Below, piece by piece: positions 1 through 64,000 of a stretch of 64,000 bases of DNA (its first letter is position 1; each line of letters begins with the position of its first letter). This DNA comes from Longimicrobiales bacterium (GTDB lineage: Bacteria > Gemmatimonadota > Gemmatimonadetes > Longimicrobiales > Gaopeijiaceae): NCBI GenBank assembly GCA_965248195.1, contig CBDFIQ010000002.1:480001-544000 (forward strand), read 5' to 3'. The position numbers were made by a program, and so were the translations under genes. Below the pieces are notes generated by a model, which saw only the letters and a list, made by a program, of their open reading frames with translations, was not told the DNA's origin and searched no databases.

Positions 1-343
1 CCGCATCGGGCGCTGCGCTGCGCGTCAGATGTGTCACTCCCCATTGCCGGAACGCTCGCATCGGTTCCTCGAGTGCGAGTCCCGATTCGGTCAACGCATA
101 CAGGATGGGCTCACCGACGCCTGCGGGCCGGCGCTCGACGAGCCCGTGCCCTTCGAGTTTCCGAAGCCGATCGGTCAATACGCTGGTGCCCATTCCCGGC
201 AGGCGATTGACCAACTCGCTGTATCGCCTCGCCGACTTGAGGAGTTCCTGCACGATGACCAGTGTCCATCGCTCGCCCACGATGTCCAATCCACGGGCGA
301 GGGGGCAGAACCGTCCGTAACCGGTCCATGCATGTTTGGGCAC
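1..343 (-). CDS. HxlR-family winged-helix transcriptional regulator (3' end runs off window)
   Basis: Not in ORF track. Manual translation from GTG at 343: ...YGRFCPLARGLDIVGERWTLVIVQELLKSARRYSELVNRLPGMGTSVLTDRLRKLEGHGLVERR..., the typical HxlR N-terminus; follows the SnoaL gene by 9 bp. Confidence 0.85.
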   Translation of the reverse strand, partial: MPKHAWTGYGRFCPLARGLDIVGERWTLVIVQELLKSARRYSELVNRLPGMGTSVLTDRLRKLEGHGLVERRPAGVGEPILYALTESGLALEEPMRAFRQWGVTHLTRSAAPDA

Positions 344-352
344 GTGACCGCG

Positions 353-715
353 TTATGCCGGCATGAGCGCGTTGAAAGCTGCCGTATCGAACACGAGGCG
401 CACGGATGTGAGGCGACCATCCCGCACCGTGCACCACTCCGACATCGTGACCGAACCAGCACCCGCCGGCGTTTCGATTTCGAAATCGTAGATCGAGCAC
501 ACCTCGTCACCGTCTTCGAACTGCTTGAGTATGGTGTGGCCCTTAATGATCGATGCGAGACCGGACACCGCCTCGAAAAACGCGTCCTTGCCATCGACCT
601 GCAGCATGGGTCCCTCGAAAGAGAAATCGTCGGCCACTAGCGCACGGGCTCGATCCATGTCGCCGGACTCGAACGCGCTGAGGTAATCGTTGAACACTTT
701 TGATGCGGCTGTCAT
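353..715 (-). CDS. SnoaL/NTF2-like domain protein
   Basis: MTAASKVFNDYLSAFESGDMDRARALVADDFSFEGP...WCTVRDGRLTSVRLVFD; ATG at 715 preferred over the track start at 787. Confidence 0.85.
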   Translation of the reverse strand: MTAASKVFNDYLSAFESGDMDRARALVADDFSFEGPMLQVDGKDAFFEAVSGLASIIKGHTILKQFEDGDEVCSIYDFEIETPAGAGSVTMSEWCTVRDGRLTSVRLVFDTAAFNALMPA

Positions 716-743
716 GTAACATCCATAATGAGAGTCTGATCTT

Positions 744-771
744 ATTATAAGAGTCACATGACATGGCGCAA
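744..771 (-). promoter_or_regulatory. putative sigma70 promoter of the SnoaL-HxlR operon
   Basis: Minus strand TTGCGC-16 nt-TATAAT in an AT-rich patch about 30 nt upstream of ATG 715; repeated AGAGTC at 731 and 750 may be operator half-sites. Confidence 0.5.
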
Positions 772-907
772 CCCCCGTGCTCCGCAAATATCTGCTCCGC
801 GTTGGCGGATGTTGACTTGAGGCTATATCCCGGAAGCGGATGCGGCCGAGACGATCAGACTGGCCGAGGAGTCAGCAATCGGACGCTAGGACGCTAACAG
901 GCGCGCC

Positions 908-2080
908 CTATCGGTTCGCACGCTGCCCGTCGAGTAGATCGAGGTCGAGCGTGAACGAGAGCGGCACCGAGACCGGCTCGAAGCAGAGCCGGTCGTCGCA
1001 GGCCTGGTAGTCGAACGTGCCGCTCAGCGTCAGCGCGTCGAGCTGGGCCAGCGCCTCTGCGGCTTCCGGGGCTGCCGACACGACCGCCTCCTTCAGCAAG
1101 ATGAACGGACTCTGATACACGGGGACCCGTTCGTCGAGTGGCTCGAAGTAGTAGATCTCCGACGCGGGGAACTCCACTGGCTCGAACCGGACGTGAGGTA
1201 CCGGCGCGAGGTTGAGGGAGACGACCCGGTAGCCCATCGCCTCGGCGCCCGGCGCATAGACATGGATGGCCGGGTTGGGCTCGACCTCGACCGCGATCGA
1301 GAACCGGGTGCCTCGCGTGACGTTGGGGTTGCTCGGGTAAGCGGTAAACTTCAGGTGCGCGGTCGACCCCCTGATGGCTGCGATCGGGGACAACCCGGCA
1401 CCGAGCTTCAACATGACGTTCGCCGTGGTGTTCCGCTCCCGGTAGAACTCCTCGAAGAACCGCGACGTGACCCGGCCCGTGCGATCCAGCATGAACGTGC
1501 CAGGGAACGGCGTGCCGACAAACATCGGGCTGGCTCCGCCCACAGCGACGTACCTGGCCACGTCGGCGACGACTTCTGGATCGTCGCCGTTGGGACCCTG
1601 CCCTTCGGCCGCCACGGTGTTCAGGATGCCGAATTCGGTGATGACCTCCGAATCGTCATCGGACAGCAGGGGGAACGTGATGCCACGGCGTCGGCTGAAG
1701 TCGGCCAGCACCGCTTCCGAGTCGTAGCTGATGGCCGCCACGCCGAGCCCCTGATCTCGAAGCTCTTCCAGCCGGTCTTGCAACTCCACGAGCTGCGCTT
1801 TGCAATAGGGTCACCAGTCGGCCGAGCGGTGAAACAGCAGAATCGCCCCGTTGCGCCCCAGAATGGAGTCGAGGGTCCGGACCCGGCCGTTCTGGTCCGG
1901 CAGGCTGAACGCGGGCACCTGTTCACCCACCTGCGGGCCAAGCGACGCGACATCGATCGGGGTTCGAGACTCCATCTCGACCGCGATCGGGGTTCGAGAC
2001 TGCATCACGCGCCATCCGACGCCAAGCACCATAACCGCCAGGGCGATCCCCAGGGCGGCTCGTCTACCTTGCTGGTTCAT
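908..2080 (-). CDS. selenoprotein: membrane-anchored AhpC/TSA (redoxin) domain with UxxC motif fused to a DsbD N-terminal-like domain, 390 aa
   Basis: Track ORFs 1811..2080 and 908..1789 are in the same frame, separated by one TGA: ...FHRSADW-TGA-PYCKAQLVELQ, the thioredoxin-fold W-C-P-Y-C with Sec at the first Cys. C-terminus HVYAPG...DYQACDDRLCF resembles DsbD-N. Confidence 0.85.
1780..1796 (-). promoter_or_regulatory. putative bacterial SECIS element
   Basis: Hairpin GCAGCTC-GTG-GAGTTGC on the coding strand; loop starts 21 nt after the UGA and begins with GU. Confidence 0.6.
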
Positions 2081-2159
2081 GATGACCGCATCCTACCGTC
2101 GCGCGCTCGCCGGCGCCAGACACTGGGGTGGCCGTTATTGGCTTTGAAGAGTCCCGATT

Positions 2160-3176
2160 CTAAGGAGTGATCATGAAGACCGGCTGTACCCATGCGGCGT
2201 CGCCCCTTGAATCCGTGACCTTCGCACGTACATATCTTTCACGCCCCTGAAGTGTGTACACGGCGGGGTTTTCCGACGACACCGACAAAACCCTGCCCCC
2301 GGATCCGATAAAGGTCGTGGAATACCGGAAATCTCCACGCGGTGCGATGTGGATCTCGAGCCGATCCTCTTCCGTGACCACATCGGCCAAGCGAACGCCG
2401 GTGCTCGCATAAAACTGTCCCGCCTCCAGCTGCTGCATGATCTCGGCTGCGTCGAGGGAGCGGGCGCGCACGGAGATCCAACCCCGACCAGGATTGACAC
2501 GGTCCGCCGAGAACTCCCCCTGAAAGTGGTGCGCATCATCCACTGCGATTCCGTAGATTCTCTTTCCACCTGTGAGGAGAATATCCCAAATTTCTTCAAC
2601 TGAGGGAAACCCCCCACCGCCCTCGTTATGCACGGTCGGGTGGCCGTTGTAAATCTCGAGGAGGCGGTCATTTTCAACCTGGGCCAACTCCTCCGCGCCA
2701 AAGGCCCAGCCGAAATTGGGGTGATTGATGTGCGGCACGCCCTCCACCTCTCGAATTGCGTCCACATTGCTCTGGATGGTCGCGACCATCGTCGAACCGG
2801 TTCTGGGGTCCACCAGACCCGGAAGGTTTAGCCCGTTCACGTGCACGGGAAGGCTTTCAAAGCCGGATGTCAGCTCTTCGCCGGGAATGAGGATGAAGTC
2901 GGAGTCGGTGAGATGAGAAAGCTGAGCGGGGTCAGTGAACACGTTGTGATCGGAGATGACGAGAAAGTTGTACCCGTGTCCCTTGTACCATTGCGCTACA
3001 TACTCAGGTGACGAGTCGCCGTCGCTCTCTACCGTGTGTGCGTGCGTGTTACCCTTGTACCAAGACATTCCGGTCGTGCTGGGGACTTCGAATCGGGCTT
3101 GGGCGCCGAGGTGTATCCCCCTCCCAAAGAATACGGTGACCGCAAGCCCGGTAGCGATTAAGCGATGGAGGGCCAT
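2160..3176 (-). CDS. PHP-domain (CehA/McbA-like) metallohydrolase, exported
   Basis: KGNTHAHTVESDG, ISDHN, INHP, DDAH motifs; N-terminal signal peptide. Confidence 0.85.
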   Translation of the reverse strand: MALHRLIATGLAVTVFFGRGIHLGAQARFEVPSTTGMSWYKGNTHAHTVESDGDSSPEYVAQWYKGHGYNFLVISDHNVFTDPAQLSHLTDSDFILIPGEELTSGFESLPVHVNGLNLPGLVDPRTGSTMVATIQSNVDAIREVEGVPHINHPNFGWAFGAEELAQVENDRLLEIYNGHPTVHNEGGGGFPSVEEIWDILLTGGKRIYGIAVDDAHHFQGEFSADRVNPGRGWISVRARSLDAAEIMQQLEAGQFYASTGVRLADVVTEEDRLEIHIAPRGDFRYSTTFIGSGGRVLSVSSENPAVYTLQGRERYVRAKVTDSRGDAAWVQPVFMITP

Positions 3177-3291
3177 GTCCTTCTCCTCCGCGATGAAAGA
3201 GAGACTGTTGCAGGGCAGCGTCGTCTTCGGACAAGATGCGTCTAAGGCGTGTGGGGCGGCAAGGATGGCTCGGGTTGCTTAGCGTTCGCCG

Positions 3292-5859
3292 TCACAGTCG
3301 CGACGTCGGGAACTCCTCATGGTAGCGCGCGATCGCGTCCGTAGTCCCGCAGATATAGAGCGCGTCGTCGGATGAGAGCCGGAATGAAGCCGGGAAGTCC
3401 ATAACGACCTGGCCGTCCCGCTCCACCGCCACGATCGTGCAGCCTGTGCGTTCCCGAATCCGCTCCGCCACCGGGTTCTTCCCTGCGAGCCGCCCTGCGC
3501 CCACCCGCACGAGCTTGATGCGGGGCTGCAGGGACACCATCTCCCCCAGGACGTGGTACGCGAGGAGTTGTCCGGCGACCTGACTCACCGAGAGAGCGAA
3601 GTCCACGTCGGCACGCTGGATACGCGCCACATTCTCGGCCAGGTAGGCGCTGGCGATGATTGGCAGGTCCGGAGCATAGTCGCGGAGGACGGTGGCGGCG
3701 AGGACGGTGGCGCTGTCCGTGTCGAGGGCGAGGACTACGACCCGGGCCCCGGAGAGGGGCACACTCTCGAGCACGTTCCGGTCGATGATGTCACCCACGA
3801 CGTGGACACCCGGGCGCTCCACCGGATCGACGACGCACACTTCCTCGTCCACGGCGGTGAGAATCTCCGCGAGCTTCCGCCCGATGTCTCCGAAGCCGAT
3901 CACCACGATCGTCCCCTCCTGAGTGATGGGCCGGGCCATTTCGCTGAGTTTCTCGATGCTCTCCGGGGTTCCCGCGACGACCAGAATCGTGCCGGGGCGG
4001 ATGGTCTCGTCCGCGGCCGGGGGCGCGTGCAGGGCCGCATCACTCCACTGGCCGACGACGTTGGCCCCAGTGCGGGTGCGGATCCCGACTTCGCGAAGCG
4101 TGGTATCGGCCAGCGGGCTGGCATCATGGACCCGGAGCTCCGCTACTTCGAGGAGCCTGCTCAATGGCCGGACTCCTGTGACCCGCGGGGTGATCCTGGC
4201 GCTGGCCCGGGAGCTCAGGACCGCGGCGAGCACGTGGGTGGGGGAGAAAGTAACGTTGGCCCCGGCCAGCATCATCGGGGCCCGCCGGCGCGGGTCCTCG
4301 ATCATCGCGATGATCGGGCCTTCGTACCCCACTTCGCGGGCGCTGAGCGCGAGCAACGCGTTGGCATCGTCCTCACCATTGAGGACCAGAGCCTGGGCGC
4401 GAGCCATTGTTCGAAGGTCCAACTCCTGTTCCGCCAGCATCACGTGCACCACCTGCTGCCCGCGTGCGTGGAGGCGGCGCGCCGCCGCTTCGTCCTCCTC
4501 GATCACGACGGAAGCCGTGCCCCGGCGATCGAGTTCGCTCAGCAGGGAATCCACCTCCGGGCCGTATCCGTAGACCACCACACCTCCGTCCACGTTCGGC
4601 AGAGCGAGGGGCAGTCGTCCCTCGAAGGGCTCCACCAATGCCGGAGCGCCGAACTTGTCGGTAAGCAGTACGCCGAGGGCGCCCCCCTCGGGGCGCGCTG
4701 CCCCGCCCTCGAGCAGCACTGAGCAGCCCTTCAGCGCGAGCGGCGTGAACAGGTTGAGCACGAACATGGTGAAGATCAGCACCGAGAAGATGGACGGGTC
4801 GATGGCGCCCTGGGTTAGAGCCAGCGCGGCGAGGATCATCGCCAACTCGGCGCGCCCGCACATGCCCACACCCACGGTAAGGGCTTCCCGCACCGGCAAC
4901 CCCATGCGCAGCGCCATGCTCCCCGCGCTCACGATCTGACCGACGATCACCGACGTGGTCAGCAGTGCCAGGAACGCCATGCCCGAGGGGCTGATGTCGA
5001 AGGTGATGGAGAAACCCAGCGACATGAAGAAGATGGGTCCGAGGAACGAGTAGGCGATCCCGTAGGAGCGATCCGCCACGACCCGGACCAGGTTCGGGTG
5101 CGCCACCTTCTCCTCGAAGAACAAGCCGGCCAGATAGGCCCCCAGGATCATGTGCAGCCCGATGGCCTCGGCGAAGAGGCCGGCGGCGATGGCCACGAGT
5201 AGCACGAAGGTGAAGCCTTTGCCTCCCTCGCTTCGGAAGGGCAGCGTGAAGCGCGGGTAAGCGAACCGACCGAGCAGCACGGCCAGGCCGAAGAAGGCCA
5301 CTACCTTCGCCAGCGTGACGGCGATGCTCATGGGCTCGAACGACCCGCCGGATAGCACCCCGACCACGAGGCCGAAGACCACAAGGGTCAGCAGGTCGTC
5401 GATCACGCAGCTCGCGACGATCACCCGTGCCACGCGGGTATCTGCGAGCCCCAGGTCCTTGAGGGTCTTCAACGTGATCACCACCGCGGTGGCGGTCATG
5501 GTGAGACCGACGAACACGGCACCTACCGGATCCAGCCCGAACGCGGTCGCCACTCCGAAGCTGACCCCGAACGGCACGATCGCGCCCACTAAAGCAACCC
5601 CGATCGAGCGCTTCAGGGCATGCAAGAATGCGGTGGGCTGGGTCTCCACCCCGGCGTGGAACATGAGGAAGAAGATCCCGATGTCGGCCAGGAGCGTGAT
5701 CGCCTCACTGGGCTCGATGAGGCCGAAGACTGCCGGTCCCACCAGCACGCCGACGATGAGCTCACCCATGATCGTGGGCAGCCCCAGCGGGCGCAGGGTG
5801 ACCGCGACCAACCAGATGCCGGCCAGGAGGATCAGCAGATCGAGGGCGACGTCATGCAT
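3292..5859 (-). CDS. CPA2 cation:proton antiporter fused to two RCK (TrkA-N/TrkA-C) pairs
   Basis: N-terminal multi-TM domain (GELIVG, IDD, ILGAYLAG, GRAE); then VVVYGYG and VVIGFGDIG Rossmann motifs, each followed by a TrkA-C-like segment. Confidence 0.85.
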   Translation of the reverse strand: MHDVALDLLILLAGIWLVAVTLRPLGLPTIMGELIVGVLVGPAVFGLIEPSEAITLLADIGIFFLMFHAGVETQPTAFLHALKRSIGVALVGAIVPFGVSFGVATAFGLDPVGAVFVGLTMTATAVVITLKTLKDLGLADTRVARVIVASCVIDDLLTLVVFGLVVGVLSGGSFEPMSIAVTLAKVVAFFGLAVLLGRFAYPRFTLPFRSEGGKGFTFVLLVAIAAGLFAEAIGLHMILGAYLAGLFFEEKVAHPNLVRVVADRSYGIAYSFLGPIFFMSLGFSITFDISPSGMAFLALLTTSVIVGQIVSAGSMALRMGLPVREALTVGVGMCGRAELAMILAALALTQGAIDPSIFSVLIFTMFVLNLFTPLALKGCSVLLEGGAARPEGGALGVLLTDKFGAPALVEPFEGRLPLALPNVDGGVVVYGYGPEVDSLLSELDRRGTASVVIEEDEAAARRLHARGQQVVHVMLAEQELDLRTMARAQALVLNGEDDANALLALSAREVGYEGPIIAMIEDPRRRAPMMLAGANVTFSPTHVLAAVLSSRASARITPRVTGVRPLSRLLEVAELRVHDASPLADTTLREVGIRTRTGANVVGQWSDAALHAPPAADETIRPGTILVVAGTPESIEKLSEMARPITQEGTIVVIGFGDIGRKLAEILTAVDEEVCVVDPVERPGVHVVGDIIDRNVLESVPLSGARVVVLALDTDSATVLAATVLRDYAPDLPIIASAYLAENVARIQRADVDFALSVSQVAGQLLAYHVLGEMVSLQPRIKLVRVGAGRLAGKNPVAERIRERTGCTIVAVERDGQVVMDFPASFRLSSDDALYICGTTDAIARYHEEFPTSRL

Positions 5860-5936
5860 GCGGCGAATCTAGCACGGGGGTGCTCACCGGTTACCGGAGG
5901 ATCTTCGGTCGTACCCGTACGAGGATCCGGAGATTT

Positions 5937-6080
5937 CTAGAACGCGCTCGAGACTATTCCGAAGTAAAAAGCCAACAGCACCCCGAGGACGATCACCCAG
6001 CGCAGAGATGCCGTAGAGGCCCTGTACGCACGCTTGCGGCGCTCGCTGAAGAGATAATCGGGTTCGCCGAAGAGACTCAT
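5937..6080 (-). CDS. possible small membrane protein (47 aa)
   Basis: MSLFGEPDYLFSERRKRAYRASTASLRWVIVLGVLLAFYFGIVSSAF: basic patch followed by one TM helix. Confidence 0.3.
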   Translation of the reverse strand: MSLFGEPDYLFSERRKRAYRASTASLRWVIVLGVLLAFYFGIVSSAF

Positions 6081-6336
6081 GCTGCGTTGATGCGAGTGAC
6101 GGGATCGGACATGGGCACACTCCAAGATCAGACCAAGATCAACATCCGAGATAAAGCCCGTAGGCGCAAGCACCAGCGCGTCACCACCTCTTTGTCATCG
6201 ACGGCGAGGATCCCGAGGGCTCGGTCAATTAGCGTCCGTAGTGGGTACTGGCGTTCGCTCGTGCCACATCCCACGTTGACTCCCCGCTGATCCGACGCGG
6301 GACCATTGGCGAATCCCCCACGACAAAGAGGCTATC

Positions 6337-7254
6337 ATGTCGACGACGCAGCCGATTCTGCTCTTCGGCCTTCTTGTAGTCCTTCCCGTCGGCGCGTCCG
6401 CGCAGGAGATCGGGCCGGCCCGCGGCAGCCTTGTGGTCAGCGGCGGTGGCGAAACAACGAGCCACATCCGCGAGCGGTTCATAGAGCTGGCCGGTGGCCC
6501 CGACGCTCCAATCGTGGTCGTTCCCACGTCCGGCCGCGACGACGACAGGTACCACGCGTCTTGTCCTTGCCTGCGGCGCTTTTGGGATGCCGGGGCACGG
6601 AATCTGACGGTGCTGCACACGCGGGATCGGAATGTGGCTGACTCGGACGCGTTCGTGGAGCCGCTGCGCCGGGCGCGGGGAGTCTGGTTCATGGGTGGGA
6701 GTCACTGGCTCCATACCGACGCTTACCTGGACACCAAGGTACATGAGGAGTTGTTTGCGCTGCTGGACCGGGGTGGCGTGATCGGCGGGGGCTCGGCGGG
6801 CGCCCACATACAGGGCGAAATCATGAACGTCAGTCGGACGCCGGAACGCGAATTCTCAGAGCGTACGCTCCCACGCGAGGACTGGCGGCGAGGCTTCCGG
6901 CTGCTCAAGAACGTGATTATCGACGTGCACGTCCTCGTGCGTAACCGGCAGTTCGACATGATCGGCGTAATGAAGACCCATCCGGACATGCTCGGGATCG
7001 CCATCGATGAGAACACCGCGATCGTCGTCCAGGGTGACAGCTTCGAGGTCATCGGCACGAGCTATGTGCTCATCCATGACAATCAGCGGGAGCTCCGACC
7101 TGACGGGCCAGAGACGATGCGCACCGTCGGAGGCCCATTCTATTTCCTTCGGCCTGGCGACACCTACGACCTGAAGGCGAGAGAGGCCTTCCGGGCCTCT
7201 AGGACGCAGCAGCCCATCCCCCGGGTGGTCCCGCGCCGTGGGGGCGCTCCCTGA
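6337..7254 (+). CDS. cyanophycinase-like serine peptidase (S51), exported
   Basis: GSLVVSGGG, GGSAGA nucleophile motif, DVH..RNR, IAIDENTA; signal peptide ending ASA-Q. Confidence 0.88.
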   Translation: MSTTQPILLFGLLVVLPVGASAQEIGPARGSLVVSGGGETTSHIRERFIELAGGPDAPIVVVPTSGRDDDRYHASCPCLRRFWDAGARNLTVLHTRDRNVADSDAFVEPLRRARGVWFMGGSHWLHTDAYLDTKVHEELFALLDRGGVIGGGSAGAHIQGEIMNVSRTPEREFSERTLPREDWRRGFRLLKNVIIDVHVLVRNRQFDMIGVMKTHPDMLGIAIDENTAIVVQGDSFEVIGTSYVLIHDNQRELRPDGPETMRTVGGPFYFLRPGDTYDLKAREAFRASRTQQPIPRVVPRRGGAP

Positions 7255-7339
7255 GCCGGTCGCAATTAGAGCAAGGCCTCTCCGCAACCGTGCCGAAGGA
7301 CGGATCATCGCGTAGATCGAGGAACCCTAGGAGGTACAG

Positions 7340-8214
7340 ATGTATGTCCGGACGCTGATCCGATGGGCCGCGGCACTGATGACGTTGGTGGCCGGGGTCG
7401 CACACTTGCCGGCGCAGAGATTGGTCCTGCACGTGGGACCCTCCTCATCGCTGGTGGTGGAGATACGTCAGGAGCCATTTTCCAGCGTTTCATCGAGTTG
7501 GCGGGAGGGCCGGCTGCGATTATCGTCGTCATTCCGACCGCCGGTGGAGCGGAGTCCTACGACGAGTCCCACGGGATGGTCCGCAGGTTCAAGGAGGCCG
7601 GAGCCGCCGGCGTCAGGGTCCTGCACACCCGCGACCGCCGCACCGCTGACTCCGACGCTTTCGTGCGGCCTCTCAGGGATGCGACCGCGGTTTGGATCAC
7701 CGGCGGTAGTTCGGGACTCCTGGGCGACATCTACGTCGGAACGGAGGTCCAACGCGAGCTCGTAGGAGTTTTGGAGCGAGGCGGCGTGGTGGCTGGATCG
7801 TCCGCCGGGGGGAATATCCAGGGGACCTACCTCGCGCACGGCGATGCCCGGTTGAACACCCTCGAGGACGTTGTCGGGAAGATGCGTGACGGATTCGCTC
7901 TCCTCCGCAAAGACGTGGTCATGGACCAGCACCTGCTGCGGCGCAACAGGCAGTTCGATCTCATTCGTATCATCGAGGCGCAGCCGGAACTGCTCGGGAT
8001 CGGCATCGATGAGGCGACCGCCATCGTGGTGCAGGGCGACGACTTCGAAGTGATCGGCGCCAGCTATGTGGCCATCTATGACCACAACAGCACCGTTGAG
8101 GGCGGCGGTGAGTTCTACTTCCTGGCGCCGGGCGACCACTTCAACCTGAGAACGAGGGTGGCGACTCGGGAGGTCAGGACTCGACAGCGGCTCGATCGAA
8201 TTCGGGACCGGTGA
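7340..8214 (+). pseudogene. second cyanophycinase-like S51 peptidase with a 1-nt frameshift after the signal peptide (real or sequencing error)
   Basis: AGGAGG RBS and ATG 7340 give MYVRTLIRWAAALMTLVAGVAHLPAQ; the catalytic domain EIGPARG...GSSAGG...DQH..RNR...IDEATA is in another frame. Paralog reads gcgcagGAGatc, this copy gcgcagAGatt (one G missing at about 7417). Confidence 0.8.
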
Positions 8215-8348
8215 AAACCTTTCGGAGGTTGGAGCAACCTGCGGCGAGCCGGTCACGGGCTCAACAGCGACCCTCCGCCGCGTGTCCTCGTTGTGTACCC
8301 GTCTGCGCTTGTCGGCGCGGATGCTTCACCCCGACGGAGCTAACCTGA

Positions 8349-10694
8349 ATGCGGCGTTCGGCACTGCCTGCAATCGTCTCGACAGTCGCGCTTCTCTCGG
8401 CTGTGCCCAGCTTGTCGGTGCTTGGCCAACAGGCCGATCGCAACGACGAGAACAGCGCAGTCCCCGAAGTCCTCGCGGCGCCTGTGGTGCTCGAGGCCCA
8501 CGCCTTCACAGGGGACATCGACATCGACCTCGACGGTCGAATCGATGAGGCCGTGTGGGCGACCGCCACTCCGATCACCGACTTCACACAACAAGAGCCG
8601 GTCGAGGGCGACGAGCCGTCGGAACGAACGGAGATCCGTGTCGTGTTCGACGAAGACAACTTGTACATCGGCGCGATCCTTTACGACGACCCCGACGGTG
8701 TGCTGGCGTTTCAGCGTGAGAGGGACGCCTCCTTGGGCACCGACGACCGCTTCATGTGGATCCTGGACACCTTCCTCGACGGGCGCACCGGCTACTTCTT
8801 CGAGATCAACGCTGCCGGGCTCATGGGTGACGGGATCATCAGCGGCGGCGGCGGCGGCCGCGGTGGGTTCGGCGGTGGCGGTGGCGGGTTCGGTGGTGGC
8901 TCGAGCAAGGCGTGGGACGGCATCTGGGAGGTCCGGACGGCCATGCGACCGGACGGCTGGTCGGCGGAGATCCAGATCCCTTTCCGCACGCTGAACTTCG
9001 ACCCCAACCAGAGCGAATGGGGCATCAATTTCCAACGCACCATCCGGCGCAAGAACGAGGAAATCCTCTGGAGGGGGTATCGCCGCAGCGAAGGACTTCG
9101 CAGCCCCGTCTACGCAGGTCGCCTGACGGGCCTTCAGAACATGTCGCAAGGCATCGGGCTCGAGGCACGGCCGTCCACGGTCGCGAACTGGCGGAACGTC
9201 CCGGCTGACCCTGTCCGGACCACGTACCCGACCGATGTCAGCCTCGACGTCAACTACAGTGTGACCTCGAGCCTGCGCGCATCGGTCAGCGCCAACACCG
9301 ACTTCGCCGAGCTCGAAAGTGATCAGCGTCGCGTCAACCTGACTCGCTTCCCGCTGCGCTTTCCCGAGCGCCGCGACTTTTTCCTAGAGGGCTCGGGCGT
9401 CTTTTCGTTCGCACCTCGGAGTGGCCCGTCGCCGTTCTACTCGAGGAACATCGGCATCCGCGATGGCCAGCAGGTTCCCATCAAGTACGGGACGCGTCTG
9501 ACCGGGCAGGTCGATGCCTTCGAAGTCGGGTTCTACCAGATCGGCACGGGAAACCACACGTACCTCGACAGCGACGAGATCGAGGCGACGATCCCGAGTG
9601 AGGATTTTACCGTCGCACGGGTGAAACGTACGTTCCTCGAGCAGTCGGCGATCGGCGCGATCTACACGCGGCGTGACGGATTGCTTGACGACGGCGGCCT
9701 CGACATCGGCGCTCAGCACACGGCCGGCGTCGACCTGGACTTCTCCACGCGCCACTTCCTGGGCAACAAGAACCTCTCGATCGAGGCTTACGTCGCCTGG
9801 AACTCCAATCCCGATCCGATCGAAATCCCGAACCTGGCACTCGGCGACCTCACGTCGCGCGGGGGCCGGGTGAACTTTCCGAACGACATCTGGACAGGGC
9901 ACGTTTCTTACCGGGAGTTCGGAGACACCTACGACCCGTCGCTCGGCTTCGTGACGCGCAACGATTTTCGGCGACTAGAGAATCGCCTGGGGTGGAGCCC
10001 ACGCACGCCCGGGATCTCGTGGCTTCGCCGGCTCGACTTCTCCGGTCAGGTTCGCTTTCAAGAGCAGATGAGCACGGGGATCCTCGAAGAGCGCGAGATC
10101 CAGTTCCGACCGCTCGGCCTGAACTTCGAAAGCGGAGACGACATTGACATCACCGTGACCAACATCAGCGAGTACCTCGACTTCCAGTTCGAGCCCAGTG
10201 ACGGGATCATCGTGGAGCCGGGACGCTACCGTACCTGGGAGTATCGGGTCTTCGGACACACATCGGGACGTCGTCGTGTCTCCCTCTTCGGGGGCGTAAC
10301 TCGAGGCGGTTTCTGGGATGGTGACCGACAGCGAGTCAACGCGCGCATCACCTTCCGGCCCAGGCCGGGGATAAACATCTCGACGAATTTCGAGCGGAAC
10401 GACGTCTCGATGCCCACGGGGGACTTCACCACGGCGGCATACGAACTGGGAGCCGAATGGCATCCCAGCCCGTGGATCAGCTTCACGAACCAGCTGCAGT
10501 ACGACGACCAGAGTGAGCTGCTCGGCCTGTTCTCGAGGGTGCGCTGGATTGTGAAGCCGGGCAACGACGTGTACTTCGTCTACACGCACAACTGGCAGTA
10601 CGAGTACCTCGATCCGCTGGATCCCGACACTCGTGGTCTGCAAAGGTTTTCACGCGGGGCGTCGATCAAGGTGAACTACACATACCGGTTCTAG
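8349..10694 (+). CDS. CBM9-like/DUF5916 outer-membrane protein
   Basis: LDGRIDEAVW, TEIRVVFDEDNLYIG, WSAEIQIPFRTLNF, NTDFAELESD, FPERRDFFLEG; C-terminal Phe; Gly-rich insert near 8841-8900. Confidence 0.85.
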   Translation: MRRSALPAIVSTVALLSAVPSLSVLGQQADRNDENSAVPEVLAAPVVLEAHAFTGDIDIDLDGRIDEAVWATATPITDFTQQEPVEGDEPSERTEIRVVFDEDNLYIGAILYDDPDGVLAFQRERDASLGTDDRFMWILDTFLDGRTGYFFEINAAGLMGDGIISGGGGGRGGFGGGGGGFGGGSSKAWDGIWEVRTAMRPDGWSAEIQIPFRTLNFDPNQSEWGINFQRTIRRKNEEILWRGYRRSEGLRSPVYAGRLTGLQNMSQGIGLEARPSTVANWRNVPADPVRTTYPTDVSLDVNYSVTSSLRASVSANTDFAELESDQRRVNLTRFPLRFPERRDFFLEGSGVFSFAPRSGPSPFYSRNIGIRDGQQVPIKYGTRLTGQVDAFEVGFYQIGTGNHTYLDSDEIEATIPSEDFTVARVKRTFLEQSAIGAIYTRRDGLLDDGGLDIGAQHTAGVDLDFSTRHFLGNKNLSIEAYVAWNSNPDPIEIPNLALGDLTSRGGRVNFPNDIWTGHVSYREFGDTYDPSLGFVTRNDFRRLENRLGWSPRTPGISWLRRLDFSGQVRFQEQMSTGILEEREIQFRPLGLNFESGDDIDITVTNISEYLDFQFEPSDGIIVEPGRYRTWEYRVFGHTSGRRRVSLFGGVTRGGFWDGDRQRVNARITFRPRPGINISTNFERNDVSMPTGDFTTAAYELGAEWHPSPWISFTNQLQYDDQSELLGLFSRVRWIVKPGNDVYFVYTHNWQYEYLDPLDPDTRGLQRFSRGASIKVNYTYRF

Positions 10695-10720
10695 GTCACG
10701 AACTGCATAAGGAACAACGA

Positions 10721-11671
10721 ATGGTATCTCGACGCGACTGGCTCCGAATCACCGCCGGCGCCGGCGCCGCGCTCGGCCTGAATCCCCGAGTCCTGGAGGC
10801 GATACAGAGCCAGGAGATCATCACCCGAGCGATCCCCTCTACCGGAGAGCGGCTCCCGGCGGTCGGCCTGGGCGGCGCCAACACCTTCTCGCGGGTCGCG
10901 CGCCGCGAGGACTTCGACACGGTCGGAGGGGTCCTGCGGGCTCTCCTGGGCGGGGGTGGCAGTGTATTCGATACCGCGGCGGGCTACGGCGCCTCCGAAG
11001 AGGTATCGGGCCGGGTCGCAGAAGAGCTCCGGATCGCCGAGGGGATTTTCTGGGCGACCAAGGTCAACGTGGCCGGCCGGGGCGGCGGACCGGCCGATCC
11101 CGCCGCGGCCCTGGCGCAGATCGAGCGCTCCTTCGAGCGCCTCCGTATTCCCGTGATCGACCTGATCCAGGTACACAACATGGGTGATCCGCCGACGCAG
11201 CTCGGAATTCTGGAAGAGCTCAAGACGACGGGGCGGATTCGCTACCTCGGGATCACGACCACGAACGGAAGGCAATATCCCACGCTCGCGGATGTCATGC
11301 GCAACGAGCCGATCGACTTCATCGGCATCGATTACGCCGTTGACAACCGGATCGCCGAAGACGTGATCCTTCCGCTGGCGCAGGAGCGCCGGATCGGCGT
11401 TATCGTGTACTTGCCGTTCGGACGGAGCCGGATGTGGCGGCGGATCGGCGACCGCCCGCTACCGGATTGGGCGGCCGAGTTCGACGCGCACACCTGGGCG
11501 CAGTTCATGCTCAAGTTCGTCGTCGCCCACCCAGCGGTCACCGTGGCGACCCCGGGCACCAGCGACCCGGAGCACATGGCGGACAACCTCGCCGGCGGGA
11601 GGGGGCGGCTCCCCGACGCGCAGCAACTCACGCGGATGATCGAGCTGGTGGAGAGCCTGCCGAGCGCCTAG
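10721..11671 (+). CDS. aldo/keto reductase with Tat signal
   Basis: SRRDWL twin-arginine leader; VGLG, FDTAAGYG, ATKV, IDLIQVHN, PGTS motifs. Confidence 0.9.
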   Translation: MVSRRDWLRITAGAGAALGLNPRVLEAIQSQEIITRAIPSTGERLPAVGLGGANTFSRVARREDFDTVGGVLRALLGGGGSVFDTAAGYGASEEVSGRVAEELRIAEGIFWATKVNVAGRGGGPADPAAALAQIERSFERLRIPVIDLIQVHNMGDPPTQLGILEELKTTGRIRYLGITTTNGRQYPTLADVMRNEPIDFIGIDYAVDNRIAEDVILPLAQERRIGVIVYLPFGRSRMWRRIGDRPLPDWAAEFDAHTWAQFMLKFVVAHPAVTVATPGTSDPEHMADNLAGGRGRLPDAQQLTRMIELVESLPSA

Positions 11672-11686
11672 TGGCCCACTGTTCCA

Positions 11687-11729
11687 AGAGTAACCCCCGC
11701 AAGGCTTTACGGCCTTCGGGGGTTACTCT
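11687..11729. terminator. long GC-rich hairpin after the AKR gene (terminator-like; probable IIC intron target)
   Basis: AGAGTAACCCCCG-c-AAGGC-tttacg-GCCTT-CGGGGGTTACTCT inverted repeat; no U-tract. Confidence 0.6.
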
Positions 11730-11741
11730 CGGACGAAGGGA

Positions 11742-12016
11742 CAGTGGAAGCGCGGACGGAGCACCTACCGGGAACTGCATGCTCGGGGTCTCCCCGACTG
11801 GCTGACCCGAAAAGGAGCCGGACGCGGCGGACGCTGGTGGTGGGCGGCGGGTCTTGGGGCGATGCATACCGCTCTGCGGGGAATTACTTCGAGCGGCTCG
11901 GAGTGCCCCGGCTTGCTGCACCGACCTCAACTCACTGAACCGCCGGATGCGGACCCGCATGTCCGGTGGTGTGGGAGGGGAGTAACCGGGGAGTCCCGGC
12001 TACCCCCTATCCCGAT
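11742..12016 (+). mobile_element. 5'-truncated class C (IIC) group II intron: maturase C-terminus plus domains V/VI
   Basis: QWKRGRSTYRELHARG...RWWW...HTAL / GNYFERLGVPRLA (frameshift near 11877) resembles the intron-encoded protein X domain; then GAACCGCCGGATGCGGACCCGCATGTCCGGTGGTGTGGGAGGGG...CCCCTATCCCGAT (DV with CGC triad, DVI, AT end). Confidence 0.88.
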
Positions 12017-12091
12017 TTCTCTAGGTTAGACGAAATGAATCGGCCGCGCAGGCGAATTCGCCTGCGGGCGGCATCGCGAGGGGGAAGGCGC

Positions 12092-12955
12092 TCACCGGGG
12101 CGTCAGGAAGACAAGGGTGCCGAGAAGCCCGAGGGTTGCCAAGAGCTTTCGCCAGGAGAAGGGCTCTCCTTCGACGCTTCCCAGTTCCCTTGTCCACACC
12201 AAAATGGTTCCACAGCTCAAGCTCAGGTACTGTACCGGTGCCGAGGAACCGTGATAAACTTCAACCGCCTCCACCTCTCCGACCGTCAGCAGTTCGTCCA
12301 GGGCAATTGGAGACCCGAGGGGAACGCCGTCCAACACGATCCGGGGAACACAGCCATCCCGCAAGCGTACACGCGCAGGCCGTCCGGGTCTTGGTGATAG
12401 CACGCGAGTTCCTGGGATTCCGTAAAACAGGTCGGAGAGCCGCGAGGGGCCACGCGCCTCGATTTCTTCCCGCGTAAAGGAGTGGCCCAGACCGATCTCT
12501 CGACGGTCGAAGAAGCCTTCCCGCTCCAGACGACTCTGCCGGGTGGAAGTCACCACGATGGGGTCAAGCTGGAGTGCAGCAGGAACGAGCTCGACTCGCA
12601 GTTCAACCACACCGTCGGTGGTGAACATGACCGGCTGGGAGACAGAGGCGAAACTCAAGGCACTGATTCGAAGCAGGTAAGCCCCTTGAGGGATACGACC
12701 GGTTACGAACTGTCCGTTCGAACCTGAGCTGCCCTCCCACGTCAGAAGCTCATCACCACCGGCCAGGCCGAAGGTGATCCGGGCGTTCTCGATGGCTCTT
12801 CCGGTTGTCTGATCTCCCACCCGTCCGGTGACGACCACCTGACGGTCAGCCTTTCGCACATCGGACAGATCCTGACCCTGTAGAGGCACAAAGGAAATAG
12901 AAACGAAGAGGAAGAGGAGACTCGTCAGATTGCAGATCCTCATCTGGCACCTCAA
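12092..12955 (-). CDS. carboxypeptidase-regulatory-like domain plus TonB plug domain protein (no beta-barrel)
   Basis: VTGRVGDQTTGRAIENA, LDPIVVT, GFFDRR..GLG..FTREEIE, VLDG, VEAVEVYHG, CGTILVWT. Confidence 0.8.
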   Translation of the reverse strand: MRCQMRICNLTSLLFLFVSISFVPLQGQDLSDVRKADRQVVVTGRVGDQTTGRAIENARITFGLAGGDELLTWEGSSGSNGQFVTGRIPQGAYLLRISALSFASVSQPVMFTTDGVVELRVELVPAALQLDPIVVTSTRQSRLEREGFFDRREIGLGHSFTREEIEARGPSRLSDLFYGIPGTRVLSPRPGRPARVRLRDGCVPRIVLDGVPLGSPIALDELLTVGEVEAVEVYHGSSAPVQYLSLSCGTILVWTRELGSVEGEPFSWRKLLATLGLLGTLVFLTPR

Positions 12956-13133
12956 GCAAATTGCGAGAGGACCATCACCAGCCAGAAAGGGCGGCCATTG
13001 GAGTTGCTAGGACGGCCCGTACAATGTTACACAGAACGAATCGGAAGAGTTCCGACAGGCGGCCCACCCGTTCGCCAGCTTGAACCCGGCAGGCATACCT
13101 GGGCGACAATCACGCTGGCGTCTTTGGCGCATG

Positions 13134-13760
13134 TTACCTAACGATCAAGAAGAATCCCATCGAAATCGACACGGGGGACGATTCGAATCCCACCGCAAAG
13201 CCGACCGGCTCGCTTGTCCGTAGAAGGGCTATGATCACGACATTGCCTGACCAGCCAGAAGCCTCGAGGTCGTCCACGAAGTAAAAACCGCGGTCGGTCA
13301 GACGATCGTCGGTCGGGTCGGCGTATTCTTGGATCACCGTCCTGCGAGCGGCTCCCCCTCCGACGATGACCCCGAAATCGGGGCTGATCGCCCGCATCAC
13401 ACCCAGATTAAGGAAGACCCACTCGTCCCTGGTTCCCACCTCCCGTCGTCTCCGTGGCGGAAACTGCGACTCGACGAGTGCCACCGTGAGATCCCTCTGG
13501 TAGTCCCGATCGTTCCTTCGAGAATAGTGTGTAGCCTTCGCGTCCGCGTAGAGCCCCCAGGGGGTCTCACCAAGGACATGGAAAGCTCCCGCTCCCAGCA
13601 GGGCGTCTGGAACGACGAAGGCCCAGCCCACCCCGGTGCGCATGCTGAACGCGGGCACATCGCCACCGTTGGGCTGGGCACCGGCCGCAGCTGGACCGAC
13701 GAGAATAGGTGCACAGAGAACAAAAGGTGGGAGGACGAATCGAAGTCCACGGCGCCACAT
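13134..13760 (-). CDS. exported hypothetical protein, probable small beta-barrel
   Basis: Signal peptide; alternating hydrophobic strands; lies between similarly oriented exported genes. Confidence 0.6.
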   Translation of the reverse strand: MWRRGLRFVLPPFVLCAPILVGPAAAGAQPNGGDVPAFSMRTGVGWAFVVPDALLGAGAFHVLGETPWGLYADAKATHYSRRNDRDYQRDLTVALVESQFPPRRRREVGTRDEWVFLNLGVMRAISPDFGVIVGGGAARRTVIQEYADPTDDRLTDRGFYFVDDLEASGWSGNVVIIALLRTSEPVGFAVGFESSPVSISMGFFLIVR

Positions 13761-13870
13761 CGTTTTCCTGCCCCTCGTGGCTTAGTCTTGGGGTCGGCTG
13801 TCTTGCGAAGGAACTTGCGCGCTCGGATTACGGGTCAGTGAATCGGTATCCTCGAGATCACTGAAACGGA

Positions 13871-14389
13871 TCACCTGACCGGCCTCAATCCGAATCGGAC
13901 GAGGATGGCCCCCTCTACCGCCCGGCCGTTTTCCAAGCCGGGAATCAGGGCGGCCGCCTCGGGCCCGTTCATGTATCGGATATCCTGAACGTTCTCCTTA
14001 TTTAGCCACCGAAGCTCACCCGCCGGACCCAAGTACATTCCATCCTGAACCACTGCGATCTCTGTACGCATGTTCACGCTGCGAGCGCTGCGAATGCGAA
14101 GCCACAGGGGGCGCAGCATCTGTACGGCTTCGTAAAGGTTTCTGGATGGGATGGTCGCCAATTCCTCTCGGGTAATTACGTCACGATCGGAACTCCTGGT
14201 CGAGCCGGATGTACTCCCGGATGTGCCCGAGGATGCTGCGCACCCCAGAGCCGGCGCGCTCACCAGTAGGAACAGGATGAATGTACCTCTCGCAGGAAAG
14301 CGGGGGCCTCGGGCCGAATTCTCATAACGCCGCGGAAAAGCCACAAGTCCTCCTATTATGAAGTAGAACAACGATCGGATCCTCGGCAA
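13871..14389 (-). CDS. lipoprotein with a stand-alone TonB plug-like domain
   Basis: LGC lipobox; DVITREEL..NLYEAVQMLRPLWL, VVQDG, VQDIRY, GAILV; true start uncertain. Confidence 0.7.
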   Translation of the reverse strand: MPRIRSLFYFIIGGLVAFPRRYENSARGPRFPARGTFILFLLVSAPALGCAASSGTSGSTSGSTRSSDRDVITREELATIPSRNLYEAVQMLRPLWLRIRSARSVNMRTEIAVVQDGMYLGPAGELRWLNKENVQDIRYMNGPEAAALIPGLENGRAVEGAILVRFGLRPVR

Positions 14390-14408
14390 TCACCGGCACG
14401 CGCAAATT

Positions 14409-14639
14409 ATGGTACACGTTCGACGTTGGAAAGAGGGCAGTACCGTGCGCTCGATCTCCGAGCCTGGCCTTCGGCACACGGTAACGCCCACCGGCCATGG
14501 GGAGTTTGCGTCAGGCGAGGCGAATACGAGGGGAACGTTGATCCTGGAGCACAAGTTCTTGACGCCCGGCAGGTATGGTTACCCCTGTGAAGTACATTGG
14601 GCGCTCGGAATGCAAGGCACGATCTTTGTCACGCCTTAG
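14409..14639 (+). pseudogene. plastocyanin/azurin-type cupredoxin, N-terminally truncated or degenerate
   Basis: HTVT ... GRYGYPCEVHWALGMQGTIFV retains H/C/H/M type-1 Cu ligands; no signal peptide. Confidence 0.6.
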
Positions 14640-14785
14640 GCGGGAACGGCCAACTCCAAAGGTACTTGCTAGGACTGCATTCAGGTGCCATGCTTACCCC
14701 GCCCGGCAGCGACATGCCGGAATATTGTTACGTTTTCTTGTTTTGTGGATACGTTTCCCGCGGACCACCGTAAGGAGAGGGGATC

Positions 14786-15436
14786 ATGAAGCAGCGGGCC
14801 GTCAGAACCGTGGCAATCGCGTTGGCTGTTTCCGTATTACCGGCGGCTGGGTTGAGTGCGCAACAACTGTGGGATGCGGGCCTTCCAGGTGAGGATGTGG
14901 GCTTCGTTGCCATTCATTTTGGCGGAATCCTCCCCAATACGACCCTCCCCGACGGGGCTTCATGGGAAAACGGGGGTGCGCTTGGCGTGTCCGTCAACCT
15001 GTGGGTGAATCGTTACCTCGGGTTCCGTTTCGCGGGCTTGACAGGCGTCACCGAGGGCGTACATGGGGACGAATACTCCGCCGCGGCCGCGAATGCTGAT
15101 AGGGTGTATCTTTACAACGCAGAAGTGGCTCTGCGTTATCCGATCATGGGGGATCGGATCGCCCCATTCTTGTCTGGCGGCGTAGGTGGAAAGAGCTACC
15201 GTTGGAATTTCGGTTTGTATAACGGCGGTACGTCGCCAACGGTGACTGTGGCCGGTGGTGTTGACATTCGGCCGGAGGCGTTCGGTGTGTTTGGTTTGTT
15301 GCTGGAGGCAAGGTACTATCGCTCTGATTACCAGTGGCACGGCCTCTCCTGGCTGGGACCGCTTCCAGACTTCGATAGGGTTGCTCCGAGGGTGGAGGAC
15401 TTCGCCGTGACGGCTGGTGTGTCTGTTCACTTCTGA
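14786..15436 (+). CDS. outer-membrane beta-barrel protein
   Basis: RBS, signal peptide, PFLSGGVG, AGGVDI, LEARYY strands and C-terminal Phe. Confidence 0.8.
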   Translation: MKQRAVRTVAIALAVSVLPAAGLSAQQLWDAGLPGEDVGFVAIHFGGILPNTTLPDGASWENGGALGVSVNLWVNRYLGFRFAGLTGVTEGVHGDEYSAAAANADRVYLYNAEVALRYPIMGDRIAPFLSGGVGGKSYRWNFGLYNGGTSPTVTVAGGVDIRPEAFGVFGLLLEARYYRSDYQWHGLSWLGPLPDFDRVAPRVEDFAVTAGVSVHF

Positions 15437-15646
15437 GCGTTTCGGCGTGTTCCTTCGGTTGTATGGAGCCCCCCCGGCTCCGGGACCACTTCTCCTCGTG
15501 GAGCGGGCTGATGGGATTCCAATGGCTTCGGTTCCGAGGGCCGACCGCCGGCACCTGCTTGGATCGGACGAGGGCCCGACATACACGAGGGTCTGAAGCA
15601 TCGCGTGCAGGTTGGGGGACCCGACTTCGCCACGAGGCTCAAAGGG

Positions 15647-15718
15647 TTCTACCGGGTGGCCTTCAGAAAGAAGATCTACGAAAGCCTCGAGGCGCTTCAG
15701 GAAGACCTGGACCGCTAC
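15647..15718 (+). mobile_element. IS481-family transposase fragment
   Basis: Manual translation FYRVAFRKKIYESLEALQEDLDRY matches the IS481 core C-terminal segment. Confidence 0.65.
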
Positions 15719-15885
15719 CCTTCGGCCCGTGGTGAGCGTGTCGAAGATTAAATCCAGGCTCCAGCACTCGTTCGGTTGGCCGAGCGGGTTACCCACCGGC
15801 CGTGATCCCTGGCTCCGGTGCCGTCGACCCTTCCGCCGCACCGCCAGTCCTTCCCCCCGATAGGGTCGCTGAACACGCTTCCGGC
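15719..15885 (-). mobile_element. IS3-family transposase (OrfB) fragment
   Basis: RKRVQRPYRGEGLAVRRKGRR...PNECWSLDLIFDTLTTGRR resembles HKRVYRLYREEGL...PNQRWSMDF..D.L.DGRR. Confidence 0.7.
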
Positions 15886-15981
15886 TTGCCATTGCCACCC
15901 ATATCTTCTGACGGTACGTTGCCTATCTACCGCCGCCTGGAGCCATGCCGACTAGCCCCAAGAAAGCATAAGGAGAACGTT

Positions 15982-17649
15982 ATGCGAACGGGTTTGAGGG
16001 TGAGTTGCTGCCTCCTGCTTGCTTTCAGCGCGCCCTCCTGCAGCACGCAGGGGTCCGCCACGAGCGAGCCACTGACGGGCACCGTGACCTCCGATGCGGA
16101 GGGGCTGATGGAGGGAGTGCTCGTGAGCGCCAAGAGGCTCGGCAGCACGATCACCGTGACCGTGGTGAGCAACGCGCAGGGACGCTATGCCTTTCCAGAG
16201 GGCAGGCTCGAACCCGGAGACTATCGGCTAAGCATCAGGGCCGCTGGCTACGACCTGGTAGACCCTGGTGCCGTCGCGATCAACGGGGGCGAGTCGACTG
16301 CAGTCGACCTTGAGCTCCAGCCTACTCAGGATCTGGCATCGCAGCTGATGAACGCCGAGTGGGTGATGAGCGTGCCCGGAACCTCTGAGGAGAAGGGTCG
16401 GCTCAGCGGCTGTGTGTCGTGTCATTCCTTGACGCCTGCGCTCACGACGACGTATGGCCCGCAGGAGTTCGCAGCGGTGCTCCGGCGCATGAGCGGGTAT
16501 TCCACGGGCTCGGGTCTGCTCCGGCCTACATTGTCGTACGCGAGGCGCATGGATCCTATCGGTACCGAGCCGGTCGACGAAGAGAGCGCTACCTTCGCCC
16601 GCGCCAGCTACCTGGCCTCCATCAACCTGAGCGAGCATCCCGATGGTGACCGGCCCTACGAGCTCCGGACGCTCCCTCGGCCTACGGGAAGGGCGACCCA
16701 GGTCATCATCACGGAGTACGATCTGCCCCGACCGGAGTTCCAGCCCCACGACGCCTCGGTAGACTCGGATGGGATGGTCTGGTTCGCGGACTTCGGGGAC
16801 AACGTAACTGCAAGGCTCGACCCACGAACGGGCGAGATCGAAGAATGGCGGTGGCCGGAGATCAGGCCGGGACATCCCCGAGGAACTCTGGACGTGGCCC
16901 TGGATAGTGAGGGAAACCCGTGGCAAGGCCTACTGAGGCAGGGTGGCATCCTCAAGTTCGACAAACGGACCGAGCAGTTCTCGATGTTCCCGGTCCCTCC
17001 CGAGCACCTAACGCTGGCGACGAACATCGGGCAGATCTCGCATTCCGCTGATGGCAACATGGTGTGGTTCAAGTCCAGTCCGGACCGTAAGGTCCATGGG
17101 CTCGATATCAGCGCTGGTCAGATCACCACGACCCACACCATTCCCCAGGATGTCTTCTATTACGGCATGAACGTAGACTCGAACGACATCCTGTATTTGC
17201 ACGGGATAGGGTCACACACGATCGGCGAGATGAATCTGAAGACTGGCGCATTCGTAGAGTATCCGACTCCCACCACTCCTTCGAGGCCGCGTCGTGGTGA
17301 CTCTGACGCCCGGAAGCGGCCCTGGTTCGCGTTCAACACCCCTCCCGGAGGGGTCGGTATGCTCGATCAGGAGACGAAGCAAATTTCGGAGTGGTGGTTC
17401 GACGTTCCGTACGACGAGCTGTACGACGTTACGGTGGATGAGAGAACCGGTGAGGTGTATGGGGGCGGCATGATGACCGATTACGTCTACCGACTAGATC
17501 CGGAAACTGGTGAGTATGTCAAGTACCTACTGCCCACTGTGAATGTGAACATTCGAAGGATGGACATGGATCAGACCACGACGCCCGTGAGCGTATGGAT
17601 TGGAGAAAACCATACCGCGAAGATCGCCAGGCTGGAGCCGCTCGATTAG
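15982..17649 (+). CDS. carboxypeptidase-regulatory domain + c-type cytochrome + Vgb-like beta-propeller protein
   Basis: AGGAG RBS before ATG 15982; MEGVLVSAK, CVSCH heme motif, ITEYDLP, PHD, VWFADF, RLDPRTGEIEEW repeats. Confidence 0.85.
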   Translation: MRTGLRVSCCLLLAFSAPSCSTQGSATSEPLTGTVTSDAEGLMEGVLVSAKRLGSTITVTVVSNAQGRYAFPEGRLEPGDYRLSIRAAGYDLVDPGAVAINGGESTAVDLELQPTQDLASQLMNAEWVMSVPGTSEEKGRLSGCVSCHSLTPALTTTYGPQEFAAVLRRMSGYSTGSGLLRPTLSYARRMDPIGTEPVDEESATFARASYLASINLSEHPDGDRPYELRTLPRPTGRATQVIITEYDLPRPEFQPHDASVDSDGMVWFADFGDNVTARLDPRTGEIEEWRWPEIRPGHPRGTLDVALDSEGNPWQGLLRQGGILKFDKRTEQFSMFPVPPEHLTLATNIGQISHSADGNMVWFKSSPDRKVHGLDISAGQITTTHTIPQDVFYYGMNVDSNDILYLHGIGSHTIGEMNLKTGAFVEYPTPTTPSRPRRGDSDARKRPWFAFNTPPGGVGMLDQETKQISEWWFDVPYDELYDVTVDERTGEVYGGGMMTDYVYRLDPETGEYVKYLLPTVNVNIRRMDMDQTTTPVSVWIGENHTAKIARLEPLD

Positions 17650-17876
17650 GGTTGGACTCGCGGGTCCGGTCCAGCCAGGCGCTCAAGGCATTCGAGGACC
17701 GAGAGAGTGATCTGATTCAGCGATTGCCAGCGTCACACGCGTTTCTGTTGGAGGGATTTGTCTTCGTCCTCGTCCTATCGACATTCGGCGACGTCACGAG
17801 CCTTCACTGAAGGCAAGCTCGATCTACCGGAAGGCATCGGGGGCGCTCTCCGGGAAAGCCCTCTCGGGAAAGCCCT

Positions 17877-19298
17877 CTAAGGAAGGCGCCGTACCGCGAG
17901 GGCATGCGGATCGGCCATCTGCCGGCCGAGGAATTCGTTGGAAAACGGCACGATTCCCAGCAGTTCACCGCTCCTTCCAGCTTCGTCCACCCGGATGATT
18001 CCGAGTCCTGGAGTGGTCCCGTGGGCGTTGTGGGGGTCTCCGAAGATTGGGGTTGGACCGCGAAAGGTCGTGAAGACTCTATCCCCCGCGGGGGAAACAG
18101 TGAGCTGGTTGGGAGCAGGGCGTTCTGTAAACGGCCCCGTCAAGGTCACGGTGTTCACCCACTCCCCCCCGGGGAGTTCCAGCACCTCGATCACATCGAT
18201 ATGGCGGTCGACGACCCACAGGTAACGTGTACCCGGGATGACCACCATTGCCTGCGAGTCCCGCTCGCCATCGGGAGCGAAGACAAGATCGGGGGCAGGA
18301 ACGTTGGGTTCGCTCCCCGACTCGTAGCCGACAAGCGGGAAGCGATAGACCTCGAACCTGTGACTGTGAGGATACGGTAGGCCGCCCACCACCCACGCCC
18401 TGCCGACGGCTCCGGAGTTCAGGAACATGTGTCCACCGGCTTGGATCCCCCCGCAGCCGCCTTCCTTCACCATTTGCCGGTCGTATTCCGCCACGATGGA
18501 CATGGGAGTCATTCGAGCGTCCACGACGAAGAGGCCCCCGCCTCGAAGCGTGACCCAGGTGTATCGACTCTGGGCGTCAATGAAGAGGCAGACCGGCGCG
18601 TTGTCCGGTCGGAACTCTTCGGATTCCCTACGACGACCTGCAGGGGTCGTTCCCGTGGCGAGGTCCAGCGTTGCCGTGCTGTCGTGAATGAACTTGTTGG
18701 TCTCGAAATCTGTGTCTATGCGCTCGAGAAGCTTCCCGTCCTTGTTCGAAACGACCACGTAGCTTCCATCCGGAGCAGGGGCGGCCGAACGAGCCTGGCG
18801 TGCTCCTCCACGCCCGAGCGACATTCTGAAACACTCCAGCGGAGCGCGGGACTCGGCGTCGAGAATCGCCACGTGACCGCTCTGCAAGAAGGAGAGCACG
18901 GCATGGCTGCCTTCCCGATTGAAGGACAGCATGTGGGGTCGAACGGGGGCCGCCCCGGTCGCGTCCCTGCAAAGATCGGCGGTCTCTGCGCCGAGGTCCA
19001 CTCGGTTGATGGGAACCGCAGTTCCCGGGTTCTGGCCCGTGAGATCCGCTCCCTGAAATATCTGGATCGTGCCGCCGAAACCGTCTAGGTGGTTGCTGTC
19101 AGATTGGTCTACGACCCAAACCTCGTAGGTGACTTCCCCGTCGGCGCGCTCGACCAACGACTCCGTTTCCCGGGCAACTTCGTCCGCGGCCCCGCACCCA
19201 CCAACCGAGGCAAGGAAGAGGGGGGCAAGGAGGAGTGCAGCGGCTTGGCGGATGCCGCGCCGGAGGGAGCGGCAAAGGGAGTAGTGTGGAAACGCCAT
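17877..19298 (-). CDS. beta-propeller lipoprotein (YncE/YVTN-like)
   Basis: GGC lipobox; YEVWVVDQS, RPHMLSF, PDNAPVC, TLRGGGLFVVD, ADPHALAVR; start uncertain. Confidence 0.7.
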   Translation of the reverse strand: MAFPHYSLCRSLRRGIRQAAALLLAPLFLASVGGCGAADEVARETESLVERADGEVTYEVWVVDQSDSNHLDGFGGTIQIFQGADLTGQNPGTAVPINRVDLGAETADLCRDATGAAPVRPHMLSFNREGSHAVLSFLQSGHVAILDAESRAPLECFRMSLGRGGARQARSAAPAPDGSYVVVSNKDGKLLERIDTDFETNKFIHDSTATLDLATGTTPAGRRRESEEFRPDNAPVCLFIDAQSRYTWVTLRGGGLFVVDARMTPMSIVAEYDRQMVKEGGCGGIQAGGHMFLNSGAVGRAWVVGGLPYPHSHRFEVYRFPLVGYESGSEPNVPAPDLVFAPDGERDSQAMVVIPGTRYLWVVDRHIDVIEVLELPGGEWVNTVTLTGPFTERPAPNQLTVSPAGDRVFTTFRGPTPIFGDPHNAHGTTPGLGIIRVDEAGRSGELLGIVPFSNEFLGRQMADPHALAVRRLP

Positions 19299-19646
19299 CG
19301 ACGTTCTGCAAGAAGCGACGGGAATCGGGCTGGACGCGAAACCGGTGAAGGCGAAAGATGTAAACATCCACAAAGATCCCTTGGCATCTCGGGCCTGTCC
19401 AGTCCTATCGTTGGTCCCACGTCCATGCAACGATGCATGCCCATGCCGATGCAACCGTGCAAATGTGGGTAAGGGCGGGTGGAATCCCGCAGGGCAGCCG
19501 CGTTCACATGGCCGCAGAGGAGCTTGACCGAGGGATTGAGAAGCCGTAGCGTGCATCCGTGAAGTTGTCCGCGTTCGGGCACGTTCACGGCCTGAACCAT
19601 CCCGGGTTCTCCCTCACCCAGCCGGATCGATGCTGGAGCACACGTC

Positions 19647-21863
19647 ATGTCGACTTCCCACACCACATGGAAAAAGACTTCCAGGGGCCTCTTCTCCCTA
19701 CTAGTCGCCGTTGGGGTGGGCGTCCCACAACAGGCTTCCCTACGTGCGCAGGGAGTGGATGAGGCCCCTCAGGCCGCCTACACCGCCGAACAGGCCGAGC
19801 TCGGCGCTCGGGCCTACCAAGCCGCATGCGCGGAATGTCACTTGTCAAACCTGCAAGGCTCATTCGAAGCATCGGAATTGGCGGGTCCCAACTTTCGAAG
19901 CGCGTGGGGCAACCGGCTGGTGGTAGAGCTCCTCGAGTACGCTCGTGCGACCATGCCCACGGACACGCCGGGATCCCTCAGTGACGAGGAGTACGCGTCG
20001 ATAGTCGCCTATCTTCTCGAGGAGAATGGGGTGGCCCCGAGCGAAAATCCCCTGACCTTCTCGTCCGTGGACCAGACGGTGTTCGTAGGCCAGGTCGGAG
20101 GGCTCGCCCGCCTGGCAGTCACATATCCTGTTCCCGGTCGCCCAGGTACCGCGCCGTCGCCGCAAGGGGTGAACCGTCCGCCGGAGACGGTGGGGGAGGT
20201 CACCGAAACCGCCACAAGCGTTACCGAGACCTACCGCCCGATAGAGCGCTTCTCCCCCGTATCCGACGACGACCTGGCAGACCCACCCGCCGAGGACTGG
20301 CTTCATTGGCGCGGAAACCCTGAATCTTGGGGCTATAGTCCGCTCTCACAGATCAACAGGGGGAATGTCCATCGGTTGCAGCTTGCTTGGAGCTGGGGGA
20401 TGAAGGAGGGGACCAGTCAGCAGGCTCCGCTGGTCCGGGACGGCGTGCTCTTCCTGAGCAACCCGGGGAACGTGATCCAGGCTCTGGACGCGACGGACGG
20501 ATCTCTTCTCTGGGAATACCGGCGCCAGTTTGCTGAGGGTAGGCGCGGGGGACAACTTCGGACGTTGGCCATCTGGGAGGACCTGATCTTCGTTGCCACC
20601 GGGGATGCATTCATGGTGGCCCTGGATGCGCGGAGCGGCCAGGTGCGGTGGGAAACCCAGATCGCGGATCCGGGGAGGGGCTATTCGAACAGCACGGGGC
20701 CGATCGTAGCCGACGGCAAGGTGATCAATGGGATCAACGGCTGTGGACGGTTCTACGAAGAGAGTTGCTTTATCACGGCTCACGACGCTCGGACGGGACG
20801 TGAGCTGTGGCGTACGTATACAATCGCGCCCCCTGGTGCACCCGGAGGGGAGACGTGGGGGGACTTGCCGCTCGAGCTGCGGGGTGGGGGGGATGTCTGG
20901 ATGACCGGAAGCTGGGATCCCGAGCTAGGGTTGGTCTATTTCGGAACGGCCCAGGCGAAACCCTGGGTGCCCGTGAGCCGTGGCCTCACGGCGGCCGACT
21001 CTGTTCTATATACGAGCTCGACGCTGGCCCTGGACGTCGACGACGGCCACATCGCCTGGTATTTCCAGCATGCTCCCGCCGAGTCTCTCGATATGGACGA
21101 GGCAATGGAGCGGGTCTTGATGGACGTGGATGGGCAGCCCCTCCTGATGACAATTGGCAAGCCCGGGATTCTCTGGAAGCTGGACCGAAGGAACGGAATG
21201 TTCCTGGGGCTGGCCGAGACAGTTCATCAGAACATCTGGGAAGTGGATTCGGAGCTAGGGGCGTTGAGGTATCGGGATGACATCGCGAATGTACGGATTG
21301 GCGAGTGGGTCTCCGTTTGCCCCTCTACGGCGGGCGGTCACAACTGGCAGGCGACCGGGTACGATCCGGCAAGGCAGCTGCTCGTTATTCCGCTGAGCCA
21401 AAGCTGTATGGAGCTCTCTCCGCGGGAAGTCGTTCTCGAGCCTGGCTCTGGCGGGAACGCGGGGGACCGGGTGTGGATGGAGATGCCCGGGACGGACGGA
21501 AACTTCGGAAAGCTGGCTGCCTACGATGTGGGAACGCTGGAGGAGGTCTGGAGTCTAGAGCAGCGGGCACCGTTACTTACCGCCGCCACCACCACCGCGG
21601 GCGGGCTGGTGTTCGTCGGTGACTTCGATCGCTGGATCCGAGCCTACGACGTCGAAACGGGCGAAGAGCTCTGGGGAACGCGGCTACCGACCTCAGTCAT
21701 GGGTTTCCCCATCAGCTACGAGGTGGATGGGGTGCAGTACGTGGCCGTGGCAACAGCAAGGGGGGGAGGAAGTCCGTGGCGGATCCCCACGTTCCTAACC
21801 CCGGAGCTCGTGGGCCCGGAGGGGCACAACGCTCTATACGTCTTCCGGCTGACCGAGCCGTGA
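19647..21863 (+). CDS. PQQ-dependent dehydrogenase with N-terminal cytochrome c domain
   Basis: [27 protein letters not shown] repeats, [24 protein letters not shown]. Confidence 0.9.
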
Positions 21864-22066
21864 GTGTACCGTGAGCCGTACTAAACGTGTTATTACGTGT
21901 TATTAGTGGAAACTGTAACAGATAAGTGTCTAGCCGAGGGCTGTGGGAGTATCCTTCCTACTTGACTTGCCACTCTTGCCCGGCGCACACTCCATGACAT
22001 AGGTTGCCACATGTACGCCTGGAGCAAACTATACGCGTTGAGCGAGGGCATCTGAAAGGGGATCGG

Positions 22067-23488
22067 ATGATCAAGAACATGGCTGTTGGTCACCGTCTGT
22101 CGTGGTATGCGATTGGGATCGTGCTGGCATTGGCGATCATGGGGGTGGCGCCCGTCGAGGATCTGGCAGCGCAGCAGCAGGTCGACGCCCAGGTGACTTT
22201 CGCGAAGGACGTAGCACCGATCATGCAGCAGAAGTGTCAGACCTGCCACCGACCGGGCACGGCAGCGCCGATGTCGTTCCTTACCTACGATGAAGTGAGG
22301 CCATGGGCACCCATGATCAAGGTGAGGACCGGGAACCGCAGGATGCCGCCCTGGCCTATCGACATGGGCGTCGGGATCCAAGAATTCAAGAACGACATCT
22401 CGCTCTCCGACGAAGAGATTGCGACGATCGCGGCATGGGTCGATGGAGGCGCGCCTCTCGGTAATCTGGAGGACATGCCGGAGCCGGTTGACTTTCCAGA
22501 TCCCGCGGAGCGCCGCTGGGCGTACGAGGATGTTTATGGGCGGCCACCGGACCTAGTGGTTTCGTCTGAGCCCTACATGGTCCTCGCGAACGGTCTGAAC
22601 CAGTGGCCGAGTCCGGTTACGGAAGTGACAGGACTCGATGAGGAACGGTGGATCAGGGCTGTTGGGGTGCGCCCAGGAAGTATCGACGCCGCCCGTGTGT
22701 TCCATCACGCGAATCCGTCCCTGCTTCAAGACGGTGAACGCAACGCGCTCGTGCAGTCCGCGGTGGGAACCCAAGGGTACATCTATCCGGATGATGCCGG
22801 TATGCTGATCAAGCCGGGTTCGAGCGTCCGATTTGGGATGCACTTCTATCCCATCGATAGAGATATTGAGGGAGTTCTGGAGGTCGGGCTGTGGTTCTAT
22901 CCGAAGGGAGAGACCCCGCAGTTCGAGACTCCGGGCGAGGTTCTCTACGACATCGCCCAGAACACAGGCGCCGGCTTCGACGCGGGGGGCAGGCGCGGTG
23001 AGAGCACGGATCCCCAAATCGTGCGTCGAGGTGATCTCCTCATCCCCCCGAACAGCATGGCGACGTACCGAGGGGTCTACCTGATGGACCGGCCTGCTCG
23101 GATTCACAGCCTCCGCGGGCACATGCATCTGCGGGGGAAGTATCAGATCGTGGAGGCGATCTATCCTGACGGCCGTTGGGAGGTGATCAACAAGCTCGAT
23201 TGGGATCACCCGTGGCACACCGCGTTCCTTTATGAGGACCACGCGATGCCCCTGCTGCCCAAGGGCACCATTCTCATTCTGACCTCTGTCTTCGACAATA
23301 CCTCGGACAACCCCTACAACCCCGATCCTGAACAGTGGGTGGTCGCGGGCGCTCGGACAGCAGACGAAATGTCCCACCTGCGGTTTGGCATCACGTATTT
23401 CGACAACGAGGAAGACTTCGAAAGATTGGTCGCGGAGAGGGAAGATCAGCTGAGGGAGAGGAAGCTCGCTGCGGAGGACGGCGGATGA
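22067..23488 (+). CDS. cytochrome c fused to a copper type II (PHM/DBH-like) monooxygenase domain
   Basis: TFAKDVAPIMQQKCQTCHRPG, RMPPW; Cu-ligand pattern FHHA, MHFY, GHMHLRG, DEMSH. Confidence 0.82.
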   Translation: MIKNMAVGHRLSWYAIGIVLALAIMGVAPVEDLAAQQQVDAQVTFAKDVAPIMQQKCQTCHRPGTAAPMSFLTYDEVRPWAPMIKVRTGNRRMPPWPIDMGVGIQEFKNDISLSDEEIATIAAWVDGGAPLGNLEDMPEPVDFPDPAERRWAYEDVYGRPPDLVVSSEPYMVLANGLNQWPSPVTEVTGLDEERWIRAVGVRPGSIDAARVFHHANPSLLQDGERNALVQSAVGTQGYIYPDDAGMLIKPGSSVRFGMHFYPIDRDIEGVLEVGLWFYPKGETPQFETPGEVLYDIAQNTGAGFDAGGRRGESTDPQIVRRGDLLIPPNSMATYRGVYLMDRPARIHSLRGHMHLRGKYQIVEAIYPDGRWEVINKLDWDHPWHTAFLYEDHAMPLLPKGTILILTSVFDNTSDNPYNPDPEQWVVAGARTADEMSHLRFGITYFDNEEDFERLVAEREDQLRERKLAAEDGG

Positions 23489-23673
23489 TAGCGTCGGGGT
23501 GATAGGGTTCGGTGGTGCCGACCGTTGTTCGGGGTCAGAAAGCATGGGAAGTAAGAAGGTGTGGGCGCGTCCTCGGGCGCGCCCACAAACGTAACGACGT
23601 GCAGCTATCTCGGTCCGGATGACGCTGGTAGGACGCGGGTAGTCTGATTGGCGTCTTCCTTTCTTGGGAGAGA

Positions 23674-24525
23674 GTGATGATCTCACGGTATGGGATGCTG
23701 GTTGGGGGACTCGTACTTTGCGCGAGCCCCGCAACGCTCGATGCGCAAGGAGTCGAGAACGAGTTGGGGGGGATGGAGTGGAAGCTTCAAAACCTACGTC
23801 CTTCAGGCCAGCCGGTGATCCCTCTTTTCGACGGCTATCACCAGATCGAAGACGGTACGTACGATTTCTGCTTCGGGTACTTCAACATGAACCTGGATGA
23901 AGTGATCGATATCCCAATAGGAGAGGACAACTTCATCGAGCCCGCCCGCTTCGATGGGATGCAGCCGACACACTTTCTGCAGGTGCCGGAGAGGAACCGC
24001 CGGTACTTCTGTGTCTTTACGGTGAACGTGCCCCAGGAGTTCGCGGAAGGAGAAGAGCGGGTCGTCTGGACGCTGCGCTATGATGGCCAGAGCTACTCGG
24101 TGCCGGGCCACAAGGTGTCGGTCCACTACGTTTACGAGAATCTGGAGATGACTACAGGTCGGGTGGCGCCGGTGCTCCGGTTCGTAGAGCCCTCCAGCGG
24201 TGAAGGAAGAGGTCGGTCCGGGCCAAGTGCTGGACCTGTGACGACGAGGGTCAACGAACCGCTGCCGGTGACAATTTCGGTGACGCCCCCTGAAGGGATC
24301 GATCCAAAGGCGTGGCGGGTGCTGTGGTCCCAACATCAGGGACCCGGGCGGGTCACATTCAGCCCCGAGGAGACCCGGCTTGAGGAGGGTCAGACCGAGG
24401 CGACGACCGCGGCAACCTTCACCGAACCCGGGGAGTATCTCCTGCGCTTGCAGGCGGTGGACGGCGCCTTCTCGGACCACTGCTGCTGGACGAACGGGTT
24501 CGTGGAGGTCACAGTTACGCAGTAA
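23674..24525 (+). CDS. exported hypothetical protein with C-terminal PKD/Ig-like domain
   Basis: Signal peptide; GQPVIP.FDG, FGYFNMN, QPTHF, WSQHQGPGRVTF, ATFTEPGEYLLRL, vicinal CC. Confidence 0.75.
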   Translation: MMISRYGMLVGGLVLCASPATLDAQGVENELGGMEWKLQNLRPSGQPVIPLFDGYHQIEDGTYDFCFGYFNMNLDEVIDIPIGEDNFIEPARFDGMQPTHFLQVPERNRRYFCVFTVNVPQEFAEGEERVVWTLRYDGQSYSVPGHKVSVHYVYENLEMTTGRVAPVLRFVEPSSGEGRGRSGPSAGPVTTRVNEPLPVTISVTPPEGIDPKAWRVLWSQHQGPGRVTFSPEETRLEEGQTEATTAATFTEPGEYLLRLQAVDGAFSDHCCWTNGFVEVTVTQ

Positions 24526-24658
24526 GGTCTGCGCTGTGACTCACACCCTCCTGGCGTGAGACGAGGGTGAGGAACCTCGAGCACCACTTCCGACCGCCCA
24601 CTGCCGAGGGGCGTTGATGTATGGACAGCCACGAGCTCCAGAGAGGGAGTAGCAAACT

Positions 24659-25834
24659 GTGAAGCGACAGCGCGACCTGCTCCTCGGGGCGATCCTTCTT
24701 GCTCTGCTCCTCGGGCTTGGAGTGGGCCGTCGGCTCTTGAGCAGTGGCGAGGGGGAAATCACGCTGGATCTCCCGTTCGAAGGTGAAATCGAGTTCGATC
24801 CGCCCCCGGGACTTTCTTCCGACGAGCTAGCCAGTCTCTTCACCGATAATCAATACCTGATCCGCTTCATATGGCAATATGGACCGGAAGCCACCGTTCT
24901 CAAGGTCGCCGAAGCGGAGGAATATGTAGCAGTGGATTGTCATCACCGAGCCCACGAAGTGGGTCGGCTCGCCTACGCCTTGTTTGGAGCGCGGGCGCTT
25001 GCGTTCGCGGGTCATTGGTGCCAGGCGGGAGCGATGCACGGGGCGACAGAAGGCCTGCTGCTCGACCACGGGACGGACGACCTGGTTCATGACGTGGACG
25101 TGTTCTGCCAGTTCTCCCGGAACGGATTCTTCAGGCACCAGTGCCTCCACGGGATCGGGCACGGTCTGATGGCGTGGGTGGAGTACGATCTTCCCGAAGC
25201 CCTGGACCATTGCGACGTCCTGCCGGACGAGGAGGATCGAAACTCGTGCTTGTCGGGTGTATTCATGGAGAACGTTGATCGTGGGCTTTCCGGGGCCATC
25301 GAGCACCAGAGCCACTATCTGCGGGCCGACGATCCTCACTACCCTTGCACGATCCTGGAGGACAAGTATGTAGGTCCCTGCTACTTCTACCAGACATCGC
25401 ACATGTACGATGTCTTTGCGGGGGACTTCGGAGCCATCGCCAGGGAATGCGCGACGGTTCCGGAATTCGCACAGAGCATGTGCTTCCGAAGCATGGGTCG
25501 GGACGTTGGGAACCAGCTCAGAGGCCAGCCGAGGCGAGGGATCGAAGCGTGTGGGCTGGTGTCGAACAAGTCGCGCCGGTTGGACTGTCTGGAAGAGGCG
25601 GTGCAAGACCGATTCTGGGACAGGTCTGGTGCCGACGGAGCCCTGGAATTCTGCCGGCTCGTTCAGGGTGCCGACGAGAATGAGAGGTGCTATTGGAAGA
25701 TCGCTTGGCGAGCTAGTCAGCTCTTCGAAACGGAGGGGGAATTCAGAGAGTTTTGCAATAGCTTTGAAAGGGACTACCTATGGCTGTGCGAGTTCGTCCT
25801 CTTGCGGCAGGAAAGGGTCGACTGGCTCCGTTGA
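24659..25834 (+). CDS. membrane-anchored Cys/His-repeat protein of unknown function
   Basis: CHHRAHEVG, CQAGAMHG, CLHGIGHG, CLSGVFME and regularly spaced Cys in helical repeats. Confidence 0.75.
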   Translation: MKRQRDLLLGAILLALLLGLGVGRRLLSSGEGEITLDLPFEGEIEFDPPPGLSSDELASLFTDNQYLIRFIWQYGPEATVLKVAEAEEYVAVDCHHRAHEVGRLAYALFGARALAFAGHWCQAGAMHGATEGLLLDHGTDDLVHDVDVFCQFSRNGFFRHQCLHGIGHGLMAWVEYDLPEALDHCDVLPDEEDRNSCLSGVFMENVDRGLSGAIEHQSHYLRADDPHYPCTILEDKYVGPCYFYQTSHMYDVFAGDFGAIARECATVPEFAQSMCFRSMGRDVGNQLRGQPRRGIEACGLVSNKSRRLDCLEEAVQDRFWDRSGADGALEFCRLVQGADENERCYWKIAWRASQLFETEGEFREFCNSFERDYLWLCEFVLLRQERVDWLR

Positions 25835-25835
25835 G

Positions 25836-26047
25836 GGCTCTGGCCGATCAGGTCATCGCCCGCAGGAAAGTCGTGCTCCGTGAGGCATGGACCGCTCATC
25901 CCGAGCGCTTCGTCTCCGGTGAGCCAAAGCCTAAACCACTCCCGGAGGCCGTCTGGATCAATCCTCCAAGCCCCACCCTCACTACACAGGAGATTGCTCT
26001 TTAATTGATTTCCCCATTTGTCTCATTCGGGGGGTTGACAGGCTCCG
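25836..26047 (+). mobile_element. IS3-family 3' remnant (transposase tail plus right end)
   Basis: RRKVVLREAWTAHPERFVSGEPKPKPLPEAVWINPP* then TGTCTCA...GTTGACAGGCTCCG, resembling the end of this IS3 subgroup. Confidence 0.7.
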
Positions 26048-26146
26048 CTCAGGGTACATATCATGCCCTTTTCAGTAGTGCCGGGGGACCGCGGCACAGT
26101 GCCGTAGGCACCCCCGGACGGATCGACATTTCGGCCGGGAGGGCTG

Positions 26147-27358
26147 ATGGACCTGCGACGTGGATTGAGCATAGGTGTGGGTTTGGCAGTGCTAGCCGTT
26201 GCCGTGTGGCTCGGGCAACGGGCCCTTCAGGACGCCGAGGCGCAGATGGTGGAAGCGCCTTACTTCGAAGTCGATCCTTTTTGGCCGAAGCCCCTTCCGG
26301 ACAACTGGCGGATCGGATCGGCGATCGGTGTTTGGGCGGACGGCCAAGACAATATTTGGATCATTCACCGCAGCTCGGCGAGTCTGGGCAACAATGAGCG
26401 GGCGGCCGAACTTGATCCTCCGGATGGAGAATGCTGTGTTGGGGCTCCTCCGGTCTTAGCGTTCAATCAAGAGGGCGACCTGTTGCACGCCTGGGGCGGT
26501 CCTGGAGAGGGCTTTGATTGGCCCCAATCCAATCACGGGATCTTCGTGGATCACATGGGATACGTGTGGATCGGTGCGAACGGGGGAGGCGACTCTCATA
26601 TCCTCAAGTTCACGCAGGACGGCCAATTCCTCGCTCAGTACGGCAAGCCGGAAGCTAGGCAGACAGGCCCCGATGGAGCGTACGTGCCCGACAGCCACGA
26701 CCCGGAGAGCTTCGGTAGGCCTGCCAAGATCTTCGTGGATGCTGACGCCAACGAAACGTATGTGGCGGACGGATATTTCAATCGCAGGGTGGCGGTGCTC
26801 GATGCGAGCACCGGAGAGATGAAGCGCTATTGGGGCGCTTACGGCAATGAGCCCGATGACGACGCTGCCCGGAGTCTGGGTCCGCAGGGGATGGATGATC
26901 AAAACCCGCCTCAGCAGTTCCGGGGCCCCGTGCACTGCGTCATGGTTTCCAACGACGATCTCGTCTACGTCTGCGACCGGGGAGGCGACCGGGTCCAGGT
27001 CTTTCAGGAGGACGGCACGTTCGTTCAGGAAGCGTTTTTCGCGCCGTTCACCCTAAGGTCTGGCTCTGCCTGGGACCTTGCCTTCTCGAGTGATCCGGAA
27101 CAGCGGTATATCTTCATCGCGGACGGTGTGAATGAGAAGGTTCGCGTTGTCGAACGTGAGACGTTGGAGCTGGTGACGGAATTCGGTGGCGGTGGACGCC
27201 AACCAGGTCAGTGGTACGGCGTGCATAGCATTGCCTCGGATTCTCAGGGTAACCTATATACGACAGAGACCTACGAAGGTAAGAGGGTTCAGAGATTCGT
27301 ATATATGGGGATGCGGTCGGTGGCGCGGCAGCAGGGTGTTCCCTGGCCCAGCCAGTGA
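26147..27358 (+). CDS. NHL-repeat beta-propeller (PAL-like) protein
   Basis: FEVDPFWPKPLP, HGIFVD, YVADGYFNRRV, PVHCV, VYVCDR..DRVQVF, VHSIASDSQGNLYT. Confidence 0.85.
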   Translation: MDLRRGLSIGVGLAVLAVAVWLGQRALQDAEAQMVEAPYFEVDPFWPKPLPDNWRIGSAIGVWADGQDNIWIIHRSSASLGNNERAAELDPPDGECCVGAPPVLAFNQEGDLLHAWGGPGEGFDWPQSNHGIFVDHMGYVWIGANGGGDSHILKFTQDGQFLAQYGKPEARQTGPDGAYVPDSHDPESFGRPAKIFVDADANETYVADGYFNRRVAVLDASTGEMKRYWGAYGNEPDDDAARSLGPQGMDDQNPPQQFRGPVHCVMVSNDDLVYVCDRGGDRVQVFQEDGTFVQEAFFAPFTLRSGSAWDLAFSSDPEQRYIFIADGVNEKVRVVERETLELVTEFGGGGRQPGQWYGVHSIASDSQGNLYTTETYEGKRVQRFVYMGMRSVARQQGVPWPSQ

Positions 27359-27418
27359 AATTTCTGGTCGTAGAGTATCGTTGCGGAATTGATTCTTCCG
27401 ATCCATAAGGAGAGAACA

Positions 27419-30400
27419 ATGGCTGTTTCACTCGTTCGGATACCTGACGGTTTGCGCGGATGGTTGAGCGGTGCTGGACGCTCGATCGTCGTTTCGGCTG
27501 TGTTGCTTCTCGCTGTTCCGTTCGGGGCAGCGGCGCAGGGGACGATTAGCGGGCAGGTACTGGACGCGGCGACCAGCCAGCCAGTCGCCTCCGTCCAGGT
27601 TTACATCAGAGCGCTGAACCTGGGCGCGCTCTCTCAAGCCAACGGTCGGTATGTGCTGAGTGTACCTGCGGGAAGGTATACGATCCTGGCGCAGCGCATC
27701 GGCTACGCTACGGCGGAGCAGATCGTGACCGTAGTAGAGGGTGGAACGGTTGCGATCGACTTCTCCCTCGCTGAGGTGGTCCTGGCGATCGAGGGCATCG
27801 TAGCGACCGGGTTGATCGATCCCGTGGAGGGGGTACGGTCGCCCATTACGGTGAACAGAATCTCACGCGCACAGATTCCGGCAGTCGTCGGCGGGACGTC
27901 GGCCATCTACAACTTGGCTGGACGGATTCCAGGGCTTGAGATGTCTCAGCGGTCAGGCCAACCCGGCACAGAAGTGGAGATCATGCTGCGGTCGCCAACG
28001 AGCGTCGCCCAGAGCCCGCGGCCCTTGATCGTGGTGGACGGGGTCATCTTGGGCAGCGGCACGGCCAACATCGAGTCGATGGACATCGAGAGCATGGAGG
28101 TGATCAAGGGTGCAGCGGCGGCGTCCCTCTACGGCTCCCGGGCGGCGAACGGGGTTATCTCGATCACGACGAGGCGTGGCTCGGAGCTAGCAATAGGCCA
28201 GACGCGGTTTTCGCTGCGTACGGAGTTCGGGCAATCCTGGGCGCACCGAGGGGGCTTCAACGATCACCACTTCTATTTGGTCGACGACCCGATCAATCCG
28301 ACGACGTACGTAGACCGCAACGGGAATCCGGTGAGCCGGGATGACCGCGTACAACCGGCGGGTGGGGCATCCCTCGCGTTCAGCGACAACAACTATCCGG
28401 GTCAGACGTTCGACAACTTCGGGGCAATGTTTGCGGGGGATAATTTCCAGACACAGAACTTGTCGATGAGCCAAAACACGCAGAACACGAATTTCGCGAT
28501 CAGCACGAACCGTATGGTGGAAGCCGGTCCCCTGATCAACAACGACGGGTACGAGCGCACCTCCTTCCGGGTAAACCTGGATCATCGGTTCCTGGACAAC
28601 TTCCAACTGGGAGTCAGCTCCTTTTACAGCCGGGACAATCTGGACGTACCGAAGGTCAATTGGACGCGTCTGCTGCTCGCACCACCGGACGTCGATGTCA
28701 CCGCAAAGGACGCGAACGGTGAGTTCGTCCGGCTGCCGGATGCACAGGTGGCATACGAAAACCCGCTCTGGCGAGAGGAAAGTCGGGAGCGCGATCAAAC
28801 CCGGGGTAGGACTCTCGCGAGCGCCAACCTGAGATGGGACCCGGCCACGTGGATCACTCTTTCCACGAACGTGAGCTACGACCGTGAGGATGTGGAGGAA
28901 CGCACGTACGTGCCAAGGGGAACGCCTCTTTCGGTGACGCGGGTGAACCTCTCTGATGGGTCGCTCGATTTCGAAACTTCTCGAAGGGAGGCGTTCAATT
29001 CCGAGGCCACGATTTCGCTGAGAAGGGATTTCTTAGACGCGCGGCTCAACGTGCGTACGACCTTCCGGGGGCTTCTCGAGAGTGACCAGTTCTCCCTGTC
29101 CGTCGCCGAGGGCGAAGACTTCCTCGTCAGCGCTACGCCTTCGCTCGACGTAGCTAGGACTTTCGACGGTTCCTCGGTGGAGGAGGACATCCGGGCGATG
29201 GGGTACCTGTGGGACACCGCCGTCGACTATGAGGGGAAGTACATAGCCACCGGCCTGGTCCGCCGGGATGGGAGTTCGCTCTTTGGCCCCGCCGACCGTT
29301 GGCATACGTACTATCGGGCCGCGGGTGCCTATAGGTTGGGAGAGGAGGACTGGTTCGATCTTCCTAACGTCAGTGAGTTCAAGCTAAGCTACGCCATAGG
29401 CACAGCCGGCGGCCGCCCTGAGTTCGAGTACCGCTACGAAACCTGGCGAGTGCGAAGCGGAGTAGTGTCAAAGGGCACACTGGGCAACACCGCTCTCGCT
29501 CCCGAGCACACGACCGAGCAGGAAGTATCGCTGGAGATGATCCTCTACGATCGGATCGGCGTGGATTTCACACGGGCGTGGCACCGAACCACCAACCAGA
29601 TCGTGGAAGCGGCGCTACCCGCCTACACCGGCTATGCCTTCCAGTGGACTAATGCCGGTATCGTGGTCGGACAGAGCTACGAGCTAAGTATCGAGGCTCA
29701 GCTCGTTCGGCGACCCAACTTCAGCTGGACCTCAGCGCTCACCTGGGATCGGTCGGACGGCGAGATCGAGGAATGGACGGTCGCCAGTGACCGACCCGGT
29801 CACCGGAATTGGCAGACCGGCGAGACGATCTGGGGCCTCCATGGAACCTGGGTCGCCGCCGCTCCCGGCGTGCTGTGTGCGGACACGTGGACCGCTCCGG
29901 TCCGTGTGACTAACGACGGCCACGGTGGGATACACGATGGCGGCGCCGCGTGCTCCCGGGCGGACGAGTTCATGTTGAACGACGAGAACTGGCTGGTCTG
30001 GGTGGGTGAGGACCCGGCCACTGGCGAGCGGAACCACTACACCGAAGGGTTCAGTGAGAACCTCTGGGGGACTACAACCCAGATTGGGAATAACGTCTAC
30101 GAGTGGGGGATTCCCTTCTACTGGCTGAACGATGGCGGAAGCCCTCGGCGGGAGCAGCTGGGTGACGCCGCCCGCAACAACTTCGGCCTTGCCAACACCT
30201 TCCAGTTCGGAAATTGGACCCTGTTCACGCATCTCCACGCGGTCTTTGGAGTCGAAGTCGTCGATGGTTATCACAGAGGCTTGGTGGACTTCCACCCCCG
30301 CCAGGACATGTTCGGAAGGCCCGACGAGCTGAAGAAACCGGCCCGGCACTGGTGGGCGCTGGCCGGCGGTGGTGGAGCGATGCACGTCGAGAGAGCGGAT

Positions 30401-30643
30401 TTCTTCAAGCTCCGGCTCCTGTCGCTGAGTTATAACGTGCCGGGGGGCGTCCTGGACGGGATAGGACTTGGAGCGGCGGAGACCATGCGCCTGGGAGTAA
30501 TTGGACGTAACCTCTTTATGTTCACGAACTGCCCCTGCCCCGATCCCGAGATGGGCTTCGAGTTCCAGGACCGTTCGGGCAGCATCACCAGAGGCTATCC
30601 AGCCACCCGTAACCTCACGATAGAGGTGGAGGTGACGTTCTGA
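27419..30643 (+). CDS. SusC/RagA-family TonB-dependent receptor
   Basis: GTISGQVLDA, SGQPG..I.LR, PLIVVDG, DIESMEVIKGAAAASLYGSRAANGVI.ITT, RRDGSSLFG, C-terminal Phe. Confidence 0.93.
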   Translation: MAVSLVRIPDGLRGWLSGAGRSIVVSAVLLLAVPFGAAAQGTISGQVLDAATSQPVASVQVYIRALNLGALSQANGRYVLSVPAGRYTILAQRIGYATAEQIVTVVEGGTVAIDFSLAEVVLAIEGIVATGLIDPVEGVRSPITVNRISRAQIPAVVGGTSAIYNLAGRIPGLEMSQRSGQPGTEVEIMLRSPTSVAQSPRPLIVVDGVILGSGTANIESMDIESMEVIKGAAAASLYGSRAANGVISITTRRGSELAIGQTRFSLRTEFGQSWAHRGGFNDHHFYLVDDPINPTTYVDRNGNPVSRDDRVQPAGGASLAFSDNNYPGQTFDNFGAMFAGDNFQTQNLSMSQNTQNTNFAISTNRMVEAGPLINNDGYERTSFRVNLDHRFLDNFQLGVSSFYSRDNLDVPKVNWTRLLLAPPDVDVTAKDANGEFVRLPDAQVAYENPLWREESRERDQTRGRTLASANLRWDPATWITLSTNVSYDREDVEERTYVPRGTPLSVTRVNLSDGSLDFETSRREAFNSEATISLRRDFLDARLNVRTTFRGLLESDQFSLSVAEGEDFLVSATPSLDVARTFDGSSVEEDIRAMGYLWDTAVDYEGKYIATGLVRRDGSSLFGPADRWHTYYRAAGAYRLGEEDWFDLPNVSEFKLSYAIGTAGGRPEFEYRYETWRVRSGVVSKGTLGNTALAPEHTTEQEVSLEMILYDRIGVDFTRAWHRTTNQIVEAALPAYTGYAFQWTNAGIVVGQSYELSIEAQLVRRPNFSWTSALTWDRSDGEIEEWTVASDRPGHRNWQTGETIWGLHGTWVAAAPGVLCADTWTAPVRVTNDGHGGIHDGGAACSRADEFMLNDENWLVWVGEDPATGERNHYTEGFSENLWGTTTQIGNNVYEWGIPFYWLNDGGSPRREQLGDAARNNFGLANTFQFGNWTLFTHLHAVFGVEVVDGYHRGLVDFHPRQDMFGRPDELKKPARHWWALAGGGGAMHVERADFFKLRLLSLSYNVPGGVLDGIGLGAAETMRLGVIGRNLFMFTNCPCPDPEMGFEFQDRSGSITRGYPATRNLTIEVEVTF

Positions 30644-32364
30644 TGAGCAACCCATGGAAATGGAACAGGGGAACATTCGGAGTGCTTCGAGGCTTGAAGA
30701 GGCCACTCCGGCCACTCCAAGCGGTAACCCTCATGGCGATCGTCCTGATTGCGGGAGTGGCTTGTCTAGAGCTCGATGTGTTGAATCCGAATCAGCCGGA
30801 CCGGGCTCGGGCGCTCGGCAACGTGGATGATCTTGAGGCCCTTCTTGCTTCGGCCTTCACGCCCTTCTTTGAAGTGACGCACCAAAGCGTATCTGTGGGC
30901 AATGTTTGGACCACCGTTGGTGGAGAGAGTACGGCCGTCGGTCGACTGGTGGATGAAAACGCCAGGGAGCCTCGACCTGCGTACCGGAACGCGAATACCC
31001 CTGCGGCTCCGACCGACAACGGGGAGAGCATCTGGAGGGGCTTCCACGAGATGCCGAGCAACGTAAACGACGCTCTTAACACGTTGGACCAGCTCGGAGA
31101 GAGCTTCATCGACAGCAATGGCGTGGATCAGACTCCCAGGGCCAGGGCCTTCGGGAGCTTCGTCGCCGGCTTGGCGTGGGGGTACGGGGCGATGATTTTT
31201 GACCAGATCATCATCCTCCCGCTGGACGAGGCCATCGGTGACGATCCACTGGAGCAGGCTCTCGCGAATCTCACATCCGCAAATGACGGTCCGACATCTC
31301 CGGCGGTGCAGGCCGCGGTTCAGGCTCTCCAAAATGCAGTCGCCATCGCCCAGCAGAACGATTTCACTTTTCCGTCTCTGAGCCAGGCGGGTGAGGGACG
31401 CTGGTTCGGTACGCCCAACGCTATAACGAGGGACGAATTTATCCGGCTAGCGAACTCTTTGACTGCCCGCATCCTGGTGCTGAGTGCACGTAACCCTGCG
31501 CAGCGGAGGACGGTGGATTGGGCCCAGGTCATGAGCTTGACGGCGAACGGGATCACGGAGAACTTCGAGGTCCAGCTACAGGCAGGAATTCGTACGAGCA
31601 ACTTCTACAATCAGGTCCAGAATGATTTGCCCGGTTGCCAGCCCTGTCACCGCCTGGACAACCGGCTTGTCGGGCAGGCGGACATCTCGGGGGCGTACCA
31701 GACTTGGATCGCCTCTGTTAGAGATGATCGGAACCGCTTCGATGTTGTCACGCCAGACCGGCGGATTACCGGAGTCGGACCTCAGGACAACGGCGCTTAT
31801 GTGCGGTACCTGGACCACAATAATGGTTTTCCCTCAGCGTTGGGCATTTACCCTCGCTCGGCGTACCAGTGGTTTCGTCATTTGAACAACGGGTTTCTAG
31901 GGAACACGGGTACTGCAGTGCTCATGTATGTGGATGAGAACACCTTGCTGAGGGCGGAGGCGATGTTGCGCTTGGGCGACCGGCAGGGAGCGGCTAATCT
32001 CATCAACATCAGTCGGACCAGATCGCATTTATTGCCAGACGGTGTAACGTATCCAGGACTTCCGCCTGTGACCGTAACCGGAGTTCCACAGAGCGCCGAC
32101 TGCGTCCCGCGCACGGACTCGGGGGCTTGTGGCGATTTGATGGTTGCGCTTCGATACGAGAGAATGGTGGAGTTGTTGTATACGGACGCCCTACGCGGAT
32201 ACGCGGATTCGAGAGCCTTTGGCATTATCCCCGATGGGACGTTCACGCAGGCTCCCATGAATCCCCTCGAGTTGCTTGTGCTCGGTCTTGACAACTACAC
32301 TTTCGGCGGCCCGGGTGACCCGTTTGGTGCGACCTACGCACCAGTCGATGACGGCGACCTGTGA
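30643..32364 (+). CDS. SusD/RagB-family lipoprotein
   Basis: VAC lipobox, LDVLNPN.PD, LLRAEA, INISR, LRYERMVEL; overlaps the susC-like stop. Confidence 0.88.
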   Translation: MSNPWKWNRGTFGVLRGLKRPLRPLQAVTLMAIVLIAGVACLELDVLNPNQPDRARALGNVDDLEALLASAFTPFFEVTHQSVSVGNVWTTVGGESTAVGRLVDENAREPRPAYRNANTPAAPTDNGESIWRGFHEMPSNVNDALNTLDQLGESFIDSNGVDQTPRARAFGSFVAGLAWGYGAMIFDQIIILPLDEAIGDDPLEQALANLTSANDGPTSPAVQAAVQALQNAVAIAQQNDFTFPSLSQAGEGRWFGTPNAITRDEFIRLANSLTARILVLSARNPAQRRTVDWAQVMSLTANGITENFEVQLQAGIRTSNFYNQVQNDLPGCQPCHRLDNRLVGQADISGAYQTWIASVRDDRNRFDVVTPDRRITGVGPQDNGAYVRYLDHNNGFPSALGIYPRSAYQWFRHLNNGFLGNTGTAVLMYVDENTLLRAEAMLRLGDRQGAANLINISRTRSHLLPDGVTYPGLPPVTVTGVPQSADCVPRTDSGACGDLMVALRYERMVELLYTDALRGYADSRAFGIIPDGTFTQAPMNPLELLVLGLDNYTFGGPGDPFGATYAPVDDGDL

Positions 32365-32417
32365 TGAGGTAGTAGACGACGGGGGGCCTGAGCGACACCC
32401 GGTCAGTTTCCGCGAAG

Positions 32418-32460
32418 ACAAGTGGGGGGGCTAAGGAAGGCCCCCCCATTTGTTGTTGTT
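32418..32460 (+). terminator. rho-independent terminator after the susCD-like pair
   Basis: ACAAGTGGGGGGG...CCCCCCCATTTGT stem followed by TGTTGTT. Confidence 0.75.
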
Positions 32461-32677
32461 GGGCCCGGCATGGGCGATGACTTGGAGGTGAAAGTCCTCT
32501 CGGAACCTGGTCGCAAGGACCGAAGGGAAGCGCAAGGCGTTCGTCGTGAGGCGTGCGCTGAACGAAGCGTGAAACGAACCCACTGACCTCAACTCACCGG
32601 ACCGCCAGGTGCGGACCCGCATGCCTGGTGGTGTGGGAGGGGAAGGACCGGGATCGCCGGTCCTCCCCTATCCCAAT
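32458..32677 (+). mobile_element. internally deleted, ORF-less class C group II intron (5' part of DI joined to DV/DVI)
   Basis: 5' GCCCGGCATGGG...GGTGAAAGTCC...CGCAAGG...CTGAACGAAGC resembles IIC domain I; 3' ACCGCCAGGTGCGGACCCGCATGCCTGGTGGTGTGGGAGGGG...CCCCTATCCCAAT. Confidence 0.85.
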
Positions 32678-32920
32678 CCCGGCATGTGACTTGGAGGTGA
32701 GAGTCCCCCGGAGAGTAGGTCGTAACGATCCAAGTGAACCCCAGGGCGAGCGGGCCAACAGCCGCGAAGCTCTGACGACCAAAGCTCCGGCGGTGTAAAT
32801 CCGGCGGTTGTGCGGAGAAGGCCACGTGTCTTACCTGGGGAGATCTCGCTTTACGCTTGAAAGGGCGACGGAGTCGCACCGGAGCGAGAAGTCAGCAGAG
32901 GCCATAATAGTCTGACGAAG
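32678..32920 (+). mobile_element. second class C group II intron fragment (DI-DIII, 3' part missing)
   Basis: CCCGGCATG..GGTGAGAGTCC, GTAAATCC..., TCTTACCTGGGGAGATCTC, GAGAAGTCAGCAGAGGCCATA are IIC DI/DII/DIII landmarks. Confidence 0.8.
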
Positions 32921-32934
32921 TCCTACCGCACGGG

Positions 32935-33144
32935 GTGAGCTTGAAGGTCACGAAGCAGATTCCGCTGACCGACGGGCCGAACAACATCGCCATCACACCC
33001 AACGGGGGAAAGCTGTACGTAGCCATCACGTGCGGGAGCGCCGGGGTCGACGTGATCGATACACGCACTCAGACGAACGTTCGGTTCATTCCGACCACGG
33101 GTGGCGTCCACAACGTCTTCGCCACGCCGGACGGGAGGCACATC
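32935..33144 (+). pseudogene. YVTN/YncE beta-propeller internal fragment
   Basis: LKVTKQIPLTDGPNNIAITPNGGKLYVAI...VDVIDT..GGVHNVFATPDGRHI; no N- or C-terminus. Confidence 0.7.
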
Positions 33145-33146
33145 GA

Positions 33147-33635
33147 AGCGCCTTCCACGTGGGCGGGAAGTTCTGGGATTCCCGGGATCACGCGGACTGG
33201 CGGGCGATCGCCGCCTGGGTGCGAACAGCCGACGCCGGGAGCGCTCCCGCCCGGGAGGTCATGCTTCCTCCCGACTTCGAGTTTTTCCGCACCTGTGTAC
33301 AGCGGATCTTCCTCGATCGGGAAGACGATCGCATGGAGTGTCAGGCCTGCCACGGCGGGGGAGGCCGGGGCTTCGCCCAGGAAATCCCCGAGGGCCGCGA
33401 TTACTGGAACGAGGCGGAGTCGCGACAGAACTACGGGATCATCCTGCGCTACATAGAATCGGGCTACCCGCTCAGGAGCCGGTTCCTGACCCATCCTCTC
33501 GATTCCCACGAGGGAGGAGACAACTACCACTCCGGTGGACGGCGCTGGATGTCGCAGGATGATCCCGAGTGGCAGATGTTGGCCGACTGGGTCCGGGGCG
33601 ACACGCCCACCACCTGTGCAGTCGCGGACAAATAG
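33147..33635 (+). pseudogene. C-terminal part of a c-type cytochrome protein
   Basis: FHVGGKFW..W..IAAWV then DFEFFRTCVQRIF..CQACH..SRFLTHPL..HSGGRRW..W..LADWV; start missing. Confidence 0.65.
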
Positions 33636-33885
33636 AAATGCGCTCGAGGGATCGGCGGTCGGCGGCGCCAGTGGCTTAGTTCGCGAGGACGAGCGGCCTG
33701 CCGACGAGCTTGCTTGGATCGGCGCCGGGCCTCGGAACGAACTTGTTCATCCATCCGCCGTCCCCATGGTCGAAACCGACAGCCAAGAGATACGCTGCAG
33801 ACCCCAAGGGCATTCCTTCCGTCGCCCGTCGCATCGCTTCCACCGGGTGACTGGGGCGTTCTAGCGATGTCTTCGGGACGTGTTC

Positions 33886-34917
33886 CTACGGAAACAAAGA
33901 CTTGGCGAGCATCCCGTGGACGCCTTTCGTGCCGTCGACGAGCTGCGTGATGCTCAGGTCGAGCGCGACCGAGCAGAGCACGTAGGCATCGCCCGGATCC
34001 ATGCCGAGCTCCCGAACGAGAAAGTCGACCATCTCCTGCGTCGCGAGCCGTGCCGCTTCGTCGAGGTCGGGATCGAGACCCATCGACATATAGTGCGTAG
34101 GCGTCTCCGCACGAGGCCACAGAAGGGTGCGGTCCCGGTGGAGGATCACCTGAACCGTGCCGCCCAGCGAAGTTTCGATGGCGGTCCCGCTCACTTCACC
34201 GTCGCCCTGCGCGGCGTGACCGTCCCCGATCGAGAGCAGCGCGCCTCGGGCGTGGACCGGAAGGAAAAGCGTGGTGCCTGCGACGAGGTCCTTGTTGTCG
34301 AGGTTGCCGACGTGCTCGCCGGGAGCCGTGCTCGAGACGCGACCCCGTTCTGGCGGGGGGGCGACGCCGATCGAGCCGAAGAAAGGCCGCATGGGTATGG
34401 TGGCCGTGCTCCCCATGCGCGCCACCCCCGCTTCCGCATCAAGCTCGAAGAGCCGAAGCCCACTATGCGAAAAAGCGTCCGGGAGGGCTCCCCCACCCTG
34501 TCGGAAAGCCGAGACGCCGGACGGCATCAAGAGTCCCGTGTCTAGAATCCGCACCTCCAACACATCGCCCGGCTCGGCGCCCACCACATAGATCGGACCT
34601 GTCAGCGGATGTGCGCCCGGCCCCCGCCCGGCCCCCGCGTTCTCGACCTCGATCATGGCCGCGCTGAAGTCGCTCTCCGGGGCGCCCGCTTCGCGCATCC
34701 GCTCGAGCCCTCGAGCGACGAGCGACTCCACGCGGATCCAGTCTCCCGAGCGAATCCTCAGGACCGGAAGCAAGCTCGCGTCGTAGTATCCCCAGTGCAC
34801 ATTGGAGGGCGCTAAGGGCAAGGAGTGCATCGTACCTCCCTGGCCCTGAAGAGCTGTCGGGGACAGCGCCACGACGAGCCACACTGCCGACGCTTCCAGA
34901 TCGCGTCGTGTCAACAT
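33886..34917 (-). CDS. acetamidase/formamidase family protein, exported
   Basis: NVHWGYYD, HPLTGPIYVVGAEPGDVLEV, PFFG, GNLDNK, GDGHAAQGDGEVSGTAIE. Confidence 0.92.
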   Translation of the reverse strand: MLTRRDLEASAVWLVVALSPTALQGQGGTMHSLPLAPSNVHWGYYDASLLPVLRIRSGDWIRVESLVARGLERMREAGAPESDFSAAMIEVENAGAGRGPGAHPLTGPIYVVGAEPGDVLEVRILDTGLLMPSGVSAFRQGGGALPDAFSHSGLRLFELDAEAGVARMGSTATIPMRPFFGSIGVAPPPERGRVSSTAPGEHVGNLDNKDLVAGTTLFLPVHARGALLSIGDGHAAQGDGEVSGTAIETSLGGTVQVILHRDRTLLWPRAETPTHYMSMGLDPDLDEAARLATQEMVDFLVRELGMDPGDAYVLCSVALDLSITQLVDGTKGVHGMLAKSLFP

Positions 34918-35043
34918 GATCGACCTCCTTGGTGGCGGGACCTACGCCAGAACTCTCCTGATCGGCGACCAAGGTAGCGAGGAGAGTCGAAGCGAGCGAT
35001 GTTCCCAGCGTCGAACCCCGACTGCTTCGAAGGAGACGAGACC

Positions 35044-36729
35044 ATGACCGTCCGCAGCGTACCTTTGGTTCTCACCCTGGCCTTCCTCGTAGGAAGCGTT
35101 CCGGCCGGTCTTCAAGCTCAGGCCAATCCGTCGAGCTACGATCTTGTGATCCGGGGTGGCCGCGTCGTCGACGGTACGGGAAACCCGTGGTTCTACGCCG
35201 ACGTGGGCATCCGCGACAGCCGTATCGTGACTGTCGGACAGCTCTCGAGTGCGGACGCGACCCGTGTCATCGATGCCACTGGCCTGGTCGTCGCCCCGGG
35301 CTTCATCGACCTGCACACGCACTCCGACTCTCAGCTCCTGGCGGACGGCACGGCCCAGAGCAAGATCCGCCAGGGCGTCACCCTCGACATCGCCGGGGAG
35401 TCGAGCAGCCCGGGTCCGCGAGACGGAATGCCCGCCTCGGTCGGACGCGGAGGTGTTCGGCAGGACTGGACCAACTTCACCGGCTACTTCGACCGTGTGC
35501 GAAGCCAGGGCATCTCCATGAACCTCATCACGCACGTCTCTTATCATCAGGTGCGGCTCGTGGTCAAAGGATTCGACGAAGGCCCGGCGACGCCGGCCGA
35601 CTTGGAGCGGATGAAGCAGCTCACGGCCCGATCGATGGAAGAGGGCGCCTGGGGTCTCGTCACGCGCTTCGGAAGCGGAGGGCCTCAGCACCCCGACGAG
35701 GTCCTCGAGCTCGCCAAAGTCGTCGCATCGTACGGTGGCAACTACACGTCCCACCACGGAAGCGAGGGGTACGAGCAGGAAAAGGAGATCGACTTCGCGA
35801 TCAGGGTCGCCGAGGAGGCCCGGATACCTGTGCACCTGTTCCACTTCAAGGTGAGGGCCCGCGGCAATTGGGGAACGATCGGTCGCTTCATCGCCCAGGT
35901 CGAAGAGGCGAGAAGCCGCGGGTTGGACGTCACGGCGAACCAGTACCCCTATACCGCGATGTTCCACGGGTGGAGCTCCTTCTTTCCGCTCTGGGTACGG
36001 GAAGGTGGCCCGGATCGGTTCGCCGCGAGACTTCGGGACCTATCCCTGCGAGAGCGGATCAAGAGCGATCCGGACTTCATCGCATGGGCCGAGGAGCATG
36101 GTTGGTGGGAGGGTATCGTACTCGCGCGAGCCAGCCGACCGGACGTCAGTCGGTACGAGGGGATGACGGTGGCGGAGATCGCATCCTCGCTGGGGGTGCC
36201 CGATCCCGCCGACGTCGCCATCGACCTCATGGCGCAGGAGGGCGGTGGCATCAGTGGCATCTTCCACGCGATGTCCGAGGAGGATGTGCGGTTGGCGATG
36301 CGGCAGCCCTGGATGGCTCACGCCAGCGATGGCTCCGCGATCAACCTGGACGCTGGGGGTGTCCCGCACCCACGCAACTACGGGACCGTCCCTCGCGTGC
36401 TCGGACACTATGTGCGCGATGAGGGCGTCCTCACCCTTGAGGAAGCCATCCGAAAAATGACCTCCCTGCCCGCCCAAATTCTAGGGTTACGGGACCGGGG
36501 GCAGATCCGGGAGGGTCTCGTCGCGGACATCGCAGTGTTCGATCCGGCCCGGGTCGCTGAAACGAACTCGTTCGAGAATCCGAAGTCCTATCCGGTCGGG
36601 ATTCCCTACGTCATCGTCAACGGGACCCTCGTGATCGAAGGGGGAGAGCACACGGGTGCCCGCCCGGGAGTCGTGATTCTCGGAAGAGGGTACAGGCCGG
36701 GCACTCCCGTGAGCTTCGGGTCCCAGTAG
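35044..36729 (+). CDS. N-acyl-D-amino-acid deacylase (D-aminoacylase) family amidohydrolase
   Basis: YDLVIRGGRVVDGTG, APGFIDLHTHSD, YPY, SDG, PHPRNYGT.PRVLG, EAIRKMTSLPA. Confidence 0.92.
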   Translation: MTVRSVPLVLTLAFLVGSVPAGLQAQANPSSYDLVIRGGRVVDGTGNPWFYADVGIRDSRIVTVGQLSSADATRVIDATGLVVAPGFIDLHTHSDSQLLADGTAQSKIRQGVTLDIAGESSSPGPRDGMPASVGRGGVRQDWTNFTGYFDRVRSQGISMNLITHVSYHQVRLVVKGFDEGPATPADLERMKQLTARSMEEGAWGLVTRFGSGGPQHPDEVLELAKVVASYGGNYTSHHGSEGYEQEKEIDFAIRVAEEARIPVHLFHFKVRARGNWGTIGRFIAQVEEARSRGLDVTANQYPYTAMFHGWSSFFPLWVREGGPDRFAARLRDLSLRERIKSDPDFIAWAEEHGWWEGIVLARASRPDVSRYEGMTVAEIASSLGVPDPADVAIDLMAQEGGGISGIFHAMSEEDVRLAMRQPWMAHASDGSAINLDAGGVPHPRNYGTVPRVLGHYVRDEGVLTLEEAIRKMTSLPAQILGLRDRGQIREGLVADIAVFDPARVAETNSFENPKSYPVGIPYVIVNGTLVIEGGEHTGARPGVVILGRGYRPGTPVSFGSQ

Positions 36730-36880
36730 CGGTGATCTACTCAGGCCTTTGGTTTTTTGTTTTTCCCGGGGAAATTTTTTTTTGTTTTTTCCGATCCCTC
36801 TCCCTAAATTGGGTCGCTGGGCTCACTAGCCCCGGGGTCGTGTGGGACGGGAGGTGCCGGCATCCACCGGAGATCGAGGT

Positions 36881-39355
36881 ATGAAGACAGTCGCTGCTAG
36901 CGTCGCTGTGCTGGGAATCTGGCTCTCGGTATGGAGTCAGCCCGCCGGCGTGCATGCGGTCGGTTATGCGGCCGCGGCGACCCCTTGGTTCCAAGGCGAG
37001 GCCATCTCGCTCACGGTCGCGCCGACCGTCGAGCCGAACGAGGTCGTCGAGCTGAACGAGGTCCTGGAGCAGTACTGTGTCCGGTGCCACAGTGAACGCC
37101 GGCTGACCGGAAACCTGTCGCTCGAAGGCTTCGATGTCGAAGCTGCGCACCAGCAGGCCGAGATCGCCGAGAAGATGATCCTGAAGCTTCGGGCCGGGAT
37201 GATGCCGCCTCCGGGGCAGAGGCGCCCGTCACCGGACACCCTCTTGCAGCTCGTGGAGACCCTCGAGGCGGTGGTCGACGAAGCCGCCGCAGCCAATCCG
37301 AATCCGGGCGTTCGCAGGTTCCAGAGGCTCACTCGGGCCGAGTACTCCAGGGTGATCCGTGACCTCCTCGCGCTGGAGGTGGACGCCGGGCGCTGGCTGC
37401 CGGCCGACACGTACCTGGGCAGCTTCGACAACATGTCGGACGCCCAGGGACTCTCCGCCACCCTGATAGAGGCGTATCTGAGGGCCGCCACCGAGATTAG
37501 CCGGCTGGCCATGGGCAACCCGGGGGCGCTGTCGAACTCGACCAAGTACACGAACCCGATCGAGGTCTCGCAGCACGCGTGGGACCAAATCGAGGGCGCG
37601 CCCTTCGGAACCCGAGGCGGGATCGTCGTGACGCACGACTTCCCTTCAGACGGAGAGTACGTCTTCGAGGTCCAGACCAAACTCGGCGCGGGAACGGCGT
37701 TCGAGGACATCGATTTCGCCATCGACGGCGAGGGAGTCGCGCTTCTGGGTCTGCAGAACAACGGAGGCCCCGGCGGGCGCCGCGGAGGAGGCTTCAGCGT
37801 TCCCATCAGAACCGAGCCCATCTTCGTCCGGGCCGGTCAGCACCAGATCTCGGCGGCCTTTGTCCGGAAGATCGACGGACCCTACGAGGATCGGCACAGC
37901 CCGTTCGGTTTTTCCTTCGTCGGCGGGGAGGACTCGCAGAACTGGGCGAACTACGGGATCACGGCGTTGCCGCACCTGAGCGACCTGATGATCACCGGGC
38001 CGATCTTCGCCGCCGGCGTCTCCGAGACGGCGAGTCGCCGGAAGATCTTCCTCTGCTACCCGGATTCGGGAGGCACAGGCGAGGAGCGTTCCTGCGCAGA
38101 GTCGACTCTCTCGCGACTGGCCAGGGAAGCGTATCGGCGACCCATCACCCCCGAAGATCTCACGGGCCCGATGTCCTTCTACGATAACGCTGCCGCGGAA
38201 CAGGGCTTCGAGGTCGGCGTGCGAACGGGTATCCAGGCGATTCTCGCGAGCCCGTCGTTCATCTTCCGGCTCGAGCGTGAGCCTTCCGGCCTGCCACCCG
38301 GCGAGAGCTTTCGACTGAGCGATCTCGATCTTGCGACGCGACTGTCTTTCTTCCTGTGGGCCACGGGGCCGGACGACGAACTCCTGACGATCGCGGCCGA
38401 GGGCCGGCTGTCGGAGCCAGGCGTCCTCGAGAGACAGGTGGACCGCATGCTCGAGGATGAGCGTGCGTCAGCGCTGGCCACACGCTTCGCTTCACAGTGG
38501 CTGCGGCTGCAGGATGCCGAGAAGAACCACCCGGAGCCGTTCCTCTATCCAGACTTCACCGCTCAGCTCAGCGCCGACCTGGTGCGGGAGACGGAGCTGC
38601 TCTTCGAGCATCTCGTACGGGAGGACCGGAGTCTACTCGAGCTTTTCACCGCGGACTACACCTTCATCAACGATCGACTGGCCCGTCATTACGGAATCAC
38701 CGGCGTGTCGGGTAGCGAGTTCCGACGCGTCCAGTACCTGCCTGACACCCGGAGCGGCGTGCTGGGTCACGGGAGCGTCCTGCTGCTGACGTCCATGTCG
38801 GCACGGACGTCACCCGTGCTACGCGGGAAGTGGGTGATGGAAGTGCTGATGGGCACACCCCCGCCGCCACCACCGCCCAACATACCGGCGTTCGAAGAGA
38901 CCGAGGCCTTTGCGGACGGACGGCGTCTGACGACGCACGAGCGGATGGAGCAGCACCGGACCAATCCGACGTGCAACTCGTGTCACCGCTTCATGGACCC
39001 CATCGGCCTGGCGCTCGACAGCTACGACGTGACCGGCAGGTTTCGATTCCGGGAGAACGGCATGCCGCTCGACACGCACGGCACCTTCTATGACGGTACC
39101 GACGTGAGCTCCCCGAGCGATCTCACGGAGGTGCTCTTGAAGCGGCCGATCCCGTTGGTGAGGAACTTCACGGCGAATCTGCTCTCCTACGCCATGGGCA
39201 GGCGGGCCGAATACTACGACCAACCGGCGATCCGGGCGATCGGCCGGGAGGCCGAGGCGAACGACTATCGGATGTCCTCGTTCATCCTGGGGGTCGTGCA
39301 GAGCGACCCGTTCCAGATGATGCAAGCTCGAGCGGTAGCAGAGACCGAACCCTAG
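36881..39355 (+). CDS. DUF1592/DUF1588-type (PSD/cytochrome c) multidomain protein
   Basis: YCVRCH, GMMPP, RLTRAEY, FDN, LATRLSFFLW, F..QWL.L, TSPVLRGKWV, CNSCHRFMDPIG. Confidence 0.9.
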   Translation: MKTVAASVAVLGIWLSVWSQPAGVHAVGYAAAATPWFQGEAISLTVAPTVEPNEVVELNEVLEQYCVRCHSERRLTGNLSLEGFDVEAAHQQAEIAEKMILKLRAGMMPPPGQRRPSPDTLLQLVETLEAVVDEAAAANPNPGVRRFQRLTRAEYSRVIRDLLALEVDAGRWLPADTYLGSFDNMSDAQGLSATLIEAYLRAATEISRLAMGNPGALSNSTKYTNPIEVSQHAWDQIEGAPFGTRGGIVVTHDFPSDGEYVFEVQTKLGAGTAFEDIDFAIDGEGVALLGLQNNGGPGGRRGGGFSVPIRTEPIFVRAGQHQISAAFVRKIDGPYEDRHSPFGFSFVGGEDSQNWANYGITALPHLSDLMITGPIFAAGVSETASRRKIFLCYPDSGGTGEERSCAESTLSRLAREAYRRPITPEDLTGPMSFYDNAAAEQGFEVGVRTGIQAILASPSFIFRLEREPSGLPPGESFRLSDLDLATRLSFFLWATGPDDELLTIAAEGRLSEPGVLERQVDRMLEDERASALATRFASQWLRLQDAEKNHPEPFLYPDFTAQLSADLVRETELLFEHLVREDRSLLELFTADYTFINDRLARHYGITGVSGSEFRRVQYLPDTRSGVLGHGSVLLLTSMSARTSPVLRGKWVMEVLMGTPPPPPPPNIPAFEETEAFADGRRLTTHERMEQHRTNPTCNSCHRFMDPIGLALDSYDVTGRFRFRENGMPLDTHGTFYDGTDVSSPSDLTEVLLKRPIPLVRNFTANLLSYAMGRRAEYYDQPAIRAIGREAEANDYRMSSFILGVVQSDPFQMMQARAVAETEP

Positions 39356-39371
39356 CAAGGATTGTAGAACC

Positions 39372-40799
39372 ATGGAGTTCATCACAGGGAGACACCTTCC
39401 TCGCAGGACGTTCATCCGCGGTGCGGGTGCGGCGATCGCGTCGCCGTTCCTGGACGCGATGGTGCCCGCCGGGCGACCCTGGCGCGACCCGACGCGGCAG
39501 GTCGGTTCCACGCGCCTGGTGTGCATCGAGGAGTCCATGGGCTCGGCCGGCTCGAACGATTGGGGAGATACTCAGCACCTGTTCGCGCCCGCTCAGGTCG
39601 GTCGGGATTTTGATTTTTCGCCGACGAATCAGCTGGCGCAGCTGGAGGAGTTCCGGGAGTACCTGACCATCATCAGCGACACGGACTGCCGCATGGCCGA
39701 GGCCTACAGGGCCGAGGAGATCGGTGGCGACCACGACCGGTCGACGGCCGTGTTCCTGACGCAGTCCCATCCCAAGCAGACACAGGGTTCGGACCTCTTT
39801 CTGGGGACCTCGATCGATCAGCTGCATGCACGCCGCTTCGGGAGAGACACCGCGCTGCCCTCGTTGGAGCTCTCTATCGAGGGGATCGACCGTGGAGGCG
39901 GCTGCGCCTACAACTACCACTGCGCGTACACGACCTCGCTCTCGTGGGCCTCGCCCAACCAGCCGCTTCCCGCCATCCGAGAGCCGCGGGTGGTCTTCGA
40001 GCGGCTCTTCGGGGCGGGGGACACGTCTGAAGACCGGGCAGCCCGACGGCGGACGGATCGGAGCATTATCGACTGGATCGCGAGCGAGGTCGTGCGCTTG
40101 CGACGCGAGCTCGGGGCCGTGGATCGCGTGGCCCTGGACGAGTATGTCACGCACATCCGAGAGATCGAGCGCCGAATCGAGCTCGTCGAAGCGCGCAACG
40201 CCAGTGGTGAGGAGAGGGAGATGCCCGAGGCGCCCTCCGGCGTTCCCGACGACTGGGAAGAGCACATGAGGCTGATGTTCGACCTCCAGGTGCTCGCGCT
40301 GCAATCCGACTTGACGCGTGTGATCACCTTCAAGACGGGCTTCGATCAGTCGAACAGGAGCCATCCGGAGAGCGGCACGAACAAAAGCTTCCACGGGGCG
40401 TCGCACCACGGCAACGTTCCCGAGGACGTCCTGGACTATAACAAGATCAACACGTACCGCACGAGCCAGCTCGGCTACTTCCTCGCCAAGATGCGAGACA
40501 CCATGGATGGGGAGGCCTCTCTGCTGGACAAGACCGCGATCGTGTGGGGCTCCCCCATGGGCGATCCGAACCTCCACAACCACCGTCGTTGCCCGCTCCT
40601 TCTGATGGGTCACGCCAACGGAGCCCTCGAGGGTGGCCTTCATCTGAGGACCCCGCGGGGCACGCCGATGGCGAACGTGTTTGTGAGCCTGATGCAGGGC
40701 CTCGGGCACGACGAAATGGAGAGCTTCGGCGACAGCACGGGGGCCTTCGACCTGAGCTTCCCGGGCGGTGTCATATCCGGCGGCGGGAGCGGCGCGTGA
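39372..40799 (+). CDS. DUF1552 domain protein
   Basis: LPRRTFIRGAG..I.PFLDAM, SIDQ, PSLEL, P.VVFERLFG, DLTRVITF, FHGASHH, LLDKT. Confidence 0.9.
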   Translation: MEFITGRHLPRRTFIRGAGAAIASPFLDAMVPAGRPWRDPTRQVGSTRLVCIEESMGSAGSNDWGDTQHLFAPAQVGRDFDFSPTNQLAQLEEFREYLTIISDTDCRMAEAYRAEEIGGDHDRSTAVFLTQSHPKQTQGSDLFLGTSIDQLHARRFGRDTALPSLELSIEGIDRGGGCAYNYHCAYTTSLSWASPNQPLPAIREPRVVFERLFGAGDTSEDRAARRRTDRSIIDWIASEVVRLRRELGAVDRVALDEYVTHIREIERRIELVEARNASGEEREMPEAPSGVPDDWEEHMRLMFDLQVLALQSDLTRVITFKTGFDQSNRSHPESGTNKSFHGASHHGNVPEDVLDYNKINTYRTSQLGYFLAKMRDTMDGEASLLDKTAIVWGSPMGDPNLHNHRRCPLLLMGHANGALEGGLHLRTPRGTPMANVFVSLMQGLGHDEMESFGDSTGAFDLSFPGGVISGGGSGA

Positions 40800-42712
40800 A
40801 GAACGTGAAATCGATGGGTGCCTTGGGCTTGGCGGCTGTGCTCTGTGCCGCGGCGCTCCAAACGGACGGGCCGCTCATCGACGCGGCGAGGAACGGTGAC
40901 GTAGAGGCCGTACGGTCACTGTTGGCCGAAGGCGCCGACGTGAATGCGACACCGGGCGATGGCATGACCGCGCTGCATTGGGCCGCGGAGCGCAGCCACG
41001 CCGCGGTCGTGGATCTGCTCCTGTCCGCGGGCGCCAGCGTGGAGGCCAAGACCCGAATCGGCGGCTACACGCCGCTTCACCTGGCCAGCCGCAGCGGCAA
41101 CGGCACAATCGTGAGTGCGCTTCTCGATGCGGGCGCCGATCCCCATGCGACCACCACGCACAGCAGCGTAACCCCGCTTCACCTCGCGGCCGCCGCCTTC
41201 GACGGCGCGGAGGCCGTCACCGCGCTCCTGAGGCGCGACGCCGAGGTGGACGCTCGTGAGGCGTCGTCTGGCCAGACCCCGTTGATGTTCGCTGCCGCGT
41301 ACAATCGCACCGAGGCGGCCGTGGCGCTGCTCGAACACGGCGCCGACCCCGCGATCCGAACCGAGACCATCGACGTGCTCCGGAGCATGGCCGTCGATCG
41401 GGAGGCCGCCCAAATCCTCGGCGACGCGATCGACGATTTTCGTGAAGCCGACGCAGCCGGAGCTAGCTGGGAGCCCAGCTCGGCCCAGGTTCAAGCGGCT
41501 ATCATGGCCCAGCGTGACTTTTTGTTATCCGGCTACGATCCGGGACCGGTCGACGGAGAGTCGTTGGCGAGGGTCAACTCCGAATATCCCGGGGGACCCG
41601 AGATTGTTCACCCCCCCTACCGTGAGGTACTCGTCGGCAAGACGGGCGGCATGTCCGCACTCTTGCATGCTGCCCGGGAGGGTCACGTAGAGGCGGCGCT
41701 CGCCCTCCTCGACGGGGGTGCTGACATCGATCAGGTCAGCGCCGACAATACCAGCCCGCTTCTGATGACTACGCTGAACGGCCAGTTCGACTTGGCGATG
41801 CTTCTGGTGGCGCGTGGCGCGGATCCGAACCTGGCGACTTCCACCGAAGGATCGGCGCCCCTCTTCGCCACGCTCGAGACCCAGTGGGCTCCCCAGTCCA
41901 ACTATCCGCAGCCCCGCGCGCACGACGATCAGAGCGCGGAGTACATGGATGTGTTGAGGGTGCTCCTGGAGGCGGGGGCCGACCCCGACATGCGCCTCAA
42001 CACGCATCTGTGGTACTGGGAGTTCGGCCTCACGAAGATCGGGCTCGACCTCACCGGCGCGACGCCATTCTGGCGGGCCGCCATCGCCCAGGACATCCCA
42101 GCGATGCGGCTGCTCGCCTCCCACGGTGCCGATCCGAACATCCCGACGCGGTGGCCGGCCATAGGAATGCGGGAGCGCCGCCAGCAGGACGGGCGGCAGC
42201 AGGAGGACTCCGGGTTACCGTCGGTCCCTGAAGGCGTGGAGAACGCCTACCCGATCCATGCCGCCACAGGTGGGGGGTACCTCGGGCTCGGGGCCTTCAG
42301 CATGCGCAACGCGCCCGATCAGTTCCTGCCCGCGGTCCGGTACCTGATCGAAGAGCAGGGTGCCGACGTGAACATGCTCGACTCGTGGCTCTACACCCCG
42401 CTCCACTATGCGGCGTCGCGTGGGGACAACGAGATGATCGAGTATCTGGTGTCCCAGGGCGCGGACGTCGAGGCGGTCACGCGTCTCGGGCAGTCTACTG
42501 CCGACATGGCCCGCGGTGGGCGCGCCGGCTTCTTCACGCGGGTGGCCTACCCGGAGACGGTCGAGCTGCTGCAGAGCCTGGGCTCGACGCTGGAGTGCCT
42601 GAACACGCACTTCCTCGACACCGGGGACTTCTGTGTGGGGGCCGGAGTGGAAGACCCCTGGCAGCCCGGGGCGGATGGGCATCGGCCGGGCATTCGAAGA
42701 GGGGGGAATTGA
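40796..42712 (+). CDS. ankyrin-repeat protein, exported
   Basis: GTG overlaps the DUF1552 stop; many GMTALHWAA/GYTPLHLA/GQTPLMFAA..GAD repeats. Confidence 0.9.
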   Translation: MKNVKSMGALGLAAVLCAAALQTDGPLIDAARNGDVEAVRSLLAEGADVNATPGDGMTALHWAAERSHAAVVDLLLSAGASVEAKTRIGGYTPLHLASRSGNGTIVSALLDAGADPHATTTHSSVTPLHLAAAAFDGAEAVTALLRRDAEVDAREASSGQTPLMFAAAYNRTEAAVALLEHGADPAIRTETIDVLRSMAVDREAAQILGDAIDDFREADAAGASWEPSSAQVQAAIMAQRDFLLSGYDPGPVDGESLARVNSEYPGGPEIVHPPYREVLVGKTGGMSALLHAAREGHVEAALALLDGGADIDQVSADNTSPLLMTTLNGQFDLAMLLVARGADPNLATSTEGSAPLFATLETQWAPQSNYPQPRAHDDQSAEYMDVLRVLLEAGADPDMRLNTHLWYWEFGLTKIGLDLTGATPFWRAAIAQDIPAMRLLASHGADPNIPTRWPAIGMRERRQQDGRQQEDSGLPSVPEGVENAYPIHAATGGGYLGLGAFSMRNAPDQFLPAVRYLIEEQGADVNMLDSWLYTPLHYAASRGDNEMIEYLVSQGADVEAVTRLGQSTADMARGGRAGFFTRVAYPETVELLQSLGSTLECLNTHFLDTGDFCVGAGVEDPWQPGADGHRPGIRRGGN

Positions 42713-42842
42713 CGGTGGGTGGGTGGACAAGTTCGTGCCTAAGCCGGGGGCGGATCCGAGCAAGCTGATCGGCCCTCGGGCGTTGCTCCATTCTTGAAGG
42801 GGCAACACCGCGTTTCCCATTTGCATGAGTCTGAGAGCCCCC

Positions 42843-44549
42843 ATGAAACTTCATACCCTCGCTGCGTCGCCCGTTATCAGCTTGTTAGTCTCGTTTTCGA
42901 TCGTCTCAAGTGTACGAGCGCAGTGTGACACGCGGGGTGAAGGCTCCGAGAGGGTTTCGGGGATAGTTTTTGATGACCTCGATCAAGACGGACAGCACGG
43001 TGCCAGGGAGTCTGGTGTGGGGAGTGTCAGTGTCAGCAATGGCTGTGAAGTTGTTCTAACTGACTCGGACGGCCTTTACGAAATAAACCTGGCGCCAGGA
43101 CAAATACTGTTTGTCTCTCAACCATCTGGGTACGTAGTACCCGTTGACGAAAACAACCTACCTCTGTTTTTCTACCGTCACTATCCAGATGGTACTCCCA
43201 CGGCAATTTCCGGCACGTCAGTCGAATGGTTGTGGCCGGTTATAGAACCCACAGGCCCGCTTCCCGCCCGCATCGATTTTCCCCTGCATGAGCTCAGTTC
43301 GCAAGAAATCCGGTTTACGGCGCACGCTTTTGCAGATCCACAGGCTCGAAGTGATCTCGGCGAAGACATGTTGCGCGAGGATCTGGTGAATACACTGCTG
43401 GGCAATCCCTACCAGGCAGAGTTTTCGATCACCGTAGGTGACGTGGTCTATGATAATCTCGGCCTTTACGATCGCCACAAAGAAATGATTGGCTTGATCG
43501 GAATACCGCAGTGGAATCTGCCAGGCAATCATGACATGAATTTCGAGTCTCCTAATGCGCACTATGCCAACGAAACCTTCAAGAAGCACTTTGGCCCAAC
43601 CTATTTTTCGTTCAATTATGGAAACGCACATGTTGTTGCTCTGAACAACGTTGAATACGCGGGCGCAGGACAACGCAACTCCGCCAACGGGACTTATCGT
43701 GGGTTTATTTCAGACGACCAGCTGCTTTGGCTCGAGCGAGATCTCGCCAATGTCCCTGAAGACAAGCTCATCGTTATTGCCACTCACATTTCACTGATCA
43801 GCGAAGCTTCCGATGGCAATCCATCTCATGAAATAACTGGCCCCCATACCGATAACTTCGACCAACTGCTAGAACTCCTTCTTCCGTTCAACAACATCTA
43901 TGGCCTTGCAGGACACGATACCAGCAATAGCTGGAAGGTGGAGATCAACCATGAGCATGGCTGGACTGGTCAGCCATGGATAGCCCATACCCTGGCCGAA
44001 GTCCGCGGCAGCGGTTGGACCAGAGGCCCGAAGGATTTACGCGGCGTGGCGGACGCTACAATGGAGGACGGCAACCCCAACGGTTTTTATCTGTTGAAAT
44101 TTGATGACGTAACATTAGTCCCGGAGTTCATTCCATTTCCGTATGGGAGAGACGCAGCGCAGCGTTTGCGCATCGTGCTGGATCCAGAACTCGTCCATCC
44201 CGCCGATAACAGTATCAATCGAGGGATACTACGAACCAATACCAAAGTGGTCGTCAATCTCTTCGACGGGGGTGAGCGCGACAGCGTAAGATTGTCTCTT
44301 GACGGTGGCCCGCTGACACCGATGCGTTATGTGGTGCGAACCGACCCCTTCATGGAAAAAGCCTACCGGCAGCTTGCTGACACTCGCGACGCGTTTCCAA
44401 CGCCGGCAGCCTCAACACACATCTGGGAATTCGACTTGCCTGAAAACCTCGAACCTGGAATCCATCGTGTGGTGGTGGAAAGCGAGGATGAATTTGAGCA
44501 GCAACAACGCGGTGTTCTTTCGTTTGAGGTCACTCAAGCGGCACGGTGA
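42843..44549 (+). CDS. calcineurin-like metallophosphoesterase with N-/C-terminal accessory domains
   Basis: VSGIVFDD...VSVSNG, ADPQ, GDVVYD, PGNHD, ATH, AGH, DGNPNGF. Confidence 0.88.
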   Translation: MKLHTLAASPVISLLVSFSIVSSVRAQCDTRGEGSERVSGIVFDDLDQDGQHGARESGVGSVSVSNGCEVVLTDSDGLYEINLAPGQILFVSQPSGYVVPVDENNLPLFFYRHYPDGTPTAISGTSVEWLWPVIEPTGPLPARIDFPLHELSSQEIRFTAHAFADPQARSDLGEDMLREDLVNTLLGNPYQAEFSITVGDVVYDNLGLYDRHKEMIGLIGIPQWNLPGNHDMNFESPNAHYANETFKKHFGPTYFSFNYGNAHVVALNNVEYAGAGQRNSANGTYRGFISDDQLLWLERDLANVPEDKLIVIATHISLISEASDGNPSHEITGPHTDNFDQLLELLLPFNNIYGLAGHDTSNSWKVEINHEHGWTGQPWIAHTLAEVRGSGWTRGPKDLRGVADATMEDGNPNGFYLLKFDDVTLVPEFIPFPYGRDAAQRLRIVLDPELVHPADNSINRGILRTNTKVVVNLFDGGERDSVRLSLDGGPLTPMRYVVRTDPFMEKAYRQLADTRDAFPTPAASTHIWEFDLPENLEPGIHRVVVESEDEFEQQQRGVLSFEVTQAAR

Positions 44550-44586
44550 CTGAGGGTCCAAGGGCCTTCGAAATCCCCACCTCCGC

Positions 44587-45057
44587 TCACTCGACCCGAC
44601 GGTACGTGAAGGTCGTGGTGACAGTACCGGCTGCGTTTGTTCCACTAGTCACCAGGGTGTTTCCGTCGATCCTGAATTCCCGTGAATAGGTGGAGTTTTG
44701 AGGCAACATGCCGTTTGCGGACTTCGCCACCACTATGTGGTAGGTAATCGTCGATCCGCTCAGTTCGTAGGTACCGGCCTGGGCAGTGAGTGGCCCCCAA
44801 GCGGCAACCAAGTCCGCATCTGTCGGATTCTGGGGGATGAGGGGCCGACCCTCCGTGCCGTTCACGAACAAGAGGGAGTAGTGGTCCTGGGTGTAGAACA
44901 GGAGCCTCGGCTGTACATCGGACCCTGAAATCGTGCCCGCATTTTGACCACCCTCGACAACCATTCTCGTCCCTCGCCATACCCCTTCTAGAGACTGGGC
45001 AGAAGCCAGCATTGGGGTCGCGAGCAACACCCCCAAAACGATCACTGAGCGCAGCAT
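44587..45057 (-). CDS. lipocalin-like exported protein
   Basis: GGAGG RBS; signal peptide; SLEGVW, AQAGTYE..G.T.T, TFTYRRV. Confidence 0.78.
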   Translation of the reverse strand: MLRSVIVLGVLLATPMLASAQSLEGVWRGTRMVVEGGQNAGTISGSDVQPRLLFYTQDHYSLLFVNGTEGRPLIPQNPTDADLVAAWGPLTAQAGTYELSGSTITYHIVVAKSANGMLPQNSTYSREFRIDGNTLVTSGTNAAGTVTTTFTYRRVE

Positions 45058-45270
45058 GGAGCACCTCCTCAGATCGGTGATCGTGCCGTTCGCCTTACGA
45101 ACGGCGTTCGGCAACATTTCCAGCTCGACTGAGAACCGCAAGGGAGCCGTCCCAGAGCAGCCGCTGCCCGGGAAGTTCAACACCCCGCCCGGCACCTGAT
45201 GTCGGCTGCCTCCTGTCGCGATGCGACCCAGGACGTGGTATGATTGCCGACCACATCAGGGGAGGCTCGC

Positions 45271-47250
45271 ATGGGCACACGTTCGTGGCCGCGACGTCTC
45301 GCGGTGGGTGCGCTGGCACTGGTCTGGGTGACCTTTGCTCGGTCCCCGTCCGCCGAGGCGCAGTCGTCCAGGCCGGCAGGCGAGTGGCACGCCACCGGGG
45401 GCGATCACACCAACACCAAGTACTCGCCGCTCGACCAGATCACGGCGGACAACTTCATGGATCTGGAGATCGCGTGGCGCTGGACGTCGATCTCGACCGA
45501 CGTCACCGAACGGAACGAGTCGATCATCCCTCCCAACGGGTTCAAGACGACGCCGTTGATGGCGGGCGGACTCATATATCTCAGCACGTCACTCGGCCAG
45601 GTAGCGGCGCTGGACGCCGGCAGCGGCGAGCTGGTCTGGTCGTACGATCCCCGTGCCTACGAGAGGATGGGGCGGCCGGCCAGCATGGGGTGGCAGCACC
45701 GTGGCGTGTCCTATTGGGAGGATGACGAGAGCGACGACGCCCGCATCTTCATCGCGCTGCAAGACCTGCGTCTGGTCGCGCTGAATGCTCGCACGGGCGC
45801 GCTTTATCCAGACTTCGGCCACGGTGGTTTCGTCGATCTCAGCCTCAGCCTCGGGCGCGAGATCAATCCGGTGCGGGTGACGCACACGTCGCCCGTCGCG
45901 ATCGCCCGCGACGTCGTGGTCGTGGGCAGCATCGTGCAGGATACCGAGCTGAGGCTCCGGGAGGCATCACCGGGACATGTGCGCGGGTTCGATGCGCGCA
46001 CCGGCGAGATGAGGTGGATCTTCCACACCATCCCACAGGGGGACGAGCTCGCGGTCGAGACCTGGGAGAACGAGTCGTGGCGGTACAGCGGTCACACGAA
46101 CGTCTGGGGGACGATGGCGGTCGACGACGAGCTGGGCATGGTCTACCTGCCGACAGGCACCCCGACCAACGACTATTACGGCGGAATGCGTCCGGGGAAT
46201 AACCTGTTCGCCGAGAGTATCATTGCCGTCGATGTCGAGACCGGAGAACGGGTCTGGCACTTCCAGGCGGTACATCACGGGCTTTGGGACTACGACTTCC
46301 CGACCGCAGGCAACCTGCTCGACATCACGGTCGACGGACGCGAGATCAAGGCGATCGCCCAGACGAGCAAGCAGGCCTTCGTCTATGTGCTCGACAGGGT
46401 GACCGGGGAGCCGGTCTGGCCGATCGAGGAGAGACCCGTTCCGCAGGGTGACGTGCCGGGCGAGTGGTACTCGCCCACGCAGCCGTTCCCGACCAAGCCG
46501 GCTCCGTTCGATCTGCAGGGGGTGACGGGGGACGACGTGATCGATTTCACGCCCGAGCTTCGCGCCGAGGCGCTCGAGATCATCGCAGAAAACGCACGCT
46601 TCGGGCCGCTCTTCGAGCCACCAGCGGTGGCCGGCACCAGACTGCCGGTCATCCAAGCTCCGGGGACCGGCGGCGGCATCAACTGGCCGGGCTCCGCCGT
46701 CGATCCGGAGACTGGACGGCTCTTCATCCCATCTCAGACCCGGCTACGGACCGTCGAGCTGATTCCGTACGAGGCGCCCGCCACGGTAGGGTACTTTACG
46801 GATCCCTGGGCAAGACCCATTCCGGGCCCCCGGGGGCTGCCGATCGTCAAGCCGCCGTACAAGAGGATAACGGCCATCGATCTGAACACCGGTGACCACC
46901 TCTGGATGAGCGCGCATGGCGATGGTCCCAGGAACCACCCGGCTCTCCAACATCTCAACCTGCCGGCACTCGGGGGGGGGAACGGGATGGCCGGCGGTGG
47001 ACCCCTGGTCACCAAGACGCTGCTGATGGTCAACTCCGGCGGGCGTGACGTAGCGAGCATGGAGGAGGTCGCTTCTACGATCACCGCCTACGACAAGGAC
47101 ACCGGGGAATATCTCGGGTCGGTGGAGCTCCCGTCGACACCGTGGGGCAATCCGATCACCTATCTCCACGATGGCAAGCAGCACATCCTGGTGGCTGTTG
47201 GTGGCCGTCCCGGCACCGTGGCGGAGCTGATCGCGTTGGCACTTCCGTAG
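45271..47250 (+). CDS. PQQ-dependent dehydrogenase (glucose/quinate-type, soluble)
   Basis: YSPLDQIT, RGVSYW, PGHVRGFD, HHGLWDYD, SPTQPFP, GGINWPG, KPPY. Confidence 0.9.
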   Translation: MGTRSWPRRLAVGALALVWVTFARSPSAEAQSSRPAGEWHATGGDHTNTKYSPLDQITADNFMDLEIAWRWTSISTDVTERNESIIPPNGFKTTPLMAGGLIYLSTSLGQVAALDAGSGELVWSYDPRAYERMGRPASMGWQHRGVSYWEDDESDDARIFIALQDLRLVALNARTGALYPDFGHGGFVDLSLSLGREINPVRVTHTSPVAIARDVVVVGSIVQDTELRLREASPGHVRGFDARTGEMRWIFHTIPQGDELAVETWENESWRYSGHTNVWGTMAVDDELGMVYLPTGTPTNDYYGGMRPGNNLFAESIIAVDVETGERVWHFQAVHHGLWDYDFPTAGNLLDITVDGREIKAIAQTSKQAFVYVLDRVTGEPVWPIEERPVPQGDVPGEWYSPTQPFPTKPAPFDLQGVTGDDVIDFTPELRAEALEIIAENARFGPLFEPPAVAGTRLPVIQAPGTGGGINWPGSAVDPETGRLFIPSQTRLRTVELIPYEAPATVGYFTDPWARPIPGPRGLPIVKPPYKRITAIDLNTGDHLWMSAHGDGPRNHPALQHLNLPALGGGNGMAGGGPLVTKTLLMVNSGGRDVASMEEVASTITAYDKDTGEYLGSVELPSTPWGNPITYLHDGKQHILVAVGGRPGTVAELIALALP

Positions 47251-47288
47251 CCCGCTGAGGGATTTTCTTCGAAGAATCGACGAGGGGG

Positions 47289-47327
47289 TTGACAACGGCG
47301 CTCACTTCATACAGACTGGTCGGTATG
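47289..47327 (+). promoter_or_regulatory. tetR promoter with overlapping palindromic operator
   Basis: TTGACA (47289)-17 nt-CAGACT; imperfect palindrome CATACAGACTGGTCGGTATG (47308-47327) covers the -10 and the ATG. Confidence 0.7.
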
Positions 47328-47960
47328 TTAACGCAAGCGACCACCACACCCCCCGCACGGGGCCGCACGCACGACCCCGAGGGCACTCGTGCGCTACTCG
47401 TGGAGAACGCTTTCCGTGAGATCCACGCCCACGGTTATGCGGGAGCGAGCCTCGACCGCATCCTGGCCAGCTCGAGCGTCACGAAGGGAGCGCTGTATCA
47501 CCACTTCAACAGCAAGGCCGACCTGCTGCACGCGGTCATCGACGAGGCGATACGGCCGATGGTCGTGGAGCGATGGTTGGGGCCGCTCCAGGAGTCCGAC
47601 GATCCGATCCGCACGCTGGCCGAGTCGACCGTCGCCATGATGGCAGAGGCCACTCCCGAAGAGATGTGCTGCGGGTGCCCACTGAACAACCTCACGCAGG
47701 AGCTCGCGGGCGTTGATGAGGATTTCAGGCAGCATCTCGATCGCATTGCAGACGACTGGAGGGCAGGCATTCGGGCCGCCTTCGAACGCGGTCAGGTGGC
47801 CGGAAACATCCGCAAGGACGTGAATGCGGCAGCAGTGGCGAGTCTGGTGTTCGCCACGTACCAGGGTCTCATCGGTTCGGTGAAGACCTCGCACGATAAG
47901 GATGCGGTCATGGCAGGTCTTTCGATGTTCCTGGACCTTTTGGAAGGACTGAGACCCTAG
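47325..47960 (+). CDS. TetR/AcrR-family transcriptional regulator
   Basis: GYAGASLDRIL..VTKGALYHHFNSKADL; GCPLNNL C-terminal motif. Confidence 0.92.
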   Translation: MLTQATTTPPARGRTHDPEGTRALLVENAFREIHAHGYAGASLDRILASSSVTKGALYHHFNSKADLLHAVIDEAIRPMVVERWLGPLQESDDPIRTLAESTVAMMAEATPEEMCCGCPLNNLTQELAGVDEDFRQHLDRIADDWRAGIRAAFERGQVAGNIRKDVNAAAVASLVFATYQGLIGSVKTSHDKDAVMAGLSMFLDLLEGLRP

Positions 47961-47966
47961 GACGTT

Positions 47967-47996
47967 CCCCACGAAGTTCGTCGTGGGGTTTTTTTT
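47967..47996 (+). terminator. rho-independent terminator after tetR
   Basis: CCCCACGA-agttcg-TCGTGGGG followed by T8. Confidence 0.85.
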
Positions 47997-48006
47997 GGAC
48001 CCGTAA

Positions 48007-48026
48007 CATACCGACTAGTCGGTTTC
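48007..48026. promoter_or_regulatory. second TetR operator upstream of the MMPL gene
   Basis: CATACCGACTAGTCGGT contains the perfect palindrome ACCGACTAGTCGGT (48010-48023); near-identical to the site at 47308. Confidence 0.75.
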
Positions 48027-49205
48027 TAAGGAGACGATAGGATGAGTGAGATGACGAACGGCTCTCCCGGACGCACGGACCGCTACACGCGCTGGGTAAT
48101 CCGGAACAGGTGGTGGGTCGTGCTGAGCGCCTTGCTTGTGACGATGGCTTTGGGCACGGGCATGTCGAAGCTGGGACTGGCGAACGACTACCGCGTCTTC
48201 TTCAGTGAAGACAACCCCGATCTGAACGCCTTCGAGGCGGTCGAGAACATCTACACGAAGAATGACAACGTGTTGTTCATCGTGAAGCCCAGGGAGGGCG
48301 AGGTGTTCACGGCGGCGAATCTCGAGGTGATCCGTTCGCTCACCGAAGACGCATGGCAGATCCCGTTTTCGACGCGGGTCGACGCCATCACGAACTTCCA
48401 GCATACCTGGGCGGACGGCGACGAGTTGATCGTCGAAGACCTCGTGGGGCGTGGGGAGATCAGGCCGGAGATAGTGGCGCGCGCCAGGCGCGTCTCGCTC
48501 GCGGAACCACTACTGACGGGACGGCTCATCGCGCCCGACGCGCGCACGACGGGCGTGAACGTACGCATCTCGCTGCGTGGTGAAGCCGTCGACGAACTGG
48601 CCCAGACCGTGGCGTACGCTCGCGGACTGGTCGCCGAGTACAGCGAGGCGCATCCGGAGTTGGAGATCCAGGTGGGCGGCCTGTCCATGCTCAACTGGGC
48701 CTTTGCCGAGGCGCCCATGCGGGACATGCCGGTCGTGATGCCACTGATGTTCCTGATGTTCATGATCACGATGGGGCTTTTCCTGCGTTCCGTCACCGGG
48801 CTGGTGGCGACGCTGGGCGTGATCGGATTCTCGACGGCGAGCGCGTTGGGAATCGCGGGGCACATGGGTGTGTTTCTGGATCCGACCAGCGCGTCGGCGC
48901 CCACGATCATCCTGACGCTCGCGGTGGCTGACTCGGTGCACGTCCTGGTGTCGCTGCTCCAGTCGATGCGCGCGGGCAACCCGAAGCTGGACGCTCTGGT
49001 CGAGGCGATCCGTGTCAACGCCAAGCCGGTCTTTCTCACCAGCCTTACCACGGTTGTTGGTTTCTTGACGCTCAACTTCAGCGACTCGCCGCCGTTCCGG
49101 CTTCTCGGCAACCTGACAGCGGTGGGCGTGGTCTTCGCCTGGATCTTCTCGATGACGCTGCTGCCCGCGCTGGTCGCCATCCTCCCGGTCAAGCAGCCCC
49201 GCGAG

Positions 49206-50581
49206 GGTAGTGTCCCTAGATTTGTGTAAAAGCGGATAAGCTGGACAGGAGGGAAAGAAAAACGGAAGCTCCTCTGTTGTTGTTCACTGTCACATGAACC
49301 CGGGAGTCCGGGTCTGCAGAGCAGGCTCGGAACCGGAGAGGAGCTTCCGATGCAAGAGATTGTGGAGATCGGTCGGGCCACGCAAGACGAGCTACGCGAT
49401 GATTTGCGCGAGCTGTTTCAAGGCGCGATCCGGCTGACGCTCGAGATGGTGCTGGAAGAGGAGCTGAAGGCCATGGTAGGTGCACGCCGCTTCGAGCGGG
49501 TGGGAAGCCGGAAGGACCATAGGAACGGCACATACCTGAGGCGGCTGCTGACGAGCCTGGGGCAGATCGAGGTCGCCATGCCCCGGAGCCGGGACAACGG
49601 TTCGCCGGCCGACGTGATCGGCCGCTACCAGCGCAGGAGCCCCGAGCTCGACGAGATGATGGTCGAGGCGTATGTGAGCGGCGTGTCACAGCGCAAGATG
49701 GGCGACGTCACCGAGGCGCTGATGGGCGAGCGTGTTGGGCGCTCGACGGTGAGTCGTGTGGCAAAACGGCTCGACGAGGCCGTGGAAGGGCTGCGCCGTG
49801 CGCCGATCGAGGGGCCTCACCCCTATCTGTACCTGGACGCCACGTTCTTGGACGCCCGCTGGGCCCGCAAAGTCGAGAACGTGAGTGCGCTCGTGGCGTA
49901 TGCAGTGGGCCCTGAGGGTCACCGACGGCTCCTGGCCGTCACGCTGGGCGCTGAGGAGTCGCAGCAGAGCTGGTCGGAGCTCCTCGAGCAACTCCAGGAC
50001 CGCGGCCTCGGCGGTGTCGAGCTCGTGATCGCCGATGAGCACGCAGGCCTGGCAGCTGCGGTCCGCCGCTTCCTGCCCGAGGCACGCCGTCAGAGGTGTA
50101 CGGTCCATCTGCAGCGTAATGTGGGGGCGAGGGTCCCCCACCGCTTACGCAAGCGCGTGGCGCGTGAGGTCTCGGTGATCTTCCAGACATCCGGACTCGC
50201 CGAGGCGAAGAAGCTCCTGGGCGAGTTCGGCGCACGCTGGAAGAAGGAGCTGCCCGAGGCCGTGGAGGTCCTGGAGCGGGGCTTCGGGGCAGCGACGCAG
50301 TTCTACGCGTTCCCCGAGGCGCACTGGCCCCGGCTGCGTACCACCAACAGCCTCGAGCGGCTGCACGGCGAGATCAAACGCAGGATCAAGGCCGCCGGCG
50401 CCTTCCCGGACCGGGCCAGCGCCCTCAGGCTCATCACGGCCGTCGCACTCAGGACCACACACGTCTGGGGCGACCGGCGTTACCTCGACCTCTCACTCCT
50501 CCAGAAACAGGAGGTCGCCCAAGCAGCCTAGCCGAAGGCGAGGAGCTTCCTCCGCTTTTACACACAAATCGGGACTTGACC
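49206..50581 (+). mobile_element. complete IS256-family insertion sequence (1376 bp)
   Basis: 31-bp imperfect IRs GGTAGTGTCCCTAGATTTGTGTAAAAGCGGA / revcomp GGTCAAGTCCCGATTTGTGTGTAAAAGCGGA; 9-bp TSD CCCCGCGAG at 49197-49205 and 50582-50590. Confidence 0.95.
49350..50531 (+). CDS. IS256 (Mutator) family transposase
   Basis: RNGTYLR.L.T..G.I, YLYLDA, IADEHAGL, QRCTVH, RTTNSLER..GEIKRR. Confidence 0.96.
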   Translation: MQEIVEIGRATQDELRDDLRELFQGAIRLTLEMVLEEELKAMVGARRFERVGSRKDHRNGTYLRRLLTSLGQIEVAMPRSRDNGSPADVIGRYQRRSPELDEMMVEAYVSGVSQRKMGDVTEALMGERVGRSTVSRVAKRLDEAVEGLRRAPIEGPHPYLYLDATFLDARWARKVENVSALVAYAVGPEGHRRLLAVTLGAEESQQSWSELLEQLQDRGLGGVELVIADEHAGLAAAVRRFLPEARRQRCTVHLQRNVGARVPHRLRKRVAREVSVIFQTSGLAEAKKLLGEFGARWKKELPEAVEVLERGFGAATQFYAFPEAHWPRLRTTNSLERLHGEIKRRIKAAGAFPDRASALRLITAVALRTTHVWGDRRYLDLSLLQKQEVAQAA

Positions 50582-50794
50582 CCCCGCGAGAGCGGCAGCC
50601 GCATTAACGCGTGGCTCGACCGCCTCAGCGAGATGATGGTGGTCCGTCACCGGACGGTCCTGGCAGGCATGGCCGTGGCCACCGTGGGTCTGTCCTTCGC
50701 GGTGACCACGCTGGAAGTGAACGACCACTTCTACTACAATCGAGCAAGTACAACACTCTGTGGTCTGGCATATGGCAAACCGTTGTTTTCGCTG

Positions 50795-52063
50795 TCACCC
50801 CTGGATCCTCCTTTCGATGTACTGAACGGCGGCCCGGTAGGTGTCAGGAATAAGGTGGGCGTAGGTCTCCTCGACGACCTTGGTCGTGTCACCTAGCAGG
50901 GTGGCGATCACATTGAGCGGAACGCCATCCTGGGCCAGCCATGAGGCGTAAGTGTGACGACCCGAATGCAGCGTGAGCCCGTCGCCTTCCCTCCCGTACT
51001 TGATCCCGGCCAGCTCGAAAGCGTCCTGGGTCCAGCGAGCCGAGGTGCCGGCCGTCACAGGCTGATCTCCGCGATGAGGGCTCAGAATCAAGTACCGCTC
51101 CCCGGCATACCCTCTGCGGAGGTGGTCTTCGATGATCGTGACGAGGCTCTCGGTGATCGGCACATCCCTTTCACCGCGCCGCGTCTTCGGCCTCCAGGGA
51201 TAGGCATCCTTGCGGGACTGGACGCGGATGAGCGGTTCGGGGCTCTCCAGAAGCACATCCACGTCGGTGCGCAGATGTAGAATCTCGCCTTGGCGCAGTC
51301 CGGCGAGGAACGCAATCGCGATCATCGCCCGGCTGGGGATCCCAACCATACTGCGGTCCAGGTCCATCCACTCCGGCGGAGTCAGGAACACAGCCCGTGT
51401 CGGCCGGATCTCGGGCATCTCGACGCCCTTCCAGGGGTTGCTACGGATCGCGGGCTGTACGTTGAGGCGAGCGAGCAGGTCGGCCTCCTCGTCCATAACC
51501 ATGCTCCAGAGTGCCCCGCACACGACCTGGCAAGCCCCTTGGCTGGCAGGTGCCCACGGACGTCCCCCGGTGCTTGCTTTCGGGCCGTGCAGGTACGCGC
51601 GCGCCTCGTCGACCGTCAGCTCTTCCATAGGGAAGTCCGAGCCAAGGTCTCTCTCAAGGTTCCCGAGAACCGTCCGATACTTATTGATGGTGGCCCTGCT
51701 GCGTGTGGCCTCTTTGAGCCTCAGGAATCGTTCGATCGCTGGCCCGAGCCGGGGGGAGTCGGAGCCCATGCGCCGCAGCTTGGTGGCGTCGCCGTTACGT
51801 AGCGCGGCCTGCGCGTCGGTGATGTGCATGTCGCCACGGCGGATCGCCTCAAGCACGTTCCAGTCGCCACGATCCATGAGCTGAGTCAGGACGGTATGAC
51901 GCTCGGTGGCCACATCCCGATCGCCGGTCCTGAGCGAAATCGCGAGCCGCCCGCCGTTGAACCGCGAGTGCCGACGGTCGAAGTAGGCGCGGCCAGCTCG
52001 CCATACGAGGCCCTTGGGGGCACGTGAGCGCTTTCTAGGACTCACTGCCCACGAGCTCCTCAC
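50795..52063 (-). CDS. int: tyrosine recombinase / phage integrase
   Basis: AGLRQGE (R), KTRRG (K), LHSGRHTYAS (HxxR), LLGD, TYAH (Y); likely start GTG near 52045. Confidence 0.92.
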   Translation of the reverse strand: MRSSWAVSPRKRSRAPKGLVWRAGRAYFDRRHSRFNGGRLAISLRTGDRDVATERHTVLTQLMDRGDWNVLEAIRRGDMHITDAQAALRNGDATKLRRMGSDSPRLGPAIERFLRLKEATRSRATINKYRTVLGNLERDLGSDFPMEELTVDEARAYLHGPKASTGGRPWAPASQGACQVVCGALWSMVMDEEADLLARLNVQPAIRSNPWKGVEMPEIRPTRAVFLTPPEWMDLDRSMVGIPSRAMIAIAFLAGLRQGEILHLRTDVDVLLESPEPLIRVQSRKDAYPWRPKTRRGERDVPITESLVTIIEDHLRRGYAGERYLILSPHRGDQPVTAGTSARWTQDAFELAGIKYGREGDGLTLHSGRHTYASWLAQDGVPLNVIATLLGDTTKVVEETYAHLIPDTYRAAVQYIERRIQG

Positions 52064-52280
52064 ACTCTTGGACGAAGCGATCGACAGCCTTCGGCGAGAT
52101 TCGGTAGTGTGCCTTGCCAGAGCGCGACACGTTCAGGACCCCGGGGGGCTTCAGGTGGCCTTCGTGGATCATCTTGAGCACGAAACCGGCGGACATCCCG
52201 CCGATGCGCTCGCCCGCCTGTTCCGTACTGAGCCAGTTGTATGCGGCCTCGTACTGCTCCGGGGTCTTCGTTCTGCTCAC
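52035..52280 (-). CDS. excisionase-like HTH protein
   Basis: WLSTEQAGERIG..AGFVLKMIHEGHL..YRIS..AVDRF; directly upstream of int. Confidence 0.8.
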   Translation of the reverse strand: MSRTKTPEQYEAAYNWLSTEQAGERIGGMSAGFVLKMIHEGHLKPPGVLNVSRSGKAHYRISPKAVDRFVQECEELVGSES

Positions 52281-52281
52281 C

Positions 52282-53076
52282 TCACCACGCCTCTACGGCT
52301 TCAGTGGCCCAGGGAGTCGGGCGCACGACCCGCTCCTCTGCGCCCCGCTCCACCATCCGCCGGAACAAAAGGACCGCGCTGTCTTGCAGTGCGCGTTTCG
52401 TGGGCTCCAGCGCGGCCCCGGCAGCGGCCCAGGCAGCGTCCCCGGCGGCGGCCCTGGTGGCGTCCACGGCGGCGGCCCTGGCGGCGGCCCAGGCAGCGGC
52501 CCCGGCAGCAGCCCAGGCAGCGTCCCAGGCGGCGGCCCTGGCAGCGTCCCCGGCGGCGGCCCTGGTGGCGTCCACGGCGGGGGCCCAGGCGGCGGCCCAG
52601 GCGGCGGCCCAGGCGGCGTCCGATCTGCGAACAGCTCCTAACCTCCCTCGCGCAGCATCGAGCGTTTCCATGTTTACGATCTCGGGGAGCGACTCCAGTC
52701 CCTCAGCGTCCGTGTCCAGGCGGGCCAGCCGCAGCCATGCGGGCGTATAGGTACGGACGATCCAATCCATCGCCATGAAGCCGCGAGCCTCGGCCTGGCC
52801 ATCGCTCGCCGTGCCGACGAGCGCCGGGATGAGTGGCTTCAGCCGCCCTCGTCGCTCGACGTCCAGACGGTCGTTGAGGTCGCGCCCGAACGCGCCGAGC
52901 ACCGGGCAGACGGATTTCGGTTCATCGCTGTGCGGCTCGCACGCCAGCCAGGCGACGGCCTCCATGAGGCACACGCCTTCGTCCGGGCCCTGGTGCGATC
53001 CATTTTCCAGCCTCAGGCGCCCGAACTCCTCCGCGCTCCGCCAGAACCGCGGTTCGCTACGTGTCTCTGTCATCAT
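52282..53076 (-). CDS. phage protein with Ala/Trp-rich tetrapeptide repeats
   Basis: GSH..P..G.CLMEAVAWLA.EPHSD.P..VCPV N-domain, followed by AAWA/AARA/AAGD/AAWD repeats. Confidence 0.75.
   Translation of the reverse strand: MMTETRSEPRFWRSAEEFGRLRLENGSHQGPDEGVCLMEAVAWLACEPHSDEPKSVCPVLGAFGRDLNDRLDVERRGRLKPLIPALVGTASDGQAEARGFMAMDWIVRTYTPAWLRLARLDTDAEGLESLPEIVNMETLDAARGRLGAVRRSDAAWAAAWAAAWAPAVDATRAAAGDAARAAAWDAAWAAAGAAAWAAARAAAVDATRAAAGDAAWAAAGAALEPTKRALQDSAVLLFRRMVERGAEERVVRPTPWATEAVEAW
52411..52621. repeat. 12-bp-period coding tandem repeat
   Basis: (GGCGGCCCAGGC)-like units, including a roughly 40-bp block GGCAGCGTCCCCGGCGGCGGCCCTGGTGGCGTCCACGGCGG repeated near 52432 and 52540. Confidence 0.8.
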
Positions 53077-53453
53077 TGCACCTCCCCTTGTGTGCAGTTC
53101 GCCATCCCTTTACTCACACACCAATCGAATGCGTCGTCGGCTGATCTCCATACCAGACTCGTGCCGCCGTTGTCGTTCCAGTGCATCCTGAAATGCTCCT
53201 GGCGCAACGTGAGTTTGCCTTTCGGTACCTTTACCTCCACGAACAACGTGCGCCCGTGGCCGGCGATGATGAGATCCGGTATGCCAGGCGATGTCCTCGT
53301 GCCGCCGCGCTCCTTTCTGTAGCCTTGCTCCGAGCTCCAGACGCTGAAGCCAACTTGGGTGAGCACATCGTGGATGTCGCGGCTGATCTTCGCCTCGGGC
53401 TTCAATGGAACACCCTCACATCCGACCCGCCGCGATCGACACAGCGAGGGCAA
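53073..53453 (-). CDS. VRR-NUC domain nuclease
   Basis: EAKI..I, PGIPDLI, FVEVK..KGKLT..Q..F, VWRS; true start probably near 53406. Confidence 0.88.
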   Translation of the reverse strand: MPSLCRSRRVGCEGVPLKPEAKISRDIHDVLTQVGFSVWSSEQGYRKERGGTRTSPGIPDLIIAGHGRTLFVEVKVPKGKLTLRQEHFRMHWNDNGGTSLVWRSADDAFDWCVSKGMANCTQGEVQ

Positions 53454-53480
53454 GGATCACGACAGCGAGCCCGAGCCCAT

Positions 53481-53732
53481 TCATCTGTCTATGTTCTCCA
53501 CCACGGCCCCAGGGCCTCCCACGCGCAGCGCATCGACAAGCTCGCGCCGCTTCGATTCCAGGCCGTCGAGCCGCGAGAGCGAGGTGTCCACACACGTCTG
53601 AGCGAGGTCGCGGAACCCCACCGCGCTTTCGGCCAGCTGTGCGTTGTGCACCTCGGCCCTCCACCAGCCGACGGCCGTGAAGAGCAGACCCGAGAGCAGC
53701 AGGAACCGTTTCAGCGCTTCGACGTCGATCAT
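53481..53732 (-). CDS. small phage membrane protein
   Basis: N-terminal TM segment, in the co-directional phage operon. Confidence 0.55.
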   Translation of the reverse strand: MIDVEALKRFLLLSGLLFTAVGWWRAEVHNAQLAESAVGFRDLAQTCVDTSLSRLDGLESKRRELVDALRVGGPGAVVENIDR

Positions 53733-53783
53733 CTTTCAGAGGCCATCGTCTGGGTCTCCTTCTTCGTGGGTTCGGCGTGCGCG

Positions 53784-53885
53784 TCAGCCTTCATGGGTCT
53801 TCTTATCGGTCCAGAGCAGCGCCGCGATCAGCACCAACACGCCGCCGAGGACCAGGGCTCCGGAAAGAAATTTCAGGTAGAGCAT
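53784..53885 (-). CDS. possible 33-aa single-TM phage peptide
   Basis: Manual translation MLYLKFLSGALVLGGVLVLIAALLWTDKKTHEG. Confidence 0.4.
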   Translation of the reverse strand: MLYLKFLSGALVLGGVLVLIAALLWTDKKTHEG

Positions 53886-54013
53886 TCAGTGCACCGTCCA
53901 CGGGTTCGGTGTCTTCACTCGCTTCAGGCTCCGGAGCCACTTCCTCCATTTCTGGAGCCTCGATAGACTGGGGGGGATTCTTGTGCCTGAGAATTCGACT
54001 GGCTGTAGCTGAA

Positions 54014-54085
54014 TAGCGGGGGGCGGACTCGAACCGCCGACCTTCGGGTTATGGGCCCGACGAGCTGCCGCTGCTCTACCCCGCA
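54014..54085 (-). tRNA. tRNA-Met(CAT), initiator (fMet) type, CCA not encoded
   Basis: TGCGGGG-TA-GAGC..GCTC-G-TCGGG-CCCATAA-CCCGA-AGGTC-GGCGG-TTCGAGT-CCGCC-CCCCGCT-A: full cloverleaf, unpaired 1:72, A11:U24, GGG/CCC in the anticodon stem. Confidence 0.93.
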
Positions 54086-54164
54086 TATATCACCCGCCGT
54101 CGCCGGTCGCCACCAAGCCGTGCCGATTTATCACCTCGCACTCTCCGGCCTCTGGGGGGTGTAT

Positions 54165-55151
54165 TCACGCGGGCTGCGCGTCCAGCGCCCGCTTCTGTAG
54201 GTCCACGATCGCCTCGCGGATTGCACGGCCCTGCTTCTGCTCGATGGCCACGTCCAGTTCGTCTGCTTCCTGGTCCGTGACTACGGGTGTCCCGCCGAGC
54301 GTGTCGAGCAGTTCTTTCAACTGCCGCACCTCGCCCCGTGTCGGTGGCTTGTCGAGATCCTCGTCCTTGTCCGGGCTCCCTGCGAGGTCCTCCGCCATGC
54401 GCTCGGACTTCGACGGGAGCGGCTCGCTGCCGATGACCTCGGCAGGCGTGAGTGAGCCCGTCGATACCGCGTCGTCCTTGGCGATCGCGCGCTCTAGCTC
54501 GGTGCTCATCGGGAGAGATTTGCAGAGGCGCCGGACGGCGGACTTCTTCCACATCTCCGACTCCCAATCGACCCACGGCCCGCGTTGCGAGGCCTTCGAA
54601 GCGGCCCTGATCTTGTTCACTTCCTCGCGAGTCAGAACGACGAACTTTGAGTGCCCGTTGTTGAAGCGTGCGACCGCGTAGGCGTAGGTCAGAACGCCCT
54701 CGTCGTCGGGCCTGCCCTCAGCGGGCTTGTGCGTGAGCACTGGATCAAGCCCGAGGCGGTATTCGAACTCGTCGCCATCGCGTACGACCTGCGGGTCGAT
54801 GTCGTAGACGCGCCCGCCTCGGTAGACCAGCTCGGCCATGCCCCGATAGCCGACTTGGAGTTGGACCTCCTTCTGCTGCGTGTTCTTGTTGTAGTACGGC
54901 ACGAGGTACGCTTGGCCGAGCACACCGGTCGGCTCGAGCCCGAGCCCGCCCACCTCGATCAGAGCGAGTGCCATGCTCTCCTGGCTGCATTCGAGGAGCG
55001 CCGGATTCTTGAGCACGGCGGTGATCGCGACCTTGATGAGCCGCTCGGCCGTGACGTGCTCCGCGATGACCTTCTGGATCGCGGAGGCCTCGCCCTCGAG
55101 GAAGGTCTGGAGCCCCCCTACCATGTCTCTATTCGCTAATGCTGTTCCCAT
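54165..55151 (-). CDS. recT: RecT-family single-strand annealing recombinase
   Basis: LLECSQES, GLEP..LGQAYLVPY, QLQVGYRG..ELVYR, GPW..WESEMWKKSAVRRLCK.LP. Confidence 0.93.
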   Translation of the reverse strand: MGTALANRDMVGGLQTFLEGEASAIQKVIAEHVTAERLIKVAITAVLKNPALLECSQESMALALIEVGGLGLEPTGVLGQAYLVPYYNKNTQQKEVQLQVGYRGMAELVYRGGRVYDIDPQVVRDGDEFEYRLGLDPVLTHKPAEGRPDDEGVLTYAYAVARFNNGHSKFVVLTREEVNKIRAASKASQRGPWVDWESEMWKKSAVRRLCKSLPMSTELERAIAKDDAVSTGSLTPAEVIGSEPLPSKSERMAEDLAGSPDKDEDLDKPPTRGEVRQLKELLDTLGGTPVVTDQEADELDVAIEQKQGRAIREAIVDLQKRALDAQPA

Positions 55152-55160
55152 GAGGTCCTC

Positions 55161-56273
55161 CTAGAAAAACTTGGGCAGGAACCGCCGCGTGCCCGGCTTC
55201 GTCGTGGTGTGCTTCTCGAGCACTCCCTCGACCTCGTCCGGCGTAATCCCGCGAAGTTCCGCCATCGTGGATAGTTCGATGAACGCGGCCTTGTGGTCGG
55301 TCACGTCGCCGTCCTTCGTCTTCTTCCAAGTGATCTTGAAGCCGGGGCCGATGAGCGTAGCGAGTTCGCCCATCCTGTCCTTCACGGCGTTCTCGGCTGC
55401 GGTCTTCGCCGTCTGTGCTTCCTTGGCCGCTTCGCGGGCGTCGTGCAGATCGTCGGCTAACACAGCGTATTTGTGGCGACCGTCGACTGTCAGTTCGGAA
55501 TCCGGCTTGTGTTCCGGATAGAAGATGCCGAGCGCCTTCTTGCCGGTCTCGGTATTCATCGCCTCGGGCGGGTGCCGTCGCTGGATCCTGCTCCAGAACA
55601 ACATCTCCTCGTCAAGGATCTTGGCCTGTAGGTCCGCATTCGGATCTACCGTGAACACCCGGAACTTCTGGCCACCGACCAGCGTCGGTACGATCACCGG
55701 TAGGGCCTCCCCTGTGATGCTCTCGTAGACCATCGACTCGTGCTGGCACTGGACGATGTACTCGTCGGGGATCTCGTCGGTGAGCTCGTCGTCCAGATTC
55801 CAGCGCTCGGCCATCCAGGTGCCCGCCGTCTTGGCTTCGACGAGCGCAATCACCTCGCCCGGACGGTAGCCGGCGTTCCCCAGCACCAACCCGTCCAGAT
55901 GACAGCCGATGAAATCGTGGTCGGCGTGGCGGAGCGTGTCGAGGCGTGCCTCCTCCTCCGGCGCTGCGGGGCCTTGCCACCCGTCCGGGTGGAACCGCAC
56001 GACCTCGTCAGCGCGGTTGCGCCCTACGATGACGTGACCGGAGCGCGTGGCGTACTGCTGCAGGATCACGGGCTCGAGGATCAGCCCCCACTCGGCCGGC
56101 TCGCTCATCTCGCCGCGCTCTGTCAGCCCGAGCTTATCCAGATAGAGATCGAGCGGCGTGCTGCCCTCCCATGGACTGAGCCCCATCACCTTCGGGGCAT
56201 CCGAGCCGCCGATCAGGGTGCTTCGAACAGCTGGATCTGATGCGGGACCGCGTACGCTCGTCGCCGTGCTCAT
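55161..56273 (-). CDS. YqaJ / lambda-exonuclease family protein
   Basis: IGGSDAP.VMG.SPW, LYLDK, EWG..LEP.I, HLDG, VEAKT, IPDEY..QCQH; adjacent to recT. Confidence 0.92.
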   Translation of the reverse strand: MSTATSVRGPASDPAVRSTLIGGSDAPKVMGLSPWEGSTPLDLYLDKLGLTERGEMSEPAEWGLILEPVILQQYATRSGHVIVGRNRADEVVRFHPDGWQGPAAPEEEARLDTLRHADHDFIGCHLDGLVLGNAGYRPGEVIALVEAKTAGTWMAERWNLDDELTDEIPDEYIVQCQHESMVYESITGEALPVIVPTLVGGQKFRVFTVDPNADLQAKILDEEMLFWSRIQRRHPPEAMNTETGKKALGIFYPEHKPDSELTVDGRHKYAVLADDLHDAREAAKEAQTAKTAAENAVKDRMGELATLIGPGFKITWKKTKDGDVTDHKAAFIELSTMAELRGITPDEVEGVLEKHTTTKPGTRRFLPKFF

Positions 56274-56650
56274 CGGATCGCCTCCCACTCACGCACGAAG
56301 TCTTGCCAGGTGGGGCAATCCCTGAGCTTCACTGAGCGCTGATGCAGGGCAACCCAGGCCGCGACCTTCGCTTCCGATCCGTAGCATGAAGCCGGTGGCA
56401 CGTTTCTGAGCCAACGCAGGATGTACTCAATGCAGTGCCGGTTTCGGTCGTCAGCGCTCCGAAAGGTGCCGAACAGATCGCCCACGAGCACAGCGTATAG
56501 GAACGAGCCGACCGGCCTGCCGTGCTCCACGTATTCGATCAGAGCATCGATCGTGTATTCCGGGATTGCCACCCAGGCCTGCGGTCTCAGTGGGATACGG
56601 CCGTTCATTCCTCCTTCGGGCACAAGGGCCCGCTCCTTGACCTCATTCAT
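56270..56650 (-). CDS. phage hypothetical protein
   Basis: GGAGG RBS; IPEY..DAL..YVEHG.P.GSFLYAVL..DL..AD; ATGA-coupled to yqaJ. Confidence 0.7.
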   Translation of the reverse strand: MNEVKERALVPEGGMNGRIPLRPQAWVAIPEYTIDALIEYVEHGRPVGSFLYAVLVGDLFGTFRSADDRNRHCIEYILRWLRNVPPASCYGSEAKVAAWVALHQRSVKLRDCPTWQDFVREWEAIR

Positions 56651-56677
56651 TCAGGCCTCCAGCTTTGATGGATGAAA

Positions 56678-56784
56678 CCCGCGATGTCCTCCGATGGAGG
56701 GACGAAGCGGGGCGCACGGTTGGCCGATAACCGACCGTGCGACTGACGAGAGGGCTCTTTTCGAGTCCTCTCGTTTGTTTTGTT
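56678..56784. ncRNA. candidate structured RNA: three consecutive hairpins ending in a + strand terminator-like element
   Basis: CCCGC..GTCCTCC-gat-GGAGGGAC..GCGGG; GCACGGTTGG-ccgataa-CCGACCGTGC; ACGAGAGG..CCTCTCGT + TTGTTTTGTT. Confidence 0.45.
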
Positions 56785-56790
56785 GGGGGA

Positions 56791-57087
56791 TCACAGCGCT
56801 CGCCCCTCGTGGAGGAGGCCGGGGACCTTGACCCCGTTCTCTTCGAGGATCTCACGCTGCTCCTCCTCGGGGATCGGTTGGACGTCGTCGCCGAAGACGT
56901 GCGCCATCCCATCCCGGACCATGTCGTCCCGGTTCTTCCGGAGCTGGCGGTATATCGAGCGGCGGGTTAGGCCGTAGAGCACCACCCGGCTCAAGAACTC
57001 CGGATCCGTCTTCTGGACCTCCTCGGCCTGCTCGGCGATATCATGGGGAAGCCGGACGGTGATCTCGACGGTTCTAGTCTCCCACAT
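56791..57087 (-). CDS. small hypothetical protein, possible ribbon-helix-helix DNA-binding protein
   Basis: AGGAGG RBS; TVEITVRLPHDIAEQAEEV (beta strand then helix). Confidence 0.65.
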   Translation of the reverse strand: MWETRTVEITVRLPHDIAEQAEEVQKTDPEFLSRVVLYGLTRRSIYRQLRKNRDDMVRDGMAHVFGDDVQPIPEEEQREILEENGVKVPGLLHEGRAL

Positions 57088-57102
57088 GGTCTTCCTCCTG
57101 GT

Positions 57103-57246
57103 TCATGGCGTGACCCCCGCAGCCCTCTCACGGAAGTCCAGGACCTCACGGACGGTGGGCTCGTCTTCGTCGGGGCGGACTTCGTCGCGGACTTCGTCGA
57201 GGTGGTCGTAGGTCCCAGCCTCTCCGTAGTACTCGTTCTCGCTCAT
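57103..57246 (-). CDS. small acidic phage protein
   Basis: GAGG RBS + MSENEYYGEAGTYDHLDEVRDEVRPDEDEPTVREVLDFRERAAGVTP. Confidence 0.5.
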   Translation of the reverse strand: MSENEYYGEAGTYDHLDEVRDEVRPDEDEPTVREVLDFRERAAGVTP

Positions 57247-57257
57247 ATCCTCGGGTT

Positions 57258-58193
57258 TCACGACGCGCGCCCATTTCGGAGGAACCTCACGGCGTCGTCG
57301 AAGCGTTCGGAGATCAGGCTGAGGCTGCGCCGGGCCTCTTCGTCTTCTTCTCTGTCCTGCTGCCAAAGAGCCTCGTCACGGCCCGCCAGGACGCGCTCGC
57401 GGACCAACTCCTCCAACACGGCCGGTTCCAAGGCATCTAGCTCCCAGGACTCGTCGCCGTGGACTCTGGTGTAGTCCTTCGCCCTCGGGTCTGTCTGCTT
57501 CGCTGGGTTCGGCGGTGGGCCGTATTGCTCGACCTGATCCATGTTGAGCGCGAGGCGCTCGACGTTGACCAAACCCTCATCCGGGTGGTCGCTGACATGG
57601 TCGAAGAGATTTTGGCGGTCCAGGATGTCGCGGGTCATGTCTATCCCGCTCGCATCGTGATCGCCGAAGTGAAGGATGGTGACCTCTTGCCCGTCGTGCT
57701 CCTGCAGTCTGCGAGCTGCCCTCCAGACCGAGGACTGAGACGGGTAGCCACGGCACGGGAAGAGTGGAACCTGCAGCTCGTCGCACACACGGCGGAAGAC
57801 GCCCGCGAGGGCCTCCTTCTCTACCCACACCTCAAAGCGCTCGGGCTGTCGTGCCCAGCGGTCGGTGCGGAAGCTGTTGGCGGAGACGCCGACAATCGAC
57901 GACGGGCTGCTCCAGTTGGGTAGCTCGTGCAAGTTCCGGGTCCGGTCGACGATGGTGTCCCAGTCGATCCAGCCGGCCAGCCGGGCTCGGTCGACGATCC
58001 GACCGAGCCGGTCGTACATGGCTGACGTGTTGGGGAGCAGGTCTCGCGCCACGAACTGGTAGTAGAGCTGCCTGAGCGTCAGGTCGTAGCCAGCGGCGGT
58101 GTATTCGTCGATGATCTCGACGGCCTGCTCCACAACAGAGTAGGTCGCCGCCGTCGGGTTCCACGCCTTGTACTCGATGCAGGGGCTCACCAC
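57258..58193 (-). CDS. Topo VI subunit A / Spo11-like (Mini-A-type) winged-helix + TOPRIM protein
   Basis: LTLRQLYYQ (R..YY), VWVEKEAL, RGYPS, FGDHDASG (DxD), RLAL, ELDAL. Confidence 0.8.
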   Translation of the reverse strand: MVSPCIEYKAWNPTAATYSVVEQAVEIIDEYTAAGYDLTLRQLYYQFVARDLLPNTSAMYDRLGRIVDRARLAGWIDWDTIVDRTRNLHELPNWSSPSSIVGVSANSFRTDRWARQPERFEVWVEKEALAGVFRRVCDELQVPLFPCRGYPSQSSVWRAARRLQEHDGQEVTILHFGDHDASGIDMTRDILDRQNLFDHVSDHPDEGLVNVERLALNMDQVEQYGPPPNPAKQTDPRAKDYTRVHGDESWELDALEPAVLEELVRERVLAGRDEALWQQDREEDEEARRSLSLISERFDDAVRFLRNGRAS

Positions 58194-58474
58194 GCACCCC
58201 CATTCACCCGGACCACCGTGTCCTGGGCCAACTGGATCCGCTGGCGACTGGACTTGATCGTGACCCGCTTGCCGTTTCCGGTCTCGAAGGTGCGACCGGA
58301 CGCCTTACGGACGACGGTGGTGCCGCCGGGCGACTGGTCCAGGACCTTCAGCTTGGACCCGCTGCCGTCGTTCACCACGACCCAGCACACGCGGCCCCGG
58401 CGCAGACTGCCGAGGTAGACGTGGCCGGGGGAGTGCCGGGGGACATCGCTGCCGTAGGCGTCGAGGTAGGTCAT
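58187..58474 (-). CDS. phage hypothetical protein
   Basis: ORF overlaps neighbours at both ends within the operon. Confidence 0.55.
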   Translation of the reverse strand: MTYLDAYGSDVPRHSPGHVYLGSLRRGRVCWVVVNDGSGSKLKVLDQSPGGTTVVRKASGRTFETGNGKRVTIKSSRQRIQLAQDTVVRVNGGAW

Positions 58475-58986
58475 GGCACGCTCCCTTCGGCCAGCGCATC
58501 CCGCAATTCGATGCCCTCACGGGCGCGGAGGACGTCGCGGATGTCGGCCAACTCGAACTGCGCGTGGCCTTCGTCCCGCTGCGCGTCGGCGTACTGCTCG
58601 CCGCTTGCCATGCCAAGGAAGTACTGTTGCCCTACATCGACCTCCTGGTAGCCGAGCACGTTGACCCGGCCCCGGAGGTAGCGTGCGCGATCGAGCAACG
58701 TCTCGGTCGAGGCGGTCCAAAGCTCCGAGGCGATAACCGCCCGGGTGATGGCCTCGGAGAACTCCCTCGCCGTCGCTTCGTCCGACTCCGCGAGATCCAT
58801 GACGCTGACGATGAGGCGGGTGAGCGGATTGTCAGGCTCGTCGGTGAGCCAATGTGAGAGCCGGGCGCGGCTAACGTTGAGTTCGTCGGCGACGTGTTTT
58901 TGCTTGCCTGAACGGCTGATGGCATACCGGAGGAGCCCGTGGGCTACCCGACTCCGTGCCAGACGCTTCCTGGTCTCGGTTGGCAT
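58471..58986 (-). CDS. HTH regulator in CII-like position
   Basis: GGAGG RBS before ATG 58986; QKHVADELNVSRARLSHWL helix-turn-helix; follows the cro-like gene. Confidence 0.72.
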   Translation of the reverse strand: MPTETRKRLARSRVAHGLLRYAISRSGKQKHVADELNVSRARLSHWLTDEPDNPLTRLIVSVMDLAESDEATAREFSEAITRAVIASELWTASTETLLDRARYLRGRVNVLGYQEVDVGQQYFLGMASGEQYADAQRDEGHAQFELADIRDVLRAREGIELRDALAEGSVP

Positions 58987-59173
58987 TGATGGAACCTCCG
59001 TGCGATGCCGCACCTCTACGGCGGTTTGCGCGGGACGACCCCGATACGACCGCCCCAGATTGTCGGGCATGACGCACATCTCCGAGATCATTGCGAGGGC
59101 GTTGGCGAGTCTCATATCAGGGCAGCAGTTGCCTCCGTCTCCGGCAGCACACGCTCGCGGGCCTCGTTCGCCG

Positions 59174-59449
59174 TCACGATGCCACCTCCGCTGGCTTCGG
59201 TGCAGACCCGTCAATGAGTTGATCGACCTGTTCCCGAGTCAGGCCGAGACGCTCGGCAAGCGCGTCCCGGATGTCGTCGTAGCGCCGACGCCCCTGGAGA
59301 CACATGCTCACTTCCTCGATGTACCGACCGAGGTACCGCGCAAAATCCCGGTACGTCTCGTATCCGGCCTCGCGCATGAGCGCCTTTAGTTGATCGGCCC
59401 CCGTCATGCCGTCGAGGATGCGGCGCTCTACTTCGTTGATCTTGGCCAT
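59174..59449 (-). CDS. Cro-like HTH repressor
   Basis: LKALMREAG..YRDFARYLG..EEVSMCLQGRR; divergent from cI. Confidence 0.8.
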   Translation of the reverse strand: MAKINEVERRILDGMTGADQLKALMREAGYETYRDFARYLGRYIEEVSMCLQGRRRYDDIRDALAERLGLTREQVDQLIDGSAPKPAEVAS

Positions 59450-59559
59450 TCTGTGACCTACCTTGTCGTGTTAAGTCGTTAACCAACACACAGTCCATCT
59501 CTACCGCTGTGGCGGCAAGTGTTAACGGCTAAACGTCAACCTGCGGTTTTCGCGAACCG

Positions 59560-60498
59560 TTGTCAAGAGGCGTATTGACGGTGAACCGTGAATTGGCATT
59601 CCGGGAGAGACTGGCCGAAGCGATTCGGCTATCCGGCCTTCAGAAGCAAGAAATCGCCAGCACACTGGAGATTAGGAGGTCGACGATCTCGTCATGGTTG
59701 AGTACAGGCGAAAGCGGCACACTTCCCCGCACAGACCAGCTTTTGCGGTTAGTCGGTATTTTAGGGATCTCCAGCCATTGGCTACTTACCGGCGAGGGTC
59801 CGATCGTTCCCGACCTGGTAAGAGACCGACGTATGATTGCGATGCACGGCGTCCTAAGTGCTACTCCAGAGCAACTGGCGGAGCTGATTGAGCTGATCGA
59901 ACCGTCAGCGGCCGTCAGTGATAACGACAACGGAGCAACCGATCCGGCGGCCTCACGCGAGGAGCTGGAAGCCGCGCTCCAGCGCATTACGGAAGAGCAC
60001 GACCGCCTCCGGGCTCAGGTGTCAGGAGGCCCCGAGCTCCCGGACCCCGACGTGTCCCCGATCCAGTCAGCGCCGGGGTGGCGGGACGAAGACTACGAGA
60101 CCGTGAGACGCTACGAGTCCGAGGATGTAGCGCTCGCGGCGGGAACCGGCACATTCGCCGACCAAGAACCCGTCGCAGGTGAGGTCAAATTCCGCACAAG
60201 CTGGCTGCGGGAGCACCACCTGAGGGCCAATGACCTCTTTCTGGTCGATGTCTTGGGCGATAGTATGGAGCCCACGATCTGCGACGGAGACTCGGCGCTA
60301 GTTGATGAGACCCACAGATCACCACGCAGCGGCAAGATCTACGCACTGCGTACGGGAGACGGTCCACTCGTCAAGCGGCTGCGGAAGCGTGACCACCGCT
60401 GGTGGGCGGACAGCGACAACGATAAGTACGAGCCCCAGCCGCTCGACGATGTAGCCCGAATCCTAGGGCGCGTCGTCTGGTGGGCGCACACGGATTAG
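59560..60498 (+). CDS. CI-like repressor (HTH + S24 autopeptidase)
   Basis: LQKQEIA..LEIRRSTISSW, SHWLLTGEG; LAAG cleavage site, GDSMEP (Ser), LVKRL (Lys), ILGRVVW; start may be GTG 59581. Confidence 0.92.
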   Translation: MSRGVLTVNRELAFRERLAEAIRLSGLQKQEIASTLEIRRSTISSWLSTGESGTLPRTDQLLRLVGILGISSHWLLTGEGPIVPDLVRDRRMIAMHGVLSATPEQLAELIELIEPSAAVSDNDNGATDPAASREELEAALQRITEEHDRLRAQVSGGPELPDPDVSPIQSAPGWRDEDYETVRRYESEDVALAAGTGTFADQEPVAGEVKFRTSWLREHHLRANDLFLVDVLGDSMEPTICDGDSALVDETHRSPRSGKIYALRTGDGPLVKRLRKRDHRWWADSDNDKYEPQPLDDVARILGRVVWWAHTD

Positions 60499-60571
60499 GG
60501 GAGATGTTTCACTAACGGCTATCCCCCCATGGCGCACAATAATGGCGCACAATAGAGGAGGGTTGTTACCA

Positions 60572-61075
60572 ATGAGAAAGGTTGACGCAGTTCGAGGACT
60601 CTCCGTTTTCGCTCTCGCGATCTCGGTAGTTGGATGTGGCACGATGTTCGGCGGCACTACCAAGAATATCTCAGTCACGTCCGCGCCATCAGCCGCAACG
60701 ATCACGACAAACCCCAGTACAGCCGTTTTCACAACTCCAACCACTCTAAATCTTCAGCGCAAGAACGAATACACACTTATCGCCCGGAGGGATGGGTACA
60801 ACGAAGCTCAGTTCCAGATTCGTAAGTCTATGCGAGCCGGGCCGCTCATTCTGGATATTCTATTCACGGGCCTGCTCGGAGTGATCGTGGACGCCGCCAC
60901 TGGCGGCTGGTGGGACCTCAATCCCGAGGATGTGACCCTCGTCCTTGAGCGCGTGGACGACAGCGTCGATGGCCCGGTTGCGATCGAGGTATCCATCAGT
61001 TCGTCGCGAAACGACCCTGGCTCTATGGTGATCGACGCTACCGAACCGGTCCAGATCGAACTTATCGCGAACTAA
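60572..61075 (+). CDS. PEGA-like lipoprotein (accessory cargo)
   Basis: GAGGAGG RBS; VVGC lipobox, CGTMFGG, ISVTSAPSAA, TTPTTL.L, IVDAATG. Confidence 0.8.
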   Translation: MRKVDAVRGLSVFALAISVVGCGTMFGGTTKNISVTSAPSAATITTNPSTAVFTTPTTLNLQRKNEYTLIARRDGYNEAQFQIRKSMRAGPLILDILFTGLLGVIVDAATGGWWDLNPEDVTLVLERVDDSVDGPVAIEVSISSSRNDPGSMVIDATEPVQIELIAN

Positions 61076-61084
61076 CGGGGTGGT

Positions 61085-61228
61085 GGTCCACTGGTCAAGC
61101 GGCTTCGCAAGCGCGACCATCGCTGGTGGGCGGATAGCGACAACGAAGAGTACGAGCCGCAGCCGCTCGAGGATCGAGCCCGAATCATGGGCCGCGTCGT
61201 CTGGTGGGCGCACACGGAGGAGGGGTGA
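61085..61228 (+). repeat. second copy of the cI 3' end (orphan S24 C-terminal fragment)
   Basis: Aligns ungapped to 60361-60494 with 15 mismatches in 134 nt, 8 of them synonymous: GPLVKRLRKRDHRWWADSDNEEYEPQPLEDRARIMGRVVWWAHTEEG*. Confidence 0.92.
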
Positions 61229-61275
61229 GGGCGGCCGCCTATCCCCCCCTGGTGGAAAACGAATAGGAGGGTGTC

Positions 61276-61335
61276 GTGGCACTTCAACCATGCCGCGAGT
61301 GAGGCAAGGAAATCAGTACCGAAGCTACCTGCTCC
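61276..61335 (+). pseudogene. zinc-ribbon protein N-terminal stub
   Basis: AGGAGG RBS + GTG: MALQPCRE*GKEISTEATC resembles MAL..C.ECGKEIS..A..C, with Cys replaced by TGA at 61300-61302 and then truncated. Confidence 0.6.
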
Positions 61336-61470
61336 AAGATCGCTTCCGCGTTGTCGCAACCACAGCAATCGATCGCATGCCGAGTTATCTGAGCGGCCAA
61401 CCCGCTCTAATTCTCCCTCGACCCCGACCGTAAGAAGCCTACGCTGACTACCCGCCCAAAGGAGCCCCAG

Positions 61471-62664
61471 ATGTCTGAGAAGCACAACCAGACACGGTCT
61501 GTCCTCCGAAGCCTGATAGTCTGTGCTGTCGGCCTTCTCCCAGGCATGGCGTGGCCCTGGGCAACGCTCACACCCCAGGTCCCCTCCGACGCTCCCGTGA
61601 CCACGGACGCGCATTTCCATATGCTCGACTTCCTACAAAACGGTGAATATCTGGACGACGGTAGCCTGGTCTATAGTTCTCCAGCCAACACCCTCCCCTC
61701 GGGCGAGCGGGGCAAGCGTATTGAGGCCGTGTTTTGGGCGATGGATCAGGCGAACGTGAGCCACGCGGTCATCATGGGCATGCCGTTCCTAAAGAAGTGG
61801 GGATTGAGTGATGCCTTCCGACCCCAATACTACCTCGACAGCAGCTCACGCATGGTGCGTGCACGCGACACGGACTACGTCTTGGCTCTGGCCATTGAGG
61901 ACTACCGGCGCACGCACGGTACCGCAGCCGACGCTGAACTTGCCCGTTTGTTTCCGTCTATCTCTGGGTTCGATGGGACCGACCTTGGAGCTGTTGATAT
62001 GATCGTCAAGCGCATCAAAGAATTCCCTGGTGTGTTTAGGGGAATCGGCGAGGCCATGTCGCGCCATGACGACTTGACGAACCTGACCACAGGAGAACGA
62101 CCCCGAGCAGACCACCCCGCGTTCTTCCGAATCTTCGACTTCGCCGGTCGTGTAGGGATGCCGGTCATTATCCATCACAATATCGCCCCCATCTCTGCAA
62201 GCGAGGGGGTGAAGGACCCTGACTATCTCCCCGAGATACTGAGAGCGTTCGAGGAGTTCCCCAACACGACTTTCATCTGGTCTCACGCCGGAATCAGCCG
62301 TCGTATCACGGTGGCTGACCTTCCTGGTATCCTGGATTCGATTCTCGACCGGCACCGGGACCATGTGTACATCGGTCTTTCGTGGGTCGTATACGAGGAC
62401 TATGTATTGAGAGACTTAGACTCTTGGTCAGAGCTCATCCGTCGTTATCCGAACAACTTTGTGATCGGATCGGATGTGGTGGGACGGTACGACGGGTATG
62501 CAACAACGGTCCGTAGGTACGACACGCTTCTCTCGAATCTCGAAGCAGACGTGGCCGACAACGTGGGGCGTGCTAATCTGCTGAGAATCATGCCGCAGGA
62601 TGGGATCACGCTAGATCGCGAGTATGCCTATCCTGAGAACGCGTACACCGGCAACCGGAATTGA
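61471..62664 (+). CDS. amidohydrolase (TIM-barrel, Amidohydro_2-like), exported
   Basis: DAHFH..DFLQ, GIGEAMSRHDDLT, IHHN, WSHAG, IGSDVVG. Confidence 0.82.
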   Translation: MSEKHNQTRSVLRSLIVCAVGLLPGMAWPWATLTPQVPSDAPVTTDAHFHMLDFLQNGEYLDDGSLVYSSPANTLPSGERGKRIEAVFWAMDQANVSHAVIMGMPFLKKWGLSDAFRPQYYLDSSSRMVRARDTDYVLALAIEDYRRTHGTAADAELARLFPSISGFDGTDLGAVDMIVKRIKEFPGVFRGIGEAMSRHDDLTNLTTGERPRADHPAFFRIFDFAGRVGMPVIIHHNIAPISASEGVKDPDYLPEILRAFEEFPNTTFIWSHAGISRRITVADLPGILDSILDRHRDHVYIGLSWVVYEDYVLRDLDSWSELIRRYPNNFVIGSDVVGRYDGYATTVRRYDTLLSNLEADVADNVGRANLLRIMPQDGITLDREYAYPENAYTGNRN

Positions 62665-62674
62665 GACGGACGGG

Positions 62675-62869
62675 GCCTCCGCCTCAGCGGGTTTCTACGA
62701 ATCTCCGTGGGCGAAGCATCCACGGCTCCAGCTTCTGACAATCGAAGAGCTGCTCCAGGGCGGGAGGATCGATTACCCCTCGACACCCGGCACGAACGTC
62801 ACGTACAAGCGGGCACCAAGGAAAGAGAAGCAAACCGCCGAACAGCTGCGTCTCGGAGAAGGGGAATGA
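62675..62869 (+). pseudogene. C-terminal stub of a DNA methyltransferase-restriction endonuclease (Mrr-type) fusion
   Basis: ASAGFYESPWAKHPRLQLLTIEELLQGGRIDYP..NVTYKRAPR resembles the tail of such fusions; no start. Confidence 0.6.
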
Positions 62870-62881
62870 GGCATGCCGCCA

Positions 62882-62920
62882 GGCCGCGTCGTCTGGTGGG
62901 CGCACACGGAGCGGGGGTGA
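62882..62920 (+). repeat. third (short) copy of the cI 3' end
   Basis: GGCCGCGTCGTCTGGTGGGCGCACACGGAG is identical to 61190-61219, then CGGGGGTGA (GRVVWWAHTERG*). Confidence 0.9.
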
Positions 62921-62983
62921 TGATGGGCAAGGAGCGGCAAGTACGTAGGATCTCGGAGCAATGACTCGATCGGAGCGGACCAG

Positions 62984-63208
62984 ATGACGGACACACATCG
63001 CGTCCTGCCCCACCCAGACGGTGGCTGGCAGGTGAAGAGAGACGGGAGAAACCGCGCGTCGAAGCGGACTCGGACGAAGGCCGAAGCCGAGGCAAGCGGT
63101 CGGGAGACCAGCCAGAACCAGCGGACCGAGCTGGCCATCCACCGGAAGGATGGCACGATCGAGCGGCGCGATAGCCACGGGAACGACCCGCCGAGCCGAC
63201 CCGGTTGA
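62984..63208 (+). CDS. DUF2188 domain protein
   Basis: HRVLPHPDGGWQVK..G..RAS..TK.EA...GR..ELAIHRKDG.I..RDSHGNDP. Confidence 0.88.
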   Translation: MTDTHRVLPHPDGGWQVKRDGRNRASKRTRTKAEAEASGRETSQNQRTELAIHRKDGTIERRDSHGNDPPSRPG

Positions 63209-63209
63209 G

Positions 63210-64000
63210 GTGGAGAGCCTAGAGCCTCTGAAAGTCCTGATTTGGGCCAAGACCTACCCCGAACTTTCGAAGAGGCACCGCGAAACGGTTTGCACCGGAG
63301 GATGCCTAGAAGACGGCACGCCAATCCGCCTCTACCCGGTCCCGCTCCGGTATCTCCCTGTCACGAGCCAATACCGACTCTACGACTGGATTTCCGTGCC
63401 GCTTCGCCGCAACTCGATGGACACCCGTCCGGAGAGCTTCCGGGTCGCACAAGGAGTGATGCCGACGACGGTCGGTAAGGCGAGGACGACCCACGGATGG
63501 GAGGCACGGAGGGAGGTCGTGTTCAAACGACAGGATTGGCACTTCGACTGTGCCTCGGACCTGCACGCCGCGCAGGAACGCGCAGGGACCTCGCTCGGAC
63601 TCGTAGCGGTGCGTGACGTTGATCGTGTGAGTGTGTCGTCGAGGCCGGACAGTGATCGCGTTGAGCACCAGGCAAGGTTGCGCACCCTGAGAGCGAACCG
63701 AGACCTGTTCGGGGGTGCCGGTATTCAGAAGGATTTGGAGTTCCTCCCGTGGCGTTTCAAACTCTGGTGGCGCTGCGAGGCCAAGGGATGCGACGGCCAC
63801 TCGGGATCCGTCCTAGACTGGGGGCTCGGCGAGTTGGCGCGCCGCGAGGGACCGGATAGCGCCGAAGCCAAGCTCCGAGAGCTGACCGACCTAGGGCGCT
63901 ACGACCTACGGCTCTTCCTCGGAAACATGAAGATGCGACCTCGGACCTTCAGCATCGTCGGGCTTTGGCATCCGCTGCGCTCTGAGCAGGCCCAGCTCTC
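63210..64000 (+). CDS. conserved hypothetical protein, possibly dual-OB/DUF488-associated (3' end runs off window)
   Basis: Not in ORF track. Open frame from GTG 63210: VLIWAKTYPELS..RETVCTGG...IRLYPVPLRYL...YDWI...DTRPESF...SLGLV...WRC...C..H..VLDW...FLGN...FSIVGLWHP. Confidence 0.75.
   Translation, partial: MESLEPLKVLIWAKTYPELSKRHRETVCTGGCLEDGTPIRLYPVPLRYLPVTSQYRLYDWISVPLRRNSMDTRPESFRVAQGVMPTTVGKARTTHGWEARREVVFKRQDWHFDCASDLHAAQERAGTSLGLVAVRDVDRVSVSSRPDSDRVEHQARLRTLRANRDLFGGAGIQKDLEFLPWRFKLWWRCEAKGCDGHSGSVLDWGLGELARREGPDSAEAKLRELTDLGRYDLRLFLGNMKMRPRTFSIVGLWHPLRSEQAQL

Follow-up and report, generated by a model that had tools for sequence, protein, structure and literature searches.

Accessory genes behind a prophage repressor appear to be linked by leftover repressor ends that serve as swap points

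The window analyzed here is a 64,000-nt stretch of a Longimicrobiales bacterium genome and contains the left end and the repressor region of a prophage, with the following features:

50719..50731, + strand: left prophage attachment site with GAA-N7-TTC core; distance to the cI end ~9.7 kb
50795..52045, - strand: tyrosine integrase, 416 aa (PF00589, phrog_1)
54165..55151, - strand: RecT single-strand annealing protein, candidate exchange catalyst (PF03837, E 4e-43; phrog_148)
55161..56273, - strand: YqaJ/RecE-like exonuclease (PF09588, phrog_434)
59174..59449, - strand: Cro-like HTH gene, divergent from cI (weak HTH matches, position)
59581..60498, + strand: cI-type repressor with HTH and S24 peptidase domain (PF00717, E 3e-22; PF07022)
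60361..60498, + strand: cI 3' end, copy 1, coding; core at 60469-60494
60519..60562, + strand: conserved leader (C-run and ribosome-binding site), second shared block
60572..61075, + strand: cargo 1, lipoprotein, weakly PEGA-like (phrog_6823; PEGA E 0.036, under the Pfam cut-off)
61085..61228, + strand: partial cI tail, copy 2; 134 nt up to the core end
61239..61325, + strand: leader and zinc-ribbon gene relic (start 61276, stop at codon 9)
61471..62664, + strand: cargo 2, amidohydrolase (PF04909, passes the Pfam cut-off)
62679..62869, + strand: 3' stub of a 536-aa N6/N4 methyltransferase-Mrr gene; deletion joint at 62679, 1 nt overlap
62881..62920, + strand: partial cI tail, copy 3; 30 nt up to the core end
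62984..63208, + strand: cargo 3a, DUF2188 (PF09954, E 5e-21, above cut-off)
63150..64000 (ends at 64016), + strand: cargo 3b, PDC-M19B-like candidate defence gene (PADLOC)

The locus is an array of accessory genes in a family of temperate phages whose cI is oriented towards the lysis module's end. The right prophage end lies at C2:572k, where a 7-nt overlap matches the left end and the interrupted host gene resumes; the integrase is present in five genome copies that are 96-100% identical. Beyond the window by 5-7 kb, a fourth copy and one repressor end of another type were found (C2:550609 and C2:549392, respectively). The convergent DUF488/PDC-M19A partner of cargo 3b also lies outside the window, the pair having PADLOC E-values of 1e-41 and 8e-15.

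The measurements in a preliminary description of the locus were reproduced. Copies 1 and 2 (60361-60494 versus 61085-61218) differed by 15 mismatches over 134 nt, eight of them synonymous, with no indels; the 26-nt core was identical in three copies (60469, 61193 and 62885, copy 3 spanning 62881-62920); and the C-run and AGGAGGG leader followed both copies 1 and 2. Seven of the eight matches to the conserved leader block were near tails only. Among the cargo identities given there, the amidohydrolase and DUF2188 passed Pfam cut-offs, whereas the PEGA assignment did not. Both the zinc-ribbon and the methyltransferase stubs had intact gene matches in the sister-species genome G005, in which an intact zinc-ribbon relative stands behind a tail (locus L052). 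The cargo called a conserved unknown had a PADLOC match to PDC-M19B.

When further copies were sought, the cI 3' end was found to recur 16 times in six prophage regions of the source genome. A 23-mer had 14 genome matches with at most two mismatches and none with three or four, and its reversed control pattern had no genome match; thus, the repeats are beyond chance. With other hosts included, we counted 55 repressor ends in 18 regions, and 41 of these were partial copies, distributed over seven genomes of two phyla with up to six ends per array. All ends were on the cargo strand and none on the reverse. The 24 partial copies that were measured had scattered 5' boundaries (15-134 nt, median ~35), and every one terminated at the cI end. 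It had been suggested that tails come from the resident repressor's own end, which was correct in part: prophages E and F have a repressor of 39% identity with a 69-nt window-type tail behind it, and the same arrays also contain interleaved ends of further repressor types with unlike DNA sequences. A profile of the repressor C-terminus gave 19 genome matches of at least 22 bits, all within 66 kb of arrays and including other-type ends left out of the array definition. Three of eight full repressors of the window's type were without a partial tail in the 3.6-9 kb examined.

Outside this group, none of 20 S24 loci of other genera (~10 kb downstream of each) and none of 23 distant S24 loci (10 with <2.5 kb downstream) repeated their own 3' end. 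The exact core was absent from the viral contigs and metagenome contigs searched; protein searches of both yielded relatives of 33-42% only, and cultured phages yielded relatives below 60% only. A match in genome G015 was dropped, as it sits in a host region without cI. Two S24 loci outside the phage group have internal fragments. Joints crowd at the cI end in this phage group and do so in none of 43 other S24 loci.

Comparison with G005 revealed that cargo differs among related prophages and is swapped at tails, and relatives carried several tails rather than a single one with invariant downstream genes. Copy 2 of the window is the joint between a lipoprotein unit and an amidohydrolase unit, each of which occupies its own prophage in the sister species: the cargo 1 lipoprotein with an identical tail boundary also occurs in L052, and a 99.9% identical counterpart of the amidohydrolase block stands immediately after a full cI in L049. 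Copy 2 and this full-cI unit form a downstream-sharing pair with 1457 nt in common at 99.9%. In three other pairs the upstream gene and tail boundary were common (653, 715 and 232 nt) and the downstream sequence differed in each. Gene gain, loss or replacement at the repeats was thus seen in three upstream-sharing pairs and one downstream-sharing pair, which switch at the tail. The upstream joint of copy 3 recurs in L049 with different cargo downstream.

In the lipoprotein pair, the gene differed at 8 of 536 nt and the tail at 9 of 119 (P=0.001); as divergence in the tail is five times that in the gene attached to it, the tail itself was exchanged. Copy 2 had 6 mismatches over 119 nt to the cI of prophage D and 15 to its own, in agreement with the proposed origin of copies from sister-phage cI alleles, and the four-gamete test was failed by 604 of 1326 site pairs among seven full alleles. 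Unit order shifts between genomes, with units co-directional, and one lipoprotein occupies three positions across three Bryobacterales arrays; the order conserved in both G000 and G005 is a lipoprotein first after cI and a zinc-ribbon-family gene after its tail. The idea that modules are stacked at the cI tail was borne out for exchange at tails but not for all joints, some of which are tail-free (the methyltransferase deletion with its 1 nt overlap, a zinc-ribbon replacement and many IS). No excised allele or circle was seen in assembled contigs, and 'skip' joints were not counted as excision because other cI alleles explain them. Window parts without cover in runs X5, X8 and X9 were left out as evidence.

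It appears probable from these sequence comparisons that non-homologous joints left repressor-end relics, which later became linkers for RecT/RecA-type exchange. Among 58 homologues, the C-terminal 120 aa of the repressors had a median identity of 86%, versus 24% for the N-terminal 90 aa; with the S24 domain nearly constant and the DNA-binding heads different, immunity regions that are otherwise dissimilar have the cI 3' end in common. A rare non-homologous joint might then connect the gene end of one phage to a point within the final 15-135 nt of another's cI, so that a tail relic precedes the older cargo; relics above this length would be lost to deletion sooner or produce a poisoning C-terminal fragment, and shorter ones would be invisible. 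Homologous exchange within the tail, the outcome of which is visible in the pairs above, would replace everything downstream, probably by RecT-type annealing from the phage or by the host's RecA, between prophages that share a cell. RecT-like genes were found in prophages A, D and E, and the host has Ku. The available part of one study gives a minimal pairing length of 23-27 bp for Red-beta, near the core length (PMC3945230); tails of 15-19 nt are shorter than this. Also counting against this reading are the tail-free joints, the partly conserved unit order and the repressors of the window's type that have no partial tail.

A gene ending in a tail could also join behind any cI of the family with the old cargo kept, and since such units can be added without displacing cargo, they would spread and stack. 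Arrays would be retained because their cargo (lipoproteins, toxin-antitoxin pairs, restriction-modification and Abi-like genes) helps the lysogen, with the first genes expressed from the cI transcript and others from their own promoters. Dependence of all cargo on the cI transcript, as first proposed, was contradicted by several toxin-antitoxin modules with promoter-like sites of their own, so not all cargo needs cI read-through. Read-through from cI into cargo and excision may occur, and RecT/YqaJ is a candidate for the exchange.

The tails could instead be passive scars, left each time an illegitimate insertion occurred or an immunity region was replaced, with exchange at them incidental and no commoner than at any shared sequence. 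Such a history would fit the 10 of 37 end-to-end gaps that are ≤135 nt and cargo-free, the common non-tail joints and IS, and the conserved leader as a second crossover zone; we consider it unlikely, however, given that all three long upstream-sharing pairs change partner at the tail and that in one pair the tail is fivefold more diverged than the attached gene. Less likely still is a dedicated system, site-specific or site-directed, that would cut or recombine at the repressor end and insert cassettes in the style of integrons or tRNA-end island integrases. It would account for the two shortest copies starting at, or 2 nt ahead of, a 7-nt stretch between imperfect inverted arms, for the absence of differences in 42 core fourfold-site comparisons (two sites only) and for the restriction of the trait to this phage group. 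In addition, the four-base stretch behind the core varies in 4/4 shared-flank pairs, resembling coupling sequences and poorly predicted by random tail crossover. On the other hand, repressor types of unlike DNA sequence are used alike, 5' boundaries are scattered, the integrase core GAA-N7-TTC is missing from the tail, and attC-type folding was not detected (four folds on the given strand, z-scores -0.29, 1.42, 0.50 and 0.29). No match to the integron integrase model TIGR02249 was above cut-off, the best having two stops and lying distant on another contig, and no serine resolvase match was obtained. There is also a small chance of directed gene capture, in which a candidate enzyme or break-prone feature would join DNA just before the stop of any repressor type. 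Foreign genes would thereby become tail-ended cassettes in the lysogenic transcript, and phages from two host phyla would pass them on to one another.

Retention of the tail as an expression signal for the next gene (ribosome-binding site, RNA processing site or promoter) seems very improbable. A G-rich Shine-Dalgarno-like run follows most cores and the ends keep exclusively to the cargo strand, but none of six promoter-like sites was located within tails, Rfam had no match in them, most cargo carries its own leader, and stacked tails lack a gene. Mis-assembly of several strains' prophages is hardly credible: although no single contig covers the entire array, and, by their att-site overlaps, region C supplies the right end that matches prophage D's left end, perhaps through an assembly cross-over, four gene-to-tail joints recur on contigs from other sequencing studies and the architecture is repeated in assemblies of six other genomes.

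Several further candidates were considered. The phage's own integrase was rejected as the shuffler because its recombination core differs from the tail, and an attP within the repressor because the att core adjoins the integrase instead. Tandem islands at a gene 3' end were dismissed, as none of the 76 cargo proteins scanned (of 124 called) was an integrase, and boundaries vary. A retro-element that inserts 5'-truncated cDNA would need a reverse transcriptase, for which G000 (92% complete) had no PF00078 match. No array suggesting CRISPR targeting of the conserved domain was found by a crude repeat scan. With the E. coli Chi octamer used for the hot-spot test, neither it nor three core 8-mers were over-represented (ratios 0.97-1.12).

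Integrons are co-directional, defence-rich accessory arrays with repeats between genes behind an anchor locus, and their hallmarks are an IntI integrase beside the array and attC sites that fold as bulged hairpins. The arrays described here share the co-directional layout, the repeats between units and the anchor locus, so 'integron-like' holds for layout only; they differ in that an IntI beside the array and an attC-type fold are absent, the repeats are unequal and the units contain several genes. As far as the available parts of the sources go, the closest known systems are PeSL shuffling in T4-type phages and boundary-sequence mosaicism. PeSL cassettes have short repeats between accessory genes as points of homologous recombination, an integron comparison was made for them and no dedicated recombinase is identified in the part available (PMC2839356). 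However, PeSLs are promoter and stem-loop elements of lytic phages with demonstrated mini-circles (PMC2839356), whereas ours derive from the coding 3' ends of repressors, are relics of several types and variable length, lack promoter and fold, and are known from assembled contigs. In boundary or linker-sequence mosaicism, short conserved sequences likewise stand at module edges of otherwise unlike phages; at Island3 genes 67/68, the last 60 bp of the upstream gene are repeated at the end of the inserted gene, and recombination between copies explains presence or absence (PMC3029335, in part). That case concerns one gene pair, in contrast with 41 partial copies and up to six ends per array here, anchored on the repressor. 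Paratox (prx) of Streptococcus pyogenes prophages, a conserved gene beside lysogenic-conversion cargo and a proposed swap hot spot, is in the available text a complete gene, present once per prophage, that supports replacement (PMC2609857), whereas tails are partial, repeated and allow addition. In mycobacteriophage BPs, recombination also falls inside the repressor 3' end, where attP lies, and removes 33 residues in integration-dependent immunity (PMC4557955, in part); in the window's prophage 9.7 kb separate the att site from the cI end, and the proposed swap of the repressor C-terminus would alter just the last few residues. No prior description of stacked repressor ends was found in the mostly open-access literature searched.

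Whether temperate phages gain and reorder accessory genes by linker homology or by illegitimate joining is an old open question. Under the favored reading of relics turned linkers, the arrays display both steps together with datable scars, a tail recording a non-homologous joint and a partner switch a later homologous exchange; directed capture, if true, would be an integrase-free, repressor-anchored analogue of the integron. Genes adjoining tails included restriction-modification, DarTG, AbiU2, RelA/SpoT-like and PDC-M19 matches, and many tail-adjacent lipoproteins without a family are candidates for superinfection exclusion. It appears that leftover repressor ends serve as swap points in a string of accessory genes, many defence-like, behind the repressor, and the repeat provides a search handle for defence cargo.

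The window locus (G000:C2:480001-544000; G000 is the Longimicrobiales genome and C2 one of its contigs) is a prophage in which, according to approximate calls from a simple purpose-made gene caller, integrase, RecT, YqaJ and cro read leftward, while the S24-type repressor gene cI and its cargo read rightward and face leftward-reading terminase, portal and capsid genes. A host gene is interrupted by the prophage, whose ends have a common 7-nt overlap within GAA/GAT-N7-TTC. Between the att site and the cI end lie 9.7 kb, and the att sequence is unlike the repeated cI 3' end (tail). An IS256-type element at 49350-50531, beside the left att site, recurs many times in the arrays, as do other elements. 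Three tails lie where the preliminary description placed them, and its comparison was reproduced: of 134 nt aligned between copy 2 and the cI end, 15 are mismatched (8 synonymous, no indels), and the 26-nt core is the same in all three.

The suggested search for further copies was productive. Sixteen cI-end copies were found across six prophage regions (A-F) of G000, and six in two prophages of G005, a sister species of the same genus. A 23-mer search of G000 gave 14 matches with up to two mismatches and none with three or four, two short copies being additional. Among 12 genomes of the genus, most of the others being fragmented assemblies, strong matches were present only in G000 and G005; exact-pattern matches also occurred in Longimicrobiales, Gemmatimonadales, Bryobacterales and Terriglobia records. 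Seven of the 31 cores measured terminate full repressors and 24 belong to partial copies of 15-134 nt (median about 35 by gapless extension; lengths of three acidobacterial copies are underestimated, their reference alleles being distant). The core is followed by four variable bases. The S24 domain is common to 59 proteins at 79-100%, and median identity of 58 homologues to the window cI was 86% over the last 120 residues vs 24% over the first 90. As a control, the own 3' end was repeated in none of 20 S24 loci of other genera (about 10 kb downstream covered) and none of 23 distant loci (under 2.5 kb downstream for 10 of them). Among the loci compared, only this phage family has its joints concentrated at the end of cI. 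The S24 loci L118-L137 of other genera (G016, G188, G157, G117, G397 and G187), with as many as nine S24 genes in one genome, no tail copies and often methyltransferase-like or other large genes next, are a separate hot-spot family.

Different cargo behind cI tails in related prophages had been anticipated, and three pairs of loci including a partial copy bear this out: long upstream DNA and the tail boundary are common, and the downstream DNA differs in all three.

Pairs of loci with common upstream DNA and switched downstream DNA
Lipoprotein gene and 134-nt tail, window vs G005 prophage L052: 715 nt common upstream
Methyltransferase end and 30-nt tail, window vs G005 prophage L049: 232 nt common upstream
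Another repressor and 69-nt tail, prophages E vs F: 653 nt common upstream

Downstream of window copy 2, 1457 nt match at 99.9% an L049 unit that sits behind a full cI. Since its units are found in two separate G005 prophages, the window order is recombinant. For the lipoprotein pair, 8 of 536 nt differ within the gene against 9 of 119 within the tail (Fisher p 0.001). Against exchange, however, the lipoprotein comes first after cI in both G000 and G005, and its tail is followed in both by a zinc-ribbon-family gene whose alleles have diverged (76% over 93 nt). Some joints lack tails: the methyltransferase stub was left when part of an L049-like array was deleted, the joint having 1 nt of overlap, and most of a zinc-ribbon gene is replaced by the amidohydrolase. 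IS copies are common in arrays.

Tail-cargo units without a nearby cI were seen upstream of terminase in region C (L006:4600-5500, C2:3349.7-3350.5k) and, inverted, behind lysis genes in region B (L003:17600, C2:2552.6k). Prophage A runs from its array to a short tape-measure-like stub without lysis or tail-tip genes (L001:13300-14400, C2:551.3-552.4k) and therefore may be defective. Different lipoprotein genes have in common a leader (window 60519-60562, 61239-61271; up to 100 nt, with a C-run at its end), possibly a second crossover zone or a pairing partner of the G-rich ribosome-binding site.

More than one site is involved in the tail arrays. The repressor of prophages E and F, only 39% identical in its S24 part, is followed by a window-type tail, and a leader-like motif is the 3' end of yet another type, found as the resident repressor in L042 and L045 and as partial copies in G000 arrays. 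With a profile of full-length C-termini, all 19 G000 matches of at least 22 bits fell within the arrays, which total 66 kb or 1.4% of the genome, although only three other-type partial ends are independent here because arrays were delimited around window-type tails. The catalogue, a biased sample in that regions beyond G000 and G005 were located by core pattern, comprises 55 ends (36 window-type, 19 other) in 18 regions of 8 genomes, none on the reverse strand. Counted from gene lists, 14 terminate full repressors and 41 are partial. At least two ends occur in 13 regions, and partial tails stand behind five of eight full window-type repressors. Ten of 37 gaps between ends are ≤135 nt; thus, tails of differing type are often stacked with nothing between.

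Cargo was scanned against Pfam (76 of 124 called proteins) and PADLOC (50), some listed genes not being directly behind a tail. Matches included HicAB, HigBA, RelE pairs, DarTG, AbiU2, SocA, type II and IIG restriction-modification, PDC-S33, PDC-S67, PDC-M19A/B, and ankyrin and Sel1 repeats, besides numerous lipoprotein-like genes without family assignment. Three promoter-like sites on the + strand lie upstream of toxin-antitoxin pairs, and none was found within tails. A Bpu10I-like restriction endonuclease gene at L049:9176-10033 continues in frame into a tail and ends at the stop codon of that tail.

Five near-identical integrases occupy unrelated sites (window 50719-52045; G000 C1:358k, C1:806k, C1:1454k and C2:286k), all with GAA-N7-TTC and with 7-nt overlaps differing between sites; left and right overlaps one base apart in some of them suggest relaxed overlap homology. 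Overlaps match D-left with C-right and F-left with D-right (C1:358105, C2:3338986, C1:1454270, C1:404407), so either prophages D and F have recombined or the assembly crossed over. The C2 end overlaps the reverse of the C1 end inside prophage F.

The repeats are real. Contigs from four other sequencing studies (X1, X5, X8 and X9) cover array joints: amidohydrolase-stub-tail 3 on X5 (no differences; X9 covers part), tail 3-DUF2188 on X1 and X5, tail 2-amidohydrolase on X5, X8 and X9, and lipoprotein-tail 2 on X1 (G005-type allele). None of these contigs spans the whole array, and the order across tail 2 therefore rests on the G000 assembly.

Common cI ends, variable joints and switching of partners at tails are observed. 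The joints might arise through non-homologous joining, short tail relics staying behind; a Ku gene was found in the host genome. Units would then be moved by RecT-type or RecA exchange. RecT-like genes are present in prophages A, D and E, and for pairing PMC3945230 quotes 23-27 bp with Red-beta and 31-34 bp with RecA. The proposed integron-like array holds as a description of co-directional cargo between repeats, but not as integron membership. A broken integron-integrase-like gene (G000 C1:1112697-1113260; 238.7 bits, two stops) is distant from the arrays. Tail arrays act in like manner to PeSL shuffling (PMC2839356) and the Island3 67/68 case (PMC3029335) and are similar to the paratox model (PMC2609857); despite the likeness in shuffling, they fall outside PeSLs, and also outside integration-dependent immunity (PMC4557955). 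In the literature covered, which included few subscription papers, no account of stacked repressor ends turned up. Tail-ended units could spread through phages because addition needs no cargo replacement, and, on comparative evidence for exchange, tail arrays appear to be a new form of linker-mediated shuffling.
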